A stretch of 64,000 nt of DNA from an uncultured Mycoplasmatota bacterium (GTDB taxonomy: Bacteria > Bacillota_I > Bacilli_A > RF39 > UBA660): NCBI GenBank assembly GCA_948466315.1, contig CAOJZZ010000001.1:16931-80930 (forward strand). Reading direction: 5' to 3'. Below are positions 1 through 64,000 of this stretch, in pieces. Both the position numbers and the translations under genes were made by a program. The notes beneath the pieces are model-generated. The model saw only the letters and a list, made by a program, of their open reading frames with translations, was not told the origin of the DNA and made no database searches. Numbering within the stretch: position 1 is the first letter of the stretch; each line of letters starts with the position of its first letter.

Positions 1-1056
1 AACCTACAAATTGCATTACTATTATCTGAAGTATCATAAATTCTTTCTATAATATGACCATCAGGTAAAGAAACATAATTATCAAATTCTATCTCATAAC
101 TAGTAATCTCATCTGTTTCACGTTTTAATTCTAACATATTATAACTCTTCTTAGCAATAACCTCATTAGGTAAATTAACAAAGCTATTAGCCCTATTACT
201 ATATAATAGATTTAAAATTAATTCAATATGTTTATCATTAACCAAAATAAGATCATCTTGATAAAAACTACTAAGTAAATAATATATAATTTCTTTTTGC
301 ATATAAGAATCTTCACATTTAAACTTATTAATAAGAACATTATTATCTCTGATTACTCGTTTTAGTGCTTTATCTCTTTCCTTATCTATAAAAACACTTG
401 CTTCATTAAGCATCTCACTAAATTTCAAAAACTTTCTATGTACATTACTTTCCTCCATCTTCAAAAAAGGAAGTACATTCTTTCTATATCTATTTCTCGT
501 ATATTTATCCTTATCATTTGAACTATCTATAAAATATTTAATATTATTTTCTCTATCATATTCCTCTAATTCACTCTTTGTATAATTTATAAGAGGTCTA
601 ACTATTTTATAATCACCCATATCAACAATCATTTTAAAACCACTATACCCACTCAAACTAGACCCACGTACAATTCTCATTAATACAGTCTCTACTAAAT
701 CATCACCATGATGTGCTGTCATCAAATAATTAGCCTGATATTTATGAACTAAAGAATCAAAGAAATTATATCTAATATTTCTAGCCTCATTATGAAAATT
801 ATCATCACCATAATTTTCAATAACCATACTTTCAAAACACAAATTATTAATAAGACAATACTGCTGTATATAAGAAGCCTCATCATTACTTTCTACTCTA
901 ACATTATGATTAACATGAGCAATTATTAAAAACAAATGATATCTTTCCCTTATATTTAATAACATATCAACTAAAGCCATAGAATCTGGACCAGCAGAAC
1001 AGCCTATTACTATTACATCATTCTTATGAAATGAAAAAACATCATCTATCCTAATC
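1..1056 (-). CDS. tilS: tRNA(Ile)-lysidine synthetase TilS, partial (C-terminus runs off the window start)
   Basis: My own minus-strand translation from the ATG at 1054-1056 (preceded by GGAGG) gives MIRIDDVFSFHKNDVIVIGCSAGPDSMALVDML..., which contains the PP-loop SGGxDS-type motif. It is absent from the ORF track because it is open at the window edge. Confidence 0.8.
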
Positions 1057-1159
1057 ATAAATCATCCTCCAAAACACTAAAACATAATAAGAAAAAATTA
1101 TTAAATAACATAAAACTACTTGCTATTATAACATATTTACAAACAAAAAAAGAGATTTA

Positions 1160-1471
1160 TTATTTTTTTTCAGGTATTTTAATAATAAATTCCCCATCCT
1201 TAGAATAAAGATATTTTTCTCGAGCATACCTTGCAATATAATCTGGATCCTGTAACTTTGAAGCATCAAGTTTTAGCTCCTTTTCTCTTTCTTTTAAAGT
1301 AACTAATTTCTTCTCTAAATTTTTCTTCTCTTGATATTTATCATAAATCTCAACCCAATATTGTCCAATAGTAAACGTCATAACAATAATAACTACAAAA
1401 GAAGAAAACCCTAAAAAGAGCATTCTACGTTTCTTTTTCACCTTATTATTCTTTTTAGCCATCACCTTCAC
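1160..1471 (-). CDS. divIC: septum formation initiator DivIC/FtsB family
   Basis: 103 aa with a basic N-terminus, one TM helix and a coiled coil (KKLVTLKEREKELKLDASKLQDPDYIARYAREKY). It follows yabP-yabQ as in Bacillus. Confidence 0.8.
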   Translation of the reverse strand: MKVMAKKNNKVKKKRRMLFLGFSSFVVIIVMTFTIGQYWVEIYDKYQEKKNLEKKLVTLKEREKELKLDASKLQDPDYIARYAREKYLYSKDGEFIIKIPEKK

Positions 1472-1534
1472 CTATCTTTTCATACTACATTATAACTCCT
1501 AAATTCAAATACTTTCAACTAAAAAAGAAAAAAC

Positions 1535-1813
1535 TCACGTTTTTTTTACACATTTTTGTAAAATCAAATACCCTATATAACAACCAAATAGAAAAAGAAA
1601 CAAAAAATAAATATGAAGTATCCCCTGATTAATCTTTCTTAATATTAAAAAATATATAAATGACATATCTAAAATAAAAAGAAAAGAACAAATAACTTTC
1701 ATAATTTTTTTCCCAGTAAAAAGAATTTTATGATTGATATTAACTAATAACATAAAAATTATACCAAAAATAAAAGAAAATCCTAAAGAAAGAAGTTGTA
1801 CTTTTAAACTCAT
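1535..1813 (-). CDS. yabQ: spore cortex biosynthesis membrane protein YabQ-like
   Basis: Small polytopic membrane protein whose start overlaps the yabP stop. The yabP-yabQ-divIC order is conserved. Confidence 0.6.
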   Translation of the reverse strand: MSLKVQLLSLGFSFIFGIIFMLLVNINHKILFTGKKIMKVICSFLFILDMSFIYFLILRKINQGILHIYFLFLFLFGCYIGYLILQKCVKKT

Positions 1814-2112
1814 TATTTAAATAACCTGTTAAAAATACTATCTTCTTTATCTTTTTTAGAATTTTCATCCGCATAAGTTATACTATCAACCATTCCTTTT
1901 ATAGATACGTTTCCCTGTAAAGTATCAAGTTTCACCAATTCTAATTCACTTCCCTTAACGACCATAAACCCCATAATAGTTTCTAAAACAAATTGACTAT
2001 CATCAAAATTATCAATTTTTTTAACACCTGTAATAACTAAACTTTTTCTCTCTAATAAACTAATTCCGTGATTATAACCACTAATATTATTTTCTTGTTT
2101 ATCCATATGCAT
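1813..2112 (-). CDS. yabP: sporulation protein YabP
   Basis: The motif ...SLVITGVKKIDNFDDSQFVLETIMGFMVVKGSELELVKLDTLQGNVSIKG... matches the YabP family. Confidence 0.85.
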   Translation of the reverse strand: MHMDKQENNISGYNHGISLLERKSLVITGVKKIDNFDDSQFVLETIMGFMVVKGSELELVKLDTLQGNVSIKGMVDSITYADENSKKDKEDSIFNRLFK

Positions 2113-2176
2113 CCTCCTAAAAAAGAATATGAATAAACTTCAAAAAATAGAACAAAAAAAAGATGCTCAACACATC

Positions 2177-2452
2177 TTATTCTTGCTCATCAGATTCAGG
2201 AGCATTCTTATAAGCTTCAAGAATAGCTTCTTCAAACATAGAACGAACTTCTGGATTAATTGGATGAGCTATATCACGATAACCACCTGTAGCAGTCTTT
2301 CGGCTAGGCATTGCTATAAATAGTCCGTTATCTCCTTCAATAATACGAATATCATGTACTGCAAAACTATCATCAAGTAATACTGATGCAATTCCCTTCA
2401 TACGAGAACCCTCTTTTTCAATTTTACGTACATTTACAGATGTAATTTTCAT
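2177..2452 (-). CDS. spoVG: septation/sporulation regulator SpoVG
   Basis: MKITSVNVRKIEKEGSRMKGIASVLLDDSFAVHDIRIIEGDNGLFIAMPSRK... is a canonical SpoVG sequence. Confidence 0.95.
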   Translation of the reverse strand: MKITSVNVRKIEKEGSRMKGIASVLLDDSFAVHDIRIIEGDNGLFIAMPSRKTATGGYRDIAHPINPEVRSMFEEAILEAYKNAPESDEQE

Positions 2453-2735
2453 GCAAATTTCCTCCCTCTTAACTAAAGTATAAATACTTTACATATTAAT
2501 GATATAATAATATTAAAGAAATTGCAACATTTTTATTAAAGGATAAATATCTATTTATAACAATTTAGATAAAAACACCAAAAAAACTATCAAATATCCT
2601 TATTTTATCAAGAAAACTTACTATTCACATTTTACAAAAAAACTGTCATCACAAGGGTACAAATCTATAAAATCACTTAACCTAACTACATATTTAAAAA
2701 TACTTAAAATGCATATAACTATTGTATCAACTATC

Positions 2736-2948
2736 CTAATCTAAAATTTCCAAATTTTGAATCAACAAATCACTATAACTAAAAGAACGAATTTGACAAT
2801 TATCTATCGTAATAATAAAAATAGCTGGATAAAAAGCAGTAATAACACCATTAAACTCTTCTATTTGATTCCTAGTTCCATGAAATCTAAACAAATGATT
2901 CACTCCAATATTCTCTTTAACAATATTTCTCATCTTATCTATTGTCAT
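2736..2948 (-). CDS. veg: Veg (DUF1021) biofilm/sporulation-associated small protein
   Basis: The 70-aa ...RFHGTRNQIEEFNGVITAFYPAIFIITIDNCQIRSFSYSDLLIQ... matches Veg. It sits immediately downstream of yabG as in Bacillus. Confidence 0.8.
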   Translation of the reverse strand: MTIDKMRNIVKENIGVNHLFRFHGTRNQIEEFNGVITAFYPAIFIITIDNCQIRSFSYSDLLIQNLEILD

Positions 2949-3478
2949 CTTGGATACCCCACATACATTGTTCCATTCGTAATAATCCCTCCCATTCCAT
3001 CTTTTCCATATTTTGTTTTCTCAATAAGTCGTATTAAATCAATACTTTGATTTCTGTCAGATAACGCTAACGATGAAGCAATAATAGCTGGATCAAGTGC
3101 ATGAATATTAATTCTCTTAGGACTAGAAGCAAAATTAGCACCAGCCTTTATCAATTCTTCATAATTAGATTGACAAGCCCCAGCAATAATTATTAATTTA
3201 TCCTGACTCTTTTCATACTTTCGAGCTACCTTAACTGCCTCTATAAAATTAGCTGTATTTTGATAATTACTATTATCATTTTCATCCTTCTTTTTATCGT
3301 AATAAGCATCATGTCCAGTAATAACCACTATATCTGGTCTAAAATCCTGTAATAATCCCAATATCCTATCAGGCATCTCCATCTCTGGCAAAGTAATACC
3401 ATTAGCCTTAATATTCATATTATGATAAAAGTTCATACACCGCTCTAAATAATCACGGTCACCATCTGCTAAACTTTT
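2945..3478 (-). CDS. yabG: yabG 3' segment, the C-terminal ~175 codons of sporulation-specific protease YabG. It has no start codon of its own and is open upstream only to an in-frame stop at 3476-3478.
   Basis: DIVVITGHDAY...LIIIAGACQSNYEELIKAGANFASSPKRINIHALDP matches the YabG C-terminal catalytic region. The conserved region begins ...ADGDRDYLERCMNFYHN directly after a stop codon, so the gene is split. Its partner segment is at 13008..13316. Confidence 0.8.
   Translation of the reverse strand, partial: KSLADGDRDYLERCMNFYHNMNIKANGITLPEMEMPDRILGLLQDFRPDIVVITGHDAYYDKKKDENDNSNYQNTANFIEAVKVARKYEKSQDKLIIIAGACQSNYEELIKAGANFASSPKRINIHALDPAIIASSLALSDRNQSIDLIRLIEKTKYGKDGMGGIITNGTMYVGYPR
3458..3461. 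other. Predicted recombination core (GTCA) at the left junction of the intervening element (attL/attR)
   Basis: GTCA and a cGTCAsC.tc pattern are shared with the right junction at 13047..13050. Joining across it restores the YabG frame. Confidence 0.5.
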
Positions 3479-3708
3479 TTAAGTAAGCAAACTTATCATT
3501 AAAAGAAACATAATATTCCTAACAAAATAAAAAGTAGTCTAATTTTTCTAAACATAAAAATATAAACTACTACTAAATCATTATAATAACCAATAATTAA
3601 ACATAATAAGATAAAATACTCTATAAACAAGAAACCTTTGATAACTACTACAAATTTATCTTCAGATAAAAGAAATTAACAATATATTATATAAATAAAA
3701 AATTATGT

Positions 3709-5220
3709 CTAATCAATAGAAAAATCAAAAGATATCTGTACTGTATTATCCTTATAAATTAAAATACTATTAATCAAATAACTTATATAATCTTTTGACA
3801 AAAAAGAATTATTAATAAAATCTCTATAATAATCCATTATCCTTTCTTTTTTATATATATTATCTCTTTTAAAAAGATAACTATTAAGTAATCTTATTTT
3901 TCTATCTTTTAACTTCACCTCATAGTCCTTACTCTCAACAAATTGAGAAACTATAATCTCTCCATTTACCTTTTTCATATATAAATCTTTTATATTTCTA
4001 TCACTAAGTTCAATATCCTTTTGTAACTCTAGTATTTTAGTATCTATTCTCATCTTACTAATTAACCTACTACAAAAACTATTAACAATCACACTACCAT
4101 CAACATAATTCAATAAAATATTCATTACCTGCTTACTAACAATATCCATAAGAACACTATCATAAATAACTCTATTGCAACCTTTTTTTCTACAACTAAA
4201 ATAATATTTAATTAAGCCATCTTTCTTTTCTACCTTACATACTACCATCTTTTTACCACACTCTCCACAAACAACTAAATTATTAAAACAACCATTATAT
4301 TCAATATTTTTATATTTCTTTAATCTTTTAACTTTAGAGTTAGCCTTAGAAAATAAAATATCATCAATAATTACAGGATGAACATTATAAAGTAATTTTC
4401 TCTCAAAAATAGATATTCCCTTTCTTTTTTTATCCCTATAACTCCTTTTAAAACTCTTTCTTTCAACCAAACATCCAGTATACGTTCTATCTCTTAAAAT
4501 TCTATATATAATCTTATCTGACCACTTACAATCACCACTACTACTGACATCTTTTCTTTTATACAACTTAGGAGGCAACACTTTATCATCATTCAAACTA
4601 TAAGCAACCTCACTTCTCGTCATACCAGAAGAAATACTTTCAAAAATTCTCTTTACAATATCAGCTGCATATTTATCAATTTCTAAAGTTCTTTTATTAT
4701 TAACTTTAACAATTTTATAACCATAAGGCGCATAAGGACCAATAAATTCTTTATTAGAAGTTTTCATTCTAGCAACCAACTCTCGCTTAACAGAGCTATC
4801 CTTAACATATCTATCATTAATAATAGATTTAATTTCTAAAACTATATCCCTACTTAAACTATCAGACCGAAAACTATCATAATAATCATTAATCGCTATA
4901 TACCTAATATTATTTCTAGGAAAATATTCACTAATATAATATACAGTATCAATTGCTTCTCTTCCAAGCCTTGATATATCTTTTGTAATAATACATTTAA
5001 CCCTACCATTTGAAATATCATCAAGTAGCTCCATAAAGGCTGGTCTCAAAAAATTAATTCCCGAATAACCATCATCTACATATTCCTTATCAATAACAAA
5101 ATTATTTGAAAGAGCATATTCCCTAATCAACACTAATTGGTTATCTATACTAACAGAATTATCCTGAACAGAACCTAAATCTTCAGAAGAGACCCTAACA
5201 TAAGCACATACATGTTCCAT
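3709..5220 (-). CDS. large serine recombinase (resolvase N-domain, recombinase domain, zinc ribbon, coiled coil)
   Basis: 503 aa. The N-terminal AYVRVSSEDL contains the catalytic Ser, followed by DDGYSG...SRLGRE. A zinc ribbon CGECGKKM...C..C is present. Confidence 0.9.
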   Translation of the reverse strand: MEHVCAYVRVSSEDLGSVQDNSVSIDNQLVLIREYALSNNFVIDKEYVDDGYSGINFLRPAFMELLDDISNGRVKCIITKDISRLGREAIDTVYYISEYFPRNNIRYIAINDYYDSFRSDSLSRDIVLEIKSIINDRYVKDSSVKRELVARMKTSNKEFIGPYAPYGYKIVKVNNKRTLEIDKYAADIVKRIFESISSGMTRSEVAYSLNDDKVLPPKLYKRKDVSSSGDCKWSDKIIYRILRDRTYTGCLVERKSFKRSYRDKKRKGISIFERKLLYNVHPVIIDDILFSKANSKVKRLKKYKNIEYNGCFNNLVVCGECGKKMVVCKVEKKDGLIKYYFSCRKKGCNRVIYDSVLMDIVSKQVMNILLNYVDGSVIVNSFCSRLISKMRIDTKILELQKDIELSDRNIKDLYMKKVNGEIIVSQFVESKDYEVKLKDRKIRLLNSYLFKRDNIYKKERIMDYYRDFINNSFLSKDYISYLINSILIYKDNTVQISFDFSID

Positions 5221-5221
5221 A

Positions 5222-6787
5222 TTAAACTAAACAATCCTCAACCTTTTTAAAATTATAATATATTCTAACACACTTATCCTTATCAATAGTAATTTTATTA
5301 ATTAACTCCCTGATTAAAAGTTTATTAAAACCTCTTCCCTCTAAAAAATCACTTATTATCTTTTTTCTAATATTAATATCTCTATTTTGCTCATTAAATA
5401 AATTTATCTCTTCTCTTAACTTAACAATAGAAGAAGATATCTTATCTCTATCGCTTACTAAAAATTCTTTAATTTTAATAAATTCACTATCTAAAATAAT
5501 TCCATTACTCTTATCCTTATATAAAGAAGCAATACTCTTATCTATTTCTCTAAGTTTAACAAGATCTTTTCTTAATAAATTCTCATTATACTCAATAAAA
5601 CTACATCGATTAAAAATTTTTTCATATTCTTCTAAAAGTCTATCAAAACAAACATACTTATTTAATAAATTCTTAATCTCACCTAAGACAAGTTCATTAA
5701 GCAAATCTTCCCTGTAATAATGCATAGTACAAACATTATTTCTATAAGTAGCATAACTTCTACAACAATATATAGCATAAACCTCATCTTTATAACGCTT
5801 ACATCTTCTTACTAGCATCACCTTACCACAATCTGCACAAACTACTAAGCCTTTCAATAAGTAATCATATTTTCTTTTTCTAATATCATAATAAGAATTT
5901 TTACAATTAACTCTTTCAAAAACTTCATAAGAAATAATAGACTCATGATTATTTTTATTTATAATCCACTTTTCCCTAGGTAGAAGTACCCTCTTCTTAG
6001 ATTTTAAACTAACACGTTCATACTTCCCTTGAACTAAAGTACCAGTATAAACCTCATTACTTAAAATACCTTTTATAGTAGAAGCTTTCCACAAATTAGT
6101 GGTAAAATTTTTACTAACATTTCTACCTTTATATAGATTAGGAGGTAAAATCCCCCTATCAGTAAGATTCCTAGCAATCATCATAGTAGAAAAACCCTTA
6201 TCTCTCATAGAAAATATTTCTTTAACTATTAAAGAAGCATATTCATCAATTACCAATAAACGACTATCTTCTAAAGACCTTTTATATCCATATGGAACAG
6301 AACTGCCAACATACAAACCTTTCTTCATTAAACTATGCCTAGCACTCTTTATTTTTCTAGAAGTATCTTTTAAATACATGTCATTAATTACAGTTTTAAA
6401 AGGAATAATATCTTCAACCCCATTAGAATTAAAAGAATCATAACCCTCAAGTATTGCTATAAAACGAACATTATGTTCTGGAAAATATTTAAATATATAA
6501 TTACCTGTTTCAATAAACTCTCTACCTAACCTTGAGGTATCCTTAACAACAACGCAATTAACAAATCCATTCTCAATATCTTGAATTAATCTTTTAAAAC
6601 CTGGTCTCAAAAAATTCCCACCAGAATAACCATCATCTACATAATAATCATATATTTCTATTCCTTTACTTTTAACATATTCACTTATATAACTTTTCTG
6701 GTTAACTATACTAGAACTTTCAAATTCCTTATCATCATCCCTAGACAATCTAATATATAAACCAGCCTTATACTTAAAATTATCCAT
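5222..6787 (-). CDS. large serine recombinase, second of a tandem pair in a ccrA/ccrB-like arrangement
   Basis: 521 aa. The N-terminal LYIRLSRDDD contains the catalytic Ser, followed by DDGYSGGNF...SRLGREF. A zinc ribbon CADCGKVM is present. There is a 1-nt gap to the downstream recombinase. Confidence 0.9.
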   Translation of the reverse strand: MDNFKYKAGLYIRLSRDDDKEFESSSIVNQKSYISEYVKSKGIEIYDYYVDDGYSGGNFLRPGFKRLIQDIENGFVNCVVVKDTSRLGREFIETGNYIFKYFPEHNVRFIAILEGYDSFNSNGVEDIIPFKTVINDMYLKDTSRKIKSARHSLMKKGLYVGSSVPYGYKRSLEDSRLLVIDEYASLIVKEIFSMRDKGFSTMMIARNLTDRGILPPNLYKGRNVSKNFTTNLWKASTIKGILSNEVYTGTLVQGKYERVSLKSKKRVLLPREKWIINKNNHESIISYEVFERVNCKNSYYDIRKRKYDYLLKGLVVCADCGKVMLVRRCKRYKDEVYAIYCCRSYATYRNNVCTMHYYREDLLNELVLGEIKNLLNKYVCFDRLLEEYEKIFNRCSFIEYNENLLRKDLVKLREIDKSIASLYKDKSNGIILDSEFIKIKEFLVSDRDKISSSIVKLREEINLFNEQNRDINIRKKIISDFLEGRGFNKLLIRELINKITIDKDKCVRIYYNFKKVEDCLV

Positions 6788-6795
6788 AAAAGCCC

Positions 6796-6915
6796 CTATT
6801 TTTCAGTTTGTCTTTCTAATACATATTTTTCAAACAATTCTAATATTTTTTTATTAATATCAACCCCTTCATCATCATATACTGCTAAAACTAAATTATC
6901 TCTTTTTTTCATCAT
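6796..6915 (-). CDS. small ORF (39 aa) immediately upstream of the recombinase pair. It is a candidate excision-directionality or regulatory protein.
   Basis: My own translation: GGGAGG then ATGATG gives MMKKRDNLVLAVYDDEGVDINKKILELFEKYVLERQTEK*. It ends 8 nt before the recombinase ATG. It is too short for the ORF track. Confidence 0.3.
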   Translation of the reverse strand: MMKKRDNLVLAVYDDEGVDINKKILELFEKYVLERQTEK

Positions 6916-7731
6916 TAGCCTCCCACCTAAACATATGAACCTAAGTTTATGTAAAGACCAAAATTCAATCACCAAAAAACAGCATAGATTTTTCTATACT
7001 TTTTTTGAATATATATTGATATAAAAAATTTAAAAATATAACAATTACTAAGAAAGCTATTGTACTAGTAAAATATCGACACCAATAACTCCCTTTGCCT
7101 TAAAAAATTATAATTAATTTTTATTTTTTAAATAAATTTGCACAATAAAACTTATAATTATTAAATTTAACTTAAAAACTAAATATTTATAACAAATTAC
7201 CTAAGTAATTTACAATTAATAGATAAAATACGATCATGCTAAACTATTATCCATTAACTTCTATCAATTCATTAAGTTTAGAACCATTATAATTAATTTT
7301 ATTTAAATATTTATCAAAAGTATATTTTAATACAGTAAGATATATAAGATTGGGCCCTAAACCTTACAAAATAACTATAAAAGTCTAATACTTCTAAAAA
7401 TACTTATATTATCAAAACTATAATACTTAATTAAACATTAATTTACTTTTAAACAATTAATACTATGCATCAATCCCTTAGAAAATAATTGGATAAATTC
7501 TAGATTCGACTATAACTATTTTGACTAACTTAACAAAAATTCACTTAAGAGCTAGAACAAAATAAAACTATTAAATATATGAAAATATCCAAAAAAGAAT
7601 CAATATATATAATTTAATAACTACTAAGTATAAGCAGCAATACCAATAGTTACAACCAAATTTCTACAAAACATTACATTTAAACTTAAATTTAACTATT
7701 TTCAAATACTAAAACTATAAAATATTTATTA

Positions 7732-10700
7732 TTATACACTATCAATAATATCTAAAAATTCAGTATCCGTATCAATGAGTCGATTAATTAAATTATTAAA
7801 AATATGACTCATATTATTTATATAATTAGGATAAAAACCCATAGAGATTGGCACATTGTAATAACTAATATCGTCAATATTCCTAATATATAAATCTTTA
7901 TCTAAATAATTATCTTTTATAAAGATACTACATAACTCTTCTAAACCAAAGTATTCTACCATACTTTTATTATATTTAGGACCTGCCCTAGATGGAAATA
8001 ACATTTTAGTAATACATTTTGATAAAATTGAAAGATTTTCTAATAAAATATTATTATCAACATTATATTTATCAATTAAACTATTTCCTAATAACAAATT
8101 AATCTTTTTTAATTTATCTCTTAATTTAATAATACCCTGATTTTTGATAAATCCTAAATTACTAATAATAACAATATCTAAAACATCTTTTAATTCATAA
8201 TTAGAATAACTATCTATCAAATTACTCATATTTTGAATATTATAACTATTATTAAATTGACTATTACTTACACTATAAATACCATTTGAATATTCTATAT
8301 TTATAAATTTATTAACATTTGCTAAAGATCCATCACTAAATAATATTTTAGTGACAATTAATTGATAAGTATTATTATTCTCTATTGGTATAACTACCTT
8401 ATATAAAAACTCATCATCAAAAAACACCTCATAAAATATATCATTAATACAAATCTTACTAATAGATACATTTTTATTATGAATAATATTGAAGTTAAGA
8501 GCAATATAATCATTTAACTCGTGATTTAACGAATCACCAAATACATTTAAAATATCAACATGTGTCTTTGCTTCCACTTCTTTTTCAAATAACACAGTCT
8601 CGTTATTATTCACCTGACTAGAAAAACCAATAATTTTTACTATATACTTAGAAGAAATATTAGTATCAAAATTCTCCTCTATTTTATTATTATTAAAATC
8701 CTTAGTATTAATATCCTTAGAATCAATTACCATTCCTTTATCATCTAATAATACCAATTTAACTTTATAAATACTATTATCTTTATCATTTAATTCTGCT
8801 TTTACTAATAATCTATATAACTCTATATTCTCTTCTACTGAAAAATTCAAAATACTAGCCTTACGTTTAACTACATCAATATCTAATTTCTTTTCCTCAT
8901 CAAATATTATTCTTTTTCCGTTATCTAAGACAACCCCTTCAATATATATATCCTGTTTACCCAATTTATTAAACTGTAAAATAACCGCACTATAAATATC
9001 TCCATCTTTTATAACATCATAATATTTCCCATTAACTATTACTTTTTCTACAAAACATAAACTATTATTAACACTAGAAAAAACAATTTTTGGACTTTGT
9101 CCTTTTTCAAAGATATTAGTAGTATCAACACCATTAGTAATTACAATATTATCTATCTTAAATTGATAATCTTCCACTAATTGTAATTTTTTAGTAGTCT
9201 CTACTACATTTTTATGACTAATTTCACTAGTACCTGATTTATCCATATCTAAATCATATTTCAAAATAAATTTAACATTATATAATTTTCCAGCCTCAAC
9301 TGGAATAAAAATACTATTTTTCCCCTTTTTAATTGACTTACTATCAATAATATTGCCTACATCATCATCTACTCTAATAATAGAAGAAGAAATACTATTA
9401 TCATCATCTATTAAATTAAATGATAAATTTATCTTTTTTTCATCAACATATTCTTGCGTTATATAATTATCTATTCTAGGAACATCTTTTAAAACCTTTA
9501 TTTTTCTTGTATAATCAACATCTACTCTGTTACCATTATCAAATAATACCTCTGTAAAATGATATTTCTTAATCCCAGATGAATCACCAGTATTTACTCT
9601 TACTGAATATTGACTGTTACTATCAAAAACTTTATCTACCTTATACTTAACTCCATCTATTACAACTTCCACTATATTAAAATCATTTCTAACTCCTGCA
9701 ATAAATGATAAATCTATATCTTCATCTTTATTAAATGTTTCCTCCTCAACCTGCTTTATAGTAGATAAATTAACCTCATTTACTAAATCACCATCAATTT
9801 TCTTATTCAATCTTGATAAATCAGTAATTGTAATACTTTTATCATTATTTATATCGGCATTTTCTAAAGCTTTATCATCTAAAGATTTTATCTGAGTTAA
9901 ATGATACTCTAATGAGTCAACATCCAGATAATCTATTACACCATCATCATTTAATTCTCCCTTTTGCATAAATTTATAATATAATGAACTACATACTATA
10001 AGTCCTTGCAAAAACACTAATAAAGCTACTATAAATGCAAAAATTTTCTTATTACTATAATCATCGTCATAATAATAATCACTACTAAATCTTCTAATAA
10101 TTGCATATATTATAATTACTAATAAAAATACAACCACCAAGATTATTTCATTAAACTTACTTTTCTCTTGGAAATTACTAACTACTTTAAAATTTTCATT
10201 AATATAAGAAGATTTAATTGTATCTTTAGTAGTAAAATTACTATTTAAATGCTCTACTTTAGAATCATCTAATTTCCCACTATCATTAATAACATCTACT
10301 TTAACAATCTTATCATCAATAAATAAATCTTTTCTACCATCGGAGGCAACAATATCTTTTAACTTTATTTCTGTTGTACCAATATCAACATCATTTCTTA
10401 CCTTAAAACTAATTACTAACAAATCTTCTATCTTTTCATTACCATCTTTTCTAATAGAAACAAACTCACCTGTAATTTTATTATATTGTAAATTCCCCCA
10501 ATAGTTTTGACATAAAAAATCTTTCTCCGATAATTCCTCAAAAATATTTTTATTATAATCAAGTCTTGCTTTATAAGCATTAATACCGAGACCATCTTCC
10601 ACATATTGCTCTAACTTTAAAGTAACAACTAAAGTCTGACCACTTTTTATTTTCTCTTGATTAATACTTGCAGCAAAATCTAATTTAGACTTAGCCAATA

Positions 10701-10767
10701 CTGGTATAACAGAAAAAAGCAGCAAAAAAACAATAAACATTATGGTTATGTTAATAATTTTTTTCAT
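7732..10767 (-). CDS. large membrane-anchored surface protein with signal peptide, a cohesin-like N-domain, two TM helices and a dockerin-like Ca-binding repeat pair
   Basis: Signal peptide MKKIINITIMFIVFLLLFSVIPVLA. TM helices at ~aa 205-225 and 240-262. Dockerin-type loops: NDDGVIDYLDVDSL and DINNDKSITITDLSRL. The C-terminal ~700 aa is repetitive and beta-rich. Confidence 0.55.
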   Translation of the reverse strand: MKKIINITIMFIVFLLLFSVIPVLAKSKLDFAASINQEKIKSGQTLVVTLKLEQYVEDGLGINAYKARLDYNKNIFEELSEKDFLCQNYWGNLQYNKITGEFVSIRKDGNEKIEDLLVISFKVRNDVDIGTTEIKLKDIVASDGRKDLFIDDKIVKVDVINDSGKLDDSKVEHLNSNFTTKDTIKSSYINENFKVVSNFQEKSKFNEIILVVVFLLVIIIYAIIRRFSSDYYYDDDYSNKKIFAFIVALLVFLQGLIVCSSLYYKFMQKGELNDDGVIDYLDVDSLEYHLTQIKSLDDKALENADINNDKSITITDLSRLNKKIDGDLVNEVNLSTIKQVEEETFNKDEDIDLSFIAGVRNDFNIVEVVIDGVKYKVDKVFDSNSQYSVRVNTGDSSGIKKYHFTEVLFDNGNRVDVDYTRKIKVLKDVPRIDNYITQEYVDEKKINLSFNLIDDDNSISSSIIRVDDDVGNIIDSKSIKKGKNSIFIPVEAGKLYNVKFILKYDLDMDKSGTSEISHKNVVETTKKLQLVEDYQFKIDNIVITNGVDTTNIFEKGQSPKIVFSSVNNSLCFVEKVIVNGKYYDVIKDGDIYSAVILQFNKLGKQDIYIEGVVLDNGKRIIFDEEKKLDIDVVKRKASILNFSVEENIELYRLLVKAELNDKDNSIYKVKLVLLDDKGMVIDSKDINTKDFNNNKIEENFDTNISSKYIVKIIGFSSQVNNNETVLFEKEVEAKTHVDILNVFGDSLNHELNDYIALNFNIIHNKNVSISKICINDIFYEVFFDDEFLYKVVIPIENNNTYQLIVTKILFSDGSLANVNKFINIEYSNGIYSVSNSQFNNSYNIQNMSNLIDSYSNYELKDVLDIVIISNLGFIKNQGIIKLRDKLKKINLLLGNSLIDKYNVDNNILLENLSILSKCITKMLFPSRAGPKYNKSMVEYFGLEELCSIFIKDNYLDKDLYIRNIDDISYYNVPISMGFYPNYINNMSHIFNNLINRLIDTDTEFLDIIDSV

Positions 10768-10900
10768 ACCATTCTCCCCCCAAATTAGCTATTGCCTAAT
10801 ATACTAATATAAAATCAACTAACTTGCAAACATTTTTTCTCTAAATAAAGAAAATATCAATAAAAACTACTATAATTAAACAAGTTTCCTCTACTTTAAC

Positions 10901-12214
10901 TTATTTTTTACTTTCAGCACTATTAACATTTCTATCAGAAAAACGTCTTACAAAACTTTTTACCTCTTCATCAAAACCACTATAACAAATACTACTATCT
11001 AAAATATCAAAATTACTATCTAACATAATATTTTTATTAGGTAATACATCTAACTCTAAGATTTTCTCAATTTTCAATCTTTGTCTATAAAAACCATATA
11101 TTTGTTCAACTTTATCTAAAGTTGTAAATTCTTTTATTACATTAGTCATATCAGCTATTATATTACTTAAATTTTCTGAACCTATAACTTTATAATAATT
11201 TTTTAAATTATCATTTCGAGAATCACACAACTTTGTATATACTATATAGTACTCATCCTCTGCCAAATTACTCTTCAAAAAAGATAGCAAAGTTCGCAAT
11301 TTAGGCTCAATTACAACAAGCATTCTATCATCTACAACTTTATTTATAGGATTTACTACACCATTTCTTTGTATTACTTCAAAAATAGGTTTAAGTTTCT
11401 TTAACGCTTTTGACTCAAGTTGATTAATTCTAACCCGCGTTAACTCTAAATCCTTACCAACCTCTTCCTGTGTCTTAGCAGGACTTTTTATTATTCTATT
11501 ATAAATAATATAATAATCTCTTACACTCAAAACATTATATAAAGTCCTTAAAAGAATTAATTCATCATATTCTCTTTCAACGTCTAAATAAACATTTTCT
11601 CCATATGAAACAGTATCAATTAATTCCTCGTCTAGATTATCAGGTAATTTTTGATTTAATGATAATGTATCAAAAGAACTTTCCCTTTCTATATACTCTA
11701 AAAAACTATCACTAATTTTTAAGTGCTTAATTAATTGATTCCTTGTAGGATATACACCATTATCTCTAAAATATTCTTGAACATATCTCGAATATTTTCT
11801 CCTCTGACTATTAAAACGCACTGACAATTTCATATTTTTATCAATTTTATCAATATTTCTTTGTAATGATTTTTCCATTGCATAACCTAAATATGTAGAT
11901 AATTTAACTCCTTTATTTATATCAAACAATCTAACTGCATTCATTAAAATTAAATTATTCTCTTGAATTAAATCTAAAAAATCAAGATTACTACAATTAT
12001 TAATAAAGCTACCTGCTTTAAAAAAAGCTAAGCCTAAATTATGTATTACTAATCTTTGAAATGAAGTTAAATCACCATCTATTTTATACCTTTTTAATAG
12101 CTCTTCTGTCTCCTCACCTGTTAATAAAGGATAATTCTTCATATCATCAATATATATATCAATTATTTCTAAACTTCTACTCTTATACATATACTTTCCC
12201 CTCTTTTTCGTCAT
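10901..12214 (-). CDS. sigma-70 family RNA polymerase sigma factor with a ~150 aa C-terminal extension
   Basis: Region 2-like LTSFQRLVIHNLGLAFFKA and FDINKGVKLSTYLGYAMEKSL. Region 4 HTH TQEEVGKDLELTRVRINQLESKALKKLK. Confidence 0.65.
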   Translation of the reverse strand: MTKKRGKYMYKSRSLEIIDIYIDDMKNYPLLTGEETEELLKRYKIDGDLTSFQRLVIHNLGLAFFKAGSFINNCSNLDFLDLIQENNLILMNAVRLFDINKGVKLSTYLGYAMEKSLQRNIDKIDKNMKLSVRFNSQRRKYSRYVQEYFRDNGVYPTRNQLIKHLKISDSFLEYIERESSFDTLSLNQKLPDNLDEELIDTVSYGENVYLDVEREYDELILLRTLYNVLSVRDYYIIYNRIIKSPAKTQEEVGKDLELTRVRINQLESKALKKLKPIFEVIQRNGVVNPINKVVDDRMLVVIEPKLRTLLSFLKSNLAEDEYYIVYTKLCDSRNDNLKNYYKVIGSENLSNIIADMTNVIKEFTTLDKVEQIYGFYRQRLKIEKILELDVLPNKNIMLDSNFDILDSSICYSGFDEEVKSFVRRFSDRNVNSAESKK

Positions 12215-12346
12215 ATTATATCATATTAACTAAAAAGAAAAAAGAAAAAGCTTAAAAAGTTATTAAATATTTGACACTTACACAAAAATAGTAGAAAATT
12301 ATAGACAAAACAAAAAAAGAATCACTAAATGAATTCCTTCTTTTTA

Positions 12347-12808
12347 CTACCCACAAAGTAATTTACAATATTTGGAAAATAACTTATAAGTATCAGGATT
12401 TTTACTAATAAATTCAATATTAGAAAAATCATAGTTAACTGCATTTTTTGATATTTCTTCTAATATACTTTGATCTTTAGTATATATCTCAACAAAAACA
12501 TTATCAACTATAAATATGATAAGTTGGCAAGAACTTTTTAAAAATTGATTATAATTCTCAATATCATCTATATCCTTATTTTTGTAATGCATCTGTAAAT
12601 TTAAAAAGATTGGATAGTGTTCTTTTTGAATAATCTTTCGAAACTCATCGTTATTATAATTAGTTTTCTCAAAAAAAGCTTTTCCTTGTTCTCCCAAAAC
12701 TTCCTCATTCTCTATTTTCCACATATATTGTGAACAATCTATATCATGAAGTATTTTAGCCAAAATTTTACTATATTCATTTTTTATTATAAACTTTATC
12801 CCTATCAT
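12347..12808 (-). CDS. hypothetical protein (element cargo)
   Basis: 153-aa ORF with no recognisable motif. Confidence 0.4.
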   Translation of the reverse strand: MIGIKFIIKNEYSKILAKILHDIDCSQYMWKIENEEVLGEQGKAFFEKTNYNNDEFRKIIQKEHYPIFLNLQMHYKNKDIDDIENYNQFLKSSCQLIIFIVDNVFVEIYTKDQSILEEISKNAVNYDFSNIEFISKNPDTYKLFSKYCKLLCG

Positions 12809-13007
12809 AAAACCTCCTCAGATGTTAAAAATTAAATCATTAATTTCTACACAGTTCTTATGTTATGTAATGTTGATCAAAATTAATATTAAATTTAGTT
12901 ACTTAAGCATACGTCAGCCCCCTGTTTAGGAGAGCAATTTTTTTTAAAATTTTGGCGTTTTTTGTCATTTTAGAGATTTTTTTATAATTTTCTATTTTTC
13001 ATTTTCT

Positions 13008-13316
13008 TTATTTTATAAAGGTTTCAGAGTGGTTACTTAATCGAACGTCAGCGTCAATATGCAAAATCTTACCAGGTAAATAAAAATACTGACTTCTATC
13101 TATCTTTATATCTTTAACATTACGTTCAATTACCTTTTTATCATAATCAGTATCACCTCTACCAGCCTTAACTAAATCATCTACCTCACAATCAGCATAA
13201 AGTCTTAAATCTACACCTTTCAAAATAGCAACATTACCTTCAAAATCTATAATTTTAAATAAAATATCATGCTGATGAGATATTCGTGTAACAAAATCTC
13301 CAATTCTAAAATCCAC
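13008..13316 (-). CDS. yabG: yabG 5' segment. ~90 N-terminal YabG codons are fused to 12 element-encoded codons (VRLSNHSETFIK*).
   Basis: MDFRIGDFVTRISHQHDILFKII...LRLYADCEVDDLV...YLPGKILHIDAD matches the YabG N-terminus (QIGDMVARKSYQMDVLFRII...HMPGKVLHLDGD). It is directly downstream of ksgA as in Bacillus. Confidence 0.8.
   Translation of the reverse strand: MDFRIGDFVTRISHQHDILFKIIDFEGNVAILKGVDLRLYADCEVDDLVKAGRGDTDYDKKVIERNVKDIKIDRSQYFYLPGKILHIDADVRLSNHSETFIK
13047..13050. other. Predicted recombination core (GTCA) at the right junction of the intervening element
   Basis: acGTCAgCgtc here compared with cgGTCAcCatc at 3456..3466. Confidence 0.5.
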
Positions 13317-13535
13317 TCATATCATCTCCACTTAACTTTATGCCAAAAAATTAGAAATAACACATATTTATAGTAATAAAACAACTATAACCAACATATT
13401 AACAATTATTATTGAGACAACAATGTCAAAAATTATAAACTAAATTATTCTATTTTATTTACAAAAAGAAATCATTAACTCTTCATAAAATACAGACAAC
13501 AACTTATAATTATTTTTATCCAATACTCTACTTTA

Positions 13536-14363
13536 CTATTTTTCTAACAATGCATTAGCAAGAACTACAAAAATTTCTACATCTATTTCTTCTGCTCTAA
13601 CATTTAAATCAAATCCATAATCGTTTAATACCTTACTAACTATATCTAAATTATAATTTTTTAAATTATTACGTATTGTTTTTCTCTTATATTGAAAACT
13701 ATCTCTAACCAATTTTTCAAAAAAAGAAACATCCCTAGCAACAACCAAATTATTTCTAGGAACAAAAGAAAGAACAACACTATCAACATTTGGTACAGGA
13801 ATAAATTGACTTCTAGAAACAGACATTTCTTTTTTTATATTAAAAAAATATTGCAACAATACACTAATAGAACCATACTCCTTACAACCACACTTTGTAG
13901 CAAATCTCTCCCCCACTTCTTTTTGCACCATTACTACTATTTTCGTAAAAGAAAGACCACTATTTATAAGCTTCAAAATAATAGGCGTTGTAATATAATA
14001 AGGAACATTGCTTACAAAATACAAATAATCATATGAAAACAACGATATATCACTAATAATATCAGACTGTAAAAAATCTTGAAATAAAACTGAAACATTC
14101 TTACAATCTTCCAATCTCTTTTCTAATTCACTCTGTAACTCATTATCAATTTCATAAGCCAAAACATTATCAGAAACACTAGCTAATTCTCTAGTCATTA
14201 TTGCACCACCTGGTCCTACCTCAATTACTAATGATTTAGAATTAATATCAGCAATTCTTACAATCTTTTTTACTATATTTACATCTTTTAAAAAATTTTG
14301 ACCATATCTTTTCTTAAATTTAACATCATAACTTTCCATAATAATAATTAATACACTCCTCAT
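13536..14363 (-). CDS. rsmA: 16S rRNA (adenine1518/1519-N6)-dimethyltransferase RsmA/KsgA
   Basis: GQNFL motif and SAM-binding VIEVGPGGAIMTREL. Confidence 0.9.
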   Translation of the reverse strand: MRSVLIIIMESYDVKFKKRYGQNFLKDVNIVKKIVRIADINSKSLVIEVGPGGAIMTRELASVSDNVLAYEIDNELQSELEKRLEDCKNVSVLFQDFLQSDIISDISLFSYDYLYFVSNVPYYITTPIILKLINSGLSFTKIVVMVQKEVGERFATKCGCKEYGSISVLLQYFFNIKKEMSVSRSQFIPVPNVDSVVLSFVPRNNLVVARDVSFFEKLVRDSFQYKRKTIRNNLKNYNLDIVSKVLNDYGFDLNVRAEEIDVEIFVVLANALLEK

Positions 14364-14447
14364 CCTTATTTTATAAAAACTTAAAGCAAATTCATTTTAA
14401 TATCACTACATAAAATATACTATAAAAATTAAAAAAGAAAAAGGAAT

Positions 14448-15080
14448 TTAAATAATTTCTAACTCCTCTTTCTGACTTGATATCATGACTCTTCCAATAT
14501 TACAAACAACAGCTATTAAAATAGGAATTATTATTGAAAAAACAAATCCAAAAGGTGTAGACAAAAATTTTTGAATATATCCAAGTTTTGGAATTTTAAA
14601 AATAACTTTCCCATAAACATCATTCCCCTTTACCAAAGCTGAATCTTCTAAATAATTATTATCTCCTTTAGTCCTATAAACATAGTCCCCTGTTTGTGAA
14701 ATTTGCTTACCAACTATTCTATGAGTAACAGTTAATCCTGTATAATTAGGATCACTAGAAGAAAAAGTTATAATATCACCTATTTCCAAATTATTATCTT
14801 TTACCCTCTTTACAACAATAGCATCATTAATCTTTATTGTAGGTACCATACTTGGAGAAACAATTACATATGCCCCAAAAAGAGGAAGCTTATTATTACC
14901 TACCTTAGTATTATATAATAAATCACCAAAATAACACACGAAAAAAATTAAAAGTAGAAAAAAGAATACAAATACCGCAATCAAAAAGGCCTTAACAGCA
15001 AAATGACCAAGATACTTTATTTTTTCATATGACGTCATAAATTCAGGGTTATCTTTATTCTTAACTGCCTGTACAACCAT
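14448..15080 (-). CDS. sipW: SipW-type (ER/archaeal-type) signal peptidase I with a C-terminal membrane anchor
   Basis: VSPSMVPT (catalytic Ser), ITFSS, THRIVGK (His), YRTKGDNN and a C-terminal TM helix. It resembles B. subtilis SipW rather than P-type SipS. Confidence 0.75.
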   Translation of the reverse strand: MVVQAVKNKDNPEFMTSYEKIKYLGHFAVKAFLIAVFVFFFLLLIFFVCYFGDLLYNTKVGNNKLPLFGAYVIVSPSMVPTIKINDAIVVKRVKDNNLEIGDIITFSSSDPNYTGLTVTHRIVGKQISQTGDYVYRTKGDNNYLEDSALVKGNDVYGKVIFKIPKLGYIQKFLSTPFGFVFSIIIPILIAVVCNIGRVMISSQKEELEII

Positions 15081-15195
15081 ACTCTCACCTACCTCTATTC
15101 TTCCTTTATTATAATACGTTCACACAAAAAAAACTAGAATTTAACAAATAAAAAAATAACTTGACATGAAATTTAAAAAACAAAAAATGATAAAG

Positions 15196-15801
15196 CTACT
15201 TTGCCATACCATTAACAACAACATGAACTGAATAATTCTGAGTTACTCCTTCAGGAATAAGAGCAGTATCTGCAATCCACATTCTCAAACGATAATTTTC
15301 TATTTTACTCTTCTTATTCTCCACCTCAGCTATCAGCATAGAACCTTTTGGAGAACCGATTTTACTCTTTTTAGTTAATGACTTAAAACTAGTTGGTCCA
15401 AAACATTCTACATAAGTACCATTAACCTGTTTCTCTAAATAAACTTTTATATTATCGTCCATTGCTGTAGAATTTGCTCTATCTTTAATCAATGCTATTT
15501 CATATTTTGTCTTAGCCCCATGCAAAACATCAGTTTTAATAGTAAAATCAAAATACTTATCAGCACCATTTTGAGTCATACCTAAAGAATCTGTAGTAGG
15601 AACTGCATTAATAATTGACAATTCATTTGTATCATCAGTATAAGTCATAGAAACATCCCCACCATCAATTTCTCTCATTCTAATCTCTTTTGGACTACTA
15701 AAAAAGAATACAAATGAAATAATTAATATTAAAAAACAAAATGAACTAATTCCTATTATTCCAAATAAAACTTGCTTTGATATTATTTTTTTATTATCCA
15801 T
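15196..15801 (-). CDS. N-terminally anchored or secreted protein, a paralogue of the next gene and a putative SipW substrate (TasA/camelysin-like operon context)
   Basis: N-terminal TM/signal segment. The C-terminal motif YRLRMWIADTALIPEG is shared with its paralogue. It lies directly upstream of sipW. Confidence 0.4.
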   Translation of the reverse strand: MDNKKIISKQVLFGIIGISSFCFLILIISFVFFFSSPKEIRMREIDGGDVSMTYTDDTNELSIINAVPTTDSLGMTQNGADKYFDFTIKTDVLHGAKTKYEIALIKDRANSTAMDDNIKVYLEKQVNGTYVECFGPTSFKSLTKKSKIGSPKGSMLIAEVENKKSKIENYRLRMWIADTALIPEGVTQNYSVHVVVNGMAK

Positions 15802-15809
15802 ACAACCTC

Positions 15810-16385
15810 CTATTTAATTTTAGCCTTTAATACTATCCCAAACTTTTTAATCTCATCAGTAATAACATATGAATCAGCAACCCACATTCTCAATTTAAGA
15901 GTAATCTTTTCTCTACCCTTCAACGAACCAGTATAAAGTCTAGCTCCAGCAGGATCACTATCAGCAACTTTCAAACTAGCATATGTAGGTACCGCATTTT
16001 TATCATATCCCTCCATAGCAACATCAAAATCATCAGACAAATAAATTTTTATATAATTAGCATCAATCAATCCTTCGCCTAAATCTTTTAGTAAATAAAG
16101 TTCATAATCTAATTTCGCTGAAGAATTAGATTGTAGTGTACACTCCAAATAACCCTGAATATCTCTATGCTCATCATTTAACTCAATTCTTCTTCCAACA
16201 TTATCAGTTAATGGTAATTTATTCGTAATGGAAACTCTTCCCTGATCTGTACAATATAAACTAATACTATCATTATCAACTTTAGGACTTCCATTAAAAA
16301 AATGACTCTTAAAAAAAAACAAAGCTCCTAAAAAAACAATTCCCATAAATAATAAAATAAAAAATCTCTTTAAATAATTACTCAT
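15810..16385 (-). CDS. N-terminally anchored or secreted protein, paralogue of 15196..15801. The likely start is the internal ATG at 16383-16385 preceded by GGGGTGG.
   Basis: Shares LKLRMWVADSYVITDE and overall architecture with its neighbour. The ORF track extends it to 16493. Confidence 0.4.
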   Translation of the reverse strand: MSNYLKRFFILLFMGIVFLGALFFFKSHFFNGSPKVDNDSISLYCTDQGRVSITNKLPLTDNVGRRIELNDEHRDIQGYLECTLQSNSSAKLDYELYLLKDLGEGLIDANYIKIYLSDDFDVAMEGYDKNAVPTYASLKVADSDPAGARLYTGSLKGREKITLKLRMWVADSYVITDEIKKFGIVLKAKIK

Positions 16386-16496
16386 GCTTACCACCCCAAT
16401 AAAGACACCGACAAAGAAAATTTGATACCCCCACAAAGTATCATTATTACTACCAAAAAAAGATACCCTACTATCACATAAAGAGTACCACAAAAA

Positions 16497-17252
16497 CTAA
16501 TCTAAGTCAAACACTTTACTAGCATTATCATTTGTATATCTTTCCACATCATCAATTGCAACATCACAAATATCAGCAACCCTTTGAGCAATTATAGGAA
16601 TATATTTAGAACTATTTTTACAACCACGATATGGATCAGGTGTCAAATAAGGACTATCAGTCTCCAACACAATAGCTGATAATCCAACATCTTTAACAAC
16701 CTCAAATAAACGACTATTTTTAAATGTAACAACTCCACCTATTCCTAACAAAAAACCCATTTTAAGATATCTTCTAGCAACCTCAATACTACCACTAAAA
16801 CAATGAATAACTCCAGAAATATCATATTTTTCTAATATACTTATTGTATCTTCTGTTGCATCCCTACTATGAATAACAACAGGTAAATGTAATTTCTCAG
16901 CTAGCTTCAATTGTTTTTCAAAAAGTAATATTTGTAAATCTCTTGTTTCCCTACCATAATGATAATCCAAACCAATCTCCCCAATACCAACTACCTTAGA
17001 ATTATTACAAAGTTGTTTTTCCAACTGTTGCAATAAAAAATCAGTAACAACCATCACCTCAGATGGATGATAACCTAACGTTAAATAAACATCTTCATAC
17101 TTTTCAGAAAATTTAATAGATTCTATAATACTATCCTCTGTACATCCAGAAACAATAATCTTACCAATACCATTTTTTCTATTTTCTAAAATAACACTAT
17201 CAATATCTTCATAATCAGTATTAGACAAATGACAATGTGTATCTATATACAT
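16497..17252 (-). CDS. tatD: TatD-family metal-dependent DNase/hydrolase (YabD)
   Basis: MYIDTHCHL, and adjacent to metS as in Bacillus yabD. Confidence 0.85.
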   Translation of the reverse strand: MYIDTHCHLSNTDYEDIDSVILENRKNGIGKIIVSGCTEDSIIESIKFSEKYEDVYLTLGYHPSEVMVVTDFLLQQLEKQLCNNSKVVGIGEIGLDYHYGRETRDLQILLFEKQLKLAEKLHLPVVIHSRDATEDTISILEKYDISGVIHCFSGSIEVARRYLKMGFLLGIGGVVTFKNSRLFEVVKDVGLSAIVLETDSPYLTPDPYRGCKNSSKYIPIIAQRVADICDVAIDDVERYTNDNASKVFDLD

Positions 17253-17334
17253 AAAAAAACCTCCTAAATATTTTATTTTCTGTATTAACTATACCCAAAC
17301 AAATATCAAAAGAAAAGATAAAATTTCAAAATAC

Positions 17335-18855
17335 CTAAGAAATCTTATCTATTCTTTTAAATAATGGTTGAGGTTGACATAAATTATAAATATTATTATC
17401 AACATATTCTAAACTAACATCAGAAATATTTATTTGACTTAATATTTCCTTACTAGTATCAGGTAAAAAGGGTTCTAATAAAACACCACAAATACGAATT
17501 GACTCTAATAGATTATATAAAACTGTTTGTAATCGCTCTTTATTATCCTCACTTTTAGCCAAAACCCATGGCTCTGTATCATCAATATACTTATTAGACC
17601 TACGTAAAACATTAAATATCTCTGTTATAGCATCACTAACATGTAATTGATCCATTTTATTAGTAACAACATCTTCTAAATTATTAATAGAACCAATAAA
17701 TGCTAAATCTATATCCTCAGAAACTTTAGAATTTGTAATTTTACCAGCAAAATACTTATTTCCCATTGAAATAGTTCTCTGTACTAAATTCCCAAGTACA
17801 TTAGCAAGATCACTATTAATCCTTTCAATAATTAAATCATAAGTAATATTACCATCACTATTAAATGGTATCTCATGAAGTAAATAATATCTAATAGCAT
17901 CTACTCCAAATTGTTCAACCAATGATGAAGCATAAAGAACATTTCCCTTAGACTTACTCATTTTATCACTATTCATCAATAACCAAGGATGACCAAATAT
18001 TTTTTTAGGAAGCTCTAATCCCAAGGACCACAAAAAGCAAGGCCAATATATAGAATGAAAACGAATTATATCTTTTCCAACTAAATGTAAATCAGCTGGC
18101 CATCTTTTCTTAAATTCAAAACTCTCATTATCAACATCATAACCAATATTAGTAATATAATTAGTTAAAGCATCTAACCATACATAAACAACATGATTAG
18201 GATCAAAATCAACTGGTATACCCCACTTTACACTCGTCCTAGATACACATAAATCCTCTAATCCAGGTTTAATAAAATTATTAATCATTTCATTTTTACG
18301 GGATTCTGGATAAATAAAATCATCATGTGAAGCAATATATTTTTCTAATCTATCCTGATATTTACTTAATCTAAAAAAATAAGCTTCTTCAACCTGTTCA
18401 CTCACCTCTCTAGAACAATCAGGACATTTACCATCAACTAACTGAGACTTCGTCCAAAAAGACTCACAAGGAGTACAATAAAGACCTTTATATTCACCCT
18501 TATATATATCACCTTGGTCATACATTTTTTTAAAAATATGTTGAACAACTCCAACATGATTAGAATCAGTAGTACGAACAAATCTATCATAACTAACATT
18601 CATTAAATCCCAAGTATTTTTTATTTCTAAATAAATCTTATCAACATAATCTTTTGGACTAATTGAAGCCTCTTTTGCTTTTTCTTCTATTTTTATTCCA
18701 TGTTCATCAGTACCAGTCTGAAAATAAACATCATACCCTTTTAATCTTTTAAATCTAGCAATAGCATCTGCTAATACAGCCTCATAAGTATTTCCAATAT
18801 GTGGCTTTGAAGAAGTATATGCAATCGCTGTAGAAATATAATATTTTTCTGCCAT
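17335..18855 (-). CDS. metG: methionine--tRNA ligase (short form)
   Basis: PHIGNTYEAV (HIGH) and KMSKS motifs. The likely start is the ATG at 18853-18855 (MAEKYYIST). The track ORF begins 3 codons earlier at a GTG. Confidence 0.9.
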   Translation of the reverse strand: MAEKYYISTAIAYTSSKPHIGNTYEAVLADAIARFKRLKGYDVYFQTGTDEHGIKIEEKAKEASISPKDYVDKIYLEIKNTWDLMNVSYDRFVRTTDSNHVGVVQHIFKKMYDQGDIYKGEYKGLYCTPCESFWTKSQLVDGKCPDCSREVSEQVEEAYFFRLSKYQDRLEKYIASHDDFIYPESRKNEMINNFIKPGLEDLCVSRTSVKWGIPVDFDPNHVVYVWLDALTNYITNIGYDVDNESFEFKKRWPADLHLVGKDIIRFHSIYWPCFLWSLGLELPKKIFGHPWLLMNSDKMSKSKGNVLYASSLVEQFGVDAIRYYLLHEIPFNSDGNITYDLIIERINSDLANVLGNLVQRTISMGNKYFAGKITNSKVSEDIDLAFIGSINNLEDVVTNKMDQLHVSDAITEIFNVLRRSNKYIDDTEPWVLAKSEDNKERLQTVLYNLLESIRICGVLLEPFLPDTSKEILSQINISDVSLEYVDNNIYNLCQPQPLFKRIDKIS

Positions 18856-18904
18856 TTTACTCACTATCCTCTCATATAAATTATATAAAAATTAATACTA
18901 TAAT

Positions 18905-19110
18905 AATAAAAAAAGATTATTAAAATATAAGGACGACAAAATCGCGGTACCACCTTATTTTATAATAATCTAATATTATACACTTTAATAGATAACGCTT
19001 ATCAGCGACTATACCTACATATCGATATAGTAGTTCAAAAGCCATATCCTAAAAAAAGACTATCCTCTTTTTCAGCAACCGAGGTCTCTAATATAGTCAA
19101 AAATTTTAAG
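18905..19110 (-). promoter_or_regulatory. T-box riboswitch leader of metS
   Basis: The minus strand carries AAGGTGGTACCGCG (plus 18944..18957). This sits inside a terminator helix GATTATTATAAAATAAGG/CCTTATATTTTAATAATC followed by U7 (plus 18908..18970). It lies upstream of an aminoacyl-tRNA synthetase. Confidence 0.6.
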
Positions 19111-19162
19111 ACTCTTCATCACAACTTTTAAAAAATACAATCCAAGTATAACATATCAAATT

Positions 19163-19717
19163 TTATTCTTCAACATATTTTCCTAAAAATTGTGCTATAA
19201 CAGTAGCAAGTTTTTCCTCTATTTGTCCAAGACCAGTCTTATCTGATATCACTATAACAAGACCAATCGCATCACCATTCATAATAATTGGACTAATTAT
19301 ATAAGAACCATTTTCTTTTTCATTATCCAATAATTCTATTTCACTAATTGTCTTTTCTACAATATTTTTTCTGTCTCCCATCATTTTCTCTAAATACTTT
19401 GAAATATTCTTATCTAAATATTTCTTTTTCAAGGATCCAGCAACAGCAATAAATTTATCACGATCTGTAACAAAGACATTTTTATTAATAACATCATTAA
19501 TAATATCTACTAATTCTTTTGATACTTCTTCCATATTAGACATCTTTGAAAATTTCTTTAAGGCAATCATTTCTCTATCCACAAAGATTTCCAAAGACTC
19601 CCCATCACGAATTCTAAGAGTACGTCGAATTTCTTTTGGAATAACAATTCTTCCTAAATCATCCACTCTTCTTACTACACCAGTTGACTTCATACAATTA
19701 TTCCTCACTTTCTCCAT
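19163..19717 (-). CDS. spoVT: stage V sporulation protein T (AbrB-type N-domain plus GAF)
   Basis: TGVVRRVDDLGRIVIPKEIRRTLRIRDGESLEIFVD matches the SpoVT/AbrB swapped-hairpin domain. The 184-aa length fits SpoVT. Confidence 0.85.
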   Translation of the reverse strand: MEKVRNNCMKSTGVVRRVDDLGRIVIPKEIRRTLRIRDGESLEIFVDREMIALKKFSKMSNMEEVSKELVDIINDVINKNVFVTDRDKFIAVAGSLKKKYLDKNISKYLEKMMGDRKNIVEKTISEIELLDNEKENGSYIISPIIMNGDAIGLVIVISDKTGLGQIEEKLATVIAQFLGKYVEE

Positions 19718-19861
19718 ACTAATATTTTCTCTATATTATTGCAATTTATACCTAATATTTCCTCTAATAATATTATAAACAATATTCTAAAAAATTCTTT
19801 TGGTAATTATTTCCATATATATATTGCAACAAAAAAAAAGAAATACTCATTGAATATTTCC

Positions 19862-20539
19862 TTACTCCAAATTAGTATCTTGTCTGAAAATCCTAGAATT
19901 AGATAAAGTAAAAAGATATCTATCAGATTGCTCTCTAACACCATTAATTAACGTTGTATCTTTAACTAAAACCTTAATATCTATATTCTCTAATAATTGT
20001 CTCTGATAAGCTCCTGATATAAACTTAATTGCTTCTCTACTAATTTTTTTTTGTAAATCTATTGGTGTATTATCAGTAAACACTCTATTTACATTATTGA
20101 CAATTTTTTTTTCAATAGAACTCTTAACATGCTCTTTTATAAACTTTTTATTTTTTTTATTAACAGCAATAAAATCCTTTTTATTTAATTTAATAATCCC
20201 ATTAGTAATATCATCTGATATATCATTAACCTTTGAAGATAACTCCTCAATTCTACACTTTTTAATAGTATCACAACAATTTATCAATTCACCCCTATAA
20301 TCATCCAATATATTATCAAGTTCAGAGGTATTTAAAATAACTGCATTTTTTTTTGCTAAATCTAAAAATTTAGTTTTAATAACATCCATAGAATCCAAAG
20401 GTGGCTTTTTTAATAAAGATAAAATATCTTCTTCTACCAAAACATTAGTATTGTTTTTTATATTTTCTAAAATTGCATTTTTATAATTATCTATATGTTG
20501 TCTCTTAAACTCTTCCAAAGTATCATTCATTATATACAC
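19862..20539 (-). CDS. hypothetical protein
   Basis: 225-aa ORF between mfd and spoVT with no recognisable motifs. Confidence 0.4.
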   Translation of the reverse strand: MYIMNDTLEEFKRQHIDNYKNAILENIKNNTNVLVEEDILSLLKKPPLDSMDVIKTKFLDLAKKNAVILNTSELDNILDDYRGELINCCDTIKKCRIEELSSKVNDISDDITNGIIKLNKKDFIAVNKKNKKFIKEHVKSSIEKKIVNNVNRVFTDNTPIDLQKKISREAIKFISGAYQRQLLENIDIKVLVKDTTLINGVREQSDRYLFTLSNSRIFRQDTNLE

Positions 20540-20690
20540 ATATAATCTAATTATGAAATTTCTTCACATATATTAGATCCCTTTCTGCTTCTATTTTTTA
20601 TAACCAAATAAGTTATAATGTTTAAACAATATAGAACTACATCTATTTTATTACACTATCGTATAATAAATTTAACAAGTATTTTCTAAT

Positions 20691-23600
20691 TTAGTCAAGA
20701 TTATTTCCAAATTTATCAACAATTTTATCTAATAAACTTACTAAATAATAAACTGGGTGTTTTTCTAATTTTATAATATCTAAAACAATAACTAAATTAT
20801 CACCTTTACTTATAAACCTAAACATATTAGAAATATAAAAAGCATCCATAAATATCTCTTCTGTATCAAGATTCAAAACAACTTCTTTTGGAAAAAACAA
20901 TTCTATAGAATTTTTAGTTTGATTAACCTTAGAAATTTTTAATTTTCCAGCTAATTTCTCAAACCATTCTTCATACATATAAATTATTAGGTCGTCACTC
21001 AATCTACCAAATCTATCTTCTAATTCCATTTTAATAGCATCAAAAGTCTCTTGTGAACTTATTTCATTTATCTTTTGATGAATCTCTATTTTTAACTCAT
21101 CATCACTAACATAAGAATCATCAATATGAGTACTAACATTTAATAAAGGTTGCCCTTCTTGTGAATCAGCCTCTTCACAACTTTCAATATTTTTTCTTCG
21201 ATTAACCTCATCATTTAACATTTTTAAATATAAATCAATTCCAACTGAATCTATAAAGCCCGCCTGTTCACTACCAAGAATATCTCCAGCACCACGAATG
21301 GATAAATCTCTTGTCGCAATAGCAAATCCACTTCCTAGCTCTGTAAATTCCTTAATAACATTAAGTCTTTTGACAGCTGTTTCTGTTAAACTTTTAAATG
21401 GTTTATACATAAGATAAGCATATGCAAACTTATCACTTCTTCCTACACGCCCCCTAATCTGATAAAGCTGACTCAAACCAAAATGATCTGCATCCATAAC
21501 AATTAAAGTATTCACATTAGGAATATCAATACCTATTTCTATAATAGTTGTACAAATCAAAACATCATACTCGTAATTTATAAAATCAACAATACAATTT
21601 TCCAAATCACTCTTAGACATTTGTCCATGTGCAGTAGCAATTCTTGCATCAGGAACTAATTTATTGATACGACTACTAACCTCTTCGATTGATTGAACTC
21701 TATTATATAAAATAAAAACCTGTCCCTTTCTTGATAACTCTTTATAAATAGCATCCTTTAAAATTTGATTATTCTCTTCCAAAACATAAGTCTGAACAGG
21801 ATACCTATTCATTGGAGGAGTTTCAATTAAAGACAAACTGCGTATTCCAACTAAGGACATCTGTAATGTTCTAGGAATAGGAGTTGCAGTTAAAGTAAGA
21901 ACATCAACATTAGTTTTATATTGTTTAATTTTTTCTTTATGTGTAACCCCAAACCGTTGCTCCTCATCAATTACCAATAACCCTAAATCATGAAGCTTAA
22001 CATCATCACTAAGTAATCGATGAGTTCCAAATACTAAATCTATTGTTCCATCAAGTAAACCAGCTAAAATTCTCTTCACTTCCCTCGGTTGAGTAAATCG
22101 ATTCAACAAAGCAATAGACACAGGAAAATTCTTAAAACGAACAATAGCATTCTCATAATGCTGATTAGACAAAATAGTGGTAGGGCATAAAAATAAAACT
22201 TGCTTTGAATCTAATATTGCCTTAAAAGAAGCAATAAAAGCCACTTCAGTCTTTCCAAAACCTACATCACCACATAAAAGTCTATCCATTGGAACAACCG
22301 CTTCCATATCTGCCTTTATCTGTTGAATTGCCAAACTCTGACCATCTGTCAATTTATATGGAAAAGCTTTTTCAAAATCATCTAACATATCACAATCCTT
22401 AGAAAAAGCAAATCCCTTTCTAGACTCCCTTTCAGCATAAAGCGCTAATAATTTATCAGCCATATCAACTACCCTTTTACGAACCCTAGATTTAGTTCTT
22501 TCCCACTCCATAGAACCAAGTTTATTAATTTTGGGGACAACTCCCTCTTGTCCTGAATATTTACTAAGTAAATCAATTTTCTCAACAGGAATATATATCT
22601 TATCAGTTCCATGATATAAAATCTCTAAATAATCCTTAGTAATATCAGCCAAATTCAAAGTCTTAATACCATTATAAATTCCTATACCATGAACATTATG
22701 AACAACATAATCCCCAATAGACAACTTAGAAATATCCTTAATAGCAGTAGCATACTTAAATTTAGTATTATATTTCTTTTTCTTCTCACTCTTAATAAAT
22801 AATTCATTAGCAGTTAAAATAACAAATTTTTCATAAATAAATCCCTGATTTAACTCTTTTTCAACAAGATTAACCTCTCCTATATTAATATTATCAAAAG
22901 TAGCCTCAAATAATTTCATATTTAAATTTTTAACTATACTAACTAACTGATACTTTTGTAAACAAATAATTACTGTATAACCATCAGATATCCAATTACG
23001 TATAGACTTATTAATCACATCAACATTTTCAGAAAAAGAAGAAATTGTTTTTACAGAAAAATCAATAATTTTAGAATAATCCTTTTTTTTGACATAATTA
23101 TTTATCGATAAATAATGAATTGGATAAGAAACAGCAACATCCTCCATATCAAACATATACTTACCTTTGAAACCACTGTCTTTTGTTTCCCTATAAGTTA
23201 AAATATCTTCTTGTATTTGCTTATAACTTACTAAAAGTTGAGAATAATCTTTAAAAAAAGTAATACAATCAGGCAAATAATTAGCAATAGAAGAAACATT
23301 ACCATATTCTGGTAAATATTTTTGTTTACCAAATTGTTCTTCGATAACATCATTATGTGTTAAAAATTCAATATATGGTTTAATTAAAATACTATCTAAA
23401 GAATCTAATGATTTTTGTGTTTCTGCATCAAAAGTTCTAATAGACTCAATTACATCATCAAAAAATTCAATACGAACAGGTAATTCCTCATCAACAGGAA
23501 ATACATCTACTATAAATCCTCTAACTCCCACCTCACCAGTCTTATTAACAATTGTATCTCTAAAGTAACCACTAGAAATCAATTTATCTATCAACAACTT

Positions 23601-24011
23601 CGGCTCAATACAATCTCCAACCTTTAATTCTATAATAAAATCTTTATAAGTCTTTTTATTAGGTAAAAAACGTAAAAATCCCATTAAATTAGTAATAATA
23701 ATATTAGAATCATCACTATCAACTACAGAATTAATTGTTTCTAATCTAGTAATCTGCAAATCTGGGCTAATAGCTAAAGCCTCACTAGTTAAAAAATCAT
23801 CCATCGGAAATAAAAAACAATTAGAAGTATAATTAGAAAGAGAAGAATATAAAGAATTAGCTTCATATAAAGAACTAACAACAACTAAAATATCCCTTTT
23901 CTCTTTCTTTAAGACATTATTTATAAAAACACTAAAAAACTCATCAGTAAGTCCTAACAATCCCATATTTTTTTCAAGATTAATAGAAAGAAATGGACTT
24001 AAAAAATTCAT
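20691..24011 (-). CDS. mfd: transcription-repair coupling factor Mfd
   Basis: 1106 aa with superfamily-2 helicase motifs GDVGFGKTEVA, DEEQRFG, TATPIPRT and a TRCF domain. Confidence 0.95.
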   Translation of the reverse strand: MNFLSPFLSINLEKNMGLLGLTDEFFSVFINNVLKKEKRDILVVVSSLYEANSLYSSLSNYTSNCFLFPMDDFLTSEALAISPDLQITRLETINSVVDSDDSNIIITNLMGFLRFLPNKKTYKDFIIELKVGDCIEPKLLIDKLISSGYFRDTIVNKTGEVGVRGFIVDVFPVDEELPVRIEFFDDVIESIRTFDAETQKSLDSLDSILIKPYIEFLTHNDVIEEQFGKQKYLPEYGNVSSIANYLPDCITFFKDYSQLLVSYKQIQEDILTYRETKDSGFKGKYMFDMEDVAVSYPIHYLSINNYVKKKDYSKIIDFSVKTISSFSENVDVINKSIRNWISDGYTVIICLQKYQLVSIVKNLNMKLFEATFDNINIGEVNLVEKELNQGFIYEKFVILTANELFIKSEKKKKYNTKFKYATAIKDISKLSIGDYVVHNVHGIGIYNGIKTLNLADITKDYLEILYHGTDKIYIPVEKIDLLSKYSGQEGVVPKINKLGSMEWERTKSRVRKRVVDMADKLLALYAERESRKGFAFSKDCDMLDDFEKAFPYKLTDGQSLAIQQIKADMEAVVPMDRLLCGDVGFGKTEVAFIASFKAILDSKQVLFLCPTTILSNQHYENAIVRFKNFPVSIALLNRFTQPREVKRILAGLLDGTIDLVFGTHRLLSDDVKLHDLGLLVIDEEQRFGVTHKEKIKQYKTNVDVLTLTATPIPRTLQMSLVGIRSLSLIETPPMNRYPVQTYVLEENNQILKDAIYKELSRKGQVFILYNRVQSIEEVSSRINKLVPDARIATAHGQMSKSDLENCIVDFINYEYDVLICTTIIEIGIDIPNVNTLIVMDADHFGLSQLYQIRGRVGRSDKFAYAYLMYKPFKSLTETAVKRLNVIKEFTELGSGFAIATRDLSIRGAGDILGSEQAGFIDSVGIDLYLKMLNDEVNRRKNIESCEEADSQEGQPLLNVSTHIDDSYVSDDELKIEIHQKINEISSQETFDAIKMELEDRFGRLSDDLIIYMYEEWFEKLAGKLKISKVNQTKNSIELFFPKEVVLNLDTEEIFMDAFYISNMFRFISKGDNLVIVLDIIKLEKHPVYYLVSLLDKIVDKFGNNLD

Positions 24012-24015
24012 AATA

Positions 24016-24588
24016 TCACCTATTCTTACGATTATATTTATTCATTAAATCAATAAATGAATAAGAAAAAAAATCATCTAATATATTCTCTAAAACACCA
24101 TATAAAGAAGCAAATATATCAAGTTCAGGATTGGTAAATTTACCCAACACATAATCTCTAGTATCAATTTTTTTATTATTTGAAATACCAATCTTTAATC
24201 TCTTATAAAAAGAAGTATTTAAAAATTTCTCAATATCTTTAAGACCATTATGTCCACCACTCGAACCCCTATCTCGTAATCTAAAATTTCCTATCAGTAA
24301 ATCTAAATCATCCGAAATAACCAAAATATTATCAATATCAATTTTAAAAAAATCAACATACTTTCGAACTACAGAACCAGATAAATTCATAAATGACAAA
24401 GGTTTTAAAAAAATAACCTTTTCACCATACAATTCACTTTTAATAAATAAACCATTAAACTTTTCCTTCCACTCACCATTATCTATTCCCTTACGCAAAA
24501 TATAATTATCTAAAACATTAAAACCTACATTATGTCTTGTATTTTTATATTCTATACCAGGATTACCCAAACCAACAATTAATTTCAT
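24016..24588 (-). CDS. pth: peptidyl-tRNA hydrolase
   Basis: MKLIVGLGNPG...TRHNVGF. Confidence 0.9.
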   Translation of the reverse strand: MKLIVGLGNPGIEYKNTRHNVGFNVLDNYILRKGIDNGEWKEKFNGLFIKSELYGEKVIFLKPLSFMNLSGSVVRKYVDFFKIDIDNILVISDDLDLLIGNFRLRDRGSSGGHNGLKDIEKFLNTSFYKRLKIGISNNKKIDTRDYVLGKFTNPELDIFASLYGVLENILDDFFSYSFIDLMNKYNRKNR

Positions 24589-24629
24589 TTTTACCTCCTA
24601 AAATAATAAAAACTATAAACATAAAATTA

Positions 24630-25475
24630 TTACTCTCTCTTTTGTTGATGATATTCCTTATAAACAACTGATTTTGGAACATTTCGCTCACGAGCAACAA
24701 TTTTTATAGCTTCCATCTCACTTATATCATCATCTAAATATACTTTCACATGCTCATATATTGATAAATCACTATAATCAACAGCATCTTTATTCCCTTC
24801 AACTATTAAAACAAACTCTCCCTTAAGTGTAGAAACAATAGGAATTAAAGAACTAATTTTATCTCTATATATTTCTTCATAAATTTTAGAAATTTCACGA
24901 TTAATACTAATCATTCTATCTCCAAAAATAGAAAGCATGTAAATTAAAGTGTCCTTAATTCTATGAGGAGATTCGTAAAAAATTAATGTATACTTTAATT
25001 TCTTCAATGCTTCTAACTCCTTTTTTCTCCTAGAGTCCTTAGCATTTAAAAAGCCATAAAACAAAAAAGGAGCTGGAGATATTCCAGAACAAGTAAGAGC
25101 AGGTACAAAAGCAGTAGCTCCAGGTAAACTAACCACGTTAAAACCATACTTTATAACTTCACAAACTACTATATATCCAGGATCACTAATAATTGGTGTA
25201 CCCTGATCAGTAACCAAACCAATATTATCACCTATTTTCAATCGACCAATAATATATTCCTTAACTTTATCCTCATTAAACTGATGACAACTAACTAATT
25301 TCTTCTTAAGATTATATTTATTAAATAATTTCAAAGTTTCCCTAGTATCTTCACATAATACAAAATCTACCATCTCCAAAGTCTTCAAAGCACGAATTGT
25401 AATATCTTCTAAATTACCTATAGGAGTTGGTATTAAATACAAACTAGCACTACCATCATAACTATTTTGACTCAT
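24630..25475 (-). CDS. rsmI: 16S rRNA (cytidine1402-2'-O)-methyltransferase RsmI
   Basis: LYLIPTPIGNLEDITIRAL indicates the tetrapyrrole-methylase fold. Confidence 0.85.
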   Translation of the reverse strand: MSQNSYDGSASLYLIPTPIGNLEDITIRALKTLEMVDFVLCEDTRETLKLFNKYNLKKKLVSCHQFNEDKVKEYIIGRLKIGDNIGLVTDQGTPIISDPGYIVVCEVIKYGFNVVSLPGATAFVPALTCSGISPAPFLFYGFLNAKDSRRKKELEALKKLKYTLIFYESPHRIKDTLIYMLSIFGDRMISINREISKIYEEIYRDKISSLIPIVSTLKGEFVLIVEGNKDAVDYSDLSIYEHVKVYLDDDISEMEAIKIVARERNVPKSVVYKEYHQQKRE

Positions 25476-26230
25476 TTTCTCACCTCAACACATAAAGTTT
25501 CATATTCAGAAGTTTTCCCACCATCATTATTATACAATATAAATGGATTTTCAACCTTTAATCCAACATGACCATTCTTCTGTCCCTCAATTAATACTAA
25601 AATGGCCTCTTTATCAACTCTTTCATAAACAAACTGAATACGTTTTGGTTCAATATTACTTTTTCTAAATTCAAATAGAATTTCCATCAAACGTTCTGGT
25701 CGATGAACTATTGCGAAATTACCATTATTTTTTAAAATTCTCTTAGCAACCGCAAAAACATCACTCAAATTAATACTAACTTCATGACGAGCAATAACCT
25801 TTTCTATATTCAAATTAAAATAACTATTCTCACAAACTTTAAAATATGGTGGATTACAAGTAACCAAATCAAACAATGAATCAGTCTCAGAACTAACAAA
25901 ATCTTTCATATCCATAGTAATAATTTCTATTTGATCATCTAATTTATTATAAGAAACTGATTTTTTCGCCATTTCACTAAGTCTAGATTGTAATTCAACA
26001 CCTAAAATATGCTTTTGACTCCTAAGTGATAAAATAAGAGGAATTACTCCATTTCCACAACCTAAATCAACTATTTCTTTATCTCTTTTTCGAATAGTTG
26101 CAAAATTAGCAAGCATTATACTATCTAATGAAAAAGAAAAACAATCAGTATCTTGATAAATTTTTCTATTCTTATAACCTAATATATCATTTAATACTTC
26201 CATTTTCTTTATCAACTGGAAATTTAACAA
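25472..26230 (-). CDS. N6-adenine-specific methyltransferase (YabB / TrmN6-like)
   Basis: NPPY motif (CNPPYFKV) and SAM-binding DLGCGNG. It occupies the yabB position before rsmI. Confidence 0.6.
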   Translation of the reverse strand: MLNFQLIKKMEVLNDILGYKNRKIYQDTDCFSFSLDSIMLANFATIRKRDKEIVDLGCGNGVIPLILSLRSQKHILGVELQSRLSEMAKKSVSYNKLDDQIEIITMDMKDFVSSETDSLFDLVTCNPPYFKVCENSYFNLNIEKVIARHEVSINLSDVFAVAKRILKNNGNFAIVHRPERLMEILFEFRKSNIEPKRIQFVYERVDKEAILVLIEGQKNGHVGLKVENPFILYNNDGGKTSEYETLCVEVRK

Positions 26231-27005
26231 TTCCCTTCTCCTTAAAATCTACATCATAAGTCTTACCAAACACATCTAAAGATACAACCTTCCCTACTCC
26301 TAAAGGTGTTTCAACAAAAGCACCCATTTTAGGTAATTTCTTCTTCAATTGCGAATAAGTATCATTTTCGTATTCAAGACAACATAACAATCTTCCACAA
26401 ACACCATTAATTTTTGAAGGATTCAAAGCCAAAAATTGATTTTTAGCCATATTAATAGAAACACTATTAAAGTCGGTTAAAAAAGAATTACAACATAAAA
26501 ACAAACCACAAGGACCTAAACCACCTATTTTTTTAGCCTTATCACGTACCCCAATTTGACGTAATTCAATTCTAGTTTTATATTTTTGAGCTAATTTTTT
26601 AGCTAATTCTCTAAAATCAACTCGGTTATCCGATAAAAAAGAAAAAATCAATTGAGATTTATCAAGATTATAATAACATTCCACAAAATTCATACTAAGA
26701 TTCAAACTTTTACTTATTCTTTTAGCATCACCCAAGGCCTTTGATGAAACATCAATATTATTCTCATTTTCTAAAAGATCATTAGAAGTAGCCATTCTAA
26801 CAACGTTCTTTAAAGGAAGTACCAAATTTTCCTTTTTTTCTTTATAATTAGATCTACATACTTCACCCAACTGCAACCCATTATCAGTCTCAATAACAAC
26901 GATATCTCCAACACTTAATGATAAATTATTGGGCTCTAAAAAAAACATTCCCTTAGTTGACTTTAATCTAACTGCTACCAAACTAACCATAACGACAACC
27001 TCCAA
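26187..27005 (-). CDS. ricT: PSP1-domain protein YaaT/RicT (stage 0 sporulation protein)
   Basis: PSP1 C-terminal domain with a Cys-rich segment. It follows holB as in Bacillus. Confidence 0.75.
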   Translation of the reverse strand: MEVVVMVSLVAVRLKSTKGMFFLEPNNLSLSVGDIVVIETDNGLQLGEVCRSNYKEKKENLVLPLKNVVRMATSNDLLENENNIDVSSKALGDAKRISKSLNLSMNFVECYYNLDKSQLIFSFLSDNRVDFRELAKKLAQKYKTRIELRQIGVRDKAKKIGGLGPCGLFLCCNSFLTDFNSVSINMAKNQFLALNPSKINGVCGRLLCCLEYENDTYSQLKKKLPKMGAFVETPLGVGKVVSLDVFGKTYDVDFKEKGIVKFPVDKENGSIK

Positions 27006-27852
27006 TCAATCGTGCAAATAAAGAATCCATCCACAACTTATAATTAACATTATACTCTAATTTATTAATTTCTTCTTCAATAATTGATATATACCCCACA
27101 ATATCTGTAAAATCTACATTTTTAAGAACAAAACAAATCTCTTCTCCACAAGAAAAATCAACTGAATCAACAGAATAACACAAAAAATTAATCAAAATAA
27201 TTTCCAAGTCACTAAAAAACTGTTTTGCTAAAATTTTATCAGACAAAAAACTGTTAACCATTTCAGTATACTTTACAAATAAATCATCTTTTTTTATAAG
27301 CGCCTTTAAAAAAAAGATTATTGTCTCTAAATCAGATACCACATTTATACTATTTTTCAAAGACAAAACTTGACACCTAGATAAAATCGTTTCTAATAAA
27401 CGATATCTATTATTAGTAACTAATATAGCAATAATATTATCCTCAGGCTCTTCCAAAAATTTTAAAATAGTATTTGCTGATGCAGTATTTAATTTTTCTG
27501 CTTCTTTAATAATATAAATTCGTTTATTATCTAATAAAGACTTATTACTATAATCAACCTGCAAATCTAACAATTGTTTTTTCTTTATAAAACTACCATC
27601 AGGTTCTATAATTTTTAAATCTAAATAATTGTTACTATCAATAAGACTACATAAATGACAATCACCACAGTTATGTATATCAATTGTTTTATTTTCCTTC
27701 TGACACAAAATAATTTTTACAAAATCTAAAATATATTGAAAATCTCTATCATAATCATCAATCTCAATCACATAGGCATGGGAAATTCTATTAAATTCCA
27801 CCAATTTTTGTACAATATGAAAAAAATTATAAATATTATCAGAAGTTTTCAA
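26983..27852 (-). CDS. holB: DNA polymerase III subunit delta'
   Basis: HAYVIE, CGDCHLCS zinc module, LKFLEEP and SRCQ motifs. Confidence 0.8.
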   Translation of the reverse strand: MKTSDNIYNFFHIVQKLVEFNRISHAYVIEIDDYDRDFQYILDFVKIILCQKENKTIDIHNCGDCHLCSLIDSNNYLDLKIIEPDGSFIKKKQLLDLQVDYSNKSLLDNKRIYIIKEAEKLNTASANTILKFLEEPEDNIIAILVTNNRYRLLETILSRCQVLSLKNSINVVSDLETIIFFLKALIKKDDLFVKYTEMVNSFLSDKILAKQFFSDLEIILINFLCYSVDSVDFSCGEEICFVLKNVDFTDIVGYISIIEEEINKLEYNVNYKLWMDSLFARLIGGCRYG

Positions 27853-27868
27853 AATAACACCTCACAAC

Positions 27869-28054
27869 TCACAATACAAAGATTTTAAATAAAATAAATG
27901 CAACAAGGGCTGGTGCACCCAAAAAAGTAAGTCCAAAAAGAGTAAAAATATTGATTGGAATCATCATATTAAAATTAACAGCAATCAAATTATATCCATA
28001 TAAAATAAATGCACCTAAAACAAAATTCTTAAATATTGTTGGCAACTTTTTCAT
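27869..28054 (-). CDS. bofA: BofA-like small membrane protein (pro-sigmaK processing inhibitor family)
   Basis: 61 aa with two TM helices. IPINIFTLFGLTFLGAPALVAFILFKIF matches BofA VPINLVTTAISGILGIPGIAALVVIKQFI. It is near recR as in Bacillus. Confidence 0.6.
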   Translation of the reverse strand: MKKLPTIFKNFVLGAFILYGYNLIAVNFNMMIPINIFTLFGLTFLGAPALVAFILFKIFVL

Positions 28055-28095
28055 AACATCATCTCCTTATTAGAAGATATGAAATGGAAAAATTA

Positions 28096-28692
28096 TTATT
28101 CTATTTCCTTTCGGTCCATTAATGCTCTTTCTAACGTCAAACTATCAACATACTCCATATCAGCCCCCATGGGAACACCACTAGCCAGACGAGTGATTAC
28201 AATATTCATACCATCCAGTACTTTTTTTATATATAAAGAAGTTGTTTCTCCCTCTATACTAGGCTTAAAAGCAAATATAATTTCACTAAAACCATCATTC
28301 CTAATTCGATCAATCAATTTATTAATACCAATATCTTCTGGATTAATACCATCCAAAGGCGATATTAATCCATCCAACACATGATATTTACCATGAAATG
28401 TTCCTAACTTTTCAAATAAAAAAACACTTTTAGTATCTTCAACCACACACAAAACCTTATTATCTCTATTCTCATCATTACATACAAAACATAAATCATC
28501 TTCAGTCAAAGTATTACAATTTTTACACTTTTTAACCTTATCAGTAACCTCCATAATGCTTTGGGAAAAAAATTCTGCCTGCTCTTCTTCAAATTCTAAA
28601 ACAGAAAAAGCCAGTCTCTCGGCTGTTTTCTCACCTATTCCTGGTAATATCTTAAAAGATTCAATCAAATTTTTTATACTATTAGGATACAT
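28096..28692 (-). CDS. recR: recombination protein RecR
   Basis: HhH LPGIGEKTAERLAF, C4 zinc finger and Toprim domain. Confidence 0.95.
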   Translation of the reverse strand: MYPNSIKNLIESFKILPGIGEKTAERLAFSVLEFEEEQAEFFSQSIMEVTDKVKKCKNCNTLTEDDLCFVCNDENRDNKVLCVVEDTKSVFLFEKLGTFHGKYHVLDGLISPLDGINPEDIGINKLIDRIRNDGFSEIIFAFKPSIEGETTSLYIKKVLDGMNIVITRLASGVPMGADMEYVDSLTLERALMDRKEIE

Positions 28693-28701
28693 AAAACCTA
28701 T

Positions 28702-28998
28702 CTAAAAAAGACCTGGGATATTTCCAAATTTTCCCATTTTCTGTTCCATAACTTGATCTACCTTTTTATTTGCATCATTAACTGCAATCATTATCATATC
28801 CTGTAATAATTCCATATCGTCAGCACCTAAATCAGCAGAAGAATCAATTTCAACTTTCACTACCTCTTTAGTTCCTTTTACAGTTACTTTTACAAGGGAA
28901 CTCTCACCTATAAATTCAGATTTATCCACTTCATCTTTAACCTTCATCATATCTTTTTGTAAAGCTTGCGCTTGCTTCATCATTGCTTGTATATTCAT
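28702..28998 (-). CDS. ybaB: nucleoid-associated protein YbaB/EbfC
   Basis: A 98-aa family member located between dnaX and recR. Confidence 0.9.
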   Translation of the reverse strand: MNIQAMMKQAQALQKDMMKVKDEVDKSEFIGESSLVKVTVKGTKEVVKVEIDSSADLGADDMELLQDMIMIAVNDANKKVDQVMEQKMGKFGNIPGLF

Positions 28999-29013
28999 AA
29001 AAATCTCCTTTTA

Positions 29014-30783
29014 TTATTCTATTTCAACAATATCACCAAAAAGTTCTATTGCTTTACTAGTTATTATATCATCTTTTGTTTCTTCTTCAAATATTTCTTC
29101 TGGTTCATCAATGACTTTATATACAAGACCCTCCCTAATACTCCTTATATATTTAGTCTTTTCTCGATTCCATAACTCATCACTAATAATAGCAATATTT
29201 TTATTAGAATTAGTTATTTTATTATAAACTTCTATCATTTTATCTAAAAACAACAGATTCTGTTTAACAACTGAATCATACTCATAACTAAGAATCATAG
29301 ACTCCTCACTAGCAGCTCTAATATGAGCATCTAATAATGCACAAACAACATAGCCAATTTCTTGATCAAAAGTATAATCATTTAATAACTTCATTTTAGC
29401 AACTTCATCATTCAAAATTTGTTTATTAGCTAATGCTAAAGTATTATTAACTCTCACACTCATTATTTCATCAATATTTTTAATTTTAGATATCTGTGAT
29501 TTTTTAATCACTAAATCATTTTCCACATTAAAAACATTATGAGTTTCATCAATGTTCCCATTTTTATTTTTCATATCACCTACATCAGCAGCAATATTTA
29601 CATCAATTGACATATTATTTTGGGAAATAACCTCCTCATTTTTTATTTCCTGGGAAATATTTTTATCCACAGTTTTATTTCCCGATATTTCACAAGAGCT
29701 TGTCATTATTTCCCGGGAAATATTTTCATTACCTTTACAGTCATTAATAAACTTAATCAACAAAGTTTCAATATAAACTGTTGGATTACCACTCCTTTTA
29801 ATATCAAACATCTTCTCATTTATAAGCATAATTAATTTTTGTATTTCATCAACAGAGTAATTAGTTTCTTCATTATTAACATAATAGTTAAAAGAACAAT
29901 TCCTTAGAAAATACATTAACTGAGATATTATTTGAATAATATTCTTACCTTCCTGATTAAATGACTGAATTTCCAACAAAACTTTTGCCATATCACCATC
30001 AAATATAAAATCACAAAACTCACAAAGTCTATCTTTTGTAAGAACACCATTTAGCTCTGAAAAATCATCAAAAGTAATTTTTTCCTTTTTATAAGAACTA
30101 AGTTGATCCAACATACCTAAAGAATCTCTCATTCCACCATCTGAGGTTACAGCAATTTCTTCTAATACTTCACCATCAATATCTATGGACTCTTTTTTAC
30201 ATATCTCAGACAATCGATTTACAATTTTAGACACTGGAATTCTTTTAAAAGAAAAACACTGACATCTAGAAATAATAGTTTCAGGAACCTTCTGAGGATC
30301 AGTAGTAGCCAAAACAAAGATTGCATGCTCAGGAGGTTCCTCTAAAGTCTTTAATAAAGCATTAAAAGCACCAATAGATAACATATGAACTTCATCTATT
30401 ATGTAAACCTTATACTTCAATTGAGATGGAACCAAAGAAATTTTATTCTTCAATTCCCTAATCTCATCCACTCCATTATTAGAAGCAGCATCAATCTCAA
30501 TTATATCCACACATTCCTTTTCGTAAGAAAACTTACAATTTTCACAAATACCACAAGAAGCACCATCAACTGGTGACAAACAATTTACAGAACGAGCAAA
30601 AATCTTAGAAACCGTAGTCTTACCTGTTCCTCTAGGACCAAAAAACATATAAGCATGACAAAAAGAATCATTTTTAACAGAATTACGAAGAGTTCTAATA
30701 ATCGTATCCTGACCCACAACTGTATCAAAATCTTGTGGTCTATACTTCCTATATAAAGCATGATACATAATATCACTTCCCAC
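29014..30783 (-). CDS. dnaX: DNA polymerase III subunit tau/gamma
   Basis: YRPQDFDTVVGQ, GPRGTGKTT, DEVHML and SRCQ motifs. The likely true start is a few codons inside the ORF (MYHALYRKYRPQ). Confidence 0.95.
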   Translation of the reverse strand: MGSDIMYHALYRKYRPQDFDTVVGQDTIIRTLRNSVKNDSFCHAYMFFGPRGTGKTTVSKIFARSVNCLSPVDGASCGICENCKFSYEKECVDIIEIDAASNNGVDEIRELKNKISLVPSQLKYKVYIIDEVHMLSIGAFNALLKTLEEPPEHAIFVLATTDPQKVPETIISRCQCFSFKRIPVSKIVNRLSEICKKESIDIDGEVLEEIAVTSDGGMRDSLGMLDQLSSYKKEKITFDDFSELNGVLTKDRLCEFCDFIFDGDMAKVLLEIQSFNQEGKNIIQIISQLMYFLRNCSFNYYVNNEETNYSVDEIQKLIMLINEKMFDIKRSGNPTVYIETLLIKFINDCKGNENISREIMTSSCEISGNKTVDKNISQEIKNEEVISQNNMSIDVNIAADVGDMKNKNGNIDETHNVFNVENDLVIKKSQISKIKNIDEIMSVRVNNTLALANKQILNDEVAKMKLLNDYTFDQEIGYVVCALLDAHIRAASEESMILSYEYDSVVKQNLLFLDKMIEVYNKITNSNKNIAIISDELWNREKTKYIRSIREGLVYKVIDEPEEIFEEETKDDIITSKAIELFGDIVEIE

Positions 30784-30813
30784 TTGCTATTATATCATAG
30801 AAAAAAAAAGAAG

Positions 30814-31263
30814 TTATCTTTTTCTACGTTCCTCAAAAAAAGACTTAAGAATATTTCTAGAACGAATAACATCTAAATTAGAAACTAAACAAACAGACGA
30901 ATTCACCTTATCTGTAAGAAATATATTCGAAATTATTTCATGATTATGAATATCAGAATTAGACAAAGCAGAATAGACATTACTAATGCGAGCTTGCTTT
31001 ATAGCACTAGCACACATAGGACAAGGATCTAAAGTAACATATATATCACAGCCATCTAAACGCCAATTTCCAATATAATTACTAGCCCTCTCTATAGCCA
31101 AAAGCTCCGCATGAAACAAAGCACAATTCATACACTCCTTTTTATTGTATGCCGACGCAATAACCTTATCATCCTTAACAATAACAGCACCAATAGGAAT
31201 TTCACCATTATTATAAGCTACCATAGCCATATCAAAAGCCATATCCATATATTTTTTATCCAC
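30814..31263 (-). CDS. tadA: tRNA-specific adenosine deaminase TadA
   Basis: HAE and PCPMC zinc ligands. The start codon is GTG, which overlaps a perfect DnaA box. Confidence 0.85.
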   Translation of the reverse strand: MDKKYMDMAFDMAMVAYNNGEIPIGAVIVKDDKVIASAYNKKECMNCALFHAELLAIERASNYIGNWRLDGCDIYVTLDPCPMCASAIKQARISNVYSALSNSDIHNHEIISNIFLTDKVNSSVCLVSNLDVIRSRNILKSFFEERRKR

Positions 31264-31283
31264 AATATCACTCCAAAATAAAA

Positions 31284-31364
31284 GTGCACATAAAAGGAGG
31301 TCCTTAAGGCTGCTATCTTCCGATCCTGACCTATTTCAAACACTTTTATTGCACAAGTTAATTC
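31284..31364 (-). ncRNA. ffs: signal recognition particle RNA, short (4.5S-like) form lacking an Alu domain
   Basis: The minus strand reads GUGCAAUAAAAGUGUUUGAAAUAGGUCAGGAUCGGAAGAUAGCAGCCUUAAGGACCUCCUUUUAUGUGCAC. It is a closed hairpin carrying the domain IV consensus AGGUCAGG-UCCGGAAGGAAGCAGCC-AAGG and is followed by a U-run. Confidence 0.75.
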
Positions 31365-31396
31365 TAATATAAATAATTCTTTTTGTAAACTATATT

Positions 31397-31418
31397 CAAT
31401 GTTTCACGTGAAACATTG
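31397..31418. repeat. 22-bp perfect palindrome CAATGTTTCACGTGAAACATTG (copy 1 of 3)
   Basis: Its reverse complement is identical to itself. Confidence 0.9.
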
Positions 31419-32068
31419 TTCATTTTTGTAAATATACACTCGCTTAAGTAAAAATCAAATAATGAAAAATGTATATTAATACATATTTTTACAATCCACT
31501 TAGTTAATTAACTATAAGAAAAATATTACAAGTCATTTCAAAAAGCATAATAAATAATTCAATATAAAATCTATTTACTATAGAATTATCTATAAAATTC
31601 AAATTAAGCAATTTAATAAATAGTTAAATATAAAAATTGGAGTTATATAAAACATTATTATATTTTTAATTCATAATACAAACAAATTTAAAAAGAATCA
31701 ATATATTACCAAGTTAAATTTTATATAATAACCAATATAAAGGAAAAATTCAAGTAATACTATTAATTGATTTCATAATATTTTCCACAATAATAAAGTT
31801 TATTCTAATTAATTTTATTCAGTTTAATATTTGTTTTGATGTATAGTGTTAGAATTTTTAATATGAATCATATTTTAATTGATATTTATTGTTAAATAAA
31901 TTAATTTCACTTTTTTAATTTTGAAGATATTTTTATTAAAAATTTAACAATTTAATATATTTTAATTAATGATAATATTAAAACATTAAATTTTATATAC
32001 TTTTTATAAATTAATTTATAGACATATTATGTATAAACTTCATATACAATAATAGAATGCACCATAAT

Positions 32069-32103
32069 TTATCCACAATGTTTCACGTGAAACATTGTGG
32101 ATA
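32069..32103. repeat. 35-bp palindrome TTATCCACAATGTTTCACGTGAAACATTGTGGATA (copy 2), flanked by inverted perfect DnaA boxes
   Basis: Near-perfect inverted repeat. Its ends are the DnaA-box 9-mers TTATCCACA / TGTGGATA. Confidence 0.9.
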
Positions 32104-32607
32104 TTTTTCACATGTTGAATATTAATTTAGAAAATAAAATTTTATAATACTATAGAGAGTTGATAAATACAAGTAATAACAGTATTTTTACAGAATAATT
32201 GAACTTTAAGAAGCAAATATTTAATATTTCTTGTAAATAAAGTGTTACAATCTTGAAAAAAATATACATAGTCAGCAAATTACTTTTAAACTAATTGAAT
32301 TTTTTAAACTTTCACAATTTAAAAAATATGATCACTATATATTATAGATTATAAATTACCTACTCACATAAATATATCAATTTACTTAATACTAATTGAA
32401 TAAGAAAAATAATCAAGTAATTTAAAATCAATTATAAGTATTTTGTTCCATTTTTCATACATTACCTATAATGCCTAACAAAACATATCTGTTATATAAA
32501 CTAAAAAAATTAATTTAAAAGATTATACTAAGAAACTTAATCTATTTTATTAATATTAAAAAAATAGCCCTATTCGCTATTATAATATTTCAATATAATA
32601 AAACTTC

Positions 32608-32625
32608 ATGTTCCACGTGGAACAT
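32608..32625. repeat. 18-bp perfect palindrome ATGTTCCACGTGGAACAT (copy 3)
   Basis: Its reverse complement is identical to itself. It has the same CACGTG-centred family consensus ATGTTYCACGTGRAACAT. Confidence 0.9.
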
Positions 32626-33093
32626 CTCAATCCAAATGAACTATCTCCTATTGTAAAGGACTACTTTTTCAAGCAAGTATCACCCCGTAATACTTGAGCT
32701 TGTCTTCGATGCAAGCTCCAAAAAATTAACACTAAAAGATTAAATACTAACAAATTATAAATTGATTATCACACTAAACTAATTAATGTATTCATAAATT
32801 AATATCAACAAAATAAAATATACAAACACTCATTAAACAATTCCTTACTATAAAAACAATTGCTATTTTAGAAAATTAAAATTTCAAATCACCGATAATC
32901 TAATAAAGCTATTAAAAATAAAATACAATATTTAAGAAAAATATTTTCTATATAACATTAGACTAACATAATAACAAAATAGAAATTAAACCCATTATTA
33001 CCTAAAAAAATAGAAAAAATCCTCATATTCCAAACAAAATATTTTATCCACAAGAAAAATTGACTATATTTTACATAATATAATACAAAAATT

Positions 33094-33122
33094 GACAAAA
33101 AAATAATAGGAACTATCCTATT
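33094..33122 (-). terminator. rho-independent terminator of gyrA
   Basis: The minus strand reads AATAGGATAGTTCCTATT (hairpin overlapping the stop codon) followed by AUUUUUUUG. Confidence 0.6.
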
Positions 33123-35577
33123 ATTTACTTACTACATTATTATCATTAATTTCTCCTTCTGATTCTTCTTTAGCAACCACTGTAACAGTAGAAACCAATT
33201 GATCTCCTTTTAGATTAATCAGTCTAACTCCCTGAGTAGCACGACGCAATATAGAAACCTGATCTAAAGGCATCTTCATAATGACACCACTATTAGTAAC
33301 AATTATAATATCTTGCAAATCAGAGTTATCTACACACTTTAATGAAACCATTTCACCATTTTTCTCAGTAATATTTAAGGCTTTAACTCCCTTACTACCA
33401 CGATGTGTTAATCTATATTCATCAATAACAGTCTTCTTACCATAACCATTCACAGTAACTATTAAAATCAACTGTCCAGGAGAAACAACCTCAGCACCTA
33501 CAACAATACTACCCCCAAGTTCTATCCCCTTTACACCTGAACTTCCTCTACTCATAGAGCGAACTTCATTTTCGTCAAAACGAACCATACGACCATTACT
33601 TGCACCTATAACAATTTGATTTTTTCCACAGGTCTTTCTTACACTAATTAACTCATCATTTTCTCTTAAAACTATAGCAATTTTTCCACCTTTTCTAATA
33701 TTATCAAACTCAGAAATATCTGTTCGTTTAATAACACCATTTCTAGTAGCAAACATTAAATATTTAGTTTCAATATCGTCAGTATTAAACTCAATTATCG
33801 AACTAATGTTTTCATCCTTTTCTAAAGGCAACAAATTAACAATTGGCAATCCCTTAGACTGTCTAGAAAACTCTGGAATCTCATATCCCTTCATTCTATA
33901 CACACGACCTCTATTAGAGAAAAATAATATATAATCATGTGTTCTCATAGAAATCAAATGTTCAACAAAATCCTGTTCATTAGTAGACATTCCTTTTACA
34001 CCAACACCACCACGATTTTGAGTACGATATGTATCTGTACGCAAACGCTTAATATAACCATTATTAGTAAGAGTTATAATAATATCCTCAACAGGTATTA
34101 ACGACTCATCTTCAATATATTCAATAGCAGTCATATCAATATTAGTACGACGCTCATCCCCAAATTTATTTTTTATTTCTAATAACTCTTTCTTTATAAC
34201 TTCTAATATTCTCTGTTCACTAGCTAAAATAGCTTTAAGCTCGGCAATTGTCTCCAGTAAGTCACTTAACTCATTTTCAATCTTATCACGCTCTAAGCCC
34301 GTTAAACGACGTAATCTCATTTCTAAAATTGCATTAGCCTGTATCTCAGATAATTTAAAATTATCCATTAAGCCTACCCTAGCATCATCATCAGACCGAG
34401 AACCACGAATTAATTTAATAACAGCATCAATATGATCAAGAGCAATTTTTAATCCCTCTAAAATATGGACCCTCTTTTCAGCAACATCCAAATCAAACTT
34501 AGTTCTACGAATAATAATTTCCTTCTGAAAATCAATATATTTAGAAATAATATCTTTCAAACCTAACGTCTTTGGAACACCTTGATCAAGCATTAAAAAT
34601 ATAATTCCATAACTAGTCTGAAAAGAAGTATGTTTATACAATTTATTTAAAACAACCTGAGCATTAGCATCTCTTTTTAAAGTAATTGTGATTTTTATTC
34701 CATTTTTCAAATCTGAATGATAGTCAGCAATACCTTCAATAGTTTTATTATGTACCAACTCTGCAACTTTATTCTTCAACTCTAAGGTATTAACACCATA
34801 AGGAACTTCATCAATTATAATGTATTGTCTACCATTTTTTTCCTCTATAGTAGCCTTACTTCTCACAGTAATAGATCCTCTACCTGTCTCATAAGCTTTA
34901 CGAATACCACTATTACCTAATATACTAGCGCCTGTAGGAAAATCAGGACCCTTAATATAATTCATTAAACCATCTAAATCAATATCTGGATTATCTATAT
35001 ATGCAACACAACCATCTATAACCTCACCCAAATTATGAGGTGGTATATTAGTTGCCATTCCAACAGCAATACCAGTAGTACCATTAACTAAAATATTAGG
35101 AAAACGTGATGGTAAAACTTCAGGTTCTTTCTCACTCTCATCAAAATTAGGCATAAAGTTAACTGTATTTTTATTAATATTACGAAGTAACTCTAAAGAA
35201 ATCTTTGACAATCTTGATTCAGTATAACGCATAGCTGCTGCACCATATCCCTCAATATTACCAAAATTACCATGACCATCAATTAACATATAACGATATG
35301 AAAAATCTTGTGCCATTCTTACCATTGCCTCATAAATAGAAGAATCACCATGAGGATGATAATTACCCATAACCTCACCAACAGTCTTAGCACTCTTTCT
35401 ATGAGGTTTATCAGGTGTATAACCAGACTCAAACATCGAATATAAAATTCTACGATGAACAGGTTTTAAACCATCACGTAAATCTGGAATAGCCCTAGCC
35501 GTAATAACACTCATAGAATAATCTAAAAAAGAATCTTCAACCTCTTTTACTATATTATTTTTTTCTAATCTGTCCAC
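33121..35577 (-). CDS. gyrA: DNA gyrase subunit A
   Basis: 818 aa with AAMRYTE (active-site Tyr) and GyrA-box beta-pinwheel repeats. It is adjacent to gyrB. Confidence 0.97.
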
Positions 35578-35587
35578 AATAACCCTC

Positions 35588-37513
35588 CTAAATATCTAAA
35601 TTAGCATATGTTGCATTAGTTTCAATAAATTCTCTACGAGGAGCTACCTCTTCTCCCATAAGTTTTGAAAAAACCTCATCTGCTGCAATAGCATCATCTA
35701 CAGTAATTTTTCTCAAAACTCTCTGATTAATATCCATAGTAGTTTCATTTAACTCATCCGCATCCATCTCACCTAATCCCTTCATACGAGCTATCTCATA
35801 CTTAACATTAGGTGCAAGAGTAGCTAAATACTCATCACGTTCAGCATCATCTAAAACATACTTTCTTACCTTACCATGCGTTATTCTATATAAAGGAGGT
35901 TGTGCTGCATACACATGACCTGCCTCAACAATGGGCTTAAAAAAACGATAAAACAAAGTTAATAATAAAACCCTGATATGGCTACCATCAACATCAGCAT
36001 CTGTCATAATAATAATCTTATGATAACGAAGTTTTGTTAAATCAAATTCATCACCTATACCAGTACCAAAAGCAGTTATAATAGTACGAATTTCCTCATT
36101 AGATAAAGCCCTATCAAGTCTAGCTTTTTCTACATTCAAAATCTTACCACGAAGTGGCAATATAGCCTGAGTGATACTATCTCTTCCTTTAATAGCTGAA
36201 CCACCAGCAGAATCTCCCTCGACTAAAAATATTTCACTAACTGACGCATCTTTACTCTTACAATCAGAAAGTTTACCATAAAAATTGGTAATATCTAAAT
36301 CTCCCTTTCTCCTAGTCAATTCTCTAGCTTTCTTAGCAGCAACTCTCGCTCTACTAGCTGTCATAGATTTATCAACAATAACTTTAGCCTCATTAGGATT
36401 CTCCATTAAAAATCTTTCAAACGTTTCAGAAAAAACTTTATCAGCAATACTTCGAACCTCACTATTTCCAAGTTTAGTCTTAGTTTGTCCTTCAAATTGA
36501 GGATTAGGATGTTTAATAGAAATAATCATAGTAAGACCCTCTCTAACATCATCACCTGTTAAAGGATCATCTTTATCCTTCAAAAGACCAGTAGTATTTG
36601 CATATTTATTAAGTATTCTAGTCAATGCCCTACGTACACCATCTTCATGAGTACCACCTTCAGGAGTAGTAATGTTATTAACAAAAGAATAAATACTAGC
36701 ATTATAAGACTCATTATATTGTAAAGCAACCTCTACTTTAATATCCTTATCTTCTCCTTCTACATCTATAATAGTATCATGAATAGGGGTCTTATTCTTA
36801 TTAAGCATTGCCACATACTCTACCAATCCACCTTCATAATGAAAAGAATCTTTTCTATCTGGTTCTCGCTCATCATACAAAGATATACGTAATCCCTTAT
36901 TTAAAAATGCTAATTCTTTTAACCTAGCCTTCAGAATTTCATAATCATAAACTGTAGTTTCAGTAAAAATCTCATCATCTGGCTTAAAACGAACTGTTGT
37001 TCCAGTCCTATTATCATCACAACGATCAACGACCTTTAACTCATCATCTGGATGACCACCTCTACTATAACGTTGATAATAAACATTACCATCCTTATAA
37101 ACAGTAACTTCTAACCAATCACTTAAAGCATTAACTACACTAGCACCTACTCCATGAAGACCTCCAGAAACTTTATAGCCACCACCACCAAATTTTCCTC
37201 CTGCATGTAATACAGTATAAACAGTTTCTACTGTACTTTTTCCAGTTTTTGGATGAACATCAACAGGAATTCCTCTACCATCATCTTTTACAGTAATACT
37301 ATTATCAATACCAACTGTAACCTCTATATGTGAACAATATCCAGCTAAAGCTTCATCAATAGCATTGTCAACAATTTCCCAAACCAAATGATGTAATCCT
37401 CTAGAACTAGTACTACCAATATACATACCTGGTCTTTTTCTTACTGCTTCTAAACCCTCAAGCACCTGTATAGCTGAAGAATCATAAATACTCTCTACTT
37501 TATCTTCATTCAT
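35588..37513 (-). CDS. gyrB: DNA gyrase subunit B
   Basis: 641 aa with an ATPase GHKL N-domain, Toprim EGDSAGG and [12 protein letters not shown]. Confidence 0.97.
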
Positions 37514-37522
37514 AAATATTAC

Positions 37523-38635
37523 CTACTTTCTTTCTATATTTCCACTATTAACCTCATAAATATAAGCATCACTTAAATACTTTTTATTAATATTTTTAAG
37601 ATCTGTAGTAGTAAGAATTGTTTGAATATTATTACTTTTAACAAATTTAAGTAACCTATTTCGCTTTTTGATATCCAATTCACTAAAAATATCATCTAAC
37701 AATAATAATGGAGAAGTACCACAATAATTAATAAAAAGAGAAATCTCAGCCATTTTAAAAGATAAAACTGCCAATTTTTGCTGACCCTGTGAACCAAAAA
37801 ATTTTAAATTATTTCCCAAAAATTCAAAAAAGAAATCATCTCTATGAGGACCAAACATAGTCATACCATTATTTAATTCTTTCCTATAGTTTTTTTGAAA
37901 TTTTTCTTTCAATGAATTAGTAATAACTAAAGTATCATAACTATCAAAGTTAACGTTAGGCATATAAACAACATGTAATCCGCAAGTTCCTACTATTTCT
38001 TGGTAATAAAAATCAATATTTTGATTAATCAAATCAATATACTCTCTTCTTTTTTGATAAATAATAACTGCTTTTTCAATTAATTTATCTGTCAATATAT
38101 CAAAATACTTTTTATCAGCAATACTATTACTAAACAAAACCTTCAGATACTCATTTCTAGTCTTTAAAATTTTATTGTATTCATTATAAGTATGTAAATA
38201 AACTCTTGACACTTGAGACAACTGTATATTTAATAAATTTCTTCGAATATTTGGTGATCCTTTCACTATTTCTAAATCATCTGGGGTAAAAACAATAACG
38301 TTCAAATATGAAATATAATCAGCAACCTTTTTTATATCAGTTTGATTAATACGTAACCTTTTCGAATCATCAGCAACTTCTACCTCTAATTTAGAAATAA
38401 TTTTCTCTTTTTTTACTACTCCCTTAATTTGACATTTTTTCTTATTAAACATAATAATATTAGGATTAACACCTATCCTATGAGACTTTGTCAAAGCTAA
38501 TATTGTTATTGCCTCTAAAATATTGGTCTTTCCTTGAGCATTATCTCCTATAAAAATATTCATATTATCCCCTAATTTAATTTTAACATTAGAGAAATTA
38601 CGAAAATTTATGAGCTGAATCCTAGTAAGAATCAC
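37523..38635 (-). CDS. recF: DNA replication and repair protein RecF
   Basis: Walker A GDNAQGKTN, the ABC signature and Walker B LLLDD. Confidence 0.95.
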   Translation of the reverse strand: MILTRIQLINFRNFSNVKIKLGDNMNIFIGDNAQGKTNILEAITILALTKSHRIGVNPNIIMFNKKKCQIKGVVKKEKIISKLEVEVADDSKRLRINQTDIKKVADYISYLNVIVFTPDDLEIVKGSPNIRRNLLNIQLSQVSRVYLHTYNEYNKILKTRNEYLKVLFSNSIADKKYFDILTDKLIEKAVIIYQKRREYIDLINQNIDFYYQEIVGTCGLHVVYMPNVNFDSYDTLVITNSLKEKFQKNYRKELNNGMTMFGPHRDDFFFEFLGNNLKFFGSQGQQKLAVLSFKMAEISLFINYCGTSPLLLLDDIFSELDIKKRNRLLKFVKSNNIQTILTTTDLKNINKKYLSDAYIYEVNSGNIERK

Positions 38636-38793
38636 TGAAAACCAATTAAAAGACTCATATAATCACCTATCCCCTACTTCAATATTCCTATATATACGTC
38701 ATTATTATACCATACAAAGTCAAATAAAGCACGAAAAAATAGTTCTAATCAACTATTTTTATAAAGATAATTATATTAAATAATTTCCTAATA

Positions 38794-39240
38794 TCACTTA
38801 CACTTTCTCTTACGCATAACAAAATCTAATCTAGATGCTCTAGATACCTGATTCTCAATAGTTCGATATGAACAAGGAACAATAATCTCCTTAGCATTAT
38901 CAAAAATAATTTTAGTATTGTAAGGATCAATCTTTATAAATTCTTGAATTCTATTCAATGAAACCCAAACACAATCATCTGCAGATGGCGAAGTAGTCGG
39001 GAAAACAATTAAATGTTCACTATCTTCAACAACAATAGGTACTTTATATTCCGCACCCAAAACCGCTCTAGCACTCTCTTTTCTTCCATTATAAGAACTG
39101 CCAAAGTAAATACAACTATCTTCCATAATCTTAAAAGGTGATTCAGAAATAATATATCTCTCATCATCCTCATAAACTACACTTGTATTCTTTTCATTAG
39201 GCACAATAGCCAATGTTCCCTTACTAATTTCATATTTCAT
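38794..39240 (-). CDS. ComK-family protein (competence transcription factor homologue)
   Basis: YEISKGTLAIVP...MEDSCIYFGSSYNGRKESARAVLG...PIVVEDSEHLIVFPTTSPSADDCVWVSL...VPCSYRTIENQVSRASRL aligns along its length with B. subtilis ComK (YEVNGATIAVLP...SCRFFGSSYAGRKAGT...PIMVDPSNQIFLFPTLS...CGWISH...LPISYNSFENQVYRTAWL). The likely start is the internal ATG at 39238-39240. Confidence 0.75.
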   Translation of the reverse strand: MKYEISKGTLAIVPNEKNTSVVYEDDERYIISESPFKIMEDSCIYFGSSYNGRKESARAVLGAEYKVPIVVEDSEHLIVFPTTSPSADDCVWVSLNRIQEFIKIDPYNTKIIFDNAKEIIVPCSYRTIENQVSRASRLDFVMRKRKCK

Positions 39241-39543
39241 ATTAAATTCCCCCTCAAAAATGAAATTACTAATAAAATAGCACAAGACATTATCGAAAAA
39301 AATCGATTTCTGTCAATTTTTACTACTTCTATTATATTATTAGTAAAAAAAATAAAAATTCTAACAAATAAAATTACTTTTTTGATTAGTTATATAAAAT
39401 ATATTAATTGATTAAAAAAATTAACATAATATATCATTAATAATTTTAACAAAACAAAAAAATAGATTATATAAAAAATATCATACATTTTATATAATCT
39501 TATAAAAATAAAATACCTAATTTTCTTTCCACAATTTTTCAAA

Positions 39544-40671
39544 TTAGTAAGTGCGAATTGGCAAAACCAATTGAGTCAAAGAATCATCCTCACTTGATTT
39601 TATTAAAATTGGCTTTATTTCTCCTACAAAATGAATATCAACAACTTCTGTGGAAAAACTCTTCAAAGCTTCCATCATATATTTTGCACTAAATGAAATC
39701 TTAATATCATTACTATTATTCTTAGAAATAGGCATTTTCTCCTCTACTCTACCTATTTCAGCAGAACTACTTCTTAATATTAAAGTATCCCCATTTGTTT
39801 CTAAAGTAACTATATTCTTTTCTTTATCACTAGTTAAAATACTAACACGATCAATAACATCATAAAAATCATTTAATTTAGTACTTACTATTAAAAAGGA
39901 ATCATCTGGCAATAAATTAGAAGTATTAGGGTATGTTCCATTAATTAAACGAGATTCAAATTTTAAATTACCTGTTTTAAATAAAATTTTATTATTAAAT
40001 ATATGTAATTCTATTTCAGATTCATCATCATTTAAAATTCTTGAAAATTCTAATAAATTATGACTAGGAATAACTATATTATAATTTTCTTCACTTTCTT
40101 TACTTAATTTAACTATTTTTCTTGCTAATCTATAAGAATCAGTAGAGTTACATTCTAATATATTACCTACAATATTAAAATTTATCCCAGTAAGAACAGG
40201 CTTACTTTCTTCATTAGAAGAGGCAAAAGCTGTTTGATTAACAATATTCTTTAAGGTACCAACACTTATATTGATTTTCTTTTTGCTTTCTTCTAATCCT
40301 ATGTTAGGATATTCACTTTCACTAATACCATTTAAATTAAATTCACTATTTTCTGTATATATTAATATCTTTAATTCGTCTACTACTTCAATATTAATAT
40401 ATTTATCTGGTAGTTTTCTAACAATATCTAATATATACTTCCCTTGTATAATTATACTACCTTCACTTTCTATAGTAAAATCCTCTTCACTATTAGATTC
40501 TATACTTGTTTGAATAGTAATATCATTATCACTAGCAGTTAAAGTCAATTTTTTCTTTTTCAGCTCAAATTTTATACCAGCTAAAACAGGAATTAAATTT
40601 TTAGTTGATATTGCCTTTGATACTTTATTTAATGCATCTAATAATAAGTCTTTCTTTATAGTTAATTTCAT
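39544..40671 (-). CDS. dnaN: DNA polymerase III beta sliding clamp
   Basis: 375 aa with a three-domain clamp, downstream of dnaA. Confidence 0.95.
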   Translation of the reverse strand: MKLTIKKDLLLDALNKVSKAISTKNLIPVLAGIKFELKKKKLTLTASDNDITIQTSIESNSEEDFTIESEGSIIIQGKYILDIVRKLPDKYINIEVVDELKILIYTENSEFNLNGISESEYPNIGLEESKKKINISVGTLKNIVNQTAFASSNEESKPVLTGINFNIVGNILECNSTDSYRLARKIVKLSKESEENYNIVIPSHNLLEFSRILNDDESEIELHIFNNKILFKTGNLKFESRLINGTYPNTSNLLPDDSFLIVSTKLNDFYDVIDRVSILTSDKEKNIVTLETNGDTLILRSSSAEIGRVEEKMPISKNNSNDIKISFSAKYMMEALKSFSTEVVDIHFVGEIKPILIKSSEDDSLTQLVLPIRTY

Positions 40672-40803
40672 ATATTAATCCTTCTTTCTTTTATATTTTT
40701 ATATTATTACTGTGGAAAAAGACGAAAACCATCTTTTTTATTTATTGTATAAAGATTTTAACAAAATTTCAAGCTGTGGAAATCTTTCATCTTTTAAAAA
40801 GTT
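40672..40803. promoter_or_regulatory. oriC segment in the dnaA-dnaN spacer with DnaA boxes
   Basis: TGTGGAAAA at 40711..40719 and TGTGGAAAT at 40775..40783, within AT-rich surroundings. Confidence 0.7.
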
Positions 40804-42162
40804 TTACACAATACCAATATCTTTTTTTAATTTCTCTATTATATTTGCTAAATCTTTATTAACCTTAATTTCATTTTCAATCTTTTCAACAGAGTGCATT
40901 ACTGTCGAATGATCTTTTCCACCAAATTCTGTTCCTATCTTAGGAAAAGATTCACTAGTCATTGTTCTACAAAGATACATTGCAATCTGTCTAGGAAAAG
41001 AAATATTAGAGCTCCTTTTTTTACTTCTAATATCCTCAACAGATATTTGAAAATATTCAGAAACTATTTTTTGTATTCTATGAATATCATTTTTTTCCCC
41101 CATTCCTTTACTAATAAAGTCTTTTAATGCTTCTAATGCTAAATCTAATGTAATATTAGCCCCACCCATAATAGTAGAATAAGCTATCAATCTAGTAACA
41201 GAACCTTCAAGTTGCCGGACATCAGTTCCAATATTAGAAGCAATATATTCAATTACATCATCAGGTATTTCTTGCTCAAAATTACCTGAAATTATCTTTT
41301 TTCTTAATATTTCTTTTCGTAAAGTAAAATCTGGAGGAAATATATTTACTGTTAATCCCCAACAAAATCTAGTTCTTAAACGGTCCTCCAATAACTTCAA
41401 ATCATCAGGAGATCTATCAGAAGAAATAATTATTTGTTTACTATCATTATAAAGGGTATTAAATGTATGGAAAAACTCCTGTTGTGTTTGAGTAGCTCCG
41501 CCTAAAAATTGAATATCATCAATAATAAGAACATCTATATTTCTATACTTATCCTTGAAAAAATCAACATAATTAAAATTTGTACCATTATCATCTTTTT
41601 TATTAATTCCAACAAAATCTTGTATAAATTGATCACTTGTAACGTAGAGCACTTTTTTATTTGTATTGGCAACTATATAATTACCAATAGCATGCATAAG
41701 ATGAGTTTTACCAAGACCACTATTTCCATAAATAAAAAGAGGATTATACATATTACCAGGGTTTTCCGCTACTGATAAAGAAGCAGCTTGAGCAAATTTA
41801 TTACTATTACCAACAATAAAGTTTTCGAACGTATATTTATCTTTTAAATTTGAATTTTCTAAATACTTTGATGTGGTTTTAACACTTTCTTCTTTTAATT
41901 CCTCCTTTTCTTGAATTTCCTCTTTTAATAATAATACCAACTCATAATTAGAACCAGTAATGGCTAATAATTTATCAGAAATTAAACTTGCATAATTATC
42001 AATTAAATGTTTTTTATGAATAGGCATTGGTACAATTATATAGGCCTTACCATTATGTAATCTATATAATTTAGTATCCGAAAACCAAGTTTCAAACGAA
42101 AGTGAAGTAAGTTCATCTTTTATTTGTCCTAAAAAATTGGACCATAAAATATCAACATTCAT
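40804..42162 (-). CDS. dnaA: chromosomal replication initiator DnaA
   Basis: AAA+ motifs GNSGLGKTHL and LIIDDIQFL, plus C-terminal DNA-binding domain IV. The likely start is the internal ATG (MNVDILWS); the track extends it to 42177. Confidence 0.97.
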   Translation of the reverse strand: MNVDILWSNFLGQIKDELTSLSFETWFSDTKLYRLHNGKAYIIVPMPIHKKHLIDNYASLISDKLLAITGSNYELVLLLKEEIQEKEELKEESVKTTSKYLENSNLKDKYTFENFIVGNSNKFAQAASLSVAENPGNMYNPLFIYGNSGLGKTHLMHAIGNYIVANTNKKVLYVTSDQFIQDFVGINKKDDNGTNFNYVDFFKDKYRNIDVLIIDDIQFLGGATQTQQEFFHTFNTLYNDSKQIIISSDRSPDDLKLLEDRLRTRFCWGLTVNIFPPDFTLRKEILRKKIISGNFEQEIPDDVIEYIASNIGTDVRQLEGSVTRLIAYSTIMGGANITLDLALEALKDFISKGMGEKNDIHRIQKIVSEYFQISVEDIRSKKRSSNISFPRQIAMYLCRTMTSESFPKIGTEFGGKDHSTVMHSVEKIENEIKVNKDLANIIEKLKKDIGIV

Positions 42163-42209
42163 AATACCACCCCGCAAGAAAACTAAACTACGATTAGTAT
42201 AAATTAAAT

Positions 42210-42386
42210 TGTGGAAAAAAGAAACAATTTTATGATAAAAAAATTATCAACAATTAATCAACAAACTTTTCCACTAAAAAACATATTGATATACTTCAAA
42301 AAAATAAAGTTTTCCACATTTTCCACAGTTTTTTATAAACACAATAGTAAAACTTATTCCACAACAATGTGGAAATTGTGGATTGC
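42210..42386. promoter_or_regulatory. oriC DnaA-box cluster upstream of dnaA
   Basis: DnaA-box 9-mers with one or two mismatches at 42210, 42310, 42319, 42355, 42368 and 42378 (TGTGGAAAA, TTTTCCACA x2, TTATTCCACA, TGTGGAAAT, TGTGGATTG). An AT-rich DUE-like tract follows. Confidence 0.75.
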
Positions 42387-42848
42387 AAATTAAAAAATAA
42401 TAAAAAAAATAAACTTTTAAATCACTCACAAAAAATTTATAATTAAAGATAACTATATACTTATTCTAGATAATTAAAATTTTCAATTTGATTAATAAAA
42501 GACTTAAGAAACTGGTATGAAGATATTAAATTTTTATTATTACCACCCTACTCTATAATACTAGCCAGAAAAATTCTAAATACTAAATAATAATTAGCTA
42601 CTAAATACCAATAAATTTCTTAGACTTGTTAAATAATAAAAAACTTCTATGTATAAAAATAACACTATATACTAATTCATCAATAATAATTTGATAAAAT
42701 ACAAAATTTTCCCTTCCTAAAAGATAAACATTTCTATACCAATATTTATGAATTACTTTTAGTATTACAACTAAATTAACACTTAATATAAATAAGCTCT
42801 CTTAAAAATAATGAAAAACTATCCTAAATAAATATTTTAAAAATATAA

Positions 42849-42878
42849 TTGACAAATCTAAACAATTCTTATTATAAT
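42849..42878 (+). promoter_or_regulatory. sigmaA-type promoter of rpmH-rnpA
   Basis: TTGACA (42849-42854), an 18-bp spacer, then TATAAT (42873-42878). Confidence 0.5.
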
Positions 42879-42907
42879 AATGGGGATTTATGTCTGGAGG
42901 TGGAAGA

Positions 42908-43030
42908 ATGAAAAGAACATATCAACCAAATAATCGTAAAAAAGCAAAAAAATTAGGATTTTTTGCACGTAAAAAAACAAATATTTTAAATCGTCGTCGT
43001 CGCAAGGGACGTAAACGTCTTTGCAAATAA
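42908..43030 (+). CDS. rpmH: 50S ribosomal protein L34
   Basis: My own translation gives [52 protein letters not shown] precedes it. It is below the ORF-track length cutoff. Confidence 0.95.
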
Positions 43031-43078
43031 AATACCGCTGATAAAAACAGTGGTTTTTTACTCTTATTATAAAGATAG

Positions 43079-43441
43079 GTGATACTAGTGAGAAAATTAT
43101 ATATAGTAAAACATCAAAGAGACTTTGATAATCTCATAAAAAATGGTAAAAAACAAAAGAATAAAAGTTTTATTATATATTATGAATCTAATAATTTACC
43201 ATATGATCGATTTGGAATTTCAGTAGGCAAAAAACTAGGTAATGCAGTATATCGTAATAAATACAAAAGAAAAATAAGGTCAATACTAGATAGTTATAAA
43301 AAACTATATATAAATAATAAAGATTATATTATAATATTAAGAGGAAGTGCCAAAGACAAAAATTATCAAGAATTAAAAGAAGAACTTCTAACACTAATGA
43401 ATGTTATAAGGAAGGAAATAAAAGATGAAAAGAAAAAATAA
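43079..43441 (+). CDS. rnpA: ribonuclease P protein component
   Basis: A basic 120-aa protein directly after rpmH, containing KKLGNAVYRNKYKRKIR. Confidence 0.9.
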   Translation: MILVRKLYIVKHQRDFDNLIKNGKKQKNKSFIIYYESNNLPYDRFGISVGKKLGNAVYRNKYKRKIRSILDSYKKLYINNKDYIIILRGSAKDKNYQELKEELLTLMNVIRKEIKDEKKK

Positions 43442-44360
43442 TAAATTTAGAATAATAATAGTATTGATATTATTATTAATAGCAACAGGTTGTACAACAA
43501 CACTAACAGATAAAAATAAACAACCAGTAAAAAATAAAGAAACAGGTCAAAATTTAACCAAAAATATTATCTGTCAGCCAACTAATAAAATAACTATCAA
43601 AGCCTATGAAAAGAATGGGGTAGACATAGAAAAATTACCACCTTGTGACAAATTTAAAATAACCTCAGGAAAATATGAAGGACTATGGACCAGTATTTTT
43701 GTAAAACCTTTAGCTTTTGTATTAATATTATTAGGAAAACAAATAGGAAATTATGCAATATCATTAATAATTATTAGTCTAATTATTCGATTGATAGCTT
43801 TCCCAATTACTAAAAAAACAGCCCTACAATCAGAATTAATCAAAAAGGCCCAACCAGAGCTAGATAGAATTCAAAAAAAGTATAAAGACAAACAAGACCA
43901 AGAAGCAATGATTAAACAAAATCAAGAAATGCTAATGATTTATAAAAAATATAATATAAATCCAATGTCAGGGTGCCTATTCTCAATGCTACAATTACCT
44001 TTATTTATTGCTTTTTTCGAAGCAGTACAAAGAACACCAGCAATATTCGAAGATAAATTTTTAGGATTACAACTCGGAACCACTCCAGCAGTAGGAATAT
44101 CTCAAGCAACATTTTATGCTTATCTAATATTAATCATTTTAATAGCCCTAACAACATACTTCTCTTTTAAAATGAATGTAACTGGAAATATGTCTGATCC
44201 AAGTATGAAAATGATGCCACTGATGATGTCAGTTATGATTGTAATTACAGCAATTTTTATGCCATCTGGTCTAGGAATATATTGGATTACTTCTAATATT
44301 TGTACAATAGTACAAAATATCTTGGTGAAAAGGAGTAAAGAAGCTAATGGAAAAGCATAA
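43425..44360 (+). CDS. yidC: membrane protein insertase YidC/SpoIIIJ (lipoprotein form)
   Basis: Lipobox LLIATGC, followed by the conserved 5-TM 60-kDa insertase core. Confidence 0.9.
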   Translation: MKRKNNKFRIIIVLILLLIATGCTTTLTDKNKQPVKNKETGQNLTKNIICQPTNKITIKAYEKNGVDIEKLPPCDKFKITSGKYEGLWTSIFVKPLAFVLILLGKQIGNYAISLIIISLIIRLIAFPITKKTALQSELIKKAQPELDRIQKKYKDKQDQEAMIKQNQEMLMIYKKYNINPMSGCLFSMLQLPLFIAFFEAVQRTPAIFEDKFLGLQLGTTPAVGISQATFYAYLILIILIALTTYFSFKMNVTGNMSDPSMKMMPLMMSVMIVITAIFMPSGLGIYWITSNICTIVQNILVKRSKEANGKA

Positions 44361-44961
44361 ATATCAAGGCAGAACAAAAGAAGATGCCATCCTGCAAGCA
44401 ACAATAAACTTACAAGAAACTGAAAATAACTTATTAATAAAAGAGTTAGAAGCTAGTAAAAATGGTTTATTAAAAAGTAAAAAAGTAGAAATAGAAGTAT
44501 TAGAAAAAAGAGATGTTATTAAATATATCAAAGACTATATAATAAAATTATTAAAAGATATGGGTTTTACAATAGATATTGAAATAAAAAATAAAAGTGA
44601 AATTCCAACATATATAATTTATTCAGATAATGATGCCTTACTTATTGGCAAAAACGGTAAAAATCTTAAAGCTTTATCAATTATTGTTAGTCAGCATATA
44701 AATAAAGAAATAGGTAATAACTTCAAATTTATAATTGATATAAACGACTATAAAGAAAAAAGAAATAAATCGTTAGAAATACTTGCAAAAAAAATTGCTA
44801 AAGAAGTAGCAGAAAGTAAAATAGAAGCTAAATTAGATTCAATGAATTCATATGAGCGAAGAATTATTCATAATACTTTAATTAATAACCCAAACGTATC
44901 TACTAAAAGTGAAGGTGAAGAACCTAATCGTTATGTTGTAGTTTATCCAAAACAAAGTTAA
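44347..44961 (+). CDS. jag: Jag/KhpB RNA-binding protein (KH and R3H domains)
   Basis: The R3H motif SMNSYERRIIHNTL is near the C-terminus, and the gene is co-ordered with yidC. Confidence 0.85.
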   Translation: MEKHKYQGRTKEDAILQATINLQETENNLLIKELEASKNGLLKSKKVEIEVLEKRDVIKYIKDYIIKLLKDMGFTIDIEIKNKSEIPTYIIYSDNDALLIGKNGKNLKALSIIVSQHINKEIGNNFKFIIDINDYKEKRNKSLEILAKKIAKEVAESKIEAKLDSMNSYERRIIHNTLINNPNVSTKSEGEEPNRYVVVYPKQS

Positions 44962-45106
44962 AATGCCCAACCAAGGCTATTATACTTTTATGAATTAATT
45001 GTTGACATAATAGTAGTAATAAAAAGCACACTGCTTAACAAAATGAGCAGTTTTTTAATTATCAACAAAACATTATGTTATAATAACAAAAGAAAGAGGG
45101 AGACAA

Positions 45107-46459
45107 ATGGATGACACAATAGTAGCAATTTCAACGACCATGGGAGTAGGTGCTATATCAATAATTAGATTAAGTGGAAAAGAAGCTTTAGCTATAGTCA
45201 ATAATTGCTTTCAAGGAAAAGACTTAACCACAGTAAAATCTCATACTATACATTATGGTTATATTAAAGATAATGAAGAATTAATTGATGAAGTATTAGT
45301 ATCAGTTATGAAAAGTCCAAAAACTTTTACAAGAGAAGACGTAATTGAAATCAACTGTCATGGAGGCATAATTGCTACTAACAGAATATTACAAACAATG
45401 TTAAATCATGGAGCAAGATTAGCAGAAGCGGGAGAATTTACTAAAAGAGCCTTTCTAAATGGAAGAATAGACCTAGTTGAAAGTGAAGCAGTAATGGATT
45501 TAATTCAAAGTAAAAGTGAAGAATCAAGGAAATTAGCTTTATCACAATTAACTGGAAAAACATCAAATCTAATTACTAATTTTCGTGACAAATTAAAAGA
45601 TTTACTATCAGCAATAGAAGTAAATATTGATTATCCAGAATATTATGATATAGAAATTATCACCAAAGAAAAAATCAAAGACCAAATAAATGTACTCAAA
45701 AAAGATTTACAAAGATTAATAAAAGAATCTCAAAACTCAACAACTATCAAAAATGGTATCAAAACAGTAATAATAGGCAAACCAAATGTAGGAAAAAGTA
45801 GTATTTTAAACAAATTAATAGAACAAGAAAAAGCTATTGTGACAGATATAGCAGGTACAACTCGTGATATTGTAGAAGGAGAAATATATTTAGATGGAAT
45901 ACTATTAAATATTATTGACACAGCAGGAATAAGAGATACTGATAATATAGTAGAAAAAATAGGTGTAGAAAAAAGCCTTTCTATGATAAACGAAGCTGAT
46001 TTAGTAATTACCGTTTTTAATAGTAATGAAGAATTAGCCCAAGAAGATAAAAAAATATTAACACAAACAGAACAAAAACAAAGAATAATTGTCTTAAATA
46101 AAAATGATTTACCTAAAAATTTAAAACTACCTATAGATTTAAAAAATGTTGTAGAAACAAATACCAACACTATCGAAGGCATTAATCCTATCAAAGAAAA
46201 AATAAAAGAATTATTCAATTTAGAACAATTACAGACAAAGGATTATACCTATCTTGCCAATAGTAGACAAATATCTCTAGCCAAAAAATCATATCAAAAT
46301 TTACTAGATGCTGAAAATAGTATTCAAGAAGATTTACCAGTAGATATGGTAGAAATAGATTTAAAGGAATGCTTTGATAATTTAGGACAAATAATAGGAG
46401 CAACCTACAACGAAGAAATAATTGATAATCTCTTTGAAAACTTTTGTGTAGGAAAATAG
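45107..46459 (+). CDS. mnmE: tRNA modification GTPase MnmE
   Basis: G-domain GKPNVGKSS, DIAGTTRD and DTAGIR, with a C-terminal CxGK. Confidence 0.95.
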   Translation: MDDTIVAISTTMGVGAISIIRLSGKEALAIVNNCFQGKDLTTVKSHTIHYGYIKDNEELIDEVLVSVMKSPKTFTREDVIEINCHGGIIATNRILQTMLNHGARLAEAGEFTKRAFLNGRIDLVESEAVMDLIQSKSEESRKLALSQLTGKTSNLITNFRDKLKDLLSAIEVNIDYPEYYDIEIITKEKIKDQINVLKKDLQRLIKESQNSTTIKNGIKTVIIGKPNVGKSSILNKLIEQEKAIVTDIAGTTRDIVEGEIYLDGILLNIIDTAGIRDTDNIVEKIGVEKSLSMINEADLVITVFNSNEELAQEDKKILTQTEQKQRIIVLNKNDLPKNLKLPIDLKNVVETNTNTIEGINPIKEKIKELFNLEQLQTKDYTYLANSRQISLAKKSYQNLLDAENSIQEDLPVDMVEIDLKECFDNLGQIIGATYNEEIIDNLFENFCVGK

Positions 46460-46462
46460 GAA

Positions 46463-48334
46463 GTGAAACATATGGAATATGAAATAATAGTAGTAGGAGG
46501 AGGCCATGCAGGTTGTGAAGCCTCACTAGCAGCAGCAAGAAAAAAACATAAAACATTACTAGTAACAGGAAATATTAATAATATTGCCGATATGCCTTGC
46601 AATCCATCAATAGGAGGACCAGCTAAAGGAGTAGTAGTAAGAGAAATAGATGCTCTAGGTGGAGAAATGGCTAGAAATGCTGATAAGGGAGCCTTACAAG
46701 TAAAAATGTTAAATACTAAAAAAGGTCCAGCAGTACAAGCCCTAAGAGCACAAGCTGATAAAATTACTTATCCAAAAGAAATGTTAAAAACATTAAAATC
46801 CGAAAAATACTTAGATATAAAAGAAGGGATGGTAGAAGATTTAATTATTGAAAATGACACTATAAAAGGAGTAAAACTCAGTGATAAAACAGCAGTTTAT
46901 GCTAAATCAGTTATTTTAACAACAGGAACCTACCTAAAAGCTATGATTCTAACAGGAGCTAATAAAGAACCTGGTGGTCCTCATGGAGAAAAAGAATCAA
47001 AATTCCTAAGTACAAAATTAAAAGAACTAGGATTTAAAATTCTTCGACTAAAAACAGGAACTCCTCCAAGAATCGAAAAGTCATCAATAAATTATTCAAA
47101 AGCATCAATAGAACTAGGCGATGATTTACCTAGAACCTTTTCCTTTGATAATAAAATTTACTATGATATAAATAATCAAGTACCATGTCATTTAATATAT
47201 ACCAATGAAACTACTCATACTATAATAAAAGAGCATTTAAAAGAATCAAGTATGTATGGAGGATATGTCGAAGGAATTGGACCAAGATATTGTCCTTCTA
47301 TTGAAGATAAAGTAGTACGCTTTAGTGATAAAGAACGTCATCAATTATTTTTAGAACCAGAAAGTATCTATTATGATGATATTTATCTACAAGGTTTTTC
47401 TACTAGTATGCCTCATGAAGTTCAAGAAGAAATGGTTCATAGCTTAACAGGACTAGAAAATGCTAAAATACTAAAATATGCTTATGCGATAGAATATGAT
47501 GCTATTGATCCTAGACAATTAAAAAGAAGCTTAGAGACCAAAATTATTAAAGGGCTTTTTACAGCAGGACAAATAAATGGAACAAGTGGTTATGAAGAAG
47601 CGGCAGGTCAGGGGTTAATTGCCGGAATAAACGCTTCGTTACTGTTAGAAGAAAAAGATCCACTTATATTAAAAAGAAATGAGTCATATATTGGAGTCTT
47701 AATAGATGATTTAGTAACTAAAGGAATAAAAGATCCTTATAGATTACTAACATCACGATCTGAATATCGATTATTATTAAGACATGATAATGCCGATTTA
47801 AGATTACGTGATTATGGCTACCAAGTTGGTCTAATAAATGAAGATATTTATCAAAAATTTAATCAGAAAAAAGAAGATATCAACAAATTATATAATCTTT
47901 TAAAAACAACTAGAATCACTCCCAAAAAAGAGACGAATTCTTATTTGCAAGAAATAAAAACAACTCCTATAAAAGATGGAATGTCTCTTTATGAATTATT
48001 AAAAAGACCAGAAATAACTATTAAAAATTTAGAGCATTTCATAGAAATACCTTACAGTAATGAAGTAAAAGAACAAATAGAAATTAATACAAAGTATGAA
48101 GGGTATATCAAAAAATCAATAAAAGAAGCTGAAAAAATGTTAGCTTTAGAATCACGTAATATTCCCTCAGACATCGATTATGATAAAATACCAAACTTAG
48201 CAAGTGAAGCACGACAGAAATTATCAGAGATTAACCCTACAACAATTGGACAAGCCTCTAGAATAAGTGGTGTTAATCCAGCAGATATTTCAATATTAAT
48301 GATTTATTTAAAAAGGAATAATAAAAATGACTAA
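46463..48334 (+). CDS. mnmG: tRNA uridine 5-carboxymethylaminomethyl modification enzyme MnmG
   Basis: FAD-binding YEIIVVGGGHAGCEA across 623 aa. Confidence 0.95.
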   Translation: MKHMEYEIIVVGGGHAGCEASLAAARKKHKTLLVTGNINNIADMPCNPSIGGPAKGVVVREIDALGGEMARNADKGALQVKMLNTKKGPAVQALRAQADKITYPKEMLKTLKSEKYLDIKEGMVEDLIIENDTIKGVKLSDKTAVYAKSVILTTGTYLKAMILTGANKEPGGPHGEKESKFLSTKLKELGFKILRLKTGTPPRIEKSSINYSKASIELGDDLPRTFSFDNKIYYDINNQVPCHLIYTNETTHTIIKEHLKESSMYGGYVEGIGPRYCPSIEDKVVRFSDKERHQLFLEPESIYYDDIYLQGFSTSMPHEVQEEMVHSLTGLENAKILKYAYAIEYDAIDPRQLKRSLETKIIKGLFTAGQINGTSGYEEAAGQGLIAGINASLLLEEKDPLILKRNESYIGVLIDDLVTKGIKDPYRLLTSRSEYRLLLRHDNADLRLRDYGYQVGLINEDIYQKFNQKKEDINKLYNLLKTTRITPKKETNSYLQEIKTTPIKDGMSLYELLKRPEITIKNLEHFIEIPYSNEVKEQIEINTKYEGYIKKSIKEAEKMLALESRNIPSDIDYDKIPNLASEARQKLSEINPTTIGQASRISGVNPADISILMIYLKRNNKND

Positions 48335-48968
48335 AGAAGAATTTGAAATAGAATTAAAAAAGCTTGGTATAAATATAACTTTAGAGCAACAAAACCAATT
48401 AAATAAGTTTTATACTTTATTAATAGATTGGAACAAGTCAATAAACCTAACTAGAATTACTGAAATAAAAGATGTTTACTTAAAACATTTCTATGATAGC
48501 CTAACCTTAGTAAAAGTAGTAAATTTAGATAATATAGTAACACTATGTGATGTAGGAACAGGAGCAGGATTTCCAGGAATTGTACTAAAAATATTATATC
48601 CTCATTTAAAAATAACTTTATTAGATTCATTACAAAAAAGAGTAAATTATCTAAACATTATTATAAAGAAACTAGATTTAAAAGATATTAAAGCTATTCA
48701 TATAAGAGGAGAAGATTACAAAGAAACATTTGACCTTGTAGTAGCAAGAGCTGTAGCTAATATAGAAAAGTTAGTTAAATACACTATGCACTTAGTAAAA
48801 AGTGATGGGTCCTTTGTAGCAATGAAAGGAAATATAGAAGAAGAACTAACAGAAGACATAAAAAATAAATTGTCAAAAAAATATAAAATAATTAAAATAG
48901 AAGAATTCAATCTTCCTATAGAAAATAGCAAAAGAAGTTTAGTAGTTCTAAAAAACAAATACAAATAA
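48327..48968 (+). CDS. rsmG: 16S rRNA (guanine527-N7)-methyltransferase RsmG
   Basis: SAM motif DVGTGAGFPGI. Its start overlaps the mnmG stop. Confidence 0.9.
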   Translation: MTKEEFEIELKKLGINITLEQQNQLNKFYTLLIDWNKSINLTRITEIKDVYLKHFYDSLTLVKVVNLDNIVTLCDVGTGAGFPGIVLKILYPHLKITLLDSLQKRVNYLNIIIKKLDLKDIKAIHIRGEDYKETFDLVVARAVANIEKLVKYTMHLVKSDGSFVAMKGNIEEELTEDIKNKLSKKYKIIKIEEFNLPIENSKRSLVVLKNKYK

Positions 48969-49299
48969 CTACATATTTTTAAAGGTTACTATCTTTTGAT
49001 ATCATACTTTAAATAATTTTCTAAATATCAAAATTAAATTAATTAGTACAATGTGCTACTAAGTAAGGAAATTTAAAAATAATAAAATTATCTAGTATAA
49101 TATCTAAATTATTAATAGCATTATAAGTTTTTATATAAACTTGTAATCAACTTTAAAAATTATTTCAATTTGTTAATATAATATATATATTGACATTTTT
49201 TTTGTAATCAAATCAAAAATAATTTTTCTATTGAAAGAAACAACTAAATAGTCTATAATGATAATATAGGGTTAATAAAGAATAAAGGAGGGGACGCTA

Positions 49300-50694
49300 A
49301 TGAATACAGAAAATACTGATGAAGTTGTGTATTTACATTTAGATGACATCATTCCAAATAGATTCCAACCACGGGAAATTTTCGATGAAAGGGCGTTAAA
49401 GGAATTAGCCGTTTCAATAAAAGAACATGGTGTAATTCAGCCTATCATTGTAAGAAGCGTTAAAGGAAAATATGAAATTATAGCTGGAGAGCGTCGATAC
49501 AAAGCCTCTGCATTAGCTGGTCTTACTAAAATACCAGCAATTATAAGAGATTTAGATGACAAAGAAAGTTCAAAAGTAGCACTATTAGAAAACCTTCAAC
49601 GAAAAAATCTAACTCCAATTGAAGAAGCTAGAACATATCAAAAGATCCTAGAAATAGATGAGATGACTCAAGAAGAACTAGCAAAAACAATGGGAAGAAG
49701 CCAATCATCTGTTGCGAACAAACTACGTTTATTATCTTTACCAGATGAAATTCAAGATGCTCTATTAAAAGAAAATATCTCTGAACGTCATGCCAGAGCG
49801 TTGTTAAACATACCTGAACCAAAAAAACAAAAAGAAATGTTAAAGAAAATAATAAATAATAAAATGAGTGTTAGATCAGTAGAAGAAGAAATAAAAAAAT
49901 TATATCCAAAAGAAGATAGTAAAGATGAGGTTAATGCAAATATGGATAGTGAAATAATAGGTGTACCATCATCAGCTGTTATAGCATCAACATCAGACTT
50001 TGTTAATACTAATCCATTACTACCAACTACAGATATTCCAGAAGAAGATGAGGATAATTATGGAAAAGTAAGAATAGTTCCACCAAAAGAAGAACAATCT
50101 GAAGAAAATACTAAATTTATAAATTATGGAGAAATCAATGATGAAGAAGAGGAGGAGGAGGAAGACTCTGATATGTCGCTAGACTTTACTGGAGTACCTA
50201 ATCAAATTGATGTAAATAAAATCAAAGAAAATGCTGTTGATATTAGTAGTCAAAAAATATCTAGTAATGCTCCAACAGCCGACTTAGATAGCCTTTTGAA
50301 TTTAAAAGCACCAACAAATCAATCATCTTCAAATGATAGTGGTTATAAATTTATAACCCCAGCAGAAGAAATAGTCAAAACAGATGCTAATAAAGCAAAA
50401 AATGAAAAAATAGGTGATTATTTTAAAACACCAGATTTAGTCTCTGTAGAATTGCCATCAGAAGTTCAAACTTCATCGACTGCTAATGTCTCACTAGATT
50501 CGATTCTAAATCAAGCAGAAGCTAAAAAGAAAGAACAAAATAAATATACTGTTGAGCAAGCTATTGAAAAAATAAATCAATTAGTAGAAGATTTGAAAGA
50601 ACATGATATTAAAGCGGAAGTAGATGAAATGGATTTTGATAAATCTTATCAAATTATAATTAAATTTAATAAAAATCAAGAAGAGAAAAAGTAG
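49300..50694 (+). CDS. noc: ParB/Noc-family protein with a ~260-aa acidic low-complexity C-terminal tail
   Basis: The N-terminal ParB domain contains IVRSVKGKYEIIAGERRYKA and an HTH. It is followed by a Glu/Asp/Ser-rich tail including EEEEEEEEDSD. It occupies the noc position after rsmG. Confidence 0.75.
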   Translation: MNTENTDEVVYLHLDDIIPNRFQPREIFDERALKELAVSIKEHGVIQPIIVRSVKGKYEIIAGERRYKASALAGLTKIPAIIRDLDDKESSKVALLENLQRKNLTPIEEARTYQKILEIDEMTQEELAKTMGRSQSSVANKLRLLSLPDEIQDALLKENISERHARALLNIPEPKKQKEMLKKIINNKMSVRSVEEEIKKLYPKEDSKDEVNANMDSEIIGVPSSAVIASTSDFVNTNPLLPTTDIPEEDEDNYGKVRIVPPKEEQSEENTKFINYGEINDEEEEEEEDSDMSLDFTGVPNQIDVNKIKENAVDISSQKISSNAPTADLDSLLNLKAPTNQSSSNDSGYKFITPAEEIVKTDANKAKNEKIGDYFKTPDLVSVELPSEVQTSSTANVSLDSILNQAEAKKKEQNKYTVEQAIEKINQLVEDLKEHDIKAEVDEMDFDKSYQIIIKFNKNQEEKK

Positions 50695-50780
50695 CGAAAA
50701 ATCTACTTTTTTTGCTAAAAGCATTTAAAAAAAATATATTATTTGATACAATAATAAAGAAAATGGAAATAGGTGATAAG

Positions 50781-51569
50781 ATGGGAAAGGTTATATCATT
50801 AGTAAATCAAAAAGGTGGCGTAGGAAAGACAACAACAAGTATCAATCTTTCTGCATCATTAGCAGTATTAGGGAAAAAAGTATTATTAATAGATTTGGAT
50901 CCACAAGGAAATACAACTACTGGTGTAGGAATAAATAAAGGAGATATCGAAAGAAGTGTTTATGATGTATTAATAGGTGAATGTAAAATTACAGAAGCTA
51001 TGATAAAAACAAAATATAAAAATCTTTATGTTTTACCAGCTACCATAAATCTTGCAGGATTAGATATTGAATTAGTTGAAAAGAGTAAACAAGAAAATGG
51101 TTTTCAAAAAGGAGAACAATTGAAGATTAATATAGCAGATATTAAAGAAAGTTTTGACTACATAATAGTAGATTGTCCACCATCATTAGGCGTAATTACT
51201 ACAAACGCCTTAACAGCCTCAAACTCAGTAATAATTCCGGTTCAATGTGAATTTTTTGCTTTAGAAGGAATTACTCAATTATTGAAAACAGTTATGTTAG
51301 CTCAAAAAAATTTAAATCCAACTCTAGATATAGAAGGAGTACTATTAACTATGCTAGATTCTAGAACCAACCTAGGTTTTGAAGTTGTTGATGATATTAG
51401 AAAATTCTTTAAAGAAAAAGTTTATAATACAATAATACCAAGATTAGTAAGATTAACAGAAGCTCCATCACATGGAGAACCAATAATAGCATATGACCCT
51501 AAAAGTAGAGGATCAGAGGCATATATGAACCTAGCAAAGGAAGTGATAGAAAGAAATGGAAGCAAATAA
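50781..51569 (+). CDS. soj: chromosome partitioning ATPase ParA/Soj
   Basis: The deviant Walker A motif KGGVGKTT. The likely start is the ATG at 50781 with RBS AGGTGA; the track begins at 50712. Confidence 0.95.
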   Translation: MGKVISLVNQKGGVGKTTTSINLSASLAVLGKKVLLIDLDPQGNTTTGVGINKGDIERSVYDVLIGECKITEAMIKTKYKNLYVLPATINLAGLDIELVEKSKQENGFQKGEQLKINIADIKESFDYIIVDCPPSLGVITTNALTASNSVIIPVQCEFFALEGITQLLKTVMLAQKNLNPTLDIEGVLLTMLDSRTNLGFEVVDDIRKFFKEKVYNTIIPRLVRLTEAPSHGEPIIAYDPKSRGSEAYMNLAKEVIERNGSK

Positions 51570-52458
51570 TCAGAATAGTAAAAGAAGAGCCTTAGGTCGA
51601 GGATTAGAAGAATTATTCTATAATGAACCAATTGATTATAATAAGGTAGAAGAAAAGATTATTGATACCACTCCAAAAGAAGAAATCACGATGATAAAAT
51701 TAGATGAATTAAGATCTAATCCATATCAACCAAGAAAAATATTTGATCAGGAAGCTCTAGAAGAGCTAGCTGTTTCAATCAAAGCGCATGGTGTATTTCA
51801 ACCTATTATCGTAAAGCAAAGTATTAAAGGGTATGAAATAATAGCTGGTGAGAGAAGAGTAAAAGCATCTAAAATATCTGGATTAACAGAAATACCAGCC
51901 ATTATTAGAGACTTTAATGATACTCAGATGATGGAAATAGCTTTACTAGAAAATCTTCAAAGAGAAAATTTAAGTGCCATAGAAGAATCATCAGCATATA
52001 AAAAATTAATAGAGACTTTAGCAATTACTCAAGAAGAATTAGCCAATCGCTTAGGCAAAAGCAGAAGTCACATTACTAATATGTTAGGATTATTAACACT
52101 TCCTGAAGAAATTCAAATAGCAATCGGCAATAAAAAAATATCTATGGGCCATGCTAGAGTATTAAGTAAATTAAAAGATAAAAATCAACAACAAGAACTA
52201 GCTGAAAAAATAATAAAAGAAGGTCTAAGTGTACGTCAACTAGAGGACTTAACTAATTCAAAAGAAGAATTTGTAAGAACTCATAAAATTAAAAAGAATA
52301 AAAATGACTCTAATGAATATCAATACATTCAAGAAGAAATGTGTGAGAAACTAGGAACAAAAGTAAAGGTAAAACATAATAAGATAGAAATTAGTTTTGT
52401 CAATGGAAATGATCTAAATAGATTGCTTGAAATAATGAATATACAACTAGGAGGTTAA
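51556..52458 (+). CDS. spo0J: chromosome partitioning protein ParB/Spo0J
   Basis: ParB motif IIVKQSIKGYEIIAGERRVKA plus an HTH. Confidence 0.95.
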   Translation: MEANNQNSKRRALGRGLEELFYNEPIDYNKVEEKIIDTTPKEEITMIKLDELRSNPYQPRKIFDQEALEELAVSIKAHGVFQPIIVKQSIKGYEIIAGERRVKASKISGLTEIPAIIRDFNDTQMMEIALLENLQRENLSAIEESSAYKKLIETLAITQEELANRLGKSRSHITNMLGLLTLPEEIQIAIGNKKISMGHARVLSKLKDKNQQQELAEKIIKEGLSVRQLEDLTNSKEEFVRTHKIKKNKNDSNEYQYIQEEMCEKLGTKVKVKHNKIEISFVNGNDLNRLLEIMNIQLGG

Positions 52459-52459
52459 A

Positions 52460-53278
52460 ATGATAGATTTATTTGGCATAATTAAAATAGAATTAAAACA
52501 AATTCTTTTACCCATTATATATATTATATTAGGTTTTATAATATATAAAATTATTAAAAGAATTATAGATAATATGACTAAAAGCAGTAAAAAGAATTTG
52601 AAAAATCACCAATATCAACGTGTTAACACTATAAAAATGTTATTATTAAACATTATTAAATATGTAATTTATATTTTAGTAATTTTAGCAGTTTTAGCAG
52701 TTTATGGTGTAAATGTTAGTTCACTAATAGCAGGATTAGGTATAACAACAGCAATATTAGGTTTAGCCCTTCAAGACTTAGCTAAAGACTTTATTGCTGG
52801 AATTTCTATCATTACTGAAGCTCAATATGAAGTAGGAGATACTATTGAAGTAGATGGTTTTATGGGTGAAGTTATATTTATCGGATTAAAAACAACAAGA
52901 ATAAGAAATTATAAAGGAGCAACTAAAATTATAGCCAACCATAATATGGATAAAATTATTAATTATAGCCTTCATAATTCATTAGCTGTTGTTGATGTAA
53001 GTGTTGGTTATGAACATACTCCAGAAGAAGTAGAAGAAGTACTAAATAATTTATCTAATAATTTAAAAGGACAGATAAAAGAAGCAAAAGGAAACATTCA
53101 AATATTAGGTATTACAGATTTAGATGATTCAGGAGTAATATATCGAGTTACTGTCGAAGTAGATTCAATGAAACAATATATTGTTGAAAGATACTTGAGG
53201 AAAGAAATTCAAAAAGCCTTCGACAAAGCAAAAATAAAAATTCCATTCCCTCAAGTTGAGGTGCATAATGGAAAATAA
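52460..53278 (+). CDS. MscS-family mechanosensitive channel
   Basis: Three TM helices followed by the MscS beta-domain (GDTIEVDGFMGEVIFIGLKTTRIRN). Confidence 0.8.
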   Translation: MIDLFGIIKIELKQILLPIIYIILGFIIYKIIKRIIDNMTKSSKKNLKNHQYQRVNTIKMLLLNIIKYVIYILVILAVLAVYGVNVSSLIAGLGITTAILGLALQDLAKDFIAGISIITEAQYEVGDTIEVDGFMGEVIFIGLKTTRIRNYKGATKIIANHNMDKIINYSLHNSLAVVDVSVGYEHTPEEVEEVLNNLSNNLKGQIKEAKGNIQILGITDLDDSGVIYRVTVEVDSMKQYIVERYLRKEIQKAFDKAKIKIPFPQVEVHNGK

Positions 53279-53468
53279 TAAATTAGATTATACACTAGGT
53301 ACTAAAGTAATAATGAAAAAACAGCATCCATGTGGTACAAACGAATGGGAAATTACAAGAATTGGTGCTGATATAAAAATAAAATGCCTAAATTGTGGCA
53401 GAACTGTATTAATACCTAGGATTGAGTTTAATAAAAAAGTAAAAAAAATTATTTCTGAGGAAGGATAA
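53256..53468 (+). CDS. DUF951-family small protein
   Basis: 70 aa with a CxxC...CxxC arrangement (HPCGTNEWEI...CLNCGR). This is a typical origin-proximal gene in Firmicutes. Confidence 0.6.
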   Translation: MRCIMENNKLDYTLGTKVIMKKQHPCGTNEWEITRIGADIKIKCLNCGRTVLIPRIEFNKKVKKIISEEG

Positions 53469-53471
53469 TAT

Positions 53472-55067
53472 ATGAATGATAAAAGAAGACTTAAACTAAA
53501 AAAATTTTACCTTCATCCAATAACTGTTTTCATCTTTTTCATCTTTGTAGTAGTTCTTTTAAGTGGTATTTTATCGGCAATAGAAATGCAAGCTACTTAT
53601 AATACAATTAATGTAAATACTCATGAACTAGAACCAACTCTAGTAGCCGTAGAAAGCCTGTGTAATTTTGATGGTATAAAATATATTATTAGTAATGCTA
53701 CTAAAAACTTTTTAAGTTTTGCCCCACTAGGAATGTTAATAGTCTCTTTAATTGGGCTAACAATTGCTGAAGGAACGGGTTTTATTCAAACACTATCAAA
53801 AAGACATATAAAAAAGATACCTAAATCAACTCTAACATTTTTAATTCTTTTTATAGCAACAATATCATCATTAATAAACGAGGTAGGTTATGCAATTTTA
53901 ATTCCTATGGTAGCACTGATTTATTTCATTATTGGAAGAAACCCAATATTAGGAATTATAACAACTTTCTGTGGAGTATCCTTTGGTTATGGAGTATCAC
54001 TCTTTGTTGGTTCAACTGAGATTTCATTAATTAACTATACTGAAATAGCTGCAAAACTAATAGATGAAAATGCTCATATTGCCTTATTATCTAACTTAAC
54101 CTTTATTATAGCGGCATCAATCATACTCTCAATAGTTGGAACTATTATTATAGAAAAAATAATAGCTCCAAAAATAGGGAAATACAAAAAAGAAGAAGAA
54201 TTTGCTGAAACAGAGAAGTATCATATAATAAATATTGAAGACGAAGAACAAAAGCAAATAGAAAAAGAAAAATATGAAAAAAGAGGACTTCGTTTCGCTT
54301 TAATTATTGGAATACTTTTCATTCTCTTCTTTGTATATGCTCTAATACCAGATCTACCTTATTCTGGCTTATTATTAGATATGAGTGAAAAAACTTATTT
54401 AAATCAATTATTTGGTGACAATGCTTATCTACAAGATGGCTTTACATATTTGGTTGCTCTATTCTTTGCAACAGCAGGAGTAGCTTATGGCTTTGGAGCA
54501 AAAACAATAAAAAATGATAAAAACTTAATCGAAAATGCCAGTAAAAATTTCTCTAACATCGGAAGTCTCTATATTTTAATGTTTGTAGTTTCTCAGTTTA
54601 TTGCCATATTTAGAAAGACTAATGTAGGGATTATTATTACTGCCTGGTTAGCTTCTCTTTTAGAGCATTTAGAAATAAGTGGTATACCTTTAATTATAGT
54701 GGCTCTTCTACTAATAGCAATTTCTAATATTTTCTTAACTGGAACAGCAAATAAATGGTTGATATTTTCACCAGTAGTAGTCCCAATGTTTTTACAATCA
54801 AATATTTCAGCTCAATTTGCCCAAGTTGTAATGAGAGCAGGAGATTCAATGACAAATGGATTTACCCCTTTACTAGCCCCTTTTGTAATTTATATAGGCT
54901 ACTTAAATATCTATAATCTAAATAAGGAAAGACCATATACAATCAAAAAATCATTAAAAATGATTAGTCCATATTTTCTGTTAATATCCGCTACATGGAT
55001 TTTACTAATAATAGGATGGTATATTTTAGGTATACCAATAGGACCAAACGTTTACCCAACAATTTAA
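53472..55067 (+). CDS. polytopic membrane transporter, possibly AbgT family
   Basis: 531 aa with 12 or more TM segments. The segment FLSFAPLGMLIVSLIGLTIAEGTGFIQ resembles the AbgT/MtrF signature region. Confidence 0.4.
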   Translation: MNDKRRLKLKKFYLHPITVFIFFIFVVVLLSGILSAIEMQATYNTINVNTHELEPTLVAVESLCNFDGIKYIISNATKNFLSFAPLGMLIVSLIGLTIAEGTGFIQTLSKRHIKKIPKSTLTFLILFIATISSLINEVGYAILIPMVALIYFIIGRNPILGIITTFCGVSFGYGVSLFVGSTEISLINYTEIAAKLIDENAHIALLSNLTFIIAASIILSIVGTIIIEKIIAPKIGKYKKEEEFAETEKYHIINIEDEEQKQIEKEKYEKRGLRFALIIGILFILFFVYALIPDLPYSGLLLDMSEKTYLNQLFGDNAYLQDGFTYLVALFFATAGVAYGFGAKTIKNDKNLIENASKNFSNIGSLYILMFVVSQFIAIFRKTNVGIIITAWLASLLEHLEISGIPLIIVALLLIAISNIFLTGTANKWLIFSPVVVPMFLQSNISAQFAQVVMRAGDSMTNGFTPLLAPFVIYIGYLNIYNLNKERPYTIKKSLKMISPYFLLISATWILLIIGWYILGIPIGPNVYPTI

Positions 55068-55148
55068 CACCATTAGGTGTTTTTCTTTAACTTGTAAAAT
55101 AAAAGGGAAATATTAATATAATATCTTTAAGGAAGGGAAATAATTAAT

Positions 55149-55613
55149 ATGAAAAGATTAACAAAAAGATACCTAGTAGAAAAACTACCAAAAGAAAATA
55201 TAAGTGAACCATGGATTTATGAAAGATACTACCTAAATGATAATTTAAGAATTCAATCGAAAAATAATATTTATGAAAAAGAAATAATTTTATCAGATCA
55301 AAAAAGTATTATAGAAAGAATAACCAAAGAAGAATTTATAATTCTACAAAACAAATCATCTAAAAAAATTATCCGCAAAAGTTATTTATACTTAAAGGAC
55401 AAAAGAATATCAATAAAAGAATATGAACAAGACTATGCTCCCTTTATTAGAGCCGAAGTATCATTTTCTAAAAAAGAAGAGATGAATACTTATAGAAAAG
55501 AAGTATGGATGACCAAAGAAATAACCAATACACCTCTTGCCTTTGATAGTACTTTATATAAATTATCAAAAAAAGAATTTACTAATATTCTACATAAACT
55601 ACAAGAAGATTAA
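55149..55613 (+). CDS. CYTH-domain (triphosphate tunnel) protein
   Basis: The N-terminal KRYLVEKLPK...ERYYLNDNLRIQ follows the EIExKFLV..LP......I.Q.YL CYTH pattern. Confidence 0.5.
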   Translation: MKRLTKRYLVEKLPKENISEPWIYERYYLNDNLRIQSKNNIYEKEIILSDQKSIIERITKEEFIILQNKSSKKIIRKSYLYLKDKRISIKEYEQDYAPFIRAEVSFSKKEEMNTYRKEVWMTKEITNTPLAFDSTLYKLSKKEFTNILHKLQED

Positions 55614-55837
55614 TAATATAAAAAGAATACAAATTATAATAGATATTGTACTATAATGACTAAAAAGATTATTTTAAATATCTAATTTAATTTACTATTA
55701 TAATTACTGAACTAAATTGTTTTATCTACAAATTTTTCTATTAAAATATAAAACTTTAAATTATCCCTTTATTTTATATAGATATAATATAGCAATTCAT
55801 CACTTTTAAATATTCTTAATTGATTTCTTTTGAATTG

Positions 55838-55866
55838 TTGCGCATAAAGTAGCCATATGGTATAAT
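55838..55866 (+). promoter_or_regulatory. sigmaA-type promoter of ychF
   Basis: TTGCGC, a 17-bp spacer, then TGG-TATAAT (extended -10). Confidence 0.5.
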
Positions 55867-55899
55867 CTCAAGTGAAAAATAATAGAAAAGAGGATTACT

Positions 55900-57000
55900 A
55901 TGAGTTTAACAGCAGGAATTGTAGGATTACCTAATGTAGGAAAATCAACGTTATTTAATGCCATAACAAATCAAAAAATTTTAGCAGAGAATTATCCCTT
56001 TGCCACCATTGAGCCTAATGTAGGAGTTGTAACAGTAAAAGACCAAAGAATGGAAAAATTAAAAGAAATGTATAAACCTAATCGCTATATACCAACAGCC
56101 TATGAGTTTACAGATATAGCAGGACTAGTACAAGGAGCTTCAAAAGGAGAAGGATTAGGAAATAAATTTCTATCCCATATCAGAGAAGTAGATGCTATTG
56201 TCGAAGTGGTAAGATGTTTTGATGATGGAAAAATAATTCATGTTGATGGAAATATAGATCCAATTAGAGATATAGAAACAATTAATTTAGAATTAATTAT
56301 GTCAGATTTGGAAATTATTAACTCTAGATTAGAGAAAGTAGAAAAAAAGGCCAGAACCTCAAAAAATAAAGATGACGTATTAGAAGTAGAGATTTTAAAA
56401 AAATGTCAAAAGTCTCTTGAAGAAAACAAACCACTTCGTCTACTAGGATTAACTGATGAAGAAAGGCAACTTCTAAAATCATATAGTTTTTTAACTCTAA
56501 AACCAATAATTTATTTAGCCAATATTAAGGAAAGTGAATTAGGTCAAGGTGATAACGAATATCTCACAAAAGTAAAAAAGTATGCAGAATCAGAAAATAC
56601 TAAAGTTATCAGTCTTTGTGCTAAAGTAGAAGAGGAGTTAAGTGAACTAACAATTGAAGAAAAAGAAGAGATGCTAGAAGGATTAGGCCTAGATAGTTCA
56701 GGACTAGATAAACTAATAACAGCAACCTATGACATATTAGGTCTAGCCACATACTTTACAGTAGGAAAAGACGAAGTTAGAGCTTGGACTTTTAGAAAAG
56801 GTATGAATGCTAAACAATGTGCTGGAATTATTCATTCAGATTTTGAAAGAGGGTTTATTAGAGCCGAAGTAATATCTTATGATGATTTAATTGAATATGA
56901 AACAGAACAGAAGGTAAAAGAAGCTGGTAAAGCAAGACTAGAAGGAAAAGACTATCTCATGCAGGATGGGGACATTTGCCATTTCCGCTTTAATGTATAA
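55900..57000 (+). CDS. ychF: ribosome-binding ATPase YchF
   Basis: GLPNVGKST and the NxxE-type G4 motif, with a C-terminal TGS domain. Confidence 0.95.
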
Positions 57001-57355
57001 TATACTATATAAAATGAATTATATGATAATTCTAAATATCTAATTTTATGGATTTAAACTATTATAATAAATTAAACACTTAAAGAAAGAAAAATAACTT
57101 TTAAATTTAAAGATAATCATATATATTTTCTAAATTAAATGAAATCTTCTATAAAAAGGAATCATATTTAGAGAAAACTTCATGACTATATAAATTCCAA
57201 TACATATTAAGAATTTTCTGAGTTTAGGTAAAATTAATGAATCTATTGAAATATTAGTCTAAAATCAGTATATATAATAAACAATATACTTTTAATGATT
57301 TTATTATTTAGAATTAATTTTAGTAAAAAATAACTAAATTCAAAAAAATTTCTCC

Positions 57356-57384
57356 TAGACAAAGTATTTTTCTTTTGATATAAT
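57356..57384 (+). promoter_or_regulatory. sigmaA-type promoter of rpsF-ssb-rpsR
   Basis: TAGACA, a 17-bp spacer, then TATAAT. Confidence 0.45.
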
Positions 57385-57451
57385 ACCCTCGAGTATGAAA
57401 AATACTCCTTGCTACAATTGTAGCCGAATAGTCCAAAAGGAGGTGTATAAA

Positions 57452-57739
57452 ATGAATAAATATGAAATAATGTTTATTGTTAGACCAGACATGGAAGAAG
57501 TAGAAATCAAAAAGACTGCTGAGGAAATGAAAAAGGTTTTAACAGATAAAAATTCAAATATTATTGAAGAAAAACCAATGGGTCAAAGAGAATTAGCATA
57601 TGAAATAAATAAGTTCAAAACAGGTTACTATTATTTATACATAGTAGAGGCTAACGTTGAAGCTATAAATGAATTTGATCGTATTACAAGAATTAACGAA
57701 AATCTACTTCGTCATTTAATAGTAAAAGTAGAAGATTAA
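57452..57739 (+). CDS. rpsF: 30S ribosomal protein S6
   Basis: MNKYEIMFIVRPD. The RBS AAAGGAGGTG lies 7 nt upstream of the ATG at 57452; the track ORF starts earlier at 57395. Confidence 0.95.
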   Translation: MNKYEIMFIVRPDMEEVEIKKTAEEMKKVLTDKNSNIIEEKPMGQRELAYEINKFKTGYYYLYIVEANVEAINEFDRITRINENLLRHLIVKVED

Positions 57740-57757
57740 TAGAAAAAGAGGTAAAGT

Positions 57758-58255
57758 ATGAATAAAGTTTTTTTAATAGGAAGACTAACAAGAGATCCAG
57801 AATTACGTTATACTGGTAACAATACTCCAGTAGCAACATTTTCTCTAGCTGTGAATAGGAATTTCACTAATCAATCTGGAGAAAGAGAAGCCGATTTTAT
57901 TAACATAGTTGTTTGGAGAAAACAAGCTGAAAATGTAAAAAATTACTTAAATCAAGGTAGTCAAGTAGCTATTGATGGTCGTATTCAAACTAGAAGCTAT
58001 GATGGTAACGATGGACAAAAAAGATATGTTACAGAGATAGTAGCAGATAATGTTGAGTTTTTAGGATCCAAGAATTCCTCAAACAATTCTACAAATACAA
58101 ATGCCCCTGCTTCTAATAACACTAATAATAATGCAGGTCCAACACCATATGATTTTGGTCCAGAGCCAGAACCTAAAGGAACTAATGTAGATTCTAATCC
58201 TTTTGCTGACTTTGGTTCAAGCATTGAAATTAGTGATGACGAATTACCATTTTAA
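57758..58255 (+). CDS. ssb: single-stranded DNA-binding protein
   Basis: OB fold [19 protein letters not shown], a Gly/Asn-rich linker, and the C-terminal tip DDELPF. Confidence 0.95.
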
Positions 58256-58270
58256 AAAGGAGGAATAAGA

Positions 58271-58492
58271 ATGGCTGAATTTAATAATCGTAGAAAGAAA
58301 AAAATATGTATGATGTGTGCTGGTAAAGCTAAAATAGATTATAAAGAGCCAGAAACTCTAAAAAGATATGTAAATGAAAAAGGAAAAATTGTTCCAAGAA
58401 GAGTAACTGGAAATTGTTCTTTTCATCAAAGATATACAGCAACTCAAGTAAAAAGAGCTCGTGCAATTGCACTTATGCCATATACTAAATAA
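58271..58492 (+). CDS. rpsR: 30S ribosomal protein S18
   Basis: A 73-aa protein of S18 length and basic composition, co-ordered with rpsF and ssb. Confidence 0.95.
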
Positions 58493-58509
58493 TTATATAT
58501 AAATAAATA

Positions 58510-58543
58510 AGACTATTGAGTATTATAATCAATAGTCTTTTTC
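58510..58543 (+). terminator. rho-independent terminator after rpsR
   Basis: Hairpin AGACTATTGA / TCAATAGTCT followed by T5. Confidence 0.7.
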
Positions 58544-58690
58544 TATAAACAAAAACTACGTTATATAATATAATTTTTAAACTTTATTTTCTATAATATA
58601 AAAAATTCTAATCCAATTTCTATTTTTTACAATATTAGACAAAATAATGAATTTATTATATAATAAATATGAATTAAGCAGGAGGCCGAA

Positions 58691-59674
58691 ATGGGAATAA
58701 TAAAACAAAGGAAAGAATTAAATAAGTCTATAAAAAAAGCTAAAAATATATTTATAATGGCTCATCAAGATTTAGATTTAGATGCACTAGGCAGTTCTAT
58801 AGGAATGTATATACTACTAAAAAACAAGAAGAAAAATTGTTATCTAATAATAGATGATTCTACCCATGAACTAGGTGTAGAAAAAGTACTTAGAGAATTA
58901 GAAGGATGCCTTCAAATAATAAAAAGTGAAAGTATTGATAGATATTTATATCCAAGAGATTCTAAAAACTTACTGCTTATTTTAGATACTAATAAAGTGG
59001 ATTTAGTCCAAAGTAAAAACGTCCTTAAAAGGATTTCCAAAAAAATAATAATTGACCATCATGAGTTAGGTAAAACAACAATAAAAGATGCCATTATTAT
59101 AGATGATACAGAATCATCAAGTACTTGCGAGATGATCACAGAATTAATTGAATATTATGATATAGAGATCGAATCTTACTATGCAACTGTATTATTGTCA
59201 GGAATAGTCCTAGATACTAATAACTTTACTTTAAAGACAACACCTAATACTTATTATGCAGCCTACTACTTATCAAGTCTAGGAGGAAGTGCCAAAAAGG
59301 TTCAATACTTATTAAAACAGGATATTTTAGAATATACTGAAAGACAAAAATTATTATCTCATATTGAAACAATTAATAATAAAATAGCCTTCACTAAAGC
59401 AACATCATCAACTATATATCGTCGAGAAGACTTAGCTAAAGTAGCCGATACATTATTATTTTTCAATAATATAGAAGCCTCTTTTGTAATAGGAAAAATA
59501 GGTAAAGATACCATTGGCTTAAGTGCTAGAAGTTTAGGTAATTATGATATAAGTAAAATTTTAGTAAAATTAGGTGGTGGTGGTGATAATTATAATGGTG
59601 CTGCTAGATTCGAAAAAACAACTATCAGTAAAGTAGAGCAACAATTAAAGAAATTATTAAAAGAAAAAGAATAA
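58691..59674 (+). CDS. DHH/DHHA1 phosphoesterase (NrnA-like oligoribonuclease / pAp phosphatase)
   Basis: DHH motif IIDHH, with a C-terminal DHHA1 domain containing GGG. Confidence 0.7.
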   Translation: MGIIKQRKELNKSIKKAKNIFIMAHQDLDLDALGSSIGMYILLKNKKKNCYLIIDDSTHELGVEKVLRELEGCLQIIKSESIDRYLYPRDSKNLLLILDTNKVDLVQSKNVLKRISKKIIIDHHELGKTTIKDAIIIDDTESSSTCEMITELIEYYDIEIESYYATVLLSGIVLDTNNFTLKTTPNTYYAAYYLSSLGGSAKKVQYLLKQDILEYTERQKLLSHIETINNKIAFTKATSSTIYRREDLAKVADTLLFFNNIEASFVIGKIGKDTIGLSARSLGNYDISKILVKLGGGGDNYNGAARFEKTTISKVEQQLKKLLKEKE

Positions 59675-59846
59675 TACAATAGCATCCACAACAAAAATAA
59701 TTCATTCTATCATATATAAATATTATTGAATATTATATAAAACTAGTAATAATTTTAATTCCATATTTTAAAGTGTTAATAAACTAACCAAATATTAGTA
59801 TATAAAAAACATAATTTCCAAAATAAACAGAAAGGAATGATACAAA

Positions 59847-60287
59847 ATGGAAGTAATTTTTATAAAAGATTTAAAAAATCAAGGAAAAAAAGGTCAAATA
59901 AAACAAGTAAAAGATGGCTATGCTGAAAATTTCTTAATAAAAAAAGGTTATGCTGTAATCAAAAATAAAGAAAACTTAGCTAAACTGCAACATGAACAAG
60001 ATATAAAAATACAACAGGATAAAGAAGCTAAAGATAAAGCCAAAATAATAAAAGAAAAGATAGAAAAAGAAACCTTAGAATTTAAAGTAAAGACAGGAGA
60101 ACAAGACAGAGTTTTTGGTAGTGTTAGTATAAAACAAATAAAGGATCAATTAGAAAAAAAAGGCTACAATATAGAAAAGAGTCAAATTGATATACCAAAT
60201 CCAATAGCAGCTTTAGGTTTCCATAACATAAATATAAAATTATATCCAGAAATAACAGCAAAAGTAAAAATTCATGTAATAAAATGA
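59847..60287 (+). CDS. rplI: 50S ribosomal protein L9
   Basis: MEVIFIKDLKNQGKKGQIKQVKDGYAENFL. Confidence 0.95.
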   Translation: MEVIFIKDLKNQGKKGQIKQVKDGYAENFLIKKGYAVIKNKENLAKLQHEQDIKIQQDKEAKDKAKIIKEKIEKETLEFKVKTGEQDRVFGSVSIKQIKDQLEKKGYNIEKSQIDIPNPIAALGFHNINIKLYPEITAKVKIHVIK

Positions 60288-60298
60288 GGTGATAAACT

Positions 60299-61651
60299 AT
60301 GGCTGCTAGAGCTATGCCCAATAATTTAGAAGCAGAAGAATCTGTTCTAGGAGCTTGTTTCCTATCGAAATATGCACTTCAAAAAGCCAGTGAAAACTTA
60401 ACACCAGATTCCTTCTATAATGAAAGAAATGGAAAAATCTTTCAGACGATGACTACACTAATGGAAGATAACACTCCCATAGATGTAACAACTGTAACTA
60501 GCTATTTAAAAAAGAAAAACGAATTAACAGAAGTAGGCGGAGTAGAGTATTTAACAGAAGTATTAAACTTTGTCCCAACAGCTAGCAATATAGATTACTA
60601 TATTCAAACAGTAGAAGAAGCAGCTATTCTAAGAAGACTAATTGATACCGCTAATCAAATAGCAGAAGAAGGCTTTAGAACAGATGAAACAGTCAATGAA
60701 ATATTAGATAATTCAGAAAAAAGAATTTTAAATATAGTAAAAAACAGAAAAGCTAGTGAATTTCGTACAATAAAAGAGGTTTTAACTAAAACTCAATCAG
60801 ATTTAGAAAAATTAGCAGAAAATAAGGGTGAAATTACAGGATTAGCAACAGGGTGGTATGACTTAGATAAAATAACAACAGGTCTTCACCCAAATGAATT
60901 TATAATTATAGCTGCTCGTCCAGCTATGGGAAAAACAGCTTTTGCCCTAAATCTAGCAACCCATGTAGCGATGGAGCAAGAAAAAGCTGTAGCTTTATTT
61001 AACTTAGAAATGAGTGCTGAACAATTAGCCCTACGTATTTTGTCATCTCTAGGACAATTAGAAGGTTTTAAACTACGTACTGGAAATTTAATGAATAACG
61101 ACTGGAAAAGAATTAATGAGGCAGTTTCTCAACTTGCTAATACTAATATGGTAATAGATGATACTCCAGGAATTACTATAGGAGAAATCAGAGCAAAATG
61201 CCGAAGGTTAGCTAGTAGCGAAAAAGGTTTAAGTCTAGTATTAATAGACTACTTACAACTAATATCAGGAGGAAAAAACTATGGTTCTAATAGACAACAA
61301 GAAGTATCTGATATTTCTAGGAGTTTAAAAACCCTAGCTATGGAATTAAATGTACCAGTAATAGCCTTGTCACAATTATCACGTAGTGTCGAGTCAAGAG
61401 AAGATAAAAGGCCCTTAATGAGTGACTTACGTGAATCAGGATCTATTGAACAAGATGCAGATATAGTAGCTTTCCTATATCGTGATGATTACTATAATAA
61501 AGAAGCCAGAACAGAAGATAATAATAGTATTAGTGAACTAATCATAGGAAAGCACCGTAATGGACCAACAACAACAATAGAATTGCTATTCAAGAAAAAC
61601 ACTTCAACATTTTTAAACTTAAGAAAAGATAAAGAGAATTTGGAGGGATAA
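60299..61651 (+). CDS. dnaB: replicative DNA helicase (DnaB family; dnaC in Bacillus nomenclature)
   Basis: Walker A ARPAMGKTAF, Walker B LVLIDYLQL, and an arginine finger. Confidence 0.95.
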   Translation: MAARAMPNNLEAEESVLGACFLSKYALQKASENLTPDSFYNERNGKIFQTMTTLMEDNTPIDVTTVTSYLKKKNELTEVGGVEYLTEVLNFVPTASNIDYYIQTVEEAAILRRLIDTANQIAEEGFRTDETVNEILDNSEKRILNIVKNRKASEFRTIKEVLTKTQSDLEKLAENKGEITGLATGWYDLDKITTGLHPNEFIIIAARPAMGKTAFALNLATHVAMEQEKAVALFNLEMSAEQLALRILSSLGQLEGFKLRTGNLMNNDWKRINEAVSQLANTNMVIDDTPGITIGEIRAKCRRLASSEKGLSLVLIDYLQLISGGKNYGSNRQQEVSDISRSLKTLAMELNVPVIALSQLSRSVESREDKRPLMSDLRESGSIEQDADIVAFLYRDDYYNKEARTEDNNSISELIIGKHRNGPTTTIELLFKKNTSTFLNLRKDKENLEG

Positions 61652-61652
61652 A

Positions 61653-63176
61653 GTGATATCAAAAAAAATAAAAAAATTATTAATATGTCTATTATTAGTC
61701 TCAACTGCTACAACAACAGGATTCATGACTAAAACAAAAACTCCCCATACTGTTTACCATATATATCTAAAAGGAAAATCACTAGGAATAATAAAATCAA
61801 AAAAAGAACTAGAAAACTACATTGATAAAAAGCAACAAGAAATAAAGAAAAAATATGATGTAGACAAAGTATATTTACCATCAGAGTTAGATATAGTAAA
61901 AGAAGTAACATATGATAACAATATAATACCAGTAAAAGAAATATATGAAAAAATAAAAGATATTTCACCATTTACAATAAGTGGTTATACTATAACTATC
62001 AAAGGAATAGACAGTAAAAACGCAGATGGTAAAAAAATAAAAGGTAAAAATCAAACTCTTTATATATTAGATAAAAATATATTTGATGAGGCAATAGATA
62101 GTACAGTAAAATCTTTTATTTCTAAAGATGATTATGAAGCATATGCAAAAAATAAACAAAAAGAAATAAAAGATACTGGTAAAATAATAGAAAATATTTA
62201 CATTCAAAATAAAATTACTATTAAAAAACAAAATATACCAGTAGATAAAACTATTTATCAAGAAAAAGAAGATTTAAGTAAATACTTATTATTTGGTACT
62301 ACTGAGCAACAAAGTAAATACACTGTTCAAGATGGTGATACTATTTCAGATGTAGCTTTTAATAATAAAATATCTACAGAAGAATTTTTAATTGCTAATC
62401 CAAGCATACCAGATGAGAATAGTCTATTATATTCTGGACAACAAGTAACTCTAGGAATATTAAAGCCTCAGTTCAATGTAGTTTCAGAAGAGCAAGTGGT
62501 CTTTAAAGAAGAAAAAAATTATCAAACAGAGACAAGATATGATAATAATAAAGAAGTAGGTCATACAGAAACTATTCAAGCAGGGGTAAAAGGAGAGAAT
62601 AAAGTTACCCAAAAAATTCAAAAAGTAAATGGTGAGACCAAAAATGTTGTTACCGTAACAACAGAGGTATTAAAAGAACCAGTAACAGAAATTATTGTTA
62701 AAGGAGGAAAACAATCAAGTTATGCTGGAAAAGGTGGCTATGGAACAGCTGTTGCAACCAAAGGAGAATGGGGCTGGCCAGCATCATGTGCCTCATTATC
62801 TAGTCCTTTTGGTTATCGTTGGGGAACACTACATGATGGTACAGATATAGCAGGGTGTGGTTATGGTTCAAACATTTTTGCTGCACAGTCTGGAACAGTA
62901 GTAGAATCTAGAAAAAAACCTGGATCATATGCAGGTGGTTATGGTGATAATGGAGAATACATAGTAATAGACCATCATAATGGATATTTTACTTTATATG
63001 CACATATGTGTCCTGGTTGTCGATACGTTAAAGTAGGAGATAATGTAGCTAAAGGTCAAGTTATAGGAGGTATGGGTAGAACAGGAGCAGCAACAGGAGT
63101 TCACTTACACTTTGGTATGTGGCGAGGTTATCCATATCGTGGAGGTAGAGCACAAAATGCTATGGGGTTCTATTAA
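61653..63176 (+). CDS. secreted M23 (LytM-type) peptidase with a LysM domain
   Basis: Signal peptide present. LysM domain YTVQDGDTISDVAFNNKIST. The C-terminal M23 domain contains HDGTDIAG...HLHFGM. Confidence 0.8.
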   Translation: MISKKIKKLLICLLLVSTATTTGFMTKTKTPHTVYHIYLKGKSLGIIKSKKELENYIDKKQQEIKKKYDVDKVYLPSELDIVKEVTYDNNIIPVKEIYEKIKDISPFTISGYTITIKGIDSKNADGKKIKGKNQTLYILDKNIFDEAIDSTVKSFISKDDYEAYAKNKQKEIKDTGKIIENIYIQNKITIKKQNIPVDKTIYQEKEDLSKYLLFGTTEQQSKYTVQDGDTISDVAFNNKISTEEFLIANPSIPDENSLLYSGQQVTLGILKPQFNVVSEEQVVFKEEKNYQTETRYDNNKEVGHTETIQAGVKGENKVTQKIQKVNGETKNVVTVTTEVLKEPVTEIIVKGGKQSSYAGKGGYGTAVATKGEWGWPASCASLSSPFGYRWGTLHDGTDIAGCGYGSNIFAAQSGTVVESRKKPGSYAGGYGDNGEYIVIDHHNGYFTLYAHMCPGCRYVKVGDNVAKGQVIGGMGRTGAATGVHLHFGMWRGYPYRGGRAQNAMGFY

Positions 63177-63932
63177 ATGAAAGTTCAAACAATAGCAAGT
63201 GGCTCAAAAGGAAATTGCACAGTAGTATTATGTGATAAAACAAATTTAATAATCGACATGGGAATTTCCTATCTAACACTAAAAAGAAAGTTAGAAGAAA
63301 ATTCCCTTTCTTTTGATAAATTTAATGCCATACTAATTACTCATTGTCATAAAGATCATACTAAAGGATTAACATCACTACTAAAAAGAACAAATCTAGA
63401 AGTATTTATTCCAGAAGAAATGTATGAGAGTCTCCAAGATTTTTTACCAAGATCTAAATGCAATTTTATTGATGATAATTTTAATATAAATGATGTCAGA
63501 ATAGAACTACTTCATACTTCACATGATGCCCCATACTCTGTAGGTTACATAATAGAATATCAAGATAAAAGCTTAGTATATGTTACCGACACAGGTTATA
63601 TAAATAGAAAAGTTTTAAACAAAATGACTCAAAAAAGTATCTATATAATAGAAACTAATCATGACGAAGTTATGCTAATGGATGGACCATATCCTAGATT
63701 CTTAAAAGAGCGAGTAATTAGTGATAAAGGTCACCTATCTAATAAAACAACAGCCAAATACTTGAAAAAAATAATTGGTAAAAATACTAAATATATTATT
63801 CTAGCCCATTTAAGTGAATCAAATAATACTGAAGAATTAGCCATGAATACAGTAAAAGAAGAATTAGAAGATAATAATATAGAAATATTAATAGCCAAAC
63901 AAGACAAAGCAAGTCCCTTAATCGAGGTGTAA
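63177..63932 (+). CDS. metallo-beta-lactamase-fold hydrolase, YycJ/WalJ-like
   Basis: ILITHCHKDHTKG, which is the HxHxDH motif. Confidence 0.8.
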   Translation: MKVQTIASGSKGNCTVVLCDKTNLIIDMGISYLTLKRKLEENSLSFDKFNAILITHCHKDHTKGLTSLLKRTNLEVFIPEEMYESLQDFLPRSKCNFIDDNFNINDVRIELLHTSHDAPYSVGYIIEYQDKSLVYVTDTGYINRKVLNKMTQKSIYIIETNHDEVMLMDGPYPRFLKERVISDKGHLSNKTTAKYLKKIIGKNTKYIILAHLSESNNTEELAMNTVKEELEDNNIEILIAKQDKASPLIEV

Positions 63933-63933
63933 T

Positions 63934-64000
63934 ATGATTAAAATAATAGCAGTAGGAAATATAAAAGAAAATTATCTAAAAGAAGCCATGGAAGAGTATA
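63934..64000 (+). CDS. rlmH: 23S rRNA (pseudouridine1915-N3)-methyltransferase RlmH, N-terminal fragment at the window edge
   Basis: MIKIIAVGNIKENYLKEAMEEY matches the RlmH N-terminus MKITIIAVGKLKEKYLK. Confidence 0.7.
   Translation, partial: MIKIIAVGNIKENYLKEAMEEY

Follow-up and report, generated by a model that had tools for sequence, protein, structure and literature searches.

The ParABS system of Bacillus subtilis (Spo0J/Soj) has 10 parS sites, eight of which are located near oriC; they are spread over hundreds of kb, and spo0J itself contains one of them. In the F plasmid, the centromere sopC, which is bound by SopB, is built of tandem repeats. The canonical parS consensus of ParB/Spo0J is TGTTNCACGTGAAACA (PMC7022226), and clusters of parS near the origin have been described for P. 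aeruginosa (the four sites closest to oriC), C. glutamicum (10 sites), and M. xanthus (22 sites) (PMC4368675, PMC7083940, PMC7022226). The Noc-binding site (NBS) of Firmicutes has the consensus ATTTCCCGGGAAAT (PMC3020112), and the NBSs of B. subtilis are described as scattered around the chromosome (PMC4331003). The DnaA-box clusters (DBCs) found outside oriC in B. subtilis restrain initiation in genetic cooperation with Spo0J/Soj (PMC3245932).

In the present study, we analyzed a 64-kb stretch of DNA (referred to as the window) in which a long spacer separates gyrA from the small SRP RNA and tadA. We consider it highly probable that this gyrA–SRP RNA spacer is the centromere-like ParB loading region of the chromosome. 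A parS cluster is of a known kind; its DnaA-box-associated form, held in a single gene-free spacer, is unusual. The locus shares with B. subtilis an identical 16-bp consensus, a Spo0J-like ParB, and the gene order rsmG-noc-soj-spo0J, whereas all sites seen here fall within a single non-coding spacer to one side of dnaA, parB contains no parS, and DnaA boxes abut parS. With the clusters of P. aeruginosa, C. glutamicum, and M. xanthus it has in common redundant parS near the presumed origin region as a single, here predicted, ParB loading zone; in the window, and more so in the relatives, the sites are gathered in one dedicated intergenic spacer, and in the relatives they are amplified as tandem units of 62–97 bp. 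These head-to-tail units, with one ParB-family binding palindrome each, recall sopC; unlike sopC, the window has no tandem structure, and the units of the relatives hold two sites, parS and NBS. The likeness to the B. subtilis DBCs consists in consensus DnaA boxes in an intergenic region near the presumed origin, but the boxes here are far fewer, widely spaced, and interleaved with parS. As for the Firmicutes NBSs, counterparts are found in dnaX of the window and in the gap arrays of the relatives, and a Noc-type paralog is encoded; in contrast to the Firmicutes pattern, the NBSs of the relatives are concentrated next to parS, and the gap of the window has none.

Results

The identities of GyrA and the tadA-type deaminase were confirmed by PF00521/PF03989 and PF00383, respectively, and the small SRP RNA was located at 31272..31365 on the minus strand (Rfam, 55.9 bits), with a promoter, TTTACA-17-TAGAAT, predicted from the sequence at 31389-31361 on the same strand. 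The gap between the SRP RNA and the gyrA stop (33121) has an A+T content of 79%, and the longest ORF lying wholly within it (31366–33120) is 46 aa, in agreement with the initial annotation, which had described the tract as free of ORFs.

Three perfect palindromes centered on CACGTG are present in the gap, and all of them match the 16-bp parS consensus exactly. The core TGTTNCACGTGNAACA occurred three times in 64 kb with 0 mismatches, against 0.09 expected, and always inside the gap; no further, degenerate copies were detected in the 64-kb window at up to three mismatches. The first site, parS-1 (TGTTTCACGTGAAACA, 31400..31415), is the core of a 22-bp perfect palindrome (31397-31418) and lies 34 nt upstream of the 5' end of the SRP RNA, just upstream of the predicted -35 element. 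The second, parS-2 (also TGTTTCACGTGAAACA, 32079..32094), forms the core of a 34-bp perfect palindrome (32070-32103) with arms of 17 nt, and the third, parS-3 (TGTTCCACGTGGAACA, 32609..32624), that of an 18-bp perfect palindrome (32608-32625); its C/G variant at the N positions was found in relatives too. The outer two palindromes were exactly as the initial annotation had given them. The middle one, for which 35 bp (32069..32103) had been claimed, is real, but its perfect part is 34 bp, T32069 being an extra base that completes the left DnaA box and accounts for the longer figure.

The parS sites are spaced 530 and 679 bp apart, compared with a clade median of 148 bp, and lie 9–11 kb from dnaA. 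Searches for tandem and dispersed repeats revealed no tandem array in the gap of the window, the only similarity being 42 nt that link parS-1 and parS-2. Other parS sites may be present elsewhere in the genome, beyond the 64 kb examined. Every independent short-read contig of the species terminates within the 34-bp palindrome; the join across it therefore depends on the window assembly and on synteny in 53 relatives.

A predicted cognate ParB is encoded by the same window. The 300-aa ParB/Spo0J protein (51556..52458, plus strand), a predicted parS-binding CTPase clamp, carries the Pfam domains ParB_N and HTH_ParB, and among solved structures it is closest to B. subtilis Spo0J (6SDK, E=1e-63). 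The alignment to 6SDK covers GKSRSH...SMGH and IIAGERRVKASK, and the motif GERRxKA stands in place of GERRxRA of Spo0J. At the specificity positions, the protein has Arg at the R173 equivalent and Gly at G201, which are parS-type according to the rule linking such residues to parS specificity (PMC7383237). Upstream of it are a ParA/Soj ATPase (50712..51569, plus strand; Pfam AAA_31, CbiA, and ParA) and a 464-aa Noc-like ParB paralog (49300..50694, plus strand), which has Q, K, S, and R at the four specificity positions and is closest, among solved structures, to the Noc structures 7NG0 and 7NFU. The whole rsmG-noc-soj-spo0J block lies on the opposite side of dnaA from the parS gap.

The conservation of the palindromes was examined in 53 relatives that have gyrA and tadA on one contig (GyrA 75–88% identical). 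In this syntenic comparison, which the initial annotation had proposed, the palindrome was kept at the orthologous gap in all 53 relatives, with 1–10 parS copies each (median 4). These gaps contained 4.2 parS per kb and the remaining parts of the 22-kb loci 0.011 per kb, a difference of about 400-fold, and no parS was found in 1.14 Mb of loci across dnaA from the gap. Spacer length (231–2341 bp) and site number vary freely. Next to the 16-bp core, the clade shows A at -1 (97%) as well as T at +16 (98%), which explains the 18-bp ATG...CAT motif recognized in the initial annotation. Palindromes with at least four extra pairs per side made up 23% of the parS sites versus 5% in a shuffled-flank null. 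A terminal parS was located 27–40 nt upstream of the SRP RNA in 18/53 relatives, BLAST alignments between the window and the relatives span the SRP RNA up to parS-1, and some relatives have a parS palindrome immediately after the gyrA stop.

The distribution of NBSs was also analyzed. No match to ATTTCCCGGGAAAT was detected in the gap of the window (31366-33120) at up to three mismatches. A pair of NBSs, one with a single mismatch (29645-29658) and one perfect (29708-29721), was located inside the dnaX linker on either side of a perfect DnaA box (29663-29671), and relatives have NBSs at the same dnaX offset, about +1545–1555 nt from the tadA start. NBSs were present in the gap of 49/53 relatives, often alternating with parS in tandem units, at a density of 2.9 per kb next to parS versus 0.04 per kb elsewhere. 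Examples are a 75-bp repeat in 8.8 copies with 92% identity (L064) and a 64-bp repeat in 7.8 copies with 90% identity (L053). Each such unit combines two sites, parS and NBS, for two paralogous proteins. Literature searches on parS arrays in RF39 or on parS–NBS adjacency turned up nothing relevant.

Perfect DnaA boxes (TTATCCACA) were found four times in the 64-kb window (at 29663, 31256, 32069, and 33044) against 0.63 expected; all four fall within 3.4 kb, and none of 100 shuffled controls contained four or more. The enrichment noted in the initial annotation is real, and the box in dnaX at 29663 has to be added to its list. Two perfect and two one-mismatch boxes are distributed across the 1.75 kb of the gap itself. 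One of the perfect boxes (32069..32077, plus strand) is a single base away from parS-2, and a one-mismatch box, ATATCCACA (32096..32104, minus strand), mirrors it across parS-2 in the palindrome arm. Of the inverted boxes that had been reported at the ends of this palindrome, the left is therefore perfect, but the right has one mismatch. The second perfect box (33044..33052, plus strand), about 70 nt past the gyrA stop, recurs across the clade. The remaining one-mismatch box, TTTTCCACA (31781..31789, plus strand), is the variant that dominates beside dnaA, where a cluster at the classical oriC position upstream of the gene (42210..42390) consists of one-mismatch boxes only, mostly TTTTCCACA. 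Outside the gap, the perfect box at 31256..31264 (plus strand) overlaps the GTG start of tadA; it is species-specific, with 0/53 relatives having a box at the tadA start.

In the relatives, perfect boxes occurred at 0.75 per kb in the gap versus 0.096 per kb outside it, an enrichment of about 8-fold, with at least one perfect box in 23/53 gaps and none in 30/53. A counterpart of the gyrA-proximal box was observed in 31/69 relatives, in the same orientation and at most 200 nt from the gyrA stop, with the sequence TGTGGAWAA (TATGGAWAA in two relatives), usually followed by AATATTTT; with C in strong excess over G on the plus strand, such a shared orientation is expected. Perfect boxes abut parS at 0–2 nt in 14 cases from nine related species, with differing geometries. 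The DnaA box-A-parS module of parS-2 is the same in two of the relatives (L069 and L087), and a third (L065) matches the 34-bp palindrome at 97% but has the one-mismatch TTATACACA at the DnaA box. The association of DnaA boxes with parS sites is genuine and recurrent. The possibility that the box belongs to a general extended parS motif was considered and rejected, because conservation around parS is limited to A at -1 and T at +16. No precedent for adjacency of parS and DnaA boxes turned up in literature searches.

The all-site GC skew changes sign at the box cluster upstream of dnaA (42210..42390). The strand bias at synonymous (third-codon-position) sites showed no flip at dnaA, nor was one detected to the right of the window as far as about +32 kb in the species and about +45 kb in relatives. 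The term "origin-proximal" is accordingly applied to the parS sites from their closeness to dnaA, where the third-position bias does not flip.

Discussion

The reading of the spacer as a ParB loading region has to be weighed against several others. The initial annotation had attributed the palindromes to an unidentified dimeric regulator, for which they would be operators controlling nearby genes. Perfect dyad symmetry and the position of one copy just upstream of the predicted -35 element of the SRP RNA are in keeping with this; however, their sequence is that of the parS consensus, a ParB with parS-type residues is encoded nearby at 51556-52458, and 1 to 10 copies, in tandem arrays and without associated genes, are not operator-like, so that we regard an operator function as very improbable. 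A role mainly at the RNA level, with the palindromes serving as intrinsic terminators that work in both directions, or as insulators, between gyrA and the SRP RNA, or with the tract being an unannotated ncRNA, appears improbable to a lesser degree. Four terminator-like hairpins with T-rich tails were found against 0 expected, and these include all three palindromes; the position of parS directly after the gyrA stop in some relatives, and arms extended by arbitrary yet complementary sequence, would also fit. On the other hand, a terminator needs no invariant core of 16–18 bp, and gyrA already has its own hairpin at the stop, as read from the sequence of the window. The ncRNA suggested earlier was not borne out: Rfam searches of the whole window at gathering thresholds yielded nothing but the SRP RNA and a distant T-box; when the cutoff for the gap was relaxed to E<=10, the SRP RNA was still the single match to pass, the others having E values of at least 0.87 and scores far below threshold; and no tRNA or tmRNA was found by scanning. 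The hairpins at 32660-32714 gave a marginal folding z of about -2 against shuffles (32640-32730, both strands) and have no counterpart in other species. We give hardly any credence to the view that the motifs are incidental, the tract being either a second replication origin or decayed DNA, for instance pseudogenes or a lost rRNA operon. The tract is indeed long, AT-rich, and ORF-free, and rrnO is located after gyrA in Bacillus. However, no remnants of rRNA or tRNA could be detected in the tract, and the gap of the relatives is filled with parS and NBS units rather than gene remnants. A second origin at the spacer was rejected, as both the all-site and the third-position skew are unchanged at 31–33 kb.

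More serious consideration is due to the view that the tract is primarily a DnaA-box cluster, comparable to datA of E. coli or the DBCs of B. subtilis, which would titrate DnaA or repress neighboring promoters, with the palindromes being secondary. This part of the initial annotation is partly supported: perfect boxes are enriched both in the window (four in 3.4 kb) and about 8-fold in the gaps of the relatives, the gyrA-proximal box recurs in 31/69 of them, and boxes adjoin parS in nine species; moreover, the B. subtilis DBCs and Spo0J/Soj jointly act on DnaA (PMC3245932). Several observations weigh against it: in the 1.75 kb of the gap the boxes are sparse (two perfect and two one-mismatch), relatives do not share the one at the tadA start, the common orientation is expected from base composition, and 30/53 gaps of relatives lack a perfect box, yet parS is present in all. 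As the primary function, a DnaA-box cluster is thus possible but not what we would expect; as an additional one, it is compatible with the parS explanation.

If the spacer is a ParB loading region, established ParABS biology would predict that ParB dimers, having bound CTP, are loaded at the three parS sites, where they close into clamps that slide onto the flanks. The partition complex would then form over the dnaA-proximal region and segregate the chromosome together with ParA/Soj, and would probably load SMC as well. The AT-rich, ORF-free DNA would serve as the spacer between the sites. DnaA would most likely be bound next to the ParB/Soj complex, which could make the boxes a sink or a point at which initiation and partition are coupled. 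The long arms of the 34-bp palindrome are consistent with the clade-wide extension of parS by arbitrary complementary sequence, and such an extension could have mirrored the adjacent DnaA box to the opposite side of parS-2. The lack of NBSs in the gap, in which the window differs from 49/53 relatives, and the wide parS spacing speak against this reading, which gives no account of what the approximately 1.6 kb of spacer would do.

A broader proposal, which we consider unlikely though worth stating, is that the spacer is a composite hub of ParB, Noc, and DnaA sites, with the NBSs being supplied by the gap in relatives and by the adjacent dnaX. Such a hub would create a physical link between the assembly of the partition complex, nucleoid occlusion or membrane tethering, and the control of initiation. 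It would be situated on only one side of dnaA; the synonymous-site strand bias of the lineage would then reflect forks that run one way on either flank of dnaA, from a displaced or effectively unidirectional origin, and the parS cluster would mark the early-replicated side.

Recognition of the palindrome as parS removes a false lead, as no new regulator is required, and provides a precise, testable centromere map for an abundant, uncultured gut lineage. In practical terms, long parS palindromes break short-read assemblies at the gyrA–SRP RNA locus. The clade-level picture is of more interest than the window alone. Judged from its sequence, the spacer of the clade is a rapidly evolving, satellite-like intergenic array of predicted ParB sites, in which parS is strictly interleaved with Noc sites in most species and often flanked by DnaA boxes. 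This arrangement, for which literature searches gave no parallel, suggests that segregation, nucleoid occlusion, and the control of initiation are directly coupled in cis, a coupling that genetics has hinted at in B. subtilis (DBCs with Spo0J/Soj) and in S. aureus (Noc and initiation).

Identification of parS sites in the gap between gyrA and the SRP RNA gene

The window, which has a G+C content of 25%, covers the classical Firmicute origin neighbourhood. dnaA (40804-42177), followed by dnaN, a ComK-family gene, recF, and gyrB, is on the minus strand, as are gyrA (33121-35577), next to the ORF-free gap (31366-33120), and, past the gap, the small SRP RNA gene (31272-31365) and dnaX (29014-30783), with a gene for a tadA-type deaminase between these two. 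On contigs of the same species, dnaX is followed by YbaB, recR, and bofA. On the plus strand, rpmH, rnpA, yidC, jag, mnmE, mnmG, and rsmG are found from 42.9 kb, as are the genes for a 464-aa Noc-like ParB paralog (49300-50694), ParA/Soj (50712-51569), and a 300-aa ParB/Spo0J (51556-52458). Genes without a Pfam search were named by position and ORF length. The ComK-family protein (38794-39285, minus strand), encoded between dnaN and recF, was assigned by Pfam (E=2e-42), and a T-box leader (18926-19131, minus strand; Rfam, 111 bits) was detected upstream of a 509-aa ORF (17335-18864). In one strain of this species, an IS-like integrase gene of the rve family is located upstream of rpsF (L095:3078-4046), while ychF occupies this position in another contig (L097), showing that strains differ near the origin region.

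The longest ORF in the gap was at most 46 aa, in agreement with the initial annotation, and the three palindromes reported there were confirmed in position, all of them being perfect, with lengths of 22, 34, and 18 bp; only the length of the second, given as 35 bp, had to be corrected. Each contains a 16-bp core, TGTT(T/C)CACGTG(A/G)AACA (31400-31415, 32079-32094, and 32609-32624), which, as judged from the published consensus TGTTNCACGTGAAACA (PMC7022226), is the canonical parS of chromosomal ParB/Spo0J. The 64-kb window contains three copies, where 0.09 would be expected; all three lie in the gap, and no degenerate parS was detected elsewhere in the window, even at three mismatches.

The 300-aa ParB aligned to B. 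subtilis Spo0J (6SDK) with E=1e-63, contains the motif GERRxKA (GERRxRA in Spo0J), and has GKSRSHITNMLGLLTLPEEIQIAIGNKKISMGH as its helix-turn-helix segment. At the four positions that set specificity for parS versus the Noc-binding site (NBS) (PMC7383237), it has R, M, T, and G, and its predicted specificity is parS-type, because R173 and G201 are diagnostic residues. The palindromes had been ascribed to the operator of an unidentified dimeric regulator; since they match parS and a ParB with parS-type residues is encoded in the window, no such regulator is required. The 464-aa paralog has Q, K, S, and R at the same positions, and Noc structures were its closest matches. When it is aligned to the solved chain of B. 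subtilis Noc, its residue 5 pairs with residue 24, and it may therefore lack the N-terminal segment of that protein. An acidic low-complexity stretch of ~200 aa was observed ahead of its C-terminal end.

Conservation of the parS cluster in relatives

We fetched 80 gyrA loci of relatives, one genome per species, in 53 of which gyrA and tadA were on one contig. All of these relatives (GyrA 75-88% identical) are MAGs of uncultured gut Bacilli, among them "Mycoplasma sp. CAG:877", "Clostridium sp. CAG:710", and Ca. Faecimonas; judged by their record names, they would belong to an RF39-like group. parS was present in the gap of 53/53 relatives, in 1-10 copies (median 4; at least two in 50/53), at a density of 4.2 per kb, compared with 0.011 per kb in the other 1.04 Mb of those loci; none was found in 1.14 Mb of sequence from this species and relatives, covering 20-45 kb beyond dnaA as seen from the gap. 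The gap ranged from 231 to 2341 bp in the relatives, growing with the number of parS sites (r=0.61). Across 214 sites, only an A at -1 and a T at +16 were conserved outside the core, which accounts for the 18-bp motif noticed initially. The SRP-proximal parS lies 34 nt upstream of the SRP RNA in the window and 27-40 nt upstream in 18/53 relatives, and cross-species BLAST alignments started in the SRP RNA and ended at this parS. The remaining spacer of the window had no homolog detected by BLAST in other species, and, within the species, was 99.5-100% identical across contigs that came from six or more samples. We regard the gap as a parS cluster that is intergenic, dedicated, and fast-evolving.

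Noc-binding sites interleaved with parS

The NBS (ATTATTTCCCGGGAAATAAT; PMC3020112) was found in the gap of 49/53 relatives, at 2.9 per kb versus 0.042 per kb elsewhere. Strict alternation of parS and NBS was seen in many species, inside tandem units of 62-97 bp, each with one parS and one NBS, in up to nine alternating pairs; examples are the arrays of L064 (12574-13233; 75-bp unit, 8.8 copies, 92% identity) and L053 (3813-4309; 64-bp unit, 7.8 copies, 90% identity), and arrays also occur in L022, L026, L027, L033, L039, L042, L051, and L058. No NBS was detected in the window gap, even at three mismatches. The low-complexity dnaX linker contains a perfect NBS at 29708 and, at 29645, one with a single mismatch; the two flank the perfect DnaA box at 29663 (29620-29721) and translate as NIS(R/Q)EI and TVDKNI. 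An NBS is located at the equal dnaX offset in many relatives, and thus this coding region appears, from its sequence, to host protein-binding DNA sites.

Association of DnaA boxes with the gap

The excess of DnaA boxes proposed initially was upheld: the window has four copies of the perfect box TTATCCACA (29663, 31256, 32069, and 33044) against 0.63 expected, and no shuffled sequence reached four. No perfect box was found beside dnaA in the window, where a cluster of one-mismatch boxes, mostly TTTTCCACA, is located (42210-42390). The shared orientation of the four boxes was not counted as evidence, because it would follow from the plus strand's strong excess of C over G. In the relatives, perfect boxes were ~8-fold denser in the gap (0.75 versus 0.096 per kb) and occurred in 23/53 gaps. 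The association is real, and weaker than that of parS.

In 31/69 relatives, a box occupies the position equivalent to that at 33044-33052, at most 200 nt from the gyrA stop codon and in the gyrA sense (~5% expected from background density), reading TGTGGAWAA (TATGGAWAA in two) and usually followed by AATATTTT. Perfect boxes adjoin parS at 0-2 nt 14 times, in nine species and at least two orientations, with ~0.15 expected under independent placement, although tandem copies inflate the count of 14. The window module TTATCCACA-A-parS recurs in two relatives (L069 and L087), and in L065 the palindrome matches at 97%, but with a one-mismatch TTATACACA at the box. The box over the tadA start codon is species-specific. 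We also observed a recurring motif after the gyrA terminator (33053-33100; also L014, L015, L016, L019, L024, and L062), in the order TTGTAAA/TTGTCAA, ~17-19 nt, (T)ATGTAAAAT, ~8-12 nt, and DnaA box, which looks like a putative sigma-70-type promoter with a DnaA box near its start site, aimed at the parS array.

Palindrome extension and assembly breaks

At least four extra complementary pairs per side were found in 23% of 167 symmetric parS sites (5% with shuffled flanks). The extensions, of 4-12 further pairs, vary in sequence between sites (L012:13013, L088:12518, L075:13113, and others); the 34-bp window palindrome is one such case, and its second, imperfect DnaA box may be a mirrored copy of the first. 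This suggests that hairpins template their correction or extension, or that the ability to form hairpins or cruciforms is selected. The three window palindromes scored terminator-like. The independent short-read contigs of this species all ended within the 34-bp palindrome (32070-32103; L003, L004, L007, L089, L092, and L093), and 27/80 gyrA loci of relatives lacked a tadA match on their contig, mostly because the contig ended soon past gyrA; assembly at this locus appears to be disrupted by parS palindromes and arrays.

Strand bias around dnaA

Third-codon-position composition tracked the physical strand rather than the side of dnaA, and it did not flip where dnaA and rpmH diverge. To the left of dnaA, the 29 minus-strand genes (T3 ~0.53, A3 0.31, G3 0.14, C3 0.02) all shared one pattern, and to its right, the 20 plus-strand genes (A3 0.51, T3 0.34, G3 0.065, C3 0.083) all shared another; four minus-strand genes farther right in the same species (L095:14865-20379) resembled the left-hand genes. 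Relatives (L099-L122) shared this strand-linked pattern, and the more distant L118 was conventional. The all-site GC skew changed sign at dnaA, which coding-strand effects alone can produce, and no skew change was found at the gap. On the conventional reading, the minus strand would be "leading" both left and right of dnaA, over at least 75 kb; should the bias reflect replication, forks would travel in one direction throughout that distance, whichever side of dnaA they are on.

Discussion

The sites, their cognate proteins, and their conservation were observed here, and the gap is very probably a parS centromere. An unrecognised ncRNA, the other content proposed for it, was not found in the gap, nor were remnants of decayed rRNA or tRNA. 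From established ParABS biology, ParB-CTP would load at the three parS sites and slide outward, and the partition complex so formed across the region near dnaA would engage Soj and probably SMC.

DnaA, bound at boxes near the loading sites, would plausibly be held close to ParB and Soj. DnaA-box clusters act together with Spo0J/Soj to restrain initiation in B. subtilis (PMC3245932), and Noc affects initiation in S. aureus (PMC5540599); by this analogy, a coupling role of the boxes would be reasonable, and an added DnaA-related function of the gap is a tentative suggestion that we hold with some doubt.

No description of such an arrangement was found in the literature searched. Because the element at its centre belongs to a known class of sites, its interest as the target of an unknown regulator is lost; what stays of interest is an intergenic parS architecture with recurrent DnaA boxes and, in relatives, interleaved Noc sites.
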